Shown here in pieces: positions 1-64,000 of a DNA stretch of 64,000 bases. Under the pieces are notes generated by a model. The model saw only the letters and a list, made by a program, of their open reading frames with translations. It was not told where the DNA came from and did no database searches. Origin of the DNA: the human T2T-CHM13v2.0 reference genome, Homo sapiens. Each line of letters begins with the position of its first letter. Positions within the stretch are counted from its first letter, which is position 1. A program made the position numbers and the translations under genes. The stretch is from assembly GCF_009914755.1 (NCBI RefSeq), contig NC_060927.1; one strand, 5' to 3'.

Positions 1-3000
1 AATGGATACCCAGAGAGGGAGAATGACGTACCTAAGGTCATCAAGTGAGAGGGTGAGGATTCAAACCCAAATCCAATCTATGATACAATAACTGCTACAC
101 ACAATGTGTGTAACACTTTGATAGGGGACAAAATAAAACTGAACATCCCATCAGCTCTCAGGCATCAACTCTGTTTTAGTTACAAAGCCAAAACAAAAAG
201 GAAAGCCATGGAGCGGGACACACACTATCAATTCTGCCTAACCATGAAGACGGTCCGGCCAGCGGGCTTGGCTTTCTCCTCCAGCCGTCCTGGCTCGACA
301 CAGGCCTTGTGGTTGAGCATATTTTATTGCATGCCGAAAACTCCAAGATAGCTCAGCCTCCAAGAACAAAAGTGATTTCAGGGTGAAGAGGGAAGGGGGC
401 CAGGAAGCTGTCCCTCCCATCTCCTCGGGTGGACACCACGTCTGACAAGCCGCATTCAGGCCTTTAAAATACCGCACCATTGTGGAGAGGGCCCCACTGC
501 CCCTGGGAAGCGTCCCCAGCTGCCTTCTCTGCTCACTGCGCCCGGGGAAAACTCCGTTTCTAACAGTTACGGTCAGCCATTTAAATCATATTACACTGTA
601 AGTGGATATACAAATTGTCAGCCCTAATGAAATTTAGGAGGAAACAGTGGGAGAGGTGAAAACACTTAGAACTGGTTTTTTGGTTTTCGAGACTCGAATT
701 CAAGTGGTTTAAACTGCTCGTTGAAAACGTGCTTGGAGTGTGGTTTTTCTGCCAGCACATGGAGGCCGCCCTGGGAATTCACAGTCAAGTCTTCATTCCT
801 GGTTCCCCCTAGAATTGCAGCATATATAGACCTTGATCTAGACATTGAGCTCCTCAAGGAGGGAAAGGGTCTTACTTGTTTCTGCACCCAGCAAGAGACC
901 TGGCACACAGAGGCCCTCGGGAAATGTGGAATGAAAGAATAAACCCAGACAGCCCTTGTGCACAGCCTGAATCGTGAAAGTCAGAAGAGGCGCTGGGAAG
1001 GAAAATCCACCTTCATGCCAGAATCCCTCCATTAAAGACTGCTAGGGTGAATGGGAAGATGGGGGTGAGAACTGCCCCCTTTCCGTCTATTGTCTTAGCA
1101 AACACAGGCTCACGAGCCAATGAGCTGAACAGCATATTGTACTAATGAATTGCCTTCCACTAGATAGTTTATCAGGTTTCTCTCTCCAGGGCAGAAGGGG
1201 TTCCAGCAGAAGTGAGGGATTATGGATTAAGATGATAATAATACAATAGCTACCATTTATTGAGTGGTTACATGTGCCTGTCACTGTACAAACCCCTTCC
1301 TCTGTAATCCTCACAAAACCCTCGCACAGTGGAGAGGGTTTGCCCCTTTTCCAGACGAGGAAATGAGAGCTCAGAAAGGTCAAGAAACTTGCCCAGGATT
1401 GTGCAGGTGTTTCTCATTCCAAAGCTCATAGTTTTCCTGCTCCCCGACCCCGTGCCAGATAGAGCACCTGGTAGGGAAGCGGTGAGTATGTGAGTGTGTA
1501 TAGAAGGACATGCCAGAGAGAAGCTGTCCCTACATCATTTGGTATTGCTGGGTCAAAGCAGTGTAGGCCAGATTCCATTTGCATTCATTTTATTCCCATA
1601 TGGCAGGATTTGACGTCCTATTCTCCACCTCGATAGAGCATCAACTTCTTGAGGCATGATGTTGTTTAGCCAGACTCACTCAGGTAACCCCATCTAAACC
1701 ATCATGCACATGTCAAGGAATGAGGCCCAGGGAGGAGAAAGGATTTGCCCAAAGCTACACAGCAAACTGGTGACCAGAGTGGAACCAGAATCCCAACAGT
1801 GGAAGTCCCTTTGGGCCAGTCATGGAGTCTGGGTCCAGGATTCTCCCAGGTGTGGTCATGTACAGGAGGAAATATCCTTGCCTGACACCCACCAGGGCCC
1901 TCCAATGACACAAGAGTGAGGACTTAGAGGAGGAACTCTGAGGTGGCCTCAACTGGAAAAATAGGCCAACTGACTCGGGGTCAGGAATTCAATGTTAGGT
2001 TTCTAGCATTTCTAACCTTCCATTTTCCTCTTCCCATTACTCCTGAGGCAACATCACCTCGTGGATGAAACCAAGAGCTATAAAATCAGAGAGACTTGAC
2101 TTTGCTTCTTACTGGCTATGTAGTTTGGGGAAAGATACTTAGTCTTCCAGGGCTTCTATTTCCGCATCTGTAGAATAAGGAGACTAACACTTCCTTTTGA
2201 GATGCCACGAGATCAAACAAAATAATGCGAATGAAAAAACTTAACAACAAGCCCAGTCAGTGTGCTTAGTAAATGAGAGCAGTTGCTAGTAAACCTGTGT
2301 TGCAGTTACATGGGTCTTATTTTTCCATTTTATAGATGGTGAAAGTGAGGCCCAGAGGAAGCTCAGTGGCTTGCCCAAGGGAGCACAGCTTGCTGCCCAC
2401 AGGAGTGATGTGGGGTGCAAAGGTGGGTACACCTAAAATTCAGGAGCCCAGGCTGCAGTACTGGCTTTCGCCTTCTCATTGAAAACATCATTTCCCTATT
2501 CTCCGCCTCAAAATCTCACTCTGTAAAGAGAATGTGAGTCCCCACCCTGCTCATGTCATGGGTCTCTCCTGAGACATGGGAAAACATGCTGCAGCGTTTC
2601 CCATGGGTGGGGGAGGGATTGGCATGTCTGAGCTGAGGCTAAGCCCATCCTCTGCCTCCCCACCCTCTGCTTCTCCAGCCTGAACCTCCTCAAGAACCTT
2701 CAGGAGCCCCCTCCCAGTGCCTTGAAGGGAGCGCCCTGCAATTTGCTGAGTCAGGGAGGCTCATGAGTCATTGAATTTGGTGATGGAAATGTGGCTGGCT
2801 CTTCCCCGATGCCAGTAATGGTCACCATCCTCATCCCTACTACTGCTGGAGTGCCTACTCTGTGTCAGGGCCCTTGACTTACATGATGAGCAATCCTCAC
2901 AATCAGCTGGTAGCATTCTCACAGCCTTGTGTTATGCATGAGAATACTGAAGAGAGGCCCAATAACTGGCCAAAGGATGTGCAGCTAATACAAGCAAAGC

Positions 3001-3097
3001 TTGGAGCCAGGTTTTCTTGACTGTAAATTCTTTGTTCTTCCCTGTGCACCATGCTTATGTGGGTTTGTAGCGAGAAACAGATATTCTACTGAAAGTG

Positions 3098-3405
<308 letters not shown>

Positions 3406-3474
3406 TGAAGGTGCTATTATATAGGAGAGAATAGGTAGAACACTCTGTATACACTGTGGAATCTCAGCCCGGTG

Positions 3475-3980
3475 GGGGAGACTGCAAAAATGGCTGCAGC
3501 AAGGTCTCCCATCCTATATAGATGCCCCTCTGCAACATGACTCTACCAGTCCTCTCACTGAGAGATGGAGTCTACTTCTCCACCTCTGTGAATGTGGGCT
3601 ATCCTTGGGCTTGCCTTGACCAATAGAATGAGGTGGAAGTGATATAGTGTAACTTCCAAGTCCAGGCCTCACCTTCGTGAAATGTGGCATCCAAGTGTAA
3701 AAGAGCCCAGGCTGGCCACTCAAGAGATGAATATTCACATCAACGGAAAGGCCCAGCCAACAGCCAGAATCAACTCTTGGCTTGTGGGTGAAGCCATCTA
3801 GGATCATCCAGCCCCTAGCCTATCTGCCAGGCCCCGAGTGAGGGCAGCAGAAGAAACCCCCTCCCTGCTACCCCTGCCCAGACTGCTGACCCACAGAATC
3901 ATAAGCAAATACAGTGGCCATGGTTTTAAGCCGTTAAGTTTTGGTATGGGTATGGTGTGTGATTAGGTGATAGATAACAA
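3475..3980 (+). mobile_element. MLT1-type MaLR LTR
   Basis: Typical MLT1 segments (ttgaccaatagaatgaggtggaagtga; aagcc..aagttttgg..tagataac). Confidence 0.65.
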
Positions 3981-4509
3981 ATAAAGCGAGTGACTCAATT
4001 TCTCCCAGCCTTGGTTTCCTCATCTGTAATCTGGGAATCATGTATCAAGAATAAATGAGATGAAGCCTGCAAATCATGGAGCACTGAGCCTGGTACAGCA
4101 TGAGCATCATCAGTGTTGAGGAAGTCAGTGCTGGTGCAGGCAGCTCTGGTTAGGGACACTGAGACAAAGGTCAGGAGGTGAGCCCTTTGTTGGGTGGGTG
4201 CTGGGGGCATGTTTGTGGAGGGCAGCCCTGGGACAAGACTGAGGTAGAACTTCTAGCCAGTCATCCTGGTGGTGCAGGGGTGGGCAAGCATCTGGCTAGA
4301 GTTGTCTCAGTTACAGGGACATTAGGCTGCCCCAAGTGTGGCAGGAAACTCTGGATAGGTTAGGGAGTGGTGGCTGAGCCATGCCAGTGCAACACCAAAA
4401 TATCTCCAAGATCATGGAGACCTTGAGTTTCCATGGACAAGATGAGGGTCCAGGAACTAAGGAATTGTGGAGGCAGCATTTTCTCCCCAGGGTCTTTTGT
4501 TTGCTCATG

Positions 4510-4801
4510 TGTTTGTTTTTTGAGGTAGTCTCACTCTGTCTCCCAGGCTGGAGTGCAATGTCATAGTCATGGCTCACTGCAGCCTTGACCTCCCAAGCTC
4601 AAGCAATCCTCCCACCTCAGCCTCCTGAGTAGCTGGGGCTACAGTCACATACCACTGCACCCAGCTATTTTTTTTTTCTTTTGTAGAGACGGTGTCTCAC
4701 TTTGTAGCCCAGGCTGGTCTCGAACTCCTGTCTTCATGCAATCCTCCTACCTCAGCCTCCCAAAGTGCTAGGATTACAGGTGTGAGCCACTGCACCTGGC
4801 C
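4510..4801 (-). mobile_element. Alu (AluJ-like)
   Basis: Antisense Alu dimer. Confidence 0.9.
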
Positions 4802-5348
4802 TCCACTGTCTGCTTTAAAGGTTAGTCCTGAACCTGCCTCATGCCTGCTGAATACCTTTCACCCACAGGAGGAAGTCTAGATGCCTTATCAGAGGCCCTA
4901 CTGACTGCAGTCTGAGTCTCCGTGTGCCCAGCCTCATCTTCCACCACTCCCTCTTCACCCTCTTGTTCCCATGAACCTCCAGACTCACAGCTCCTGGGGG
5001 AACTGCATTCCCTCCCACCTCTTGGCCTTTGCTCAAGCTGTGCCTTCTTTCTTGAATACTCTTACCTACCCTTCCCCTACTTAACCTGGATAACCTTTGC
5101 TTGTCTTTAAAACCTCAGCTAAAATATCCCTTTCTCCAGAGAGCATCCTTGGTTCTCCAAGTCTGGATGTGTCTCTCCTCCTTGAGCCCCCATGGAACCC
5201 TATTCTTCCATGATCCCCGTCACCACAACTGCTCACTATGGGAAATGTGTGCTCTGGAAGGACAGGAGCAGAGTTTGCTTTGCTCACCTCTGTAACCTCA
5301 TCACCTAAATGAGTGCCCAGCACACAGTGGGTGTTCATTAAATTCTCC

Positions 5349-5719
5349 TGTGTTAGTCCGTTCTCATGCTGCTATGAAGACATACCTGAGACAGGGTAAT
5401 TTATAAAGGAAAGAGGTTTAATTGACTCATGGTTCCGCAGGGCTGGGGAGACCTCAGGAAACTTACAATCATGGCAGAAGGCAAAGGAGAAGCAGGCACC
5501 TTCTTCACAGGGCAGCAGGATGGAGTGAGTGCAAGCAGGGGAAATGCCAAATGCTTATAAAACCATAAGATCTCATGAGAGTCACTATCAGAAGAACAGC
5601 ATGGGGGAAACTGCCCCATGATCCAATTACCTACACCTGGTCCCACCCTTGACACTTAGGGATTATGGGGATTATAACTCAAGATGAGATTTTGGGTGGG
5701 ACACAGCAAAACTATATCA
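5349..5719 (-). mobile_element. THE1-family solo LTR (ERVL-MaLR)
   Basis: ~370 bp with TG...CA ends and the hallmark gggtaatttataaaggaaagaggtttaattgactca...ctcaggaaacttacaatcatggc. Confidence 0.88.
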
Positions 5720-6157
5720 CCTTCCTAGTGTGTAAATGATGAATTGATAAATGAATTGACTGGGTCTTTAGAGAAAAAAAATGACAACAACAACAAAAAA
5801 TCAGAGGCTCAAAGAGGGTAAGAGACTTACCCCATATCACACAGAAGTTATGTCAGAATCAGGAAAAGGGCTTGCCTTGATGGAATGAGGCCCACTTTCC
5901 CAGATGGCAGGGAGGCACCCCAGCTGATGGAGGGAGGAGCCCTTTTGATACTGAGTGTGGCCAATCAGGACATGTCTGAGTTTCCTAGGGGATGGAGTTC
6001 TCCAGGTGAAATGGCATGCCTCTCAGGAGGCTGTGAACCCTGGGGTGGGGTGGGATGGCCTGCAAGGGACCTTCCCAATCTGTGACTCTCCTGGCTAGGG
6101 GATCCCCATTGAGTCTGGGGACTCAGTGACAACCTTGGGAAGTACCAGGAGAAGCAA

Positions 6158-6585
6158 TGTGTTGGGTAGAATTACTAATTGCTGTATCAAACTCCAATAT
6201 GGTACTGACTTAACATAAAATAGAAGTTTATAATTTAGTCACTCAACTGTCTAAGGAAGGAGTTTCTGGTCAGCTGCTGGCTTTCTTCCATGTGGTGAGT
6301 CAAGCATCCAGGTTTCTCCCATGTGTGGCCCAATCAACTCCTAGGACTTCAGAGTCCTCTGCTCCAAGCTGGTGGAGGGAACGATGCAGTGAAAAACTCA
6401 CACTGGCTTTTCAAAAATCTGGACTTCAAAACTGACACACTTCACTTCTGTTCCCCTTCCATTTGTGGGAACTAGTCCTCTAGCCATACCTGGATGCAAG
6501 GGAGCCTGGGAAATGTAGTCTTTGTTTAGGCAGGATCAAGGCCACATTGATAAAGGGAGAGCATGCATTTTTGTTGGGCAAATGG
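6158..6585 (-). mobile_element. Old MLT1-type LTR
   Basis: Diverged MLT1J/K-like segments (atgcaagggagcctgggaaatgtagtc). Confidence 0.5.
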
Positions 6586-7475
6586 AGTCTTGGGTCAGAC
6601 TTAAGCTCTCCAATCTTCCTTTGCTTCATCTGTAAAATGAGGATAACAATATTATCTCAAAAGTTTCTTGGTACTCTTACTGAAATGGGATGAAAGATAA
6701 AATCCTTACCAAGTGCCAGGCACAGAAGAAATGCTTGTCATAAATTACCTTCCTAAACCGCTGTAATTTTTTTTTCTAGTAGAAATGAGATTTTTCTGAA
6801 GGTCATGGTCAGAGGACAGCTGGATCTTCTCAGTCCTCATTTGCCTCCTTTGCATTTTATGCCTTTTCCCCCCTTTCCTATCCCCTTTCTGCTTTTTCTT
6901 TCTTCCTCTCTCCCACCTTTAGGTCTAGTTATGTCTTAGGAGTCTCCTTGTTGCCTCCCAGAGCACATTCTTCCCCATCCCACCACCCAGGCTATAAATA
7001 CGTAGATTAGCCACCGGTTGGGACTAGCCCTCCATTAGGAAGAGGAACAGAAATGTCACCAGGTAGCACTCCCTACCTTTGCAGCCATAAATTTCAAGCC
7101 AGGCAGCTCTTGACCTCAAGAGAACATATGCCCACAAAACCTGCCAGAGAGGGGTTGCTCCACCCCAGGACTTCCCAACTTGCCCAGAGAATGGGAACAT
7201 TAACAGGTCTCCCATGAAAGGAAGTCAAAAACTCAAGTCAACGAAACTCCGAGTTAACAGATCTCTTTCTTGCAGTTCTTTGATTTTAGCATTGCCAATA
7301 TGCTAAGGACCATCATACATCTCTCAGCGGGGCAAGGATCCATCAGTCCTCACTTCCCAAACTTGTTTGGCCATGAAACACTTCCTGTTGATCATCCTTT
7401 GGGTCTGTGAGTGATGGAATGCTCTTTGGAAACTGCAACTCAAAAACAAGCATCAAAAACTGGAGCTCGTGTTTA

Positions 7476-7774
<299 letters not shown>

Positions 7775-8213
7775 TGGAGCTCGTGTTTATTTAGCTATGC
7801 AGGGCAGGCTGGCTAGAAACATTTAACTGTTAACTCATTATCTTTGTTTTTAAAACGAATTCCACCTCTTATTATACTGCTACTATCATTAGGCTTTGAA
7901 GGTGGCCTTTTGCAGATTCTATCATGTAATTTAAATATCAAGCCTAATTGGGTGGTGGCTTTTGTTCCCATGTTCTTGCTGCGGACGTTAAGTTCAGAGA
8001 GATTCAAGCATCTCTTCAAGGCCACACTGCAAGTAAGTAGTTAGGCTGAAACCTGGGAATGGTTGTGTTTTTCATCCATTCATTAAATATTTATTGAGTT
8101 CCTGTGATAGGCCAGGCATTCTGTACACCAAGAAACTAATCCATTTTGTTTATTTCTTTGTTTTAGACTCATTGGCTAGCTTATAAATATGTACAGACGT
8201 TTTTGGTTTAAAC

Positions 8214-8425
8214 CAGTCGTTTTCACCTGGGATAATTTTGCCCCCCAGAGGACACTCATCAATGTCTGGAGACATTTTTGGTTGTCACAAATGGGAGGCT
8301 GCTATCAGCATCTAGTGGGTAGATGCCAGGGATGCTGTTAAACATACTATAATGCACAAAGACAGCCCTCACGACAAATAATTATCCTGCTCAAAATGTC
8401 AATAGCGATGAAGCTAAGAAACTCT
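8214..8425 (+). mobile_element. MER20 (hAT-Charlie)
   Basis: ttttgccccccag..gaca...aatgtctggagacatttttggttgtcaca...catctagtgggtaga matches the MER20 consensus. Confidence 0.85.
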
Positions 8426-8454
8426 TAGAGGGAAAACACCTTTAAAAACAATTA

Positions 8455-8754
8455 CAAATGTAAAGGCCTGCAGGGGCCAGTTAGGTGCCATAAATGACTG
8501 GCCAATTAGACATGCCTAGCCCTGTCTAAAAGGGAGTAGCAGCTGCTTGGGTCCAGCTGATTGTTGCTACGTGGGACCTGTGACATGCTCCTAGGTGACC
8601 AGCTCTCCCCATTTTTCAAGCCAGAAATCCAAATTTTAATGTGAAAGTACTCATATTTTAAATGTTGGCAACTAATTTTTTAAATGCTGTGCCAGTCAAA
8701 CAAAACACATCTGGAGGTGTGATGTAGACAGCAAGCCATAAGTTTGCAACCTCT
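8455..8754 (+). mobile_element. MER102-like hAT-Charlie element
   Basis: caggggccag...ttttaaatgttggcaactaat...aaacaaaacacatctg...agtttgcaacctct. Confidence 0.6.
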
Positions 8755-8887
8755 CTAAAATACTAAGTGTGCCTTCCCAGCATTGAGCCAATAGTGTTAG
8801 GTGTGTTAAACAGCACTGATCCCACGTTGCCTTGATTTAGCCTTCACACTTATTCCAGTGTTCTTTTCCTCAACACCTTTCTCTCTC

Positions 8888-9125
8888 AGCTAACATTTAT
8901 TGAGCTGTTACTATGTAGTAGAACATGCTCTAAGCACTCCCTAAGTGTTAACTCATTTTTATCTTCACAAGAGCCTGAAGAGGTAGATTGCAATGCTCTC
9001 TCTCATTTTAAAGACAAAGGCCTCAGAAGCACTGTGAGGTTGTGCATCTTCCCCAAGGTGAAAGGGGTACTGGGATTTGAACCCGGGCAATCTGGCTCCG
9101 GAGCCTATGTTCTTAACTGCTAAGC
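8888..9125 (-). mobile_element. MIR (one of many, e.g. ~1240-1440, ~15070-15760, ~17020-17290, ~36480-37120, ~50460-50850)
   Basis: MIR core (aacatttattgag...ctgggatttgaacccgggcaatctggctcc). Confidence 0.65.
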
Positions 9126-9283
9126 CAGGCTTCCCTGGAATAGATGCCACCTCTCCATCTTGGGAGTAAAACTCCCAAGGGTCTTGTCTCACTCATGAGT
9201 CAACCTAGGCAAGCTCAATAGTTCACCAAGGTGGTCAGCCAGTATTCCCCAAGTGTTCAAACCTCAGTCCCTCCAACTAAAGT

Positions 9284-9487
9284 CATGGTTTTAAACTGGG
9301 GGTGATTTTGCTCCCCAGGGCACATTTGGCATGTTTGTAGATGTTTTTGATTGTCACAAATGGAAGGATGTTATTGGCATCTAGTGGGTAGAGGCCAGGG
9401 ATGCTGCTGAATACCACATAAAATAAATCCCTACAACAAAGAATTATCCAGCTCAAAATGTCAACAGTGCCAAGATCGAGCAACCGG
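9284..9487 (+). mobile_element. MER20 (second copy)
   Basis: gggtgattttgctccccagggcacatttggc...ggcatctagtgggtagaggccagggatgctgct. Confidence 0.85.
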
Positions 9488-9899
9488 CACAAAATCTAAA
9501 GAGCTTACTGGCAACTGTTCTAAGATGAAAAAAGCCACCTGCAGAATATTCCAGGTGGTTCAGTCTGTTCTTCATCTTGAACATCGTTTTAGTTCTCTCC
9601 TGAAGTCACTCTTTCTTCCCTTGCCCTAGAATTTCACGGTAGTCCCATCTCACTGTGCTAAATGCCTACACTAAAAAAAAAATCTTACTACAACTCTTAG
9701 GGATTAACAGCAGCAGAGCAGATAAGAAATGAAAAAAATCAGCAACAGGCAAAAGAAAAATGAGCACTAAAGTACAAAATACATGCTTGAGCTTCAACCA
9801 CCATATCATCTACATACCTGAAATGTACGTGTGTTTTTCTGGATACCCTAAGCCGTAATCCGTGCCCACATCAAACTTCAATGAACACTCTCTCTGCTA

Positions 9900-9944
9900 A
9901 ACACACACGCACGACTGCACTGGATTTCATAAAATGATTTTAAT
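9900..9944 (-). terminator. WNT5A: WNT5A distal poly(A) site
   Basis: ATTAAA at 9944-9939, CA at ~9922-9921, then a GU-rich downstream element GTGCAGTCGTGCGTGTGTGT. Confidence 0.8.
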
Positions 9945-12900
9945 AGAAAAGTACAAGATATGAACAAAAATAAATAATCTTTATCTCATTTCTAGCCCAG
10001 CAAATTGTACACTGCATATAAAAATGGTCTAAGATGCAATTTTCCTCCATTCCTTTTTTGCTTTTAAAATACTGAGACAGCATTTTAATTCAATATTCTA
10101 GGTTCAAACTGATACATTAAAAAAAAATCATACCAACCTTTAATCATTCTACATCCATTTTTTAAAGTTAGCTAACAAGATGATGTTTCACTAAAATAAA
10201 ATATCCAATCATCAGATTAAAGTGTAAAGTTTGTGTGAACAGGGAAATTAGATCATTTCTCTAAGTTTTAATTCCTATGTTTCTGAATGTTTCTTGAATT
10301 AAAAATTCATTTCATCATCTTACTTTCAAAACACGGCATCTCTCTTTCACCATTCCACAGAGAGAGAAAAGACTAGAAAATACTTTAAAAAAAATAAATA
10401 TTTTAAAAGTATAGCTTACAGTGACAATGTAGTATTTTAGACCTGTGCCTTCGTGCCTATTTGCATTAAATACATGCTTCAAGTTATAACTACCTTTTCT
10501 ATCTCTCTATATATTGTGGGCCACTAAGTGTTTGTGGACTGATGCTGCTAACGATCTCTTGGAGTTAGCTAGTACCGGTCTCTTATTCAGAGTATTTACT
10601 CTGCTATAGCGTCATATTTGATAATTCTAGTGGCTTGAATAATGTTTTGTAAAAACAAATTGAAACTTGGTATTGGCAAAATTGTACGAGAAAAGAGCTA
10701 GGGTAGGCAACTAAAACTTACACAGTGCCAGTCTCAGGAGGTCAGTAGCTCACAGAACTCAACAGATAAACTGGATTAAAACTTAAAAGTCTTCTTTCTA
10801 TTTGAGCCCATAATGACTATTTTGAACATGGCTCTTTTGCTGCTGCCTATATATAAATTTTTTATTAATTTTCTTGTATTGGGAAGATCTTGAATACGCT
10901 CCAGGATGAGAAGAAAAAATACGCTGACACTGCTAAATCGGGTATATGTTTTTGCAATAAAGAACACTGGTCAATATACAACTGAGGAAAAACTGAAACA
11001 GATGTGAGTCCTAGAACCACAAGAGTTTGAATTTGCCCAGAAATGCTATTTTAAACACTCTATATGTTGGTCTGCTGTTTTTTTGTGGAATAATGCATTC
11101 TTGGCATCCTTAAAAGGTTTCAATATGTTACAAGGTTATCCGGAAAGAGAAAAAGCAAAGGCTAATGTATCAATCTGTGGAGCACTGTCCAGATTTCCGT
11201 GTACATTTTTGAAAAGCACAATAACTTGTATTAATTGCACTTAACACAATGAACCTTTAGTTTCCAACCAGTTTTCATTCTCTGCAGACCCGGGCTTTCT
11301 TTTTATAAAAACTGCTTTCAAAGGGCATAGAGACACCACACATGGTCCACAGTAAATTCAAATAGAGAGGTGCAATAGTTGCAGTGGTAAACACACAAAA
11401 AAATACATTTTTTTGGACTAAAAATCTGGTCACGGATAAAAGCATGTGCCTTTTCATTCTTCTCTGGGATGTTACAACAGCAACACGCTCTAAAACAATT
11501 AAGTTACATGCATAATGCTAAAAGAATGTGAGCAATCCTATAACCAGCTTTAAGCCATCTGCTTGATTTCTTTTTTTTTTTTTTTTGTAAGGAACATATA
11601 TAGGAAAAGAGAATTCCCCTTTTGTTCCATTACATATAGAAACCTTTTGAAGCTTCCAAATAGCTTGGTTTTGGTAAAATTCACCACTCTTTTATTACTT
11701 TGACATGTAGTCATCCTAAACTATCCGTCATGGTTTCTCCAAAAATCTCCACATGAATTATCTGAAGGACAATTGAAACCACTTACCAATATACAAGTAA
11801 CGTTTTATTTTATATTCTATCTTCCATTTGGCATAAGCCTTTCGATGTTTGTTTTTTAAACCAGTGAAATATACAAATCACGCAAGACAGAAATATGTAC
11901 ATTAAAAGTACAGAATAAAGGCTAGAAGATATACATAATATCTGAATGACATGTAGAATATTTTACATTAAATAGTTTCTTTTAAAAGCTAGGATTGTTA
12001 AACTCAACTCTCTTCATAAACATGAGTCACTAAAAAGGAACAATCTGATTTAGCAAATAAAAAAAGTACTTCATGGTTTTTGTATAATAAAAACCAAAAA
12101 AGTGACATTTTAAACTAATTAGTGCTTTTTGCTTTCAAGATCTTTTGCTCACAATTCACTGCAACTGAGGGGATGTGAATATCATTATGCAATAAATTAA
12201 GAGCCACAGTTGGCTGAGGTGATATGAAAGCCAACCTGCCTAAGGGGGGTATGAAAGATGTGTATCTTTCCAAACTTTTAAAACAACGTAAGTCTGAGAT
12301 AAGAACATATTTGATGGCACTGTTTGGAAAGAGGTGTCCTTATTAAAAAAAAAAAAAAAAAAGCTATCTATGTAGTGGGCTGAATATTCCTTAGGGACTC
12401 AATTAATAAGTACTGTCATTTCTAATAGGCATGGGTTTCCATTCTGCAGAATGAACTAAGAAAAGAGAAACATTGCTGATGCTTCTGAGTTTTGAATATC
12501 TCTTAACGTCCATGTCTATAACGAACAAGTAATGCCCTCTCCACAAAGTGAACAGAAATGGAGGTTGGAGACAAAGGGGTGAGGCAGAAAAGAAAAAAGA
12601 TATCTTCAACCCAACACGCATTTCAGTGAGTCAGAACTCAAGCTTCCTCAGAAACAAGGTTGCTTCGTCGTGCTCAAGGTATGATCACAGCAGGGCCACA
12701 GCCCAAGCTCAAGACTCAAAAAACTTTTGGAATAATCCCAACTGGACTGCAGTGAAGGACAACAATGCTCTAGACAGAGAAATAACCCCAGAGTAAACTG
12801 TAAATCTAAATCACTGGCTGCAATGAGATATATTTATATTTATATTTATATATATGTATATATATATATATGTTATGTACAAAAGACTTTGAGATATCAG

Positions 12901-14297
12901 GCACCATTAAACCACATTTCCCCCCTTATAAATGCAACTGTTCAAGTACACTGGGAACAGTTTTAAGGTACACCTGCAGTACAATAGGAGAAGCATGAGT
13001 GGATAATCTAAACACAGGATCATAACAGTGATACGCTGCAACACCTCTGTGAATTCCATTAGCCAAGTTCTGTCATTAAAACATAGAAAACTACTGCTCC
13101 TCAAAATAAAAGTTTTAGGAAACAAAAATCCCTAAGTAGTGAACTGTTTTCCAAGCAGAGCTCCTAATGTTTCATTTCCTGTCCTACAACCAAAGGGGAC
13201 CCAGTGGAGCTGCCGTTTGGAAACGTGGCCAGCATCACATCACAACACGGAGGAATCAGAGAGGGCTCAGTGTGAAGAGGAAGGTGGATTTCACTGTTTT
13301 TCCTCAAATAGGTTGTCTGCTCTGGTGCAGTGCTGAATGGCACGCAATTACCTTGTTGCTTGGGCTGAGAACCTGTGAATGGGATTCATGTATTATTTTT
13401 ACTATTATAATTTACTAACCAAGTATCCCTAAGAAAATAACAGGATATTTTCATTTATGTTCAAGCCAACCTCCCCAAACAAAAAAATCTAGTGTCCAGA
13501 ATCATTTGGGGATCTTTTTACAATCTGGAATCCTAATTCTTATAACAGCTTCAAATCAACATCTTGACATAAGAGTTTTAAATTTTTTAATTTCTGGGGA
13601 CTTTCCTCCCTGCTGCCCAAATTTCATGAGCTATTAGAATATGACGGTCTGTCTGCAAATGGAATATTTGAGGAGAATGAGACATGTGATATACCTTTTT
13701 TCCTTGAGAATATGACATTCTTGTCCTTCCATTGTAAATTATCATTTTGAAAATGCAGAAAGCAAGCTAGCAGCCCTGCTGGGGAAGGGAGGTTTGTTTT
13801 GTTTTGTTTTGTTTTCCCAAGACCTTTTATCTTGCACCAGAGAATTTACAACTCATTTTGGTCATAGAAGCTGAATTGTGAATAGATTTCTACCACCCTC
13901 TTTCAACTGGAACCTACCCATCCCATATGATGGCATATTTGAGAAAAAGAAAATGTATTTCTTTACCTTCTGGATGTGTACCATGTCCACACAGCTAAGT
14001 TAGGGTATGTGTTATTTCCCCTTCATTCTATACTATCAAAAGAAGTCTTGTATTACCTTTTCAAAGATCCACAAAATAAATATTTTTCTTGGTTCCCACC
14101 CCCATTATTGCCAAATAATAATTATAATATTAATAATAAACCACAGAGTTCTTAGATGGTAACAGGAAAAAAAATGGTTCCGGTTGCAATTCTTGGGGAA
14201 AAATAAAAAATATTTCTAAAAACCAAAAACCAGAATCACTGTACTTTCTATAAATAAGCGGGTCCTGGGAGCGGGGCTGAGTGCTGGGTGGCACCCA
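9921..14297 (-). other. WNT5A: WNT5A 3'UTR (~4.4 kb, AU-rich)
   Basis: Runs from the stop codon to the ATTAAA/GU-rich site. No interspersed repeats recognised here, unlike the flanking DNA. Confidence 0.85.
12830..12872. repeat. (TA)n / TATATT microsatellite in the WNT5A 3'UTR
   Basis: Read directly from sequence. Confidence 0.9.
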
Positions 14298-14789
<492 letters not shown>

Positions 14790-17700
14790 TCATGGAGGAG
14801 CCAGATGCAGGCTATAGGAACAAAGTTCTCCTCGACCTTCTCCATGGAGCTATGTTCCCCAGCTGAATTAAGGACTGTATTATATTTCCTTCATTACCAG
14901 AAGTCTTGTGTTGCCTTCTTTAAAAATTCTTCCAAATAAATATGTTCTTAACCACTCATTATTATATCATTATCAACAACAACTGTGGTTTTTTAATAGG
15001 AACAGGAAAAAAAAATTGTTCCAGCTGTATTTTTTTCAGAGAAAGAGCAGCAGCAACATGTGGACACTCATCCCAGAGGTTGTTCACAATGCATTACCTG
15101 AATTAATCCCCCGTACCAGCTAGGTGAGAAGTGCTAGTATCATCCCATTTCACAGAGAAGGAAAGTGAGACCCAGAGAGATGAGCCACTCACCCAACTCC
15201 TGGGGAGTAAAGGTGCCAGGATTTGAACCCAGGCAGCTGGACTCCAAGCCCGTGCTTAGTGACTTGCCCATGGATATCCAGCCGGTAAGTGCAGAATTGG
15301 GAAGAGTCCAGCCCCAGTGGGATCAGGGTTCAAATCTTAACCCATTACTACTATTATTGCTGTGCACCAGGCACTATAAGTGTCCTTACACTCATGATCT
15401 CATTTAACCATCCCAGCAACATTATGACATGGGCTGGATTGGATGATGGCACAGTGATGCTGAGTGGCCTGCACAGGTCACACAGCTAAAGTGTGGGGGG
15501 ACTGCGCCTGGAACTCAGGTATCCTCACTCCTGTTTCCCACACAGTCCCTACCCCATCTACTACCCCCCTAGGCTAAGAGCACCCACCCTGGAGCCAAGC
15601 AACATAGATTGTGTTCCTGACTCTACCCTTGAATTCAGACAACAGGCTGCACCTTTCCGGGCCTCTGTTTTCTATCTGCGAAGGCAGCAGTGGTGGCACC
15701 AACCTCCAAGTGCTGTTATAAGGATAAAATTAGGGGAGATGTGGAAAGTGCTTGGCACTTAAGACACAGTAAATCTGGTCTTTCTTTAGGGTAACAACGG
15801 ACACACTCAGGAAATCTGGTCTTTCTCCAGAGTGACGAGGACACGGCATCTGGGCCCTTGCCCAGTCACCTTGGGCCTCCCAGTAGCAGTGCCCACGGGT
15901 CTGGCCCCATAACACTGTGCCCAGCAGTCTGGGAGGTGGTGGTTGCCTATTTATAGACTCTGCTGCCCACAGTTCCTTGTGCCAGTGACCCTCCAGAGTC
16001 CACGTGGTGTGAGTGTGCTGGAGAAGACCTGTCAGGAACCTGGAAGCTGGGGGTGCATCAGAAGGCCTCTTCCGCAGAGAACAGCCACCCTCTTCCTCCA
16101 GGGATTCACAGGGGCTCTTTTAAAGGGGGCCAAAGTGTACTCTCTTGGCATAAAGAGTTTCAGGCACTCAGCTAGTCTGAGGAAGGGTTTTGCAAATGTA
16201 TTTAACCTTTGCTCCCCACTGAGGAAAATTAAAAAGCTAACACCCCATGGAAATTCTAATATGATTTTCTGGCACAGTGCCCAAATTTCCATCCCCTAGC
16301 CCCACCATCCCAGAGAAAAAAAAACTGTCTTCTTCGTAACCTCACTCACCAAAATCCAAACTCAGCTCACTACTCCAATGATCAAATTTACCCCAAAAAA
16401 ACTCGCTACTAAAAAAATGCAGAAGTGTAACATTATAGGTGCTTTTCAAACTTCCCCAATCCTCTCTTGCCACTTGGAAATCCCTTGACCCGCTCTTCTT
16501 GGTTGCCAAGCCTCTGATGATTTCTGGACATGAGAGAAGGCTAAGAAAGTCCCAAAGATGGATGAGAATATCAAATATGGGCATACCCCTGGATAGGGGC
16601 CTTTAAGAGTCAGACACATCTCTCTTTTTGAGGCATTTCTGATCTGAGGCACTGGGCATGTCATATATAGAGATCCCAGCGATACATCCCTGAAGAGGGT
16701 GATAGCAAGGTTTTATGGGCTTCCAGAGAGAATGGGGCTGACCCTACCCCCCCCAAATTTTCATGTGGCTCTGGGTCCACCACAGAAGAGGCATCCCACA
16801 CTGCAGACACCATGGCAGTGAGAGGCCTGAGAAAGGAGAGGCCACACTCTGTCTGTGGCAATTATTTGACCCCTCATGGCAGTACAGGCAAAATTCTGTA
16901 GAGTTTAGTCCTTCCCCGGAACACCCAAATGTTTAACAACAAATTTGAGAAGATAAGCTAGCTGGAATTATCTACACGATCTTTGACTTCTCTATGTCCT
17001 TTGCCTATAATGTTTTAGAAGTTATCATCTATCAAGCACTTACTACTGGCGGACACTAAACTAAGACCTTTAATTAAACCAAATGAAATTGTTATTTTGT
17101 AATAAAAAAGAGTCAAGTGTTCACAATTTCACATGGTTCAACCTACTAGATGATCTCACTGAGGCCTCACAATAACCTCAGGTAATTGTAATTGCCATGG
17201 CCATTTAACAGATGTGGAAATGGGAAAACTGAGGCTCAGAAAAAGCAAAGAACAGACAACACTGCATTTTAACCCAGATTTCTCTAATTCCCGAACTGCT
17301 AGCTCTTCATCTCTTAGCTGTGATGCATGAATTCAATAAAAACGTACCTAGGCTTATATTTCCATTCTTTAATTTTCTTCCATGGTCATGAAGTGGTTTT
17401 CTGGGCCTCAGTTTCCTAGTCTTTCAAATGAGTGTGGGGCCAGAGTCTTCTAAGGCTCCGTCCAGTCCTCTACAGTTTACTCTGTGATTAACTTCCTTCT
17501 CCCTCACCCCAAAATACAGAAGAGTGAAATCTCTGACCAGAAAGTTCCTGGCACCTACCTTGGGTTCTGTGAAAAAATAATGGCCCTGGTTTTCAATGCT
17601 GCCAAAGTTAAGAAAAGTTTTCACCCCTTCATTTTAAAGCAGCCATAAAGTGCCATGTGTTTAACCGCAGGAAAAAAAGGGTCTTTTTAACTATTGAGAA

Positions 17701-18137
17701 GTAGCTTTTCATATCCCCACCAGGGGAAGGAAAGAGCGGGAACCAGGAGACTCGTGAGGACTGCAAAGATGGTCCTCCCTGGGTACTTCTGCTGCTCTCT
17801 TCTCTCCAGAGCTACTTTGTGATTGGCCTGATGGTCAGACCTATAAAATCCCACACTGCTAAAAATGCTGTCCTTTTCCTAGAAAAGCCCTTTTTTAAAA
17901 AAACCCTCCATCCATCAGGCCTGCTACCTAATGACATAAAGAGAGGCAGGGAGAAAGAAAGGAGGGAAAGAGCCTCAAAGCTGGGGTGAGGGCTTTCCCA
18001 TCTGGGCACCTACGAAGACAGAAAAATCCCTGTCCCAAACTGAAAGCCAACCACAGACATCGTCCAGGCAGGAGGGAGAAAGTTATTCCCATTTTTATTT
18101 CTGTGCTCCAGTAGCCAAAGGTACCAGGGACTAACTA

Positions 18138-19301
<1,164 letters not shown>

Positions 19302-22300
19302 TCAGCCATTTCAGAGCTGCAGGCCAGATTCTAAGCAGTGCTGGATTGATTTTCTCTGCAACTCTTTTGAAAATAGTCAAAACTTGCTATTTGCAAAAAT
19401 GCACATGAAAGAAGTCATTGAAGGAACACTCAGAATATGGGTAGACTTCCTTACACTTATTTTAATATTAAGTATTATTTTCATTTGAGTTACATATAAG
19501 GCAGGATTACAGAATTTGCTAGGCCTTGAATCTAAGGGAGACACTGCCAGCGGCCACACTAGTTTCTGCCACACTCATTTTGGCCTTGTGTCCCCTCCTC
19601 CTCTGGCAGTTGTAACCTCTCCTCCCTCTTCCTTCATGCAGCAGAAAGTATTTCTCAGGACAAGTCTCTTTACTTTCCCAGAGGACAATTCTAAATCAGC
19701 TCATAGAGAGTTATAAATGAAGCTTGCTATTCTTAAATCCCAGGCTCATTGGCCTGATACTTCTCATTCAAGAATGAGTGTCTGCTTTTAAAACAGCCTG
19801 TTGTTCTTCAATGCCACTTCTGCAGACACCCCCTGCCCACTCCCCCACTGCCTTTGCCACAAAGTGTTAGAATGACAGCAAGAAGGAAAAAAGCACAACC
19901 TATGGGGAAAAGAGGGAGGGAGAAGTTATCTTCTTCCCAAAACTAGTAAAGAATATCTCCCCATATAATAGTTACAGGGACCCTATTTGTAAGGAGAAAA
20001 CTGGAGGCTATCATAGAGTACCCTAAACTTCGCTTGTACATGGAGACATTTCTGCATGTAACAAGAGCTAGTTAATAAAAGTACTGTAATCTGAGAGAGA
20101 AAGGGTTATCATCCAGCCAGCTGAAGCGTGGGGTAGGGGTGGGATTGGGGGGCAGGCTCACTTTCCTCAATTGCAAAATAAGGGTACTGAAATACATGCA
20201 AGGAAAGGGGCCTCTTCTGGTGCTGAAATTCATGTACCGCAATCAGTTTATCCTATACTTACTTTGAGAGCTTGCTAACAATCTTTTTTCTGAGGGGGAA
20301 GTGAGGAGCACAAGAAAAGCTGACAACAGGACTCAGTCTGAACGAGAAGGGTCATTCTGCAGGAGGACAGCGATGCCAGTTTAAGCATCCAGCAGGCCAC
20401 CTCATTCTTGGTCTTCTGCTCCATGCCAGTCACAGCCATTTGTGAATGGTGATGGTTCTGATTTACCATATATCCTCCCCCTCCCATATTTTCAAAATGA
20501 ATGACTTGAAGGTGTGTGCTGGTGGTTGGCAGGAGGATCTAGAAAGTTCCTGTGATGCGTTACACCTATCTAGCGGGATTAGAGAGGCAGAGCACATCAG
20601 GGGAATGGAAAGGAATGAGGACAATATACAGCTTCTAGGGAGTAATTTGATAGTACAGAAAATGCTGTGGCCCTGGATGGGGGATTTGTAGAACAAAGTA
20701 GCTAGAGGAAGAGGAGATGAAGAGGAGAAGAAATGATCCTCTGGGGATAGAGGAAAATAAGACACTGTCCTTTGAGTATACAGAGCATAAGAAGGCTTTA
20801 TACAAAACACAAACAATGCTTCTTTTTTCATAAGTCTATCTTGAGCATTTCCTTTTATGCCGCAGAATACAAACCTGGGAGATCCCTCTAAGCTAATTGG
20901 TCACTGCAGGGTAAACGTCAGTTTGAAAAGTATTCTTTGGCTAATTGCCTGAGGATACAGTCATCCTGGTTGGAATACTGCTGATTCAGTTAGGTTTCCC
21001 TTCCTGTGAAACCCACATCTACTCCGATCCTCACACCCCTTACAAATGGTGCCTTCCTTACATATCTTTTCACAGCATGGAAACAAAGAAGAGACAGATG
21101 GGGACAAAAGCTGGAAGGAAAGGGTAGCATGATGAAAAATGAGAAACTCTCCAAAATGAAGAGTGGGCCCTTCATGAAGTAATTGTGCATGGTGCCTCCA
21201 AGGCAACTGGCATCTTAGAAAAATGAGTTGAGGAGGGGGTCAGAGGTGGCGGCCTGAATTTCTCAGACACTGGCCCCATCACAGGGTCAAATTCTCACAA
21301 AGAAGAATTATTCTCAATGTCCTTGGTGTGCTGAGGGCTTTGGGGTGGGCACACACACACACACCTTTTGGCATCAAAGGTATTTTAAATTTTCCCTTAG
21401 CTCATTCTCTTCAAATACACTCTTAAGTGGAAAAGTGAAAGCAAAGAAATTTTCCAACTATTGGAATTGGATCCATGTTCCTCTTTCATAAAAATCTATT
21501 GTTTTCTCTTCTCTCCTGTCTCTTTTTTAATTAAGTAAAAAACAGAAGGCCCCATCAGTGTCCCACCACAAGCCACCCAGCAGCAGCTTTCAGCTCTGAG
21601 ACGCTAGGCACTTGGGGGACCTTTTGCAGGGGAGGATGCCATATGTGCTCTCATCTTCCCAGGACATCAGCTGACTTGATGATAGTATCTAGGAGGGCTG
21701 TCTCAGAGGGTGTGGAGAGGTACCACTCCCATCCACTTCCCATCGACCCAGACAGTAGTGCCGTGCAGCTGAAGACCAGAGAGCATACTTTCCAGGGACA
21801 ATTAAATACAGGCTTTTGTACCAAGGGTTCTGCTTGTTCCCTGAGGAAGCAGACTCTTTGAATCTTGGACCGCATTTAAAATAAATCTCCAGCAGAACTC
21901 AAATTCACTTAGCAAATGATAGCTTATTCTGAACATTTTGGCCCAAAACAGGCTACGTATGAAAACGAGAGGAGGATCTTAAATCAAAGCTGTGTTCAAG
22001 TGACTACACAGATAAACAGTTCCGATTGCTGTTTTCCTTCCTGGTTACCATCAGAGGTGTATGATTTTTGCTAACTCATATACATGTGAAAAAGTAGTCC
22101 CATAGGTTGAGAGGAAGGCAGTTTAGGAGGAACATAGAAGAAGGGGGAAAAGTTACCATCCTCATAGAATTTTTCAAAAGTATTTAAGTTCCCTTACAAT
22201 ATCAACACACGGGAGAATAAATCTACCACACTCCCAGTTAACTACATAAGACAGCCCACAGTCAGGGAAAACTCCTGTGTTCCTGAAGCTTAACTCTTAG

Positions 22301-23493
22301 ATTCAGATCCCAGTATATACATTAGCACATTTTAATCATTAACAGAAAGGACAAAGCCCCATGAAACTTTGCAGGCTGAGGCTACAGGCCATTCTCCCAT
22401 TCAGTCAGAGGAACAGCTTCCAGTCTTGTATTATTTTAGTTTATAAAACCACTTGGCTCAAACATCCCCTGACAACTCTTTTTTGTTCTCAATGAATGTA
22501 ATTTTCGGGGTTTTTTTTTTAATAAAAAATGCATTTTATCCATCTGTGATGGACATTAAGCCAACTTTTCTCTTCAGTCAGTATAGACAGTTAATTGCCT
22601 TGATAAATTGCTTCTTACTTTGGGAGTCACTGCAGTCATATTAATTATAAGGGCTTTTTTGCATAAAAGTAGAGAAACCTAAAATATTCACACTAGAAAA
22701 CATACATTGGACCACATCTGTCAAATAGTATCCTATACTATTTAAACAAAAGCAGAGGCAAACAAACAGATTTTTTAAAATCTTTGCCTTTAGCCCATTT
22801 GAAATGCTATCTCTTTGAATGGGGAAGTAAGACATTCAACAACGTATTTAAAATGAAGAATCGGACTGTGAGCAATACTCTTAATTTTTTTTTCAAGTTC
22901 CTAGGTTGACATCCCAAGCATGTGCTTTTATTATATCAATTGCTGACATCACAAACATAAATTGGATCACTTTTAATTAAAATTCTTTCTGGGACTAAAA
23001 ATAAAGCTTTTAACGTCTATATCTTTATAGCCTCAGGAAATAGTTCTATTAGGAAAATTAAAACTTTGTTCACTTTCAATATATCCAGGATTCTAAAAGA
23101 CGGCAACTTTTAGTTCGATGCTCGGGCCGTTTCAATTGTGGCTTAAAAAACTAACAGGCAAGAGAGTTTCGACGTTTAAAAGCATATACATGACTTGCTT
23201 CCCCCACCTACTCTTAAGAAACCAAAATAAGTGTTCTGCTTCTATTTTAAACAAAATGCTTTATAGAAAAATTAAGTGTTTGCAAAAATGAAGGTGTCTG
23301 TGATACTTGCCTCCTGATTTGATTAAAATCCAAAACTTATCATCAGGTGTAGGGACAGGAATTAACATCATTTGCTATAATGACAAAAATGCCCAAGCCA
23401 CCACCCGAGCTGGAAGGCATCCTCCTTCATGCTTTCTATCAAGCATGAAGTAAATGCTAAGGATTTCTTCTAGGAAAAAAAGTTAATGTTTTA

Positions 23494-23793
<300 letters not shown>

Positions 23794-24989
23794 TCAAGAT
23801 TTACGTGAAATCTCGAGGTGGGCCCCCTGAAAGCATGTCAGCAATACATAGTTTTAAGCACACAGATGCTTTTTTCTCTCCTGCTTGTCCTCATGACAAA
23901 GTATGAGAAGGGCTTCATAAAACTCCTCTGTTTAAACTGCACTCAGAAAACGGAGGTATTGTGCAGTCCCCATCCTGCCATCTGGCTCCTCAGTTAGTAT
24001 TTTCACTCCCTTCCTAGCCCCTGTCACCATATACCTGAACCAGTATTTCCAAAATCCACTCAGAAAAGGAGGAAACAGCAGTTTGAGGGACAGGCCTCTG
24101 ACATTAGAGAAAGTGACCCACTTTGCCCCACAAATTGGACCAATCTGCCTTGAAAACTTATGAATGCTGAAAGTAGACACAATTAGATACGGGTAGGAGA
24201 TAGCAGTTCCTTTTGACTGATGGAAGAACAGAGGGACAAGTATACAGACTGGAGAAAATTCACCATGTTTCTTGACATTTTAAAAGGGCTCCTTATGTGA
24301 TTGTGAGGGACCCAAGACAGGGTACCCAGTGAACAGAAGTCATGTTTGACAGTCAGAAAAATGCTGTTCATTTACAGGGAAAAAAATACCCAGAATGCCG
24401 TCAAAAATAATCCTCTGGATATATTACAGTCTATCTACAAGGCCCCTACCCAGAAAGAAACCCCCACTTGGGGACATTTGACTACTTCAAGTTAACCTCC
24501 TTTTGATTACATTTCAAGCCCCAATACTTCTGCACTTGGAGTGTAGCTGTCCTCCTAGAACTCTGCCTAATTCAAACTCTGTAGGTTAATAATAATCTCG
24601 AGTAACAGAAGATAAAGGCTGAAACTCACTTTTACTACCTAGAGGTGGCAAAAAGTAAATTTTGTAGATAGGCTTACAATTACTAGCAAAGTGAATTTCT
24701 GTTCTTTTTTATTGCATGATGTACTACAAGCACACGTCTGAACAAGGGCTTCATAGAAACAGGCCTAGATTTATAGTTTCCCATTCCCTAGGAGCTGAAG
24801 ATAAGCTTTACAATATTAACAAGTTAAAAGAAAATTCTGATTTAAAACTATATATAAGTAAAATGTATACATATGTCTTGCAATAAATACACCCACACTC
24901 ACTATCCAGCATTAAATATTGCCGCATCATACAAACAAATCTTTAAAAAAGAAAAAGAAGAGGAAGAACACGCACATAGAATGAACTTA

Positions 24990-25151
<162 letters not shown>

Positions 25152-25339
25152 TTATTGCCTCTCAGATAATTTTCAAGCATACAAGTTTAAACAACGGAAG
25201 CATCCGGGGTCTCTTAAGTTTACTGTTGATTGACTGCGCTTCTCCTCCGTGAGTTTTTTGATGGCAAGATATAGGCAGTTTCTTTTTCCAAATTAATCCA
25301 CCCACGCAACCTCACCAGGAAATCTGATTTCGCTGGGAT

Positions 25340-28300
25340 CCTGTGCGCGGGGCACGCCAGCGATTACAAACGTGTCTCAATTCTGTTGAGTCAAAGCCCT
25401 GGTGCCAGGCGCTGCCTCCTTCCTGCTCGCTCGAGTCCCGCACCCCCTGGCCCCCCTCTAGTTGGTGCTGTGCTCAGTCCCTCCTGGGTAATTCACTCAG
25501 GAACCCGCTGCGGCCACCCTCCGTCCTCTCCCCAACCTGGGCCGAGCAACAAGTGGAGCCAGAATTAATTCCATGGGCGAGAGGAGCACGGAGGCGAGTG
25601 GAGCGCGCTGCCGCCAGAGGCTGCCAAGGAGGCGGGGTGGCCAGCGCGGGGGGTGGAGGATGGGGGCAGGACGCGGGAGGGAAGGGCAGGGGGTGGGGGG
25701 CGAGGCCCCGGGGACCAGCGCGCGAGAGTGCCCAGCTGGGAAATGCAGCTCCGAATTAACATCGTATGTTTCATAATCAGTTTACGAGCCGATGTGGGGA
25801 AAGCCACTTCCAGATGGGGAAGAGCAGCCCGGATTTCCTTAAGGACGTTCTTCAGCCAGACTAGGGAGGGGAGAAGGAGATGGGGGCCCTAGGGGATAAT
25901 GGAGAGAGAGGTCGGGTCTCCCAACCAAGGAAACTGGAAAAGAGTGCCACCCTCGCCCGCGTCGCCTGTGGCCTCTTCCACGGACTGAGAGAAGGGATGG
26001 AACCCTAGAGGAAAGAAGGGAGTCTGGGTCTCGCTTCCCCGGGGAGAAGATCCCTTCCCTGCCCTCCCCACAGCTTTCTCCCAAATTCTGATTTTTCACT
26101 CTCCCTCCCACCCCACACCTGGCAGCTGCCAGGGAGGGAGGAGATGGGAGGCCCAGAGAGACTCCAGTTTCCCTTGGTCCTGATCTGGGGTTGTGGGCCA
26201 CTTTGCCATCGCGGCACTGCGAGCCTGTCGTTGGAACTCTGCCACCCTGCCTCCAGTCTAGCCTCTCCAGCCCAACTCAGACTTGGTTCGGTCAGTGCCG
26301 AAAGGTGGGGGTGCGGGGCGAGGCCAGAGCCCTTGCAGATGAGTCCAGACGGGGCCAGAGGCGCTGGCTTCCGAGCCGCAGCTGGGCGCATCGATTCCAG
26401 GGCAAAGAGGCCCCCAGCGGCGAAGGTTCCCTTCCTGAAGAATTTCAGGGGTAGGAGTTGGCCTTGGAAGCTTCCGCTGCCGTTCCTCCCCACTGGTGAC
26501 TTCTCCACCTGTAGGCGGCGGCGGAGCGAGTAGGTGGCGGGTGCGGGTGGGAGGAGCGGGTTTTAAAAATCCCCTTACACGTAAGTCTAACCCTGCCGCA
26601 CTGCATCGCCCATAGCCCCTGAAGGAGCCCCTTCCACAGAAAAGAAAAGAAAGGTGAGCCTCTTTAAGGCGGTGGAAGAGCCTGGCTTGGAACCTGTGCC
26701 GTAAAAGGGGCAGAGGGGACCTAGGCAGCCCTGGTAAAGCTATGGGGCTCAGGGGCGTGCCAAGGTTTTTCTCCGTGAGCCGCCCCTTTGGCCTGGACGC
26801 TTCGGGGCTTCTCAAAGAGGAAATGCTTATGTGGTCCCCAGCGCCTGCTAAGCAGGGCTCCACACCCAAGGCCCAGTTGTCCCCAAAACGCTGCAAAGCT
26901 GGGGGGCGCATCCTGGAGAATGGAAATCTGGGGTTTCCCCAGCTAGGAGAGAGAAGGCTCCGGCTATCTCCCCACCCCCGCCCTAAGTGTCAAATTTCCT
27001 CCAGGGGAGGGAGTGGGCTGCAAAGTCTGCTTCTCGCGCAGCCCAGGCTGCAAAGTCAACTCTCCCCAAGGGCAGCCGATGCCGCGTGCACACACATCAT
27101 ACACATTCACACTCGTGCACATTTACACACTCACACGCGTGCATAGACACACACGCTGCGACATGTTTCCGAGTCAGCGGCCCAGATTGGTGCTGGCCGC
27201 GTGCACTTTCCAAGCTTCGCGGCGGGCGGGGCGCGTGGGGCGGGGCTCAAGCAGCAGAGAAATTGATAACAGATTCGGCGGATTACAGCGGATCTCTTTG
27301 TTAGAGCCGAAGCCACACAAACCGAACCCACTCCCAGCCCGAAGCCCCCAGGGAGAGTCCACCAGTTCCCAGAGCCCAGGCCAACTGAGAGCGGGCCCAT
27401 CCGGTCACCAAGACTTGGGTCTCCCTGGCTCCAGGGTAGAGGTAGGCAGAGGGTGTCCCAAAGGGGGATCGGAAAGGAGAGCCTCACGAGTCGCATCTCC
27501 ACTTAACCCCGCCGCTTGCCCGGAAACACCTTGGCCCTCTTCCCTCTTCAATCCCAGTGCAACCGAGAAAAGGCCCCACAAGTTTGAGACACTCAAAGAA
27601 CTCACAGCGAACTCACACATACATCGGCTCTGTAGGGTAAAACATCCCCGCCTGTTTACCAAGAGATCAGATCCGAAAAGACAGTATGAAATGAGACCTC
27701 TGGGGAGACTGTCAACCCCAGGGGTAAAACAAAAATTCTGATCAGAAACTGAGTTTCCCAAAGAAGGGGCTAAATGTTTTCCAACACTTTCGGGGCTCAG
27801 GGAAGATGACTCTGTAAGGACACTGAGAATCTTCCTCGCGTGCCACGGGGAGGAGGACTGGGGGCGTTTGAGGGGCTCAGCGCACCAGAGGAGTGAGGTG
27901 GAGGAGGGCGTTCCCGCGTCCTCCTCTTCAATCCAGAGCAGCTCAACGACGTGGCTCCCTTTCTATGTATCCCTCAAAGCCTTCGCGTCGGATTAAAGGT
28001 GTTCTTGATCCTTCTTTACCAACCACGGTGCGGGCCAGGCGTGATGAGGGATGAGGGAGAGGAAACCTCAGTAGCAAAATTGTTCAGAGGACGTTCGGAG
28101 GGCGCGGGGAGCAGCCGGATGCACACCTAAAGTCTCGCAACACCCAACTCCTCCTCCGCAGGCAGTCCCTTAAGAGAATAGATAAAAAGGCCAAGCAAAG
28201 ATCCTCTCCCCTCGGCCCCGGGGCACTGCCACATTCAGTCTAGGCATCCCCTTCTGCTAGACTCTCTACGTTTAGGCCCCAAGTTTCTGGGAGTGAAACG

Positions 28301-28700
28301 ATGAGGGACGCCAAATAGGCGGAAGAAGCCCATTTGACCCAGGCTTATGGCAGCGAAGGGGAGGATGGGAAACTCCAAAAAGAATCTCCACTCTTGGTGG
28401 AAAAAGAAAGCTGTTTTCCCCACTCTGATCTCTCCCTAAAGCAAGGAGAGAGATGCAGAAACTAGCAGGAGAGCACTCAGTTGCAGCCAAAAACTTGGGA
28501 CGTCCTGCCCTGGAGAATGCGGGGAGCGGCGCGAGGAGCTAAAGAATGGGCCGGCCCAGGCGGGTAGGAGGTCCGCTTTAGGGGAGCAGACAAAGGAGCC
28601 ACTACTCCCTAAGCCTCACGCCTGGGCGCAAGGGTTGTGTCCACAGCAATATGTGTGTTGGCGCGCGCGGAGCGGGGTAGGGGAGGAGGGAATTGCCAGA
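25340..28700. promoter_or_regulatory. CpG-rich intron 1 region including promoter B
   Basis: Dense CpG. GC boxes at 27223-27245 and an inverted CCAAT (ATTGG) at ~27186-27190. Confidence 0.75.
25537..25600 (-). other. WNT5A: WNT5A alternative exon 1b (promoter B; short 365-aa isoform from Met16)
   Basis: Donor CCCAG|GTTGGG at 25536. Matches the recalled isoform-B leader ...GGCTCCACTTGTTGCTCGGCCCAG. The 5' boundary is approximate. Confidence 0.7.
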
Positions 28701-28889
28701 TAGAGAAGGCGGAGGTTACACCTTGAGCCAGAATCAGTATGACAAAAGAGAGCCGCCCAGGCCTCAACACTGACAGCAGGTTCCAGGTTCGGGTATAGAG
28801 AGGCCCCAGGGGAAGAACGGTCTGGCCTGGTTCTCCTCTGTTTCCTGCCCCCTCGTCCATCCCTTAGACTGGGCTTTCCAGGCCCCAGG

Positions 28890-28891
<2 letters not shown>

Positions 28892-28923
<32 letters not shown>
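28892..28923. repeat. (CA)16 microsatellite
   Basis: Read directly from sequence. Confidence 0.95.
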
Positions 28924-28924
<1 letters not shown>

Positions 28925-31170
28925 ACTCACACCTTCTCACATAGGATGTCTAGCCCTCTCGGCAGAGGATCAACTTTGTCCAGAGGTGGAGCAGAGTCCT
29001 TGGACAGAGGAAGAAAATGAAATGATAGTCCAACCCCCACTCTTTAAAGGTAGTTTCTCTCCCACTTTTTAATAGACGATTAAAGTGAGGCGAAAAGCGG
29101 GAAAGCAACACTTGTTCTCGATCATAGAGAGTTGGGAGGCAGCTGAGGCCAGACCCGAGGCCTCCTAGGGCGACACTCTCCTTCCCAAGCCCAGAAGAAG
29201 AGGTACCAACCCTGTGTCCAGCTGGCCGAGTCCCATTTGCTGGGCTGGACCCGTGGCCCCTTCCGTATTGCAGCGGCCGGCGGCGCAGCGAAACTGGTCC
29301 TCTGGGGGCCTCCGAGGGCCCCTGCTGGGAGAGTGGGGTCTGGTGGTCGGGAGGGATGAAGGGAGCAGGGGTGGGAGGGAGAGGGGAGCAGCTGCCCGCC
29401 CGCCCGCCCCAAGGAACCGAGGCTCGCAGGAGTCCTACCTCAAGGCGGCCAACAGGGGGCAGCCGGCACCGCACCGCGGGGAAGAAAAGGCCGCGGGGAT
29501 GGCTCCGAGTTCTGCGCGCATAGTGCTAACCCCTTGAGCACCGGAGCGCACGGGGGAGGGGAGGAGAAGACAGGGGACTCTTGGGCCGGGCCTCCTGGGG
29601 AGGGTCTTCCGTTGAGAGGGTCGGGGGGTGGAGGAGACGAAGGCTACTACGTCCTGGACCCGAGAACAACTCCCCTACACACACAAACACACACGCACAC
29701 ACACGCAGCCAAGGATCCACACACTCGGACACACACACATTTGTCGGCCCGCGGTTCGCTGCGCACTCTCCGCATTGCCCCCTCGAAACTCCCCTGGCAG
29801 AGTCTGTCTAGAAACTAAATCTGGCTGGTTCGGCAGTGAATGTGCGAAGGTTGGCTGGGGGGAGGGCAGGGGCTGAGGAGGTGCGACCTCACCGCAAGGC
29901 CCAAGTTACTTCCAAACAGCGAATTACCCATTTAAAGAGAGAAGAGAGAAAAGAGAGGCGAGAGAGGAGAAGGGGCCTCGATACCAGACAGGGATTAGAA
30001 AGTCAAACAGGGCCGTGGGGTCTCCAGACTTGAAGTTTTTTGTTGTTGTTTTTTTTAACTTTTTGGGGGGAAGAGGGGTTATTTGCTTCCAGGAAACATC
30101 TTAATTTCAATTCTAACCTTATTTTCTAAGAAACTTAAAATGGGAAAGACCAGAAAAATGGAAATAGGAATCGAAGCTTGGAGGACAGACAAGAAAAATT
30201 GTTTAGAAAATAAAAACTTATGTTGCAGGAAGAAACGTTAACTTTTCGTAAAAGTGAACTCTCAGTGACCCTCGGAGTGTGTGATTCGGCTTTAACATAC
30301 AACTGACAATTAAAACAAACAAGAGTTCGCAAACTGGCCCCCGCCTGCTCTCCCAAAGCGGAGGCCCAAGTGTTTTCTAAAGGACAAGGCGGACTCCGCT
30401 CAGGGGGCCGGGGAGCGCTGTCCCGGAGTACGGGATTACAGCCACTACCACCACAACTCCCCGCCCCCACCACTGCTGCAAAGTGCCTGAGCTCACCCAG
30501 TGGCGGCTAATAATGCTAATAACGCGACCCCGCTCCCCGCGCCGGGGTGCGCGCTGGCCCCCCGCCAGGCACTCTTAAAGGCAAAGGGGCCTGAAGCGCT
30601 CGAGTTACTCGGCCAAGGCAAGCCTACAATCTGGCCTCCGTCGGTGCGGGGGGGTGTCGGGGAAGGTGTACGCCGCTCTGGAGTAGTTGGCCCCTAGTTC
30701 CTCTGCGGGTTCTCTCAACCAAGGAGTCCCTTTCCCCATCCCGAGCCCCGGCCACACACCGTCCCGGTGCCCGCGCAGTGGGCGCTTGGTAAATATTTGT
30801 TGAATTGAATCATTATCCTGTTACTGAAATATACATAGTAAATTACACTCGATGTTCTCAGAGCAAAAGGAAAGTCGTCAGTGAACCGCACTCAGTTTGT
30901 CTACTATCGCTCTTCCCCACTTTTTCTCAAAAATCAAAATGGTTTGCAGAACGGGTGGTGCGACCAGAAGTGATCTCCTGGGACACTGAGGCAGTGCGCC
31001 CGGCGTGGAGGGCGAAGGGGTAGGGGTTCCTGCCAGCGACGCTGGAGTTCCAGCTTCTTCAGGCGGTTGGGGAAATGGAGGGATAGGAAGAGGCGAAGGG
31101 AACTCAGTTAACTTCCAACAGGGGGTGGGGGGAAGTAAAGAAAAAAAGTGGCAGCGCACTGAACACCTAC

Positions 31171-31176
31171 CTTCAT
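31171..31176 (-). CDS. WNT5A: WNT5A exon 1a coding part (Met-Lys)
   Basis: Minus strand reads GCC ATG AAG|GTAGGT. The phase-0 join to exon 2 gives the known N-terminus [11 protein letters not shown]. Confidence 0.95.
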
Positions 31177-31510
31177 GGCGAGGGGGAGGGGGCGCGGGGA
31201 GGAAGTCGCCACCCGAGCGAGCGCAGCCGAGGAATCCGAGCGGAGCGACCGGGTTAAGCCTGGGGGGACGGTCAGGAGCAGGGCTGCGGAGTCCTCCGGC
31301 GCGCGTCCGGCGGGCGCAGTGAACCGGAGCTGAAGCGGGCACTGGCGCCCGGGCCTGGACTCCCGAGTTGGGGCAGAGCTGGGATGCGCCCAGGAATGGA
31401 GGGGGCGCGGACGCGCGCGAGCCGGCAGCAAGGGCAGGGCCTGGTCGGGGCGCAACTAGGGAGCCGCCGGTCCGGCGAGGGCGCGCAGGCAACTGTTCCA
31501 CGGAGAGGCG
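31177..31510 (-). other. WNT5A: WNT5A exon 1a 5'UTR (TSS approximate)
   Basis: GC-rich sequence upstream of the ATG inside the CpG island. The TSS cannot be fixed from sequence alone. Confidence 0.6.
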
Positions 31511-31899
31511 CTCCGTTTCCAACGTCCATCAGCGACGGCGGTAATTAGGGCTTTCCAACCCCAAATGTGGGCGTGATTGTGCAAAAGACCTTACGACAAA
31601 TAATAATAAAAAGAAATTCTTCACAAGAGGGTGAAAAAAATGTACCACTACTCAACTGTGGCCCGGGGCGGGGGAAGGGGGGCGATCTGTGCGCCCAGGT
31701 GCCCCCAGTTCATTCACACCACAGATTCTGCAAACTCTTGGCGGCTCACGCCTCCTGATCTCCAGCTCCTCCTCTCTGGGTCTGTAGCCGAAACGTCTGC
31801 TTCCAGACGCTGATCCTGCAGCCGCGAGTTAGTGTGGACGTCTCTGTACACACACAGACACACACCCCAACACACACACCCCCGCTGCAGCTTTGGGGC

Positions 31900-32640
31900 C
31901 ACAGAACAATCAGGCGCGCATGGCTTTTTCTCCGGGAGATGCCGCTGAAAACGCACAAGTCGCCATCTGAGCTGCAAGAGTCAGCCCCAAATTGTGTCCT
32001 TTCATTTTAGGGTTCGGCAAAAACGGGGAGCAAAATAGGTGAAAGTCGCCCCGGAACTTATTGCTGTGCGGTGAGCTGGAGGGGTGCGACTAACCCAGGG
32101 GAGACGCGGGCTCCCCCCCCCCACCACGTATCCCGTTCTTTCTCTCTTCGGGTTGATCTCTCTTTTCCCCGTTTTTCCAGGGCGAAGGGCGAAGAGCAGC
32201 GAGTGCACCGCGGGCGCGAGGCTGGGGAAGGGCGAGAGCTCGGAGCTCCGCGGCGGCGACTCAGCTCCGGCGGTCCATGGCCGGCGAAGCTGCCCACCTC
32301 CTCGTTTGGCGCCCGGGTCCGAGGGGCGGGAGAGCGGGCCGGCGGGAGGCGGGCGGTCCCGGGCACAACGGCGGCGGCGGAAGGGCTCGCTGGGCAGCTG
32401 CCGCACGGACCCCGGCTCTGGGCGGCGGAGGCGGCTCCGTGGAGCTCGCAGCAGATTTCCACGCGATCCTGTGCCCCGCAAACAGACTGACCGACCGCGG
32501 GGACGCGTCCCCCCCTCCCACCCCCCAGCCCTTCTGGCCAACTGCCTTACTCTCTCCCTCCCTCTCTCCAGACTCCTCTTTCCCCTGGTGTTCTCAGAAG
32601 GAAGAAAAAAAAAAAAAGAAAGAAAGAAAGAAAGAAAAAA
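31900..32640 (+). ncRNA. WNT5A-AS1: Probable WNT5A-AS1 divergent lncRNA region
   Basis: Position recalled from annotation (head-to-head with WNT5A in the CpG island). Boundaries are not derivable from sequence. Confidence 0.35.
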
Positions 32641-33471
32641 GTTCTTTAAAGTTTCAGAACTAGGGGCGGCTGGAAAGAGAGAGGGAAGGGGGGGGAAGAA
32701 AGAAAAAAACTCAACTTTGCTATGCGCATGCGTGGTGAGGCCGGCCTATGACAAACTCTGCAGGATTTTAAAGCCGTACTACGGGCTGGGGTGCCGGGAG
32801 GCGGGGTACACTCTCCTTGTCTCCCCTTCTCTAAGTTCCCCATCCCCCGCGGCATCTGCTGAAAGAGAGAGGTCCACTCCGCAGCCGCTGCCTGCCTGCC
32901 GCCTGGTTGTCTGCGCTCCTTCCAGAGCCACCGACCGGCGGGAGGCTGAACCCCAACTTCCCCGCCTGGACCCCTTGGCTCGCCCGCGTATCCCAGACCG
33001 CTCCCACTGGGGCTCCACGGAGACTGCTGCCTTGACATGGAACCTCATGGGGGACCTCCTCATTCTTACCTCTGGGGGAGGATACTTAAGCACTGGGGCT
33101 GACGGATAGGGTTAGGCGCTCACCTCCTGCAAAGTCCCCAGAGTAGTAGGGACTTGGGTAGTGGGATGCATGATTGCTCATCTGGCTCCGGCCCAGAGCA
33201 TCCAGGCGCGATGCGTGGTCCTGCCACGGAGATCTTGGCGGGTGCCCTCAGGTGAGGAGATTGCGAAGTTTGGCAAAACCGGGTTCCGGGCACCGGAATT
33301 TCTAGACGCTTCCAGATGCCCGTGGTTTTGGGGACTCCGGAGGGGCAGGGTTGGTGGATTTGTGTCCGCTACCTCCAGCACGCCGAGGGCCCCACCCCAC
33401 AAACAGTGCCTCACACTGGAGCGTAATAGTTATTTTCCGCCGTCTGCATTCTCCAGCTGTCAAAGGTGAAG

Positions 33472-33473
33472 AC

Positions 33474-33524
<51 letters not shown>
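33472..33524. repeat. (CA)n(CG)4(CA)n alternating purine-pyrimidine repeat
   Basis: Read directly from sequence. Confidence 0.95.
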
Positions 33525-33527
<3 letters not shown>

Positions 33528-36500
33528 TTCAATTTTCTCCGTCCATTGGCATGCACTTGACCTTAAGGCGAAAAATCCGTGGCCTAGGTGTTTTGGTGTG
33601 GTGGCTGTTTTGTTTTGTTCCTCCAGTCCTCCCCCACCTCCACCCCCACACCCCAGAGGGCGCAGGCCCAGGCTCCAGCGATGCCGTTCCACCCTCCACA
33701 GCCCCTTCCCATTCCTTAATTTTCCTAGCCGACTGGACCCTTCCCCAGCCCTGGCCTCCTTCCTGGCGCGCAAAGATGGCAGTGTGAACTTCCCACCAAG
33801 TGCCAGAGACAGATGCTCCTGCTTAGCACCTCCCGCCTCCCACCAACTTGCTTTCTTTCCCCCAGGGCGTGTGCGGCCTTAAGGAGAGGGAATCCAAGGT
33901 TCTCAAAGCTCCCCTTGGGACATCTCCCCTTTACCTCCTGAGTCTCCATTCCTCTAACCTTCTCCTCTGTAAACCTTGACCACTTCCCGACCTGTGGGCA
34001 TTTTACAGTCTTCGAATCTAACCTGAGATCTGCCCACCTGAGGAGGGTGTCTGAAAAAGAGCGTCTCCGCCCGGCAAATCGCCCCCAGGCTGCGTCCCTC
34101 CGCCCTTCCCCCTCTCCCTTGCCGTTCTGCCCAGTGGCCGCAGACTGAGATTCCCTGGCTGCGGGAGAGCATGTGCCTCCTAGGCAGACACTCCAGCCCC
34201 GCCCCGCGGGCAGGGATCTCCGGGACCCACCTTACGTGCAGCAGCTCCAAGAAGTGGCAGGATATGAGCTGACTATGAAAGGGGCTGCCAAAGGGCGCTC
34301 CCGAAGAATGGAGAAACTAGCATCCCAGTGTCCCAGAGTCCAAGGCAGTTCGTGTAGAGGATCCTATTCTATGAAGAAAAGGGCCGTTAACCTGGGCATT
34401 TCCTCCACACATACAGCCAGTCTAGAAATACTGGCTACCCAACCACAAACCTTTATTTTTTAATGGCTATTTTCTGAGTTATCTGGATAATCACCTGCTT
34501 CTCTCCAATTGCCTTTGCTTGTATAGACACAGCCCAAACAGTGCTATTTCCTGTTCTGCAGTCTTTCCTCTAGTGGAAGTCGGTGTTGGTTAGTGGTTAA
34601 GAGTGCCAGCTGTGGAATCTGGAGTTCCAGTCCCTGCCCTGCCACTTTCCAGCTGTCACACCTTGTCTAGCCTCTCAGCCAGCACTTCAGAACCCTCTTA
34701 CACACAACAACAGCAACAACAGCAGCAAGCAGAAATTTCATGATCTACCTTGCAGAAATGCATTGAGAATGAAATGAGATGAGCTTGAAAATCAGGGCAG
34801 TACTGAGAATGAAACACGATATCTAGGAATGCTCTTAGCATGGGTCAGGCCCTTACCTGGCACTCAATGCCTGCTCTTCTAGAAAAAAAGCAGCTCTGAA
34901 AACAGAGGTTTTCAAACTCCTGTGGTGGTAAAACTGGACCTCACATGACAAGACATAATCTTGATTTATTCCACTTGCTAGGAATACTCTTCACTGAATG
35001 AATACAAATGCATTTGGTTACTGGGTATTTCCCCAGACCTCACTGGGCTGCTTGCAAATTAATAGCAATATGCCCCATTTTATTTTCCCAAAATTTCCAA
35101 CAAAACCGTCTAGTCCCAAGGACTTCAGATAAAGAGTTGTTTTATCTGATAATATTAATAATTAGTGTGCTGAGATTATGCCCCAGGAGCAATAAGCCTC
35201 ATGTCAGCAGGACCTCATCTGCGGTTTTCATGGCTGGAACCCCAGTCCTCAGAACAATGCCTGGCACTTAGTAGGTGCTTAGAAGTAACAACCACACGAA
35301 TGGGCGAATGGATGAAAGAATTATTTCAGAGGACGGTGTTAAGGAGAACCAACTTGAAATCCCTTTTGACCCTTCAATAGTGGGTAGGGGTGGGGACTGC
35401 CTTAGAAAGCCAGGCTCAGTTGTAAGCACCAGTCCCATGATGGTGTTGATTGGTTTGGCTGGGAAATGAGCAGACAGTTGGAAGGAGAGAAACCAATGCC
35501 TCTCCATCTGTGAGGGTTCATGTTCGACAGACCTCCAGTTTGTGGAACTTCATGTTTCCCCTTGCAAACCGTGTGTGCATTTGGGTGTGTGCCTCAGATT
35601 GAGTCATCCGAAGATATACTGGCAAGGCATCACCACACTCTGCTCATTAAAAATGCTTCTGAATCTGTGGAACAAATAAATCAATATTTTTGGCTGCTCT
35701 CCCAACCGGATTATTCACAAAGCAGAGTGCAAGATAAGGAATTTATGAACGACTGCATCCCTGTGCCGCCTTTCCCAGCAGGGGAAAGCAGGGCCTGGGT
35801 TGTCATTCTGGGAAAATCTACCCCCCTTTTATGCCCAGCAAATAATATTTTATGGCCCTGGGTTTATGGTGGTGTTTTAATGATCTGCTGTAGAAAGCGG
35901 TTTTCTCTCCAGTCACTAGAATTTGTCAAGAAAGCCTGGAGGCCATAAAAGAGGGATGGGCCCCAGGGGCAAACAGGCTCCATCTTCTGAAATAAACTAA
36001 TAAAGAGCCCCAAGATGTTTACTCCTTCACCTCAGAGTCAAGACCAGCAGGGCTGTGTGAGCAGGGCCACAGATGGAGCCCTAAAGAAGACAAAGAGGCC
36101 GGAAAGGGGTCGGGGGCTTCCTCACAACCACATGGCCACCGTCAAAGTAATACCATCGCTTTGTGCTGCCACTGGCCTGTGGGGGGCAAAGGCTCCTTTG
36201 AAATTAGAGGACATTTTTGGATTCTGGGTTGACTCCAGGAGGCTCTTTGAGACTCTCAAGCTCTCCTTGCACTGATCACTCACTATGCCCTCCTAACTTA
36301 CTTATGTGTTATATGCCAATTATCCCAGCACCATTTGTTGAATAGGGTGTCCTTTCCTTATATAACACTTATGTGTTATGTGTTATATGTTATATTGACT
36401 ATGACCATTTCATAGTCAATGGTGCTTTGGGGGGGGGGCACTAAATGGATGCTTTAATTTTGTTTCATTTTAGGGAACCTGTGGGTCAGATGGATGTGAG

Positions 36501-38702
36501 TCTGAATCCCAGCTCTGCCTTTTGCTGACTGAGTGACCCTGTAGTGGTCACCTACCCTTTTGAGCCTCAATTTTCTCACCTCTACAGTGGAGATAGGAAA
36601 CAAATATATTAGGATTGTTCTCATAATTGAGATAATGTACAAAAGACCTTGGTCCAGCTCTGCCTATGGAGATAGCTTGATGAATGGCAGCTACTGTGAT
36701 TATTTCTGCACTGTAAATGTCTGTTCCTGGGTCCCCTGGTGGAATCTGGAGAAAAACGAGGAGCCTGAGGAGAGTAGAGGTAGGGGCTGGGAAGAGGAGA
36801 GGAATGTGGCAATTATAGGATCACCGGCCATGCCTATATGACAGAATTCAACAAAGATGGGGCAGGTATGTGTTGAGATAATAATCGGTAATAAACAATC
36901 ATAATAATTGCTGGCAACACTTACTGAGCTCTATGTGCCAGATGCTAGCCCTGTCTAAACTCTTTACATTCATTGCCTTGTTTCATCCTCACTACTTTGT
37001 GAGATAGATCGTATTATTATCTGCATTGTGGAGAAAAGGAAGGTTCAAAGAGGTCCTGATTTTGATAAAACCAAGCTGTTTTAGGAGTTGCGAATCCTGA
37101 CACCTTCTGATTTCACTCCACTGAACACCAGACGTGCACACAACCAGATTCAGCCACATCAGGAACGCCTGATTCAAGCTCAGCTCAATGGAACTGTCAA
37201 AGATTTGTTCTTATTTCATTAACTGGCTGGCTTTGACGTCTCTGCTTTTGCCCCGCCACCATCAAGAACGACACCATCCATACTCAGCAATTTACCTTGA
37301 ATTCTTACCTTGTATTGGGCAGTGCCCTGGGAATTCCCTTCTCTCTGGAAAGAGCTTGTTATCCCCAAAGGAATGAATGAGGGCCTGAGGGCTGTCTCTC
37401 CCCAGTGCTGCTCAGGTCATGTCACATCTCTGCTTAAAGCCCTTCAGAGGCTCCCCAGAGTTTATCAGATAAAATCGAAACAAGTTAACCTGGACTTCAG
37501 GATAGCTTCATCCACATGCATCCTTTGTACTTATTCTTCCCTCTGCCTGCAACGCTGTCCCTTCTGACCAGTCACCCTCACTCCCTTGAAGTCACCTCCT
37601 CATTGTACACATCAGTCTCAAAGAAGCTGCTGTCTTTTCCCCATGATTCTCTACTCCCTTGCTTTGTCTGATTGTCTTATCCTGATCTAAAATTATTTTA
37701 TTTACAAGTATATTTGTTTACTTGTCTGTCTTGTTTTCTCTCAATAGAAAATAAGCTCCAGGAGGGCAAGGACCTGGTTGGCCTTGTTCATAGTTGTGAC
37801 ACAAACCCCTACTGACTCACACAGAGAACGTGTTCTAAATAAGTGAATGAAGGAATGATCTTACCTGTGGCCATGCCACTGCTGAGCAAAAGTTTGAACC
37901 CTGGTAATCTGACTTTAAATGTAAGGGACTTAATCACCACACTTTACCTATAAATAAAAACAAAACTATTTTTTAGAAGATATCTCTCTGGTTTCCCATA
38001 TGTGTCCCCACTTTTTCCCTTGGCCTTACCCATATAAGGCTTGCCTTAGTGGAAAGAGTTTAATAAGAGAAATAGTTTTCATCCGAAGAAAGACGGTATC
38101 CCATTTACTCTCCCCTTGTGTCATATTGTTTCTTCTGAAAAGTTGTTTGCTCCTAAGTGGCATGTTTTATGAATGGCAGCTGGTATGTTCAGTCCTGTGA
38201 CACAGCTCAGCATTTTCCATTGCGTATTCTATGTGGCCCGCTGATCATCTACATGCTGGGTTTAGAAGAATATAGATTAACCGGTTCTGGGGAATACAAG
38301 TCCCTTAACTTACATGGAAGAAGCAGACTTTTTTATCAAAGAGATAGGAGAAAATGCTGGGTTTGTATTTTGTTTTATTTTATTTATTTATTTTTGGAAT
38401 TGTCAATATTATATGTCTAAATCTGTGGCATAGGGCTTTGGAAATCTGATTTGACTGTTCTCAATAATTACTTTTGTTCTTAAACAACTCAAACATGGCC
38501 ATACTCCTGGGTATGTATTAATAAAAGCAGGTTTTTAAACTGCTCAGCTAAGTCCATTCTCCGGAAGGGAAATCTAGAAAAGTGGAGTGTTTTCAAAGTT
38601 TTCACATTGAGCATGCTGTGAAAACAGATGGCAGAAATATAAGAGCTCATTAGAAAGCAGCCAGCTAATGCTCAAGTTTGGTCCAAACTGGATTCAAACA
38701 TA

Positions 38703-39058
<356 letters not shown>

Positions 39059-39239
39059 TTAAATAGACCAAATTCATCCCTTCCAGATAAGAAGCAACAA
39101 ACAGTCCTCCTTTCATGGCCACCTGGAAAGCCTACCTGGGGACACATTTGGACAAGTGTTAGACTTTGGCCAAAGAATAAAAGTGCATCCTCAAATCTCA
39201 AGACTACCACATAACATAATTTTTTAAAATTTTTCTATA

Positions 39240-40012
39240 AATAAAATTGATTTATTTTTAATTGACAAAAATTGTACATACATCTGGTGTACAAAACAAT
39301 GTTTTGAAACATGTATACTTTGTGAAAAGCCTAAATCAACTAATTATTATAACATATCCATTACCTCACATACTTGACATTCTTTTGTGATGAGCACATC
39401 GAAAATTTGTAGTCTTAGCAATTTTCAAGTACACAATACCTTGTTATTAACTATAGTCACCATATTATACAATAGATCTTTTGAACTTATTTCTCCTATC
39501 TAACTGAAAATTTGCATCATTTGACCAACATCTCCTTAGACCTCGTCCCTCCCCCTACTTTGGCAACCACCATTCTACTCTTGGCTTCTGTAAGTTCAAC
39601 TTTTTTAGATTTTGTATGTAAGTGAGATCATGCAGCATTTGCCTCTCTGTGCCTGGCTTATTTTACTTAGCATAATCTCCTCTAGGTTCATTCATGTTGT
39701 CTCAAATGATAAGATTTTCTTCTTTTTTAAGACTGAATAGTATTCCATTGTGTATCTATGCCACATTTGCCTTATCAATTCCCATTGATGAACACTTAAG
39801 TTGATTCCATATCTCCATATTCATTGTAATAAATAATGCTGCAATGAACATTTGGGAGTGCAGGTACCTTTTTAATATACTGACCTCATTTCCTTTGAAT
39901 ATATACTTAGAAGTGGAATTACTGGATCATACGGTAGTTTTTAATTTTTAGCTTTCTAAGGAACCTCCATGCTGTTTTTCATAATGGCTGTATTAATTTA
40001 CATTCCCACTGA
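39240..40012 (-). mobile_element. L1 3' end (L1MA-like)
   Basis: L1 3'UTR/ORF2-end hallmarks (gtgagatcatgcag..tgtgcctggcttatttt; gaacctccat..tgttttt cataatggctgta). Confidence 0.85.
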
Positions 40013-42769
40013 TAAATGTTACACAATTTTTAATATTAAACCAATGGCGAGAAAAATGGCAAGAGAGCTACACAATAGTTCAACATTTCTAAGTGAAAAG
40101 GACAGAGTTTAGTCATTTAGTAAGTTACTTGGTATTCCTGACATCAAGCTGTACACAAAACATCCAGGAAGCTGACTGCATTTTTTAACTTTTCAAGAAT
40201 TTTCTGAAAAGTTAGAACATAGAAATTTTACGTTTTTTTGAATTTTAACATGTTACCCTAATGTGTTTTTTTCATTGTCAATATCCCCAACCCCCTTAAA
40301 AGGTACCTGATGTAATTCTAAACAGCAGAATTAAATCCCAAGTCCTTTTAATTTTGTATACTTTGCTGCTATAATCATCAATGGTGAATAAAATGACTCT
40401 GTTATGACTTCCCCAAAATCTCTCAATGAATCAGTGAATTTTGGATAAAAGCTTCTTTGCTCCACTCAGTTTAATCTTCAGTTCAGTGATCTATATGTGT
40501 CCATTAAGGTCAAATGACAATTCATTGGCTTTGAAAAATATCAGAAATATTCCCAGGGCAAAAGATCCCCATGTCATTGAATGTATTTAAGGTAAGTGGT
40601 TTTGACTTAAGCAAAGATTTCTACTTAACCCAGGAGAAAAGCAGTCACTCTTTGGAAATACCACAGAATTCAGGAAAGTGAAGTGAATAATAGCAAAGGA
40701 TTAAATTTACCTATTCCGGCAGGTACATGTATCTACTGAGTATATACAGGAACGCGATGGCTCCACTCACGTGTCATTTGTGGACAACCCTCTTCTGCTC
40801 AACCCAGGAGCATGATCCTCCCCCTGTGGCCCTCAGTCCTTAGTCATGCAGCTATGTCATAACAGAGATTAGTGGGAACATAAGCGCCTTCCCTCTCTTG
40901 TTCAGCATGCATGCTCCATTCAAGGAGGTTTGAAAATCTCTCTTTGCTATTTGAAAATGGGATTCCATCCAGAGGATATCAACATCTATTTCAAAATTTG
41001 CCAACAGAAAATAAAAGCAAATCATAAATTTAGAGAGTCAGTTTATTGGGACTGAATTATAGCTACAAAAAATAAATCGAAGAGTAGCTTAAAGCTTATG
41101 GAAAGTAAGGGCCATAGACATGACTGATACGCTATGCATTCATTCATTCATCCCGTTGTTTGCTCCTTCAACAGATATTTACGGGTCACCTACTGTGGAT
41201 CATCAACCATTCATTTAACAAGCATTTACGGCCCACCCATTCATTCATTTGTCGAATTAGTATTGTACGTGCCAGATCACACCGGTTTGTCCATTTTAAT
41301 CAACAGATAATTACTGAGCACTTGCTGAGTGTCAGACTTGAACAGGATCTAGAAGACAGTCCCAAATGCATGGGTGAGGTGGGAGCCTCCTAAATATGTT
41401 TGTAAACATATCCTGGATGTTACTGCTGCATGGGCTGTCGTTAGGCCTGTGGCCTCTTAGCTCAGTAGTCCTGGAAGAGGGCTAAAGGGCTGAAAGCCCA
41501 AGTTCAACATTAGGGATTCCTCCTTGTGCTGGCTGGCTAACCCTAGAAATCTGTCCAAAGGGGGTCCAGCAAGCAAGTGAGTCACTCACCATTAGGAGAC
41601 AAACACTCTGCAGTGGCCATTTCATTGGCAGGGCTTCCAAGCACTGTCATCCAACAGATGAGGCACTTTGGACTCTGGCTGGTTTGAGACAGGGAGAACT
41701 TAGAACTAACACAGTCTCTTGTTTACAATCCCCACTACCCCACAGCAAATACAATTTTCTTCTACTTCTCTTCAAATGCACTCCCTCTAGTCTGTGCTGA
41801 GCATTTTACATACATAATATCATTGAGCCTGACTGGAATATTAGTAATGCATATTAATATTCCAGTGTTACAGATGAGGAGAGTAAGCTCCAAAAGATGA
41901 AGCAACTTGCCCAAGGTCACATAGGCAGAATTTAAATGAGCCCTGTAAATCAAAAGCCGTGATTCCTGCAAAGGGCAAAAGCAGAGGGGAGCAGTAGAAA
42001 AATATGAGGAGAGATGGAGAGAGATAGAAGGGAAGAGCCAAGAGAGGTGGGAAGGATGGAAGAAAAGGATGGAGAAGGGAATTAGGAAGAAAGAAAGGTG
42101 CCAAGACAATTCTTCCAGAAGAGCAGTGAGAAAGAATTACATTTGTCCTCTACTTGTCATCTACAGAGGTTAAAATGAAATCCTGGCAGGATTTCAAATT
42201 ACTGTATTCATGTTTAAGTCAAAATTGTATCCATTTGCCTGTTGTCATACATCTCATGAAGGGTTGACAAGGCCAAAATTAGGTGGCTTCTTTCTACTTG
42301 TTTTGTTTTGAACCCAGCAGTGCAGACTCATAATGGCACATTCTTCAGTTTGCTTCCAGGCATCTTCCTTATGTGACAGCCGTCACTGTTCATCATGGAG
42401 TTTTCACTTGAGCCTTAAGACCATGTTCATACCTTTGAACGGTGTCACCCATTCAGGGACTTGATTTCCAGGGGGATCATCAATTTCTTCCTTTTTGGAA
42501 AACTCATTAGATTATCTACTATGTATGTGCCAGGAATTATGCTAATCAGTGGGGATGGTGAACTAAATGAGCCGCGGCTCCCGCTCTCAAGGACTCACAA
42601 TAAAGCAGAGTATCCAGGCCTGTACAATAAGGATGATGAGAGTAACACTGATTAATGCTACACAATGAGGTACGTGGGAGACACGAGGCATAGAGGAAAA
42701 GCAGACACACTACTGAAGAAAGAAGACAAAGGATTATGACAGCTACGGAGACAGAGCACCTAGTCGGAA

Positions 42770-43283
42770 CACCTGTCCAGCATCAATTCTTTCTTCTGCT
42801 GTTAAGAGCACCTTTGACTCTCCTCTGAGGACTCACCTATACTCTCCTTCCAGGACAGATGATTTGGTGGGGCTAGCTCCACCCCCTGACTTAAGGTAGG
42901 GGCATGTGACTCAGGTCGGGCCCATCAGAAGAGTCACGTGACACAGACTAGATTAACAGAGATAGTCTCAGGATTTTTTTTTTCCCCAATAGAGACATAG
43001 GGGAGCCAACTTTCCTTTGAAATTTTTAACCTGTTTGGCTCTAAATGTGGAGTTTCTGGGTAAGGGTTGGGGGGCATCATATAACAAAAGCAACACTGAA
43101 AATGAAGGCAGTCTAGAAGTAAACAAAGCCCAGCAATGCCAAGAAAAATGAGACACTGGTCTTCTGACCTCGTTAGAGCCCTCGGGTCCAATTGTGCCTA
43201 AGGCCATTATCCTCCTTGTCTTCTTTCTCTATTTAGTGAAATCAAGGTTTATCCCTTGCAGTTGAAAGAGCTCTGACAATACA
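42770..43283 (+). mobile_element. LTR16-like ERVL LTR
   Basis: gggcatgtgactcagg...cttgcagttgaaagagctctgacaatac. Confidence 0.5.
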
Positions 43284-43892
43284 AAAATGCTTGGTTGTTT
43301 TAGGAAAATTAATGTTTAAGTAAAAAAGGCAAAGTCAGGTTTAGAGTTAAATGGAAGATACCTGTTCCCTGCTGGGATTTGGATAGCCTCACAGAGGTTA
43401 CAGGAGTTTTGATCTTCTCTTGAGGCAGAATATCTTGTCGGGCTAGGAAGAAACCACGGGAAGTGAATGCTGATGAATTAATGGTGCAGAGTGGGAGGTG
43501 ATTCCATGTGTGAGTAAAGCAAGCGGCTTGGGAGTACTCTGAGGACAAGTCCATGAATGCAAAGCGGGAAGACAGTAGGTGAGGAGTTTCTCTTAGAGAC
43601 AGACCACTCTGAGGCTGACTGACAGAAGATGCAGCCTGTGACCTACACCTACACCTACAGGACATCTGGCTTTGACATATTTGGGACTATCAGTGGAAAA
43701 GTCACCAACTGTCTTTGAAAAGTACTCTTGATTTCCATGTTTTTTCTGATACTATTTCATTTGGAAACATAATTTAAATGGTTTAAGTAAACTAAATCCA
43801 TTAGCGGTTGACTTTAAGTCTTAAAATCTAAATTTTCACAGGGGAGAAGAAAAGACCTTAGATGCCCTATGCCCATTAGAAATAAAATTTAA

Positions 43893-44204
<312 letters not shown>

Positions 44205-47200
44205 TTAAATTAACTAGATTTTTCCTGTGGATTCAGCAATTTATCCCACAGTAAATACTTACTGTAAGCCTCCTGTGTACCAGGCAGGGCCACAGAGTTG
44301 GGCAAAAATTAGATAAAATTTCTGCCCTTCTGGAAATGAGAAAACAGGATTTACAGTGTTTACCATGAGTTTTTTTCTTAGTAAATGTCAGCTCTTCATA
44401 GCTACCCTGCAGGATTGCACCTGGAAAATCAAGAGCTTGGGCTAAATCAGTATTGACAGAAAAATATACTATGGGAATTTGCATAAATCCCTGACACAAA
44501 GTTATTTCCTTTTGATTTGCTATTTTCCTAAATCTAAAGGGCTCACAGAATGAGAATATTGTTAATGGATGGCCATGAATACCCAGGTTAAGCACAAGCT
44601 CTGATGAGTTAAGTTTTGGTTCACTAAGAACTAGCACTCATTATATTTCCTCATGACACTAGAAAATACGTGCAGTTACTATTACACATATTATTAATGT
44701 GGAAAATGCTTCCTGACAGCTTGTCATGTATTGGACATTGTGCTAAGCATAAAGGTAGCACAGGAACACTGAGTGATTTGCTTGGGGCTACTCAGCCAGG
44801 AAGTGGCAGAGACAGGGCTCAAACCTGTCTGTTTGACCCCAAAAGTCTATGAATTACTGAAGTAGAAATATTCTGAGTAATTCCCTGTGGCCATGAAATC
44901 ATAGTTACTTCCTCAGAGCTTCGTGTACTATTTAGATAGAGGAGAAAGCCTGGTTTACCACAGGAGTTCCAGCACCAACAAAGAGAATCAGAGATTTCAT
45001 AGTGATGACAAGTTCTGCTTTCAATAGAGGACTTTCCTTAGTTATAAAGAGGGAAAGAACATGACTCTGTAATAATGACTTCATTAAATGCAGCCTTACC
45101 CATCTATGGCCCTAAAACATTACCAACCAGAATCAAAAAAGAGGTAGAACGTTTTCTCTCTTGAGAATTTTCCAAGACTTTACAAACATGACCCCATTAA
45201 TCCACTCAATACCCGGATGAGATAGGTAGTTGGAAGTTATTATTATTATCACTTTCAAGATAGAATATCTGAAGCCAAGAGAGATTAAGCAATTAGTTTG
45301 GGGTCAAATGGTGAGCCAGAGACAGGCCTGGGAATGAAACAATTATCTTCCGAAATTCCAATCAAATGCAGAAACTGATTGGCTGGCTACCACTATGTGC
45401 TAATATCCAGTTATATGCCCTCCTCCTTAAATGACTGGCCTTAAATGAGATTTCTGCAGCTGCATCGAACTGGATTGGTTCAACAGCAATGTCCAAACTG
45501 ACATCAGATTTTTCTAAAGTATTGGCTAAAAAATAAAAAATGCAACTCCTTGCTCCAAATGTGGTATTCATTTTACCTAGTTCTTACATTTAATCAGACC
45601 TGTGCACGCACAGTTTTGGAGGATAAAGGGAGAATTGTTCTACAAAGAAGTGCTGGTTGTGTGTTCTTTTCTTTAGAGAATCTGTAGAACGTAGAAAGGT
45701 TTAGGGAGCATCTTGAAATTTCTCTGATGTTGAGACTGAGAAAAGATGAACATAAATGATCTTTGAATTGTACAAAATCTGGAATCCAATTACTCACCTT
45801 TGAGCTCATGTTCACTCGTCAGTCAAATACCCTTTACTCTTTTCATCTGTGTACTTTTAACAGTAGGTACAGTTGTATAATCCAAAGTCATCAGTTAGGA
45901 AAAGAGAAGGCTTCCAGGTGGGCCAAGAGAAATCTATTCTTTGAGCTAATAACTCCAAGGGCATACGCAAAGAAAATTGGTCTGTTGGAGAAAATGCTAT
46001 TAATGACCCCTCTTGTCCAATTTTGTAAAAGGCCCTGCCCCTCCAAATTCCTGAAGCAAATTTTTATTCCTTTCTGTCCACCTGAGTCTTTGGTGATTTA
46101 AAATAAATTACTCTGTTATCAATTTTGACTGGTTTGGGGCAAGGTGAGGTTTTGGTGAAATCGTTATTATCAAAAGGAAAATAAGGCCCCATTTAGTTAG
46201 ATTGGTGGGAGGGCAACAACCCCTTTACAACTAGCCACACGTCATGCTATGAGCTTGTTCTTTAAGAATTCAGTGGCCACTTCTGGATTTGTTGGATTTC
46301 AGTTTCTTTGAGCAGCCAAATCAGACTCTTGGAGAAATTCTTCTCCCATGACTTCATAATTTCTGGAAGTACAGGAGATTTGGGACTGGTCACCTTAAGA
46401 AATTCCAATTCTGTCTCCTATCACTGCTCAATCTGTTCAATCTTTTTTCGACCCCTTTGGTCTTGTGCTGATGGGGTCAGCTCCTTTCAGAAAACACCAA
46501 CTGTGACCCATGCCTACTGCAGGAATGCTAGCTTGCTAATGCACAGACATTGTGGGGAAACAATTTTAAAGCTTATCCATTTTCTTTCTTTTTTTCAAAA
46601 ATCAAACACTTTTTGTGGAATCAAAAGTCAAGACAATTCCTTCACTGCAACTTAGTTCCACCTTGTTTCTCTCAAGCTAAAAACATAATGTTCAGAAACC
46701 AGAACATCAACTAGAGTTTGGGACCCAAATCTGACACCTTGCAAAGAACTATCTTAAGCATTTCCAAATGGAGTTATAATGTCTTGATATTTCCAAAAGT
46801 CCTAGTAGGTTTCAGACATGGGATATTTTCATAGAACTCATTAAGCTACTATGTTTGAAGAATGTTGAACAGCATGGCAAAGAATCATGCTGTAAAATCA
46901 ACTAAGACAGGCATTTTGTATTACAAAAGAAACATTGAAAACCACGGCTACGGATTTTGGACATAGGCAAAGATACTGAGACCTAATCAACCCATGGCTA
47001 ATCCTAAAGCCTTAAATTCTTATAGATGTGTGAATATGTAGCATTTGTGTGGGAAAGAGGAAATGGTCCTATTCAAACTGAAGGCTTATGGTGCTTATGC
47101 CATACTGGCATTAGGCCTTTTTCTGTTTTTCTAACCAGGCCCACATTTCTTATCACACAAGTTGGGCAGGTCTTTCCTGAATTTTTAAAACCTGGTGTTT

Positions 47201-47770
47201 TATTGTCCAAAACTCTTGCTTTTAACTTGAGTTCATGTGTCTTGTGGAAGTACAAGTGGTAATTATACAAGTCTTTCCTTCCCTGTCATTGGCAACAGTA
47301 ACCAGGGAAATTTACAGCCCCCAATATCCAGATCTGGAAACTGGTTATTAAACGTGGTCAAGGAAAACCCTGACGTGGCAAATGGGATCTGAGCAAGGAC
47401 CAGCTCAGCAGTGGTTCTTGTGAGAGAATGGCTGGGAGTCAGCAATCTTACTTGATTGAACATTTTTATTATTTGTGATTTTATTACTGGTAATAATACC
47501 TATCATTTCCATTTGTTCAGGATCTATTATGTGGTTGGCATTGTGTTAAATGACCATTTGATCCTTGTTAAAAAACAAAAACCCAAACCTTCTGGAGTTG
47601 TATTACAATTTTAGGATGAGGAAACAAACACAGAGAGACTGAATAACTGGCCAAGGATTACTTATTTGGCATGCTGTGGAGTCAGGATTTTAAGAGACTA
47701 TAAACCCAGATGCACTCAGGGGTCAGGCAGGTTACACACAAGGGTGAAGTTGGCCAGGTGTAACATTTTA

Positions 47771-48169
<399 letters not shown>

Positions 48170-48191
48170 CAGGAGTTAGAGAATAAATTTT

Positions 48192-48514
48192 GGGGCACGG
48201 TGGCTCACACCTGTAATTTCAGAACTTTGGGAGGCCAAGACAGGTGGATCACTTGAGGTCAGGAGTTCAAGACAAGCCTGGCCAATATGGAGAAACCCTG
48301 TCTCCACTAAAAATACAAAAATTAGCCAGACATGGTGGCACAGGCCTGTAATCTCAGCTACTCGGGTGGCTGAGGCAGGATTGCTTGAGCCTGGGAGGCG
48401 GAGGTTGCAGCAAGCCAAGATCATGCCACTGCACTCCAGCCTGAGCGACAGGGTGAGACTCTGTCTCAAAAAAATAAAAATAAAATAAAAAAAGAAAGAA
48501 AGAAAAGAAAGAAA
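48192..48514 (+). mobile_element. AluS-like
   Basis: Full dimer with an A-rich tail. Confidence 0.9.
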
Positions 48515-48670
48515 TTTTTAAGACATAGTGCCTGCCCCCAAAAAACAAAAACAAACAAACAGAAGAAACCCTGAAGCCTACATTTATTCCATAGGCCTTA
48601 GTTTTCCAACCCCTGTGATGTGAAACTGGATTAATGCTTGATGGCATTAAAATTTTTTAGGGTAAACCCC

Positions 48671-48962
<292 letters not shown>

Positions 48963-49278
48963 TAGGCTAAACCTTTCAAATAAGATAAAACAGAGAGGTA
49001 GAAAAGTACACAAATTGTAAGTATATCACTTGATGAATTTTCACAAACTGAACATGATCATGTAATAAATTTCCAGGTCAAGAATCCCAACTCCTAACCC
49101 TATATATTAATTTTGTCTTTTTCTGAGCTTTATATAGATAGAATCACACAGTATGTCCTCTTTTGTACATCTGCTTTCACCCAGTAGGCTGTAAGATTTG
49201 TTCCTGTAGCAGCAGGAAGCAATGGTTCCTTCTGAAGAGCTTTTATTCTCAAATCTGGTGCTTGATTTATTCACCCGA

Positions 49279-49653
49279 CATATTAGTTCATTCTAATGCT
49301 GCTATAAAGAACTGCCCAAGACTGGGTAATTTATAAAGGAAAGAGGTTTAATTGACTCACAGTTCAGCATGGCTCAGGAGGCCTCAGGAAACTTACTATC
49401 ATGGTGGTAGGCAAAGGGGAAGCAAGGCACTTTCTTCACAAGGTGGCAGCAGGGAGAAGTGCAAGCAGGGGAAATGCCAGAGGCTTATAAAATCATCAGA
49501 TCTCGTGAGAACTCACTATCATGAGAACAGCATGGGGGAAACCGCCCCACTGATCCGGTCACCTTCCACCAGATCCCTCCCGCGACATGTGGGGATTATG
49601 GGAACTACGGTTCAAGATGACATTTGGGTGGGAACATAGCCAAACCACTATCA
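49279..49653 (-). mobile_element. THE1-family solo LTR, oriented toward WNT5A
   Basis: THE1 hallmarks, ~375 bp, and a 5-bp TSD CCCGA/CCTGA. Confidence 0.9.
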
Positions 49654-52069
49654 CCTGAGTATCTTATACCTATGCAAGGAAGGAGGAAGACTTCCTTCTC
49701 TGAATGTACATTCTAAAAATGAAAACAAGCGGCTCTAGGACTTTGTTAGAGTTGTGGAAGAGTTTTGCTATTAAAATGTGTTTTCTCATGAATTGCCTTG
49801 TTCTGTCCACTCACATCCCATATCAGGTAGTTGGGAGCTATGTTGTTCCCACTGATTATATTCAAAAACAGAGGTCACATGCAGTTACGTGACTGTATGC
49901 TTTTCCCAAGCACAGGTGTCGCAAAATGGTTAGACAACTGAGATTTTAGTTGAGGTATATTGATTACCAATCTGATGCTATTGTCACCTGAACACACACC
50001 CCTTAGCATGGTACCCAAGGCCCTCTCCCACCTCAGGGTTGGGGGGGATCTGTTCAGTCCTCTGTCACTCGGTGCTCCATCTGCAACCCCAAGGATGTTC
50101 AGGGATGCCTGTGAGGTGAGCTGGGCTGGTGCCCAGAGACTGAGGGCTTGGAAGAAATCCAAGAGGCCCGAGGGTAGCAAGGTTAAATACAGTGCACTGA
50201 GCTTTATCTAGGCTCTCCTTTTCCTTGTGTCTTGATTTCCCGTGGGAGCCACAGCCTTTCTGTGTGGTAGTCCATTCTCTTGTACTATTGGTTAACTATG
50301 GAAGTCAGTGATGAAGCCACCAGCCTCTTCAGGCCCTGTGTGCCATGTGGCCACGTTAGAGACCAAATGCATCCCAGAAACACTAAGTGGGATCTGAACC
50401 TCAGCCCCTAATGTCTCACTGGTCTGACCTGTGAGATACCTCAATACCTGCCCTAAGCAGAAGAGCCTGCTGGGCACTGGGTTCAAAGCCTGGCTCCACC
50501 ACTTACTATCTGGGGGACCCTGGATGAGGTACGTAAACTCTGTAGGCCTTCTTTTCCTTGTCTGTAAAGTGAGGTCAATGATAGTGCCTGCCTCAAGGGA
50601 TTCCTATGAGGATAAGAGTTCATGTAAGCAAAGCCTTTAGCACAACACTGGCATCAAATATACAATCTGGAATTGCATGCTGCTTCTGGTCATCTCTGTG
50701 GTGCTCCATTTCCTTCACTGTAAAATGTGGGTCATGACAGTATCTACCTCGTGGGACTGTTGTCAGGAATAAACAGAGTCTATCCACCTAAGTCCTTAGC
50801 ATTGTGGCCAGGTTCTTAGCAAATGCTCAATAATGTTCAGTTATTTATTAGTAGTATGATTATTATTACAGATCAGTAATTCTATGAATTAGGATGTCTC
50901 TCCAATCTTTTGTAATGGCAGTCCACAGATATCAGATGCAGTCAAACCTCCAGAGTACCAAACTTAAGTCTATGTGCTTCCATGGAGCTAAAGGTACAGA
51001 TGAACCTGCAGTTGGAGTCCAGCAGTGTGTCAGCCTGGTAACCTTCTTACCAAAAAGACCAACTTGTGGGTAAAGAAGCAAAGGTTCCATGTGGCCAGAT
51101 GGGTTTACGTAGCCAGGCCTGAATGCCAGCTGCTGCTTCAGGAAATTCTAGGAGGCAAGAAATTCTTGTCCAGCAAGAAGTTCTCTTTCTATAAAAAGGC
51201 AACAGAATGGAAAGGGCCAACAACTTTGCACGTCCCCCCAAAAGTACCCAACTTTGAGGGAAGGTCACATGTGGTGGCTTTGAGCCCAGAAATGTTTCTT
51301 TGAGTACAGAAACAAAATGATATTTCCCCCATGTTGTTAAGGGGCAGCTGGAGGGAGGTTTTGTTCCTTCCTCTCCTTCTCAAAGAGCTTCAGGGACACA
51401 TCTTCCTGTTTCAAGAGCTCTGAGGACAGTCTTGGTTTGCCATGAACTTACCATGTATGTGTGGATCAGTCACTTCTGACTTGGCCTCAGTTTCTCCATC
51501 TGGTAAAATGAAGATGTTGGATTACATGACATCTAACATACTTTCTAGCTCTGACAATCAATTACTCAGTGATTTCAGCCATGGTAAGAATTGGAAATTC
51601 ATCCCCTGGCATATAAATCAAACCATTAAAGGAACCAGGGGCTGGTTCTGCAGGCTAAAAAAGGACAGCTAGCAATGAGGTTCTTCACTGATCCACAGAC
51701 ACGCTGTGAAGGCTGGTGAGCCCTTGCATGGACGATTGTGTGTGTATCCAAGTGGTGGCAGGGCTAGCTAGTATTTTTGCCTGCCTAGCTTTCTTGTCCC
51801 TCTCTTCTAGAATAGAATCCATTTTCCCTTGTTGGAAACTGCTCCCCCCACCCCCACCAGTGAGGCTGTCAACCACATGGCCTTGAAAAAGGTAATTGTT
51901 TGCATGATCCAAAAAAGAATCACCAAGTGTCCCTTTAGGGGACAGATGTAGATGTAGCTCAGAGAGTTAGTCTCTCCTCTAAAAATCAAAAGTACTCAAA
52001 GCTGTTGGAAGTCATCTTTACAACCAAGTGGAGAGAGCTTACCAGAGTCCAAAGCCAACCCAATAGAAA

Positions 52070-52285
52070 GTGCAGAGGGAAACAGGGAGAGAAGAAGGAG
52101 GGGAAAGGGAGAAGAAGGGGAGAGGGAGGGAGAGACAAGAAAAGGGAGAAAGAAAAAGGGAAGAGACAAAAGATGAGAAGGAGGAAGAGAGGGAGGGATC
52201 AGGAGAGACAGAGGAAGAGATTGAGAGAGTGAGAAAGAGAAAGGTAAAAAGAGAAAGGAAAGAAGAAAGGAAGAAGGGAGACAAT
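52070..52285 (+). repeat. Polypurine (GA-rich) tract
   Basis: Read directly from sequence. Confidence 0.9.
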
Positions 52286-52504
52286 GACAGTAACTTAAAT
52301 TTCCTAATGTGAACTTCTGATTTTCTAATTTGAACCTCTAGATCCAGATGTACATAAAGGAAGACTTACGTCTTTGCCTTTCCAGTTAAATGAGCCAATG
52401 ACTTCCCTTTTTACTTAAGTCCATAGGGTTCTTCAAATGGGGATCCATGACCCTCAAAATGTTAGAAACTGCACAATTGGAGCATTTATTAGAGATAGAA
52501 TGAA

Positions 52505-52532
52505 CTCACTTCAGAAAGAAACAAGGTTTATT
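52505..52532 (-). terminator. Poly(A) signal of the ERC2-like terminal exon
   Basis: Plus-strand TTTATT at 52527-52532 is AATAAA on the minus strand. Confidence 0.65.
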
Positions 52533-55474
52533 TGATGAATATAAATAAGGCGATCAGCACAAAGTACTTCTCATACACATGACAACAAATTTATGAACTG
52601 TACATACCTTGTACATTGTTCTACTAGACACGAGGTTACAATGACTGGCTAATACATGCCCACTGGTAGTTTCCAGGGTTCCTTAGTTTTATTTATTTAT
52701 TTTTCATATCGATGTCCATAATCACATGGTCAATATCACAACCCACATGCCACTCACTTGAAGAAATATTACAAGAAGCACTATCAAACGAGGGTCTCGG
52801 GGAATTAGATACACTGACCCTGGGCAGCATTCAATCGCCACTCTACACAAAAACATTGCAGATAGAGCTTACGTCAACACATCTGAGGTCTCGTCATAAA
52901 CACTGTTTAAAAAGTAAATTGAAACCCACTTTCAAATGAAAGTTGACACGCTGTTAACGTGCATACTGGATACACAAAAATCATTAAATACAAAATTGAG
53001 ACTGTACATCGAAATCAAATGGGGTATAAAGCACAAGCCTGCTTTTGCACAAAGTAAGACCAACTTCTCCTAAATGTTAGCCCAAACTTCTTTTTTCAAC
53101 TATGTTATGATTAGAAGAAAACCTGTTAAAGTTTGCGCAAAGGAAATAGCTTCCCAACATCACAGTGTTTGTTGTAAACCCAGAGACTATTCTTAATATG
53201 TGAAAAAGGGATATTTTTGGTAACCCCCAAACATCAGAGAATATTACACGAAATGGGAAAGGTTGTTATGTTAGAGAGAATTTAATTTTTAAGGGACTAA
53301 ATTATACGACCTCATAAAGGTAAGATCAGTAATATTTTAACCAATGAAAGTTGGGCAGAAAATGATCCCTCCAAACAAGAGCTGTGACAAAATTGGCACA
53401 TACATAGAAATAGCTAGCTATACATGGGTTGGTTTTTTTTTTCTGTTTCAAGGACCCTATTTTCCCTACTGGATTTCCTACTTCCTACTTCAAGTATTCA
53501 GTTGCAGAGTTCAGGTCAAGACCTGGTTGTAGGAGGCAGTGAGAACCACTTCTTTGAGGACATCCAAACTGTTCACTGGGACACATTTGTGGCCTGGGTT
53601 TTCAGTGCAACATTGTGTCAAAATGTGCTAAATAAGCTTGCAAAGAACTCTGCTTACTTCTCTAACCAAGACCTAGATCCCTCTGATAGTTAAAGGACAA
53701 ACTTTTAAAACATGAATGCATTTGGATTGTTTATGCAACACATAAGCATTACATAGTTTGTTATACTTACTGATGACAAGAACAAAGCCAGAAGCAAGAA
53801 ACCTGCTTGAGTATCTTAACCGCGAATGCACCAAGAAAGAATGGTGCAACTCAGGGACGGTTTCATCTTCCCCGACAAATAAGGTGTTTGTCTTTTAAAT
53901 ATCTCTATGGCTCACAAGAGAGGTCCAGAGTTAATTGCACCAACATTTTAAAAAGTAATAATAATGACTAAATTCAATGCAAGACTTCAGGGACATCTGT
54001 TTAGAATCCTTTCCACAGCAGCAAAGAAAGACAACTATATTTATTAAGGCCACTCATGCTTAAATTCACTGTTTGTCCTTTAAAAATGCAGGTTTTCATC
54101 TCCCACTTGCATACACGTGGAAGGGTTTCTTCCATTGACAAGAAAATGGAGCAATACAAGAGTTGCACATGTTTGCCAGACTCAGTCATGAGTTTTATGA
54201 AGTTATAACAATTTAAATTGTTTCTTAATATTCAGAGGAAGCAGTAGGAGTTTAATTCTCCTTAGTACCATATCACTGTATGTAAAAGACCTCAAAATTT
54301 GGTCTTTTTCCCTGGCATGTGCTTTAAATAATGACTGTATCCACATACATGTTGTGTAGAGCTATATACAGAGACACAGCTTTTGTGATTGTTCCTCATT
54401 CATCAATGTTTTCATGTTTGATGCTGAAAATGCTTTGGAATCCATGTTGCAGACACATTTTCTTTAAAAAAAAAAAAAAGAGAAATGACCCTTCATTTAC
54501 AGAAAATCTAAGCTTACACTGTTTGCACAGCATTTGGATCTTGAAATGTGAATGAGTCCCAGCTTCTTCATGGAGACCTGCATGCACCGGGATGGTAAGA
54601 GTCTGAGGCTTGGTGGCGTCCCCACCGTGGGGATGTGCAGAACACAGGGACTAGAGATATGCAGGTGCCTCAGACTTTTGCCACTCTCCAGTACATGACT
54701 GGGTAGATAAAATTATGAATGATCAATTTAGATGTGCCACGCATTGTCAGAGACACACACCATGTTCTCATAAGGCGATTTCTTGGCAAGCATTAGTGGT
54801 TTAAAAAATTGATTTCTTTTCCAACCTGGCCCAGAGGTGACTACTGGTTACACCCTCAAAATGCGGTTCTTCAAACAACAGATTAAAGAAATAGAGGAGG
54901 GTAAAGGCTCGCAATTTTTGGTGTTTTTTGTTTCTTCGTCAAACACTCCATGCATCATGGTATACAAACACTGCCAACACCACTCACTCACAGCGAATTT
55001 ATACTTTTTGATAATCTAATGCATTAGGAATGACCAATTAGACTGAACCAGCAGGATACTGGAGATGAGGCTAGTTGTCCAACAGAAGCTGAATCCACAG
55101 ATAAAATCCCATGGAGTTCAAATTTATCCAATGATGTTTAAGTAACATAAACAAAATGTTATCAAATAATGACATTCAGCAAAGATGATCACATTCAAAA
55201 TGCCCGCATCCCAACAAAAATGGAGGATCTGTCACTTTTCTCCTCCTCTGCATTCTTCCTTTCCATCATAACCAAATCCATGAGAAATGACATGAGGTGG
55301 TGAAGGAAATATCAAGTAGAACAGAATCACGCTCAATAAGGTAAGTGAAAACTCCCCTTCAGTTCTGATGAGCCGCTCCAGGTGGTGGTGGACAGTGATG
55401 TGAGCCGCACTGCAATACATTATCAGAATATTGCTGCAGAGCTGCATGTTCCCTTTATTCAGCCCTTCTAATAG
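52510..55474 (-). other. ERC2: Terminal (3'UTR) exon of the neighbouring minus-strand gene, most likely ERC2
   Basis: Acceptor TGCTTTCTTGTTGCAG|CTATT at 55474, ~3 kb of repeat-poor AU-rich sequence, and AATAAA at 52532-52527. The identity comes from recalled synteny. Confidence 0.7.
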
Positions 55475-57842
55475 CTGCAACAAGAAAGCACATAATTTAG
55501 CAGGGGAAGAAACTGGCAACAATATCTGAGATAATCCTGGCAGAACGTTTCCCACTCTTCACCCCTACAACAGCCTCTCCACCACTCTCAATGGTTGGGG
55601 TTGGGTGGGAGTGGGGAGGGGGTAAGGGGAAGAAACACAGAGGAAGGACAAAGGAAACAGAAAGATAAACTATGTCCTGCAAGTGCATCTGAGAAGAGGC
55701 CTCTTTCAAAATATGTCACGTATATGTATAAATGTTTCTTGATATACAAAAAAGGAAATTGAAGGGAAATATGCCAAAATGTTCCAGTGATTATTTCCAC
55801 ATAATCGGACTATATGTCAACTTTTATTCTCTCTACGCTTTTCTACAATGATGATGTTTTTAAAATTATTTTTTAACTTGATTTTATGGAGATTAAAGAA
55901 TTAAAGGTGGTTAAGATATCAGAGAACTTAGCATGCACTTAAAAACCAACCAAACATAAATGTGACAGTCATCCATTTGTCTATTTACTGCCCTGGGGAA
56001 CAGGTATCCAGAAGCACCCCAAGGTTTCTCACTGTCCCAGTGAGGGGCCCAGAGTGTGGATACAACTGCATCCTGGGAAGCAACAGTGCAATGAGTGAGA
56101 AGGGGGATCCCTCCCACACTACTGCTTCAGATGAGGACTTTCTTCCCTGCTGATGCTCAACTTTGTGTGCCTGTGCCATTATCATTCACATATGGCCTGT
56201 GAGTGCTTCTGGGTTTCCAGCCACATGAGCTCAGCTATCTGGGAAATATGGCAGGGAGAGGAAAGATCAAACATACACACACACACTCGTGTACACACAA
56301 GTCACCTTGTATATATATCCTGAGCTGTCTCATTTGGTGGTTGATATGCAGCATTTTTCGAGTCACGCCGACTAACAAGAATGCCAAAGATCCCAGTGTC
56401 TGCACAGGTAGCCAGCTATTTCAAGCCATCGTTAAGTAGTGCAAATGAAATATGTGGCTTGGATGAACTCTGCTAATTCATACTCTGAGGACTTTGGTGT
56501 AACCCTTCTGGTTAAGAAACTTGAATCGGGGCAAAAAAATGACTTTTGCAGAGCCAGAAAGTTAGGGAGTTCCTAGAGCAGATCATATTACTCATTCTGG
56601 CACATAAACTCTCTGCAAACTTTGTATGAAAATTGTAAGTCAGAGCACGCTTTCTGTTTCATGAGCTGTGCATAGCTCTAATTCTTTTGTGCATTAAGCA
56701 TTTCTTAATCATCCTTTTAAAGGGCTGACCAATATATTAAAAGGCCACATGATTAAAAGGTAAAGAGAAACCCTAAGTAGTATTAAAATGCACCAGTCTT
56801 TTGTTTTGTTTTGTTTTACAGATGAAAAATAATTACAGTGAATGTCTGATGTCCTTGATGTTTTTCCAAGATAAAGTAGCAAAGAACAGTCATTTATTCA
56901 GTTGTGAGAAAGATTTCCAGCTGGGCAGCAGGTCACAAGGCAGAATACAATGCCCCACAATTGCAGCAAACTGCTTTTGGGTAAGGTTTATGCTGGAGAC
57001 AAGAGAATTCTCAAAAAGTGTAGCCATTCTTTCAATCAAACAATCCATTCACCAGGAGGCCTAAATGGCTTTAAGGAAAAAAAGAAAAACAACAAGGAAA
57101 CCTCAAGTGACACCGCCAGCATTTAGAAATGCAGATGATCCCTTCTGGGGGGGCAAAGAAGCATATGCTTTAAAAATAAAAATAAAAAACGAATCCTGGC
57201 TTCCAGCAATGAGCCAATCTGGGCTGCCACCCACTGTGAGATGATCCCTGGCCAGTCCTCCCTCACCTGGACAGTCACAGCGGCCCTTACCCTTCTCCAG
57301 CTTCCTCTTACAGCACCCAACTCTGCGCTTTCAACGCAGCAGCCAACAACAGCGCCATTTCAATGGTGACATCCAGTCCATAGTGCATTCCCGTTTACAG
57401 TTTACAACTCCTGTTTACAACCCTGTTTATAATCCCGTTGCCCTGAGAATGCAGGACTGATGGACTCCTGGCCATACTGGCGAGGCCCCATCTGGCCTCT
57501 CTCTCTGCAGTCCTGTACTTAACGCTGACATTCCACTCTTTATGTTCCACCAAAGCTGAGCTTGCTTCTGCAGCCCTAAAAATTTATTTTCTCCCCATCT
57601 CACAAGCGTGTCTCTCTATCTAACATGATTTACACCAGCTCTTTATCTGATCGATCCCTGTTTATTCCTCAGTTTCAGCTTGGATGTCATGTCTTCCCAA
57701 GAAGCCTTTCTTGACCCTCTCGGATGTGATATAGAGTGGGAAGTCTCACATATACTGCAGAGTCCCCTTCTGATGAATTGTCTAGACTTGTACATCCAAT
57801 AGAGCGTGTGTGCATGTATGTATATATATATATATACATATC

Positions 57843-58134
57843 TTTTATTTTAAGGCAGGGTCTTGCTGTGTCACCCAGGCTGGAGTGCAGTGGTGTGATC
57901 ATGGCTCACAGCAGCCTCGACCTCCTGGAATCAAGCAATCCTCCTAGCTCAGCCCCTCAAGGAGCTAGGACTACAGGCACATGCCACCATGTCTGGCTAA
58001 TTTTTGTATTTTTTTACAGAGATGTGTTCTCACTATGTTGCCCAGGCTCGTCTCAAACTCTTGGGCTCAAGTGATCCACCTGCCTCAGGCTCCCAAAGTG
58101 CTGGGATTACAGGAATGAGCCACTAAACCCAGCC
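57843..58134 (-). mobile_element. AluJ-like, with a (TA)n-derived tail
   Basis: Antisense dimer. Confidence 0.9.
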
Positions 58135-58199
58135 TACCCGTTTAGAGAGTACCTCAGGTAGGCAGAATCCTTAAATCTACTCCTTATCCAAGATTCCCT

Positions 58200-59131
58200 A
58201 TCCGAATCCCTGGCACAGGGAGTGAGAACGTTTCAGACCACGTTTACTATAAAGTTACCTTACAGATGTAGTTACTAATCAGTTGACTTCAAATTAGTCT
58301 AAAGGGAGATTATCAACTAAGCGAGGTGGCACATGCCTGTAATCCTAGCACTTTGTGAGGCTGAGGTGGGTGGATATTTTGAGCCCAGAAATTGGAGACC
58401 AACCTGGGCAACATGGCAAAAACCCGTCTCCACAAAAAAAGTTAAAAATTAGCTGGGTGTGGTGGATGCCCCTTTGGTACCAGCTATTTGAGAAGCTGAG
58501 GTGGGAGGATCAACTGAACTGGGGAGGTCGAGGCTGCAGTAAGCCGTGATTGTGCCACTCCAGCCTGCCAATCCAGTAAGCTGGGATTGTGCCACTCCAG
58601 CCGTGATTGTGCCACTCCAGACAAGAGTAAGACCTTGTCTAAAATAAAAAATAAAATTTTTTAAAAAAGGGTGGATCTGAGTGGACCTAATTTAATGACA
58701 GACGCCCTTTAATAGCAGAGACTTTTATTTGCTGTAGCAGAAGAGAAAGTTAGGGAAATCTGAAACCAGAGGGATTGGCTGTGCTGTGATGGAGGGAGCC
58801 AGGGGCAAGGACCTGAGAGCTTCCTATAGGATGTGAGAATGTCACCCAGGTGACTGTCAGCAAGGGAACAGGGACCACAGACCTACAACCACGAGGAAAT
58901 GAATTCTGCCAAAAACCCGAAGGAGCTTGAAGGTGGATGCTTCCTGGAGCCTTCAGATTAAAGTCCAGCTAAGTCCACCTTGACTTTGGCTTTATGAGAT
59001 CCTAAGCAGAGAACCCAGTTGAGCCCATCTGGACTTCTGACCTATGCACAAAACTGTAAGCTAATAAATGGGTGCTATTTTCACCACCATATTTATGGTA
59101 ATTTGCTATGTAGCCAAAGAAGACTAATGCA
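58200..59131 (+). mobile_element. MLT1-type LTR interrupted by an AluJ-like element (58318-58652)
   Basis: aaagggagattatc [Alu] ...ctacaaccacgaggaaatgaattctgccaa...gtaatttgctatgtagc...actaatgca. Confidence 0.75.
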
Positions 59132-59544
59132 GCACCACGCTGGGTCAGGCAGTGTGCTTGATGCCAGGAATATAATAGTGAGAAAAACAGACAAGGTCCA
59201 TGCTTTCATGGAGCCTGTATTCTTGGGAGGAAGACAGAAACAAATAGACACACAGATCAATAAATGAATGAGAATGTAAACATTTGCACCATGAAGAAAA
59301 GGAACGGGGAACTGTGATAGGGATGCCTAAGATTTATTAAGTGACTGATGACAATTATGACGTCAATCTTTATTTTCTTTTGATAGGAAAAGATGTCCGT
59401 CCACAACTTTTCAGTGGAAAAAGCAGATTACCATTTTATATGCATAGCTTCATCTCATTTTTGCATCAACATGCACATAAACAAACATTTGCAAGTGTAT
59501 ACATTAGAATATTATTAATATTTATCTCTGGGTGGTGGTTTTAA

Positions 59545-59802
<258 letters not shown>

Positions 59803-61358
59803 TAAATAGTATCATACTAAAATATAAAGCTATTTTCTTTGTGGGGAGAAACCAGTATTGGGTGGGACTGCTGCTCTTGACTTGGTTCTAGGTGGGGGTG
59901 TGTGAGGGGCGGGGTGGGTGACTGAGCACAGCAGTAAGATTCCGCCCCAGGACAGACGCCCCAGGGAGAGCAGGCTATAAACGTGTGGTGTCTCACAAAT
60001 ATTCCTTCAGACTGTTTTTCTTTGGAATAAAGACACCTGCCCGATTATGGCTTTCTTCTCCTGCCCTTTCAGTAGTGATTTGCAGAAACAGGCTGGGAGA
60101 AAGGGGTCTTTGGTAAACACGGAGGGGTTAAAGGGGAAACTGTTTAATAACAGTAGTAAAACGCAGGCTATTTTTGACATCTGGGTTAATGTCCATTATG
60201 TTCCATGTGCTTTCCAAATGTGTGCAGTGTGCCCCCAGGTACAAAAACAGACACCCATTCACGACGGCTTCAGATGCCCCTAACACGCTGCACGTGGTGC
60301 CCACATAAAAGGCAAGCCCCTGATAGACTAATTAACAACGGTTGGAGGAGAAGAGCTGCTCCTTCTGGGGGCAGCGGGCATCCTGCAGAACAGCTCCATG
60401 AAGCCACTCTGCTCACAGGAAAACCCAATAGAGTCGTTTCTGCTAAAAAAAAAAAACAAACAAAAAACCAAAACTATAACTACATCTGTGTTATTACTTA
60501 ACATCTTTAAAAACGGGGTGGAATGGGTTTCCCGTTTTCCTCATGAAGATTTATTTATTATTGTTGTGATCAAAGTGGCAACAAATTATGTTAAATCATT
60601 TAATTTTCTTGATAGAAGCAACCACCTTGAAACCATAATTCAAAAAATATGAGTGGAGAGCAACATTTTACCTTGAGAGTGGACTCCTACAGCTCCACGG
60701 GGCAATAAAATGTAACACTTCAGAACCCAAAGGGCTGGGGGCTGGGATGGGGGTGGGGCGGGGCCAGCCCTGTGCTCAGAATTGCACACTGCTGTTAGGG
60801 ATGACGGAGTTTGCTGGGAGGAGGCAGTGGAGGGACTTGGTATTTCAACTTTGGTTTCTGTGCACGGGGTATAACTCATCCATAACGTTTTAAATGAAGG
60901 GATTCAAATGAATATAGGCTGTGTACATCAAAATGGCAGCACAGACTGCTATGTCTCCGTAGGATTTATTTTTGTCATTATTATTGTGGTCAGAATTATT
61001 AACAGGTACCATTTGTTGCGTGCTATCTGCCACCACCCTCTGTGTTTTGCATTAATTATCTGAAACCAGCTCGATAGCACTGAGGTACTGATGCAGTTGG
61101 TTAATAGCCCCTCATGCAGATGAGGAAACGAAAGCTTAGAAGAACTGGATGCTTTTGGTAAAATTCCCCAGCTCCCTGGGGCCTCATTTGAATCCAGGTC
61201 TTTTGGACTCCAGCGACCATTCTCTCCAGAGACCATTGCCTCCTTGAGGCAAGCATTTCCTAAACCTGTCTTTTGTGTCCTACTTTTCCCATTTTTGTAA
61301 CCTCTCCACAATACCTGTGATATGTAACTAACATTTTTTTAAAAATTATCTAAAAACT

Positions 61359-61684
<326 letters not shown>

Positions 61685-62172
61685 CTAAATGTTTCCTTTT
61701 TAAAGAAATATTTATTTTGCTGCCATAATAGAACCATTATCTGTCTAATATGCACTATGATAATTGCATGGCTATTAAAGTAAAAGTGCTTGTTCACAGA
61801 ACACCTAAAACTATCTCCTGGATATGCTCTCCTTGCCTTCAATCAGCCTTGCCTGCAAGATGGTTCCCAGCGCCCAGCCATGGCCTTCTCCCCACTGGCA
61901 GAACCAGGCACGAGTCGGCTGGTCTTGCATATACTCTGGCCACCGGCCAGCCCCAGCACCACCCTAGTCTACATTTTGGGCTTTTGTCTTCTCAAGGGCA
62001 GAAAGCAGTGAAATAAAAGATCAGATATCTGCCATTTAACACAAGCATTAGGTACTCTATGCACTTTTTAAAGCATTGGTTGAGTAGAAATGTATTTGAT
62101 TGTTTTTCCTCAAAAGAATACCTTCTTTAACAGGAGAGACTGCCCATGGCCAAAGGTCTTTGTCACTCTACT

Positions 62173-62389
62173 CCAAGGTTTCTCCATCTTGGTACTACGG
62201 CCATGTGGGGCTGGATGATTCTTTGCTGTGGGGGCTGCCCTGTGCATGGTAGGATGTTTAGCAGCATGCCAAGCCACTGCCCACTAGATGCCAGCAGCAC
62301 TGCCCCTCTCCCAGTCATGCAATCAAAAATGTCTCAGGACATGGCCAAATATCCCTGGGAGATAAAATTGCTCCACTTGACAACCACTG
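62173..62389 (-). mobile_element. MER20 (third copy)
   Basis: Reverse-strand match to MER20 (cccactagatgccagcagc; aaaaatgtctc; gacaaccactg). Confidence 0.8.
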
Positions 62390-63953
62390 GCCTAGTCAAT
62401 TGTTACTGTACACAATTGGTTGACTGTGCTGTTTTAAGCAGTGATATGTTGGTAGATATGTACAGTATATGCATACATGCATCTACCAACCTATATAAGA
62501 TATGAACACTTTTGGAGAAATAAAGATTAATTTCTAAGCTGCTTTCATATTATTTCAGAAACAGTTGCATAGATTGAAAAGTCCTGTGGAAATAGGTAGG
62601 TACAACCTCAGTAATAAAAATAATGAAAATGTACAACTTTTCTGACATAAAAACAGAAATGCTACAATCCTGAGATAGCGAGACACCTAAGACACTTGCT
62701 GAGTTAAGTGAAAAGGTGAAATCTAGTTTAAATTTATAGCATTCCTTCAGTGTCCCTCTAGGAGTTTGGCATTTTGCCAAGCTTCCTTGTTAAAAATTTG
62801 TTAAACGTGTTTGGCATTAATGCAAACACAAAGTGGTCATTTGTTACAAATTCTATTGGAATGCATTCATTTAAGGCAATGAAGTAGTTACTAGAAAAGA
62901 AAAAAAAAGTTCATTAAGTACATTTTAAAAATACAATGATGTATGCAGTGTGTAACTGTGGCGCCCTGGTGGCTATATAAATCGCTGACAGAATAACCAC
63001 ACGTTGTGTTTAGTTTGAAATTAGAATCTTTTAAACACAACCGATAGAACAAAAACTGGTTTTGTTTGTTGTCAAAACTAATGATAGTCTTTCTTTTCTG
63101 AACTAGTTAAAATAACCAAAGGTTTGGAATACAATTTCTAACATCTCAAATCAGTGTAACATACAGGTTAAAAGAATGCTTTGGGAATCTTTGCGGGTGC
63201 CACTACTGACATCAGAGATGGGGGCTGATCCAACAAACAGAACACCTGCACTCTGGAAAGAGGGGGATGTCCGAGTCATCCTGGAGAACCCCACTTGGGT
63301 AGCGCCGGTACCTCTGCTCTCTGAGCTGCCTGAGGTTATTAGGTTACCTGCAGAGGGAAAACTGTGGCTTTCATCACAGAGACAATGGTATCCTATGAAC
63401 AAATATCCTAAGCCTGTGTCTAGAACTCCCACTCCCTGTCCTGCCCTAAACTGTTCACACAAAGGAATTATTGCTGAGTAATAGTGATTCCTGAGCTTGC
63501 TGAAGAAACAGTTCTGAAGCTCAGCTCCATGAGAAAGGGGATACTTGACATCATCTGAAATGTAGCCCTGCCACATGGCTGGCTATGGATGTTAATGTGG
63601 AATACCTCATCCCAGGGCCCATTGATGCTGGCTAAAAATCATTGTTAAAGGTGAATGAAAAAACTCACCATTTCCAAGAAGTATTCAGAAATGATTTACT
63701 ACTTTCTTCTTCCCTTTCTCTCTCACACGCTGACATATTTAATACTTAGTACCATGAAAGTGTCCAGATAATAGAATTCCAGTGGTCCTGAGACCCTGGG
63801 ACCAGATCAAATTCCCATGGCTCCCAAACTTCCTTATATTGATCTCTTCTGCCATCTGGGTTTGATATTATCTAGGCTGCCCTTGAAGCAGATGGATCCA
63901 GGATCTCTTGATCCCAATCTCTGGAAACATTCTCCTAGTTAAGGGTAAATTTA

Positions 63954-64000
63954 GGCTGGACATCATGGTTCATGCCTGTAATCCCAGAGCTTTGGGAGAC
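63954..64000 (+). mobile_element. Alu 5' end, cut by the window edge
   Basis: ggctgga...catgcctgtaatcccagagctttgggag. Confidence 0.75.

What the first reader, a model, noticed from the sequence alone, without database searches (positions are those of the whole stretch)
49391..49495. THE1 LTR carries a ready-made, in-frame alternative first coding exon for WNT5A
Seen: the LTR points toward WNT5A. On the minus strand it reads TTTTATAAG (49492-49484), then ~80 nt with no ATG, then CCACC-ATG-ATA|GTAAGT (ATG 49402-49400, donor GT 49396-49395). That is exactly 6 coding nt before the donor, the same as native exon 1a (ATG AAG|GT). Known: THE1 LTRs act as promoters and splice donors in placenta, early embryo/DUX4 contexts and Hodgkin lymphoma (e.g. 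THE1B-CSF1R). Inference: splicing to exon 2 (25124) would give full-length 380-aa WNT5A starting MIKSIG... (K2I), independent of the CpG-island promoters and limited to anthropoid primates. I recall LTR-driven WNT5A transcription being reported in Hodgkin lines (unverified), so the coding-frame mimicry may be the less noticed part.
Basis: partly seen in the sequence, partly recalled or inferred. Interest (0 to 1): 0.8.

Follow-up and report, generated by a model that had tools for sequence, protein, structure and literature searches.

The report
Old retroviral LTR driving WNT5A
A solitary, tens-of-millions-of-years-old retroviral end-piece (LTR) 18 kb upstream of WNT5A is an already published, normally silent extra promoter for that gene, and its built-in start codon fits the gene's reading frame mainly because thousands of sister copies carry the same block.

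Summary
The feature is a real, full-length solitary MaLR LTR of the THE1 group at 49279-49653, minus strand. It has a 5-bp flanking repeat (4 of 5 bases) and no viral gene.

Its role as a WNT5A promoter is already known. RefSeq model XM_054347752.1 starts at 49460 and uses the donor at 49397. Two papers call it THE1D-WNT5A, in Hodgkin and bladder-cancer lines.

The frame arithmetic is right. A direct join to exon 2 gives 380 aa with one change, at residue 2.

It is not mimicry. The same start-codon-plus-donor block sits at 5,792 places in the genome and in 11 of 15 compared copies. A phase-0 first coding intron occurs in 39.5% of genes. The only annotated transcript breaks the frame, and 15 of 16 exon combinations give short upstream ORFs.

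Age is roughly 40-60 million years (plus literature). I could separate it from THE1B but could not confirm the subfamily independently.

One point adds interest: start-codon choice decides between the long and short WNT5A forms. Whether the LTR's start codon is used remains unproven.

The parts
49279..49653 (-). Whole remnant: a solitary MaLR LTR of the THE1 group (called THE1D in two papers), 375 bp, sense to WNT5A, with no internal region and no viral gene.
   Evidence: In one search, 37 of 40 non-self matches span query 1-9 to 371-374 of 375, at 79-87% identity, from 7,266 first-look candidates. The flanks match no internal sequence of kin. Papers.
49654..49658 (.). Upstream copy of the 5-bp target-site duplication (host DNA).
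   Evidence: 4 of 5 bases match 49274-49278 at the strict LTR ends. The chance of 4 or more of 5 is 0.02.
49274..49278 (.). Downstream copy of the 5-bp target-site duplication (host DNA).
49484..49492 (-). TATA-like promoter box of the LTR (core at 49489-49485).
   Evidence: The core is kept in 10 of 15 compared copies.
49397..49460 (-). LTR-derived first exon of WNT5A, 64 nt, as annotated by RefSeq in XM_054347752.1. Its 5' end lies 29 nt below the TATA core.
   Evidence: RACE-Seq and RNA-seq evidence is reported in PMC6558280.
49400..49402 (-). First start codon of that exon, with A at -3. It lies two codons before the donor.
   Evidence: It is present at the homologous column in 14 of 15 copies.
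49391..49396 (-). Splice donor of the LTR. The six intronic bases fit GTRAGT.
   Evidence: It is used in the RefSeq model. The start codon + 3 nt + GT arrangement is kept in 11 of 15 copies.
49347..49360 (-). Cluster just downstream of the donor: a second donor-like hexamer (49360-49355), an AP-1 consensus (49359-49353) and the LTR's own poly(A) signal (49352-49347).
   Evidence: Motif scan, using motifs recalled from memory. From the start codon to this second donor the frame meets a stop.
24991..25124 (-). WNT5A exon 2, a phase-0 acceptor shared by all annotated first exons. It holds the downstream start codon at 25085.
   Evidence: The acceptor has 19 of 20 pyrimidines.
31171..31497 (-). 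Native WNT5A exon 1 (NM_003392.7). Its last six bases are coding.
34231..45981 (-). Span of the four intermediate exons of XM_054347752.1: 45798-45981, 41590-41678, 38030-38255 and 34231-37947. They separate the LTR exon from exon 2 and break the frame.

Best explanation
This is a solitary LTR of an ERVL-MaLR retrotransposon of the THE1 group, labelled THE1D by RepeatMasker in two papers. It inserted roughly 40-60 million years ago, in sense orientation, 18 kb upstream of the main WNT5A start site.

**How it works**
- It keeps the family's own promoter box and start site (about 49460), an ATG-free leader, a start codon with one further codon, and a strong donor at 49397|49396. Its own poly(A) signal lies just beyond.
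- It is normally silent. When it is derepressed, transcription starts in the LTR and the LTR donor splices to downstream acceptors. This is published for a Hodgkin line and for bladder-cancer lines.
- One route runs through upstream non-coding exons (the RefSeq model, the lncRNA). There the LTR start codon only opens a short upstream ORF.
- The other route goes straight to exon 2. There the LTR start codon is the first AUG and is in frame, giving a 380-aa long-type WNT5A precursor with Ile instead of Lys at residue 2.

**Frame fit**
The fit is a by-product of a family-wide block meeting a phase-0 intron. It is not an adaptation to WNT5A.

**Shown and inferred**
- Shown here: the element, its bounds, its kin, the signals, the annotated exon and the frame arithmetic.
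- Shown by others: LTR-initiated WNT5A RNA.
- Inferred: the direct junction and use of the LTR start codon.
For: **Element**
- 7,266 candidates, 40 scored. 37 of the 40 non-self matches are full length, at 79-87% identity.
- flanking repeat 4 of 5 bases, chance 0.02.
- no internal sequence beside it, whereas kin L005 and L008 share 152 bp of internal sequence.
- the only other MaLR-like LTR in the window is at 5353-5719, beyond the 3' end of WNT5A. The published 'LTR 20 kb upstream' must therefore be this one.

**Family**
- the two literature-named THE1B copies split from the rest in 298 of 300 bootstraps. This LTR grouped with them in 0 of 300.
- the named THE1D copy (IL2RB) sits inside this LTR's group.
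- two papers label it THE1D.

**Promoter and exon**
- the RefSeq exon.
- 29 nt from the TATA core to the 5' end.
- RACE-Seq, RNA-seq and an LTR-to-exon-2 qPCR in the paper.

**Frame**
- 380 aa with one difference.
- only the direct join reads through. The exon 2 acceptor has 19 of 20 pyrimidines, against 12-13 of 20 for the intermediate exons.

**Family trait**
- 11 of 15 copies.
- 5,792 places, control 0. All 99 listed rows keep the block.
- PMC5538554 states that ERVL/MaLR LTRs may carry a donor and even a functional AUG.

**Chance**
- 39.5% of first coding introns are phase 0.

**Age**
- K2P to near kin is 0.161-0.168.
- the literature brackets.
Against: - The only annotated transcript from this exon does not join exon 2 directly. 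It has a 4,319-nt leader with 72 ATGs.
- I saw no junction sequence. The paper's primers and Fig. S5C are in closed supplements.
- The 179-bp product is compatible with a direct join, which allows at most 64+134 = 198 bp within the RefSeq exon bounds. It does not exclude inclusion of the 89-nt exon.
- Raw distances do not favour THE1D. Only 2 of 12 copies are closer to the named THE1D copy than to both THE1B copies, because that copy has a long private branch.
- I had no named THE1C, THE1A or MSTA comparator.
- The two named THE1B copies differ by K2P 0.207. That is more than this LTR's similarity-picked kin differ among themselves, so my distances are biased low and the date is rough.
- This LTR's 3' end is not the canonical CA.
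- No strict NF-kB or DUX4 motif was found.
- In KM-H2, WNT5A knock-down slowed growth. PMC3832467 assigns growth promotion to the short form. This is a weak, cross-cell-type hint against a long-type product.
Confidence: 0.8

Rival explanations
1. The LTR exon is purely non-coding. LTR-started RNAs run through the upstream lncRNA-type exons. The LTR start codon is only the head of a 7-20 codon upstream ORF. Any WNT5A protein from such RNAs starts at the exon 2 start codon (short form), or the RNA is mostly an untranslated lncRNA.
For: - The RefSeq model and its annotated coding start at 25085.
- A 13-codon upstream ORF.
- 15 of 16 exon combinations break the frame.
- Growth promotion in KM-H2 fits the short form's reported activity.
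Against: [quoted passage not shown] That is too short to contain the 184-, 226- or 3,717-nt exons.
- A 4.3-kb leader with 72 ATGs would translate WNT5A poorly. Yet WNT5A protein is detected in the LTR-positive line and falls on knock-down.
- The exon 2 acceptor is much the strongest.
Confidence: 0.35
2. The fit of the LTR's two-codon head to WNT5A's two-codon exon 1 was shaped or kept by selection at this locus. This would be true exaptation as a coding first exon in anthropoids.
For: This copy keeps the full set of promoter core, clean leader, start codon and strong donor. Only 8 of 15 compared copies and 0 of 5 order-picked older copies do so. It also has the most CpGs of the first 10 copies, 6 against 1-5.
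Against: - 8 of 15 sister copies keep the same full set with no WNT5A nearby.
- The block is at 5,792 places.
- Its distance to kin (0.161) is no lower than the kin's distance to each other (0.168), so there is no sign of slowed change.
- The phase-match prior is 0.4.
- The published activity is in tumour lines.
- No orthologue comparison was possible.
Confidence: 0.07
3. The exon is an annotation artefact. Gnomon chained unrelated RNA-seq islands, and the LTR is not a promoter at all.
For: The model is computational and its leader is implausibly long.
Against: Two independent papers report LTR-started WNT5A RNA by RACE-Seq, RNA-seq and qPCR. The model's 5' end sits 29 nt below the TATA core, and its donor is the family's own.
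Confidence: 0.03

Closest known systems
THE1D-WNT5A LTR-driven transcript of Hodgkin lymphoma cells (PMC6558280) and bladder-cancer lines (PMC10696462)
   Same: This is the same locus. It is the only MaLR-type LTR upstream of WNT5A in the window, 18 kb from the main start site where the paper says '20 kb'. It has the same orientation and the same role as promoter.
   Different: The main text of PMC6558280 says nothing on a start codon, reading frame or translation: 0 hits for six such terms, apart from one hit for 'splice'. The frame point is therefore an added detail, not a new element.
THE1B LTR promoter of CSF1R in Hodgkin lymphoma (Lamprecht 2010, as described in PMC5134097)
   Same: It is a solitary MaLR LTR upstream of a growth-related gene. 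It starts transcription and uses a donor inside the LTR, giving ectopic expression of a normal protein.
   Different: - It belongs to a different subfamily. It splits from this LTR's group in 298 of 300 bootstraps and is about 20 bp shorter.
- Its RNA passes through an exon in a LINE and then CSF1R exon 1, and the LTR contributes only leader sequence.
- That copy does not keep the start codon + 3 nt + GT arrangement at the homologous columns.
THE1D LTR placental promoter of IL2RB (as described in PMC13313205 and PMC6166974)
   Same: It carries the same subfamily label and is used as an alternative promoter. The RefSeq bound of IL2RB begins inside that LTR. It sits inside this LTR's group on the tree.
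   Different: - It is active in a normal tissue (placenta).
- That copy has lost the start codon at the homologous column.
- Its RefSeq 5' end maps about 60 nt further upstream in the LTR than here.
Mouse MT/MaLR LTR first exons with donor and functional AUG (PMC5538554, citing Peaston 2004 and Flemr 2013)
   Same: These are MaLR LTRs that supply a promoter, a 5' exon, a donor near the 3' part of the LTR and sometimes the start codon of the host protein.
   Different: They are rodent subfamilies with oocyte or zygote activity, and start-codon use is shown experimentally. Here it is only inferred.
[quoted passage not shown]
   Same: Alternative first exons feed the same phase-0 exon 2. Whether the first exon carries an in-frame start codon decides between the 380-aa and the 365-aa precursor.
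   Different: Those first exons are host DNA with CpG-island promoters. The LTR exon would give a long-type precursor with a changed residue 2. That residue lies in the part removed on maturation, since the mature long form starts at residue 44.

Membership tests
ERVL-MaLR LTR (THE1/MST group) | Full-length similarity to a large dispersed family of LTR copies | tested here: met
   7,266 first-look candidates, 40 scored. All 40 non-self rows have E <= 1.8e-80, and 37 of 40 are full length.
ERVL-MaLR LTR (THE1/MST group) | 5-bp target-site duplication at the LTR ends | tested here: met
   4 of 5 bases, chance 0.02. 5 of 12 copies reach 4 or more of 5 at strict ends.
ERVL-MaLR LTR (THE1/MST group) | TG...CA termini | tested here: inconclusive
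   the 5' TG is present, but the 3' end of this copy is not CA. Kin alignments stop 2 nt short of the end.
ERVL-MaLR LTR (THE1/MST group) | Some copies flank a shared internal region | tested here: met
   kin L005 and L008 share 152 bp directly after the LTR. This copy has none, so it is solitary.
ERVL-MaLR LTR (THE1/MST group) | Internal region without pol and env | not tested
   This is taken from the literature only (PMC11359688). No internal region was fetched whole or framed.
THE1D subfamily | Classified THE1D against a curated repeat library | not testable with these tools
   No repeat library is available here. The label comes from two papers that used RepeatMasker.
THE1D subfamily | Closer to named THE1D than to named THE1B copies | tested here: inconclusive
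   - Tree: the THE1B pair splits off in 298 of 300 bootstraps, this LTR groups with it in 0 of 300, and the named THE1D copy sits inside this LTR's group.
- Gap columns: 14 against THE1D, 23-30 against THE1B.
- Raw K2P: 0.279 to the THE1D copy, 0.250 and 0.324 to the THE1B copies. Only 2 of 12 copies are nearer to the THE1D copy.
THE1D subfamily | Distinct from THE1C, THE1A and MSTA | not tested
   I found no literature-named copy of these with a usable place.
THE1D subfamily | Present in simians only | not testable with these tools
   No other primate genome is available here. PMC10735291 states this for the family. The orthologous site of this copy was not examined.
LTR-derived alternative promoter and first exon (onco-exaptation type) | Transcription start inside the LTR, downstream of its promoter box | tested here: met
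   The RefSeq 5' end at 49460 lies 29 nt below the TATA core. A RACE-Seq peak is reported in PMC6558280.
LTR-derived alternative promoter and first exon (onco-exaptation type) | A donor inside the LTR joined to host exons | tested here: met
   The RefSeq model joins 49397 to 45981 and onwards to exon 2. The paper reports an LTR-to-exon-2 qPCR product.
LTR-supplied start codon (coding first exon) | The LTR start codon is in frame with the host coding sequence in a real transcript and is used by ribosomes | not testable with these tools
   It is in frame only in the direct-join model (1 of 16). No junction reads, ribosome data or protein N-termini are available here.

The most novel reading that the evidence does not exclude
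Where this LTR fires, its donor joins exon 2 directly. The LTR's own AUG, in a strong context, then becomes the initiation codon. On this reading the retroelement does more than switch WNT5A on: it also selects the long (380-aa) precursor over the short one. The two forms are reported to mature differently and to act oppositely on tumour-cell growth. More broadly, thousands of THE1/MST copies carry the same two-codon, phase-0 coding head. They could hand an in-frame start to any downstream gene whose first coding intron is phase 0, which is about 40% of genes.
Probability: 0.3. Interest if true: 0.45.

Novelty: already known. Interest (0 to 1): 0.28.

Why it matters
WNT5A acts as a tumour suppressor in some cancers and a driver in others. 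One proposed reason is the balance between its long and short forms, which is set by which first exon is used (PMC3832467). A retroviral promoter whose exon carries an in-frame start codon would add a third, epigenetically switched route, and that route would be predicted to give the long-type precursor. Existing RNA and ribosome data can test this cheaply.

Beyond that the locus is an ordinary, published case of LTR promoter use. The useful general point is that the 'coding head' belongs to the LTR family and not to this gene.

Tried and rejected
**Tried, with little or no result**
1. **LTR-pair clock.** Kin L008 and L006 lie 3.4 kb apart on one strand, with K2P 0.141. Their outer flanks show no matching 5-bp repeat: 0 of 5 at strict ends, at most 3 of 5 with offsets. 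I therefore did not treat them as one element.
2. **Raw distances to named copies as a subfamily test.** They were dominated by private branches, so I report the test as inconclusive.
3. **Five copies picked by listing order, meant as an unbiased bracket for dating.** They proved far more diverged (K2P 0.22-0.37, lengths 345-424), so they belong to other, older subfamilies and cannot date this copy. They do show that the start-codon-and-donor block predates this subfamily.
4. **Strict NF-kB and DUX4 motifs.** None was found. The motifs were recalled from memory.
5. **PMC11805910.** It had 0 hits for start codon, donor or frame terms. In PMC11909889, WNT5A appears only in the reference list.

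**Whether the frame point is in print.** I searched, and searched the main text. I found the principle but not this case. Supplements were closed and may hold it.

**What each paper contributed**
- PMC6558280: abstract, sections 4 and 16, and passages.
- PMC10735291: abstract, section 10 and passages.
- PMC3832467: abstract and passages.
- PMC5134097, PMC6166974, PMC13313205, PMC3836709, PMC11359688, PMC5538554 and PMC10696462: passages only.

**Closed supplements that may bear on claims**
- Primers and Fig. S5C of PMC6558280, for the exact junction.
- The event table of PMC10696462.
- Fig. S3 of PMC10735291, for features that tell the subfamilies apart.

**Recalled, from no call**
- The substitution rates used for dating.
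- The hg38 bounds of CSF1R, used to place the published LTR coordinates on this assembly.
- The motif consensuses.

**Not used**
- The viral-contig scan. Human-like records are left out of it, so a blank would mean little.
- The search of phage, plasmid and E. coli records, which is irrelevant here.
- The protein tools. The remnant has no gene.

Full report
**1. The observation**

- A TATA-like box lies at 49492-49484.
- It is followed by 81 nt without any ATG.
- A start codon lies at 49402-49400, with one further codon after it.
- A GT donor lies at 49396-49395. Its six intronic bases fit the strong-donor consensus.
- The start codon has A at -3.
- Native WNT5A exon 1 likewise ends exactly six coding bases after its start codon.

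RefSeq already has an exon at 49397-49460, the first exon of the Gnomon model XM_054347752.1. Its 5' end lies 29 nt below the TATA core.

**2. Is the remnant real, and what are its bounds?**

I searched the reference with 49279-49653 (minus strand).
- The search gave 7,266 first-look candidates, of which 40 were scored.
- All 40 non-self rows are strong matches at 79-87% identity.
- 37 of the 40 run from query position 1-9 to 371-374 of 375. The bounds are therefore those of a full-length LTR.
- At those bounds the flanking 5-mers agree in 4 of 5 bases, where the chance of 4 or more is 0.02. 5 of 12 copies show such a repeat at strict ends.
- The 5' end is TG. The 3' end of this copy is not the canonical CA.
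- Two kin, L005 and L008, share 152 bp directly after their LTR, which is internal sequence. The flanks of this copy match nothing of that kind.

It is therefore a solitary LTR with no viral gene. It is not young, not near whole, has no envelope, and resembles no current virus of people or livestock. Nothing called for a stop.

**3. Family**

The window holds only one other LTR of this kind, at 5353-5719. That is beyond the 3' end of WNT5A. The 'THE1D LTR 20 kb upstream of the WNT5A gene' of PMC6558280 must therefore be this copy, 17,963 bp from the main start site at 31497. A second paper lists 'THE1D-WNT5A' among promoter events in bladder-cancer lines. Both labels come from RepeatMasker.

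For an independent test I fetched three literature-named copies by place:
- the THE1B LTR of CSF1R;
- the THE1B LTR upstream of CRH;
- the THE1D LTR at the 5' bound of IL2RB.

Results:
- On a distance tree the two THE1B copies split from all others in 298 of 300 bootstraps.
- This LTR joined them in 0 of 300.
- The named THE1D copy sits inside this LTR's group.
- The THE1B copies are about 20 bp shorter, with 23-30 gap columns against this LTR, compared with 14 for the THE1D copy.
- Against this, raw distances do not favour THE1D: 0.279 to the THE1D copy, 0.250 and 0.324 to the THE1B copies. Only 2 of 12 copies are nearer to the THE1D copy, because that copy has a long private branch.

I had no named THE1C, THE1A or MSTA copy and no repeat library. 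My own evidence therefore says 'MaLR LTR of the THE1/MST group, not THE1B'. The subfamily name rests on the papers.

**4. Age**

I built no consensus and used pairwise distances only.

| Comparison | Mean K2P |
|---|---|
| This LTR vs 9 best kin | 0.161 (0.140 without CpG sites) |
| Those 9 kin among themselves (36 pairs) | 0.168 |
| This LTR vs 11 kin, picking block removed | 0.168 |
| Those 11 kin among themselves (55 pairs) | 0.182 |

Half of 0.168 is 0.084 per lineage. That corresponds to 38, 56 or 70 million years at 2.2, 1.5 or 1.2 x 10^-9 per site per year. The rates are recalled from memory.

The kin were chosen for similarity, so the figure is biased low. The two named THE1B copies differ by 0.207, which shows how rough such numbers are.

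The literature gives these brackets:
[quoted passage not shown] - THE1B is put at about 50 million years (PMC6166974).

My estimate is 40-60 million years. I could not examine the orthologous site in other primates.

**5. Is the start-codon-plus-donor block special to this copy?**

It is not.
- At homologous columns, 14 of 15 compared copies keep the start codon.
- 11 of 15 keep the arrangement of start codon, 3 nt and GT.
- 8 of 15 keep the full set: promoter core, clean leader and the arrangement.
- Among the named copies, the IL2RB copy has lost the start codon, the CSF1R copy lacks the arrangement, and the CRH copy keeps it.
- Genome-wide, 5,792 places (2,915 + 2,877) lie within 3 mismatches of the 26-base stretch 49410-49385. 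The reversed control gives 0. All 99 listed rows keep the start codon, the 3-nt spacer and the donor.
- Five copies taken from that list by order alone are much more diverged (K2P 0.22-0.37, lengths 345-424). None keeps the full set. The block is therefore older than this subfamily, while the complete 'promoter to donor' set belongs mainly to the nearer kin.

The phase match with WNT5A has a prior of about 0.4, since 370 of 936 chr3 'select' mRNAs have a phase-0 first coding intron.

**6. What the exon does**

In the one annotated transcript, the LTR exon is followed by four intermediate exons before exon 2. There the LTR start codon opens a 13-codon upstream ORF. The leader is 4,319 nt long with 72 ATGs, and RefSeq places the coding start at 25085.

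Of the 16 exon-skipping variants of that model, only the direct join to exon 2 lets the LTR start codon reach the WNT5A stop. It gives 380 aa with one difference from the native protein, at residue 2. The other 15 give upstream ORFs of 7-20 codons.

The exon 2 acceptor has 19 of 20 pyrimidines, against 12-13 of 20 for the intermediate exons.

PMC6558280 reports:
- RACE-Seq and RNA-seq signal from the LTR;
- a 179-bp RT-PCR band in microdissected tumour cells;
- WNT5A protein that falls on knock-down;

A direct join allows a product of at most 198 bp within the RefSeq exon bounds, so 179 bp fits. It excludes the 184-, 226- and 3,717-nt exons but not the 89-nt one. The primers are in closed supplements. 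The paper's main text has no word on a start codon, frame or translation.

**7. Why the start codon could matter**

PMC3832467 shows the following:
- Transcripts from exon 1 start at the first methionine. Its first two residues are encoded in exon 1, and the mature protein begins at residue 44.
- Transcripts from exon 1-beta start at a methionine in exon 2, and the mature protein begins at residue 62.
- The long form inhibits the growth of tumour lines and the short form promotes it.

An LTR exon without a start codon would give the short form. With its in-frame start codon and a direct join, it would be predicted to give a long-type precursor. The changed residue 2 lies in the part that is removed. 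The slower growth of KM-H2 after knock-down is a weak hint the other way.

**8. Verdict**

- The element is real, old and solitary.
- Its promoter role for WNT5A is published and annotated.
- The frame fit is real on paper. It is a family trait meeting a common intron phase, and its use in cells is unproven.
- Novelty: already known. The frame detail was not found in print in my searches, with supplements unseen.
- Interest is low to moderate.

Noticed in passing
window 5353-5719 (minus strand): A second full-length MaLR LTR, 82% identical to the one studied, lies beyond the 3' end of WNT5A. It keeps the full set of promoter core, clean leader, start codon and strong donor.
   Followed up: partly
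window 34231-49460 (XM_054347752.1 leader): The Gnomon model has a 4,319-nt leader with 72 ATGs, including a 3.7-kb 'exon'. It looks like a chain of the upstream lncRNA (RP11-875H7.5 in PMC6558280) and WNT5A, not one working mRNA.
   Followed up: partly
L012 4798-5174 (IL2RB 5' bound): The RefSeq bound of IL2RB begins inside its THE1D LTR. The position is homologous to window 49520, about 60 nt upstream of the start site annotated in the WNT5A LTR and upstream of the promoter box.
   Followed up: no
L008 and L006 (contig 14, 3.4 kb apart, same strand): These may be the two LTRs of one element. L008 is followed by internal sequence that L005 shares. The outer flanks show no matching 5-bp repeat, so the pairing is unconfirmed.
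   Followed up: partly
window 49279-49653: This LTR has 6 CpGs, the most among the first 10 copies compared (the others have 1-5). I drew no conclusion from this.
   Followed up: no
window about 48778-48962 (minus-strand flank downstream of the LTR): A 186-bp stretch matches the flank of kin L009 in reverse orientation at 82% identity. It overlaps a masked repeat and is an unrelated interspersed repeat.
   Followed up: no
literature (PMC3836709, PMC11359688): Two papers single out one THE1 internal region with an uninterrupted reading frame as a candidate active copy. I did not look for it or fetch it.
   Followed up: no
window 33124-33479: A further annotated first exon (XM_054347751.1) carries 48 coding bases and is also phase 0 into exon 2. 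At least three upstream exons can therefore feed exon 2 in frame.
   Followed up: no
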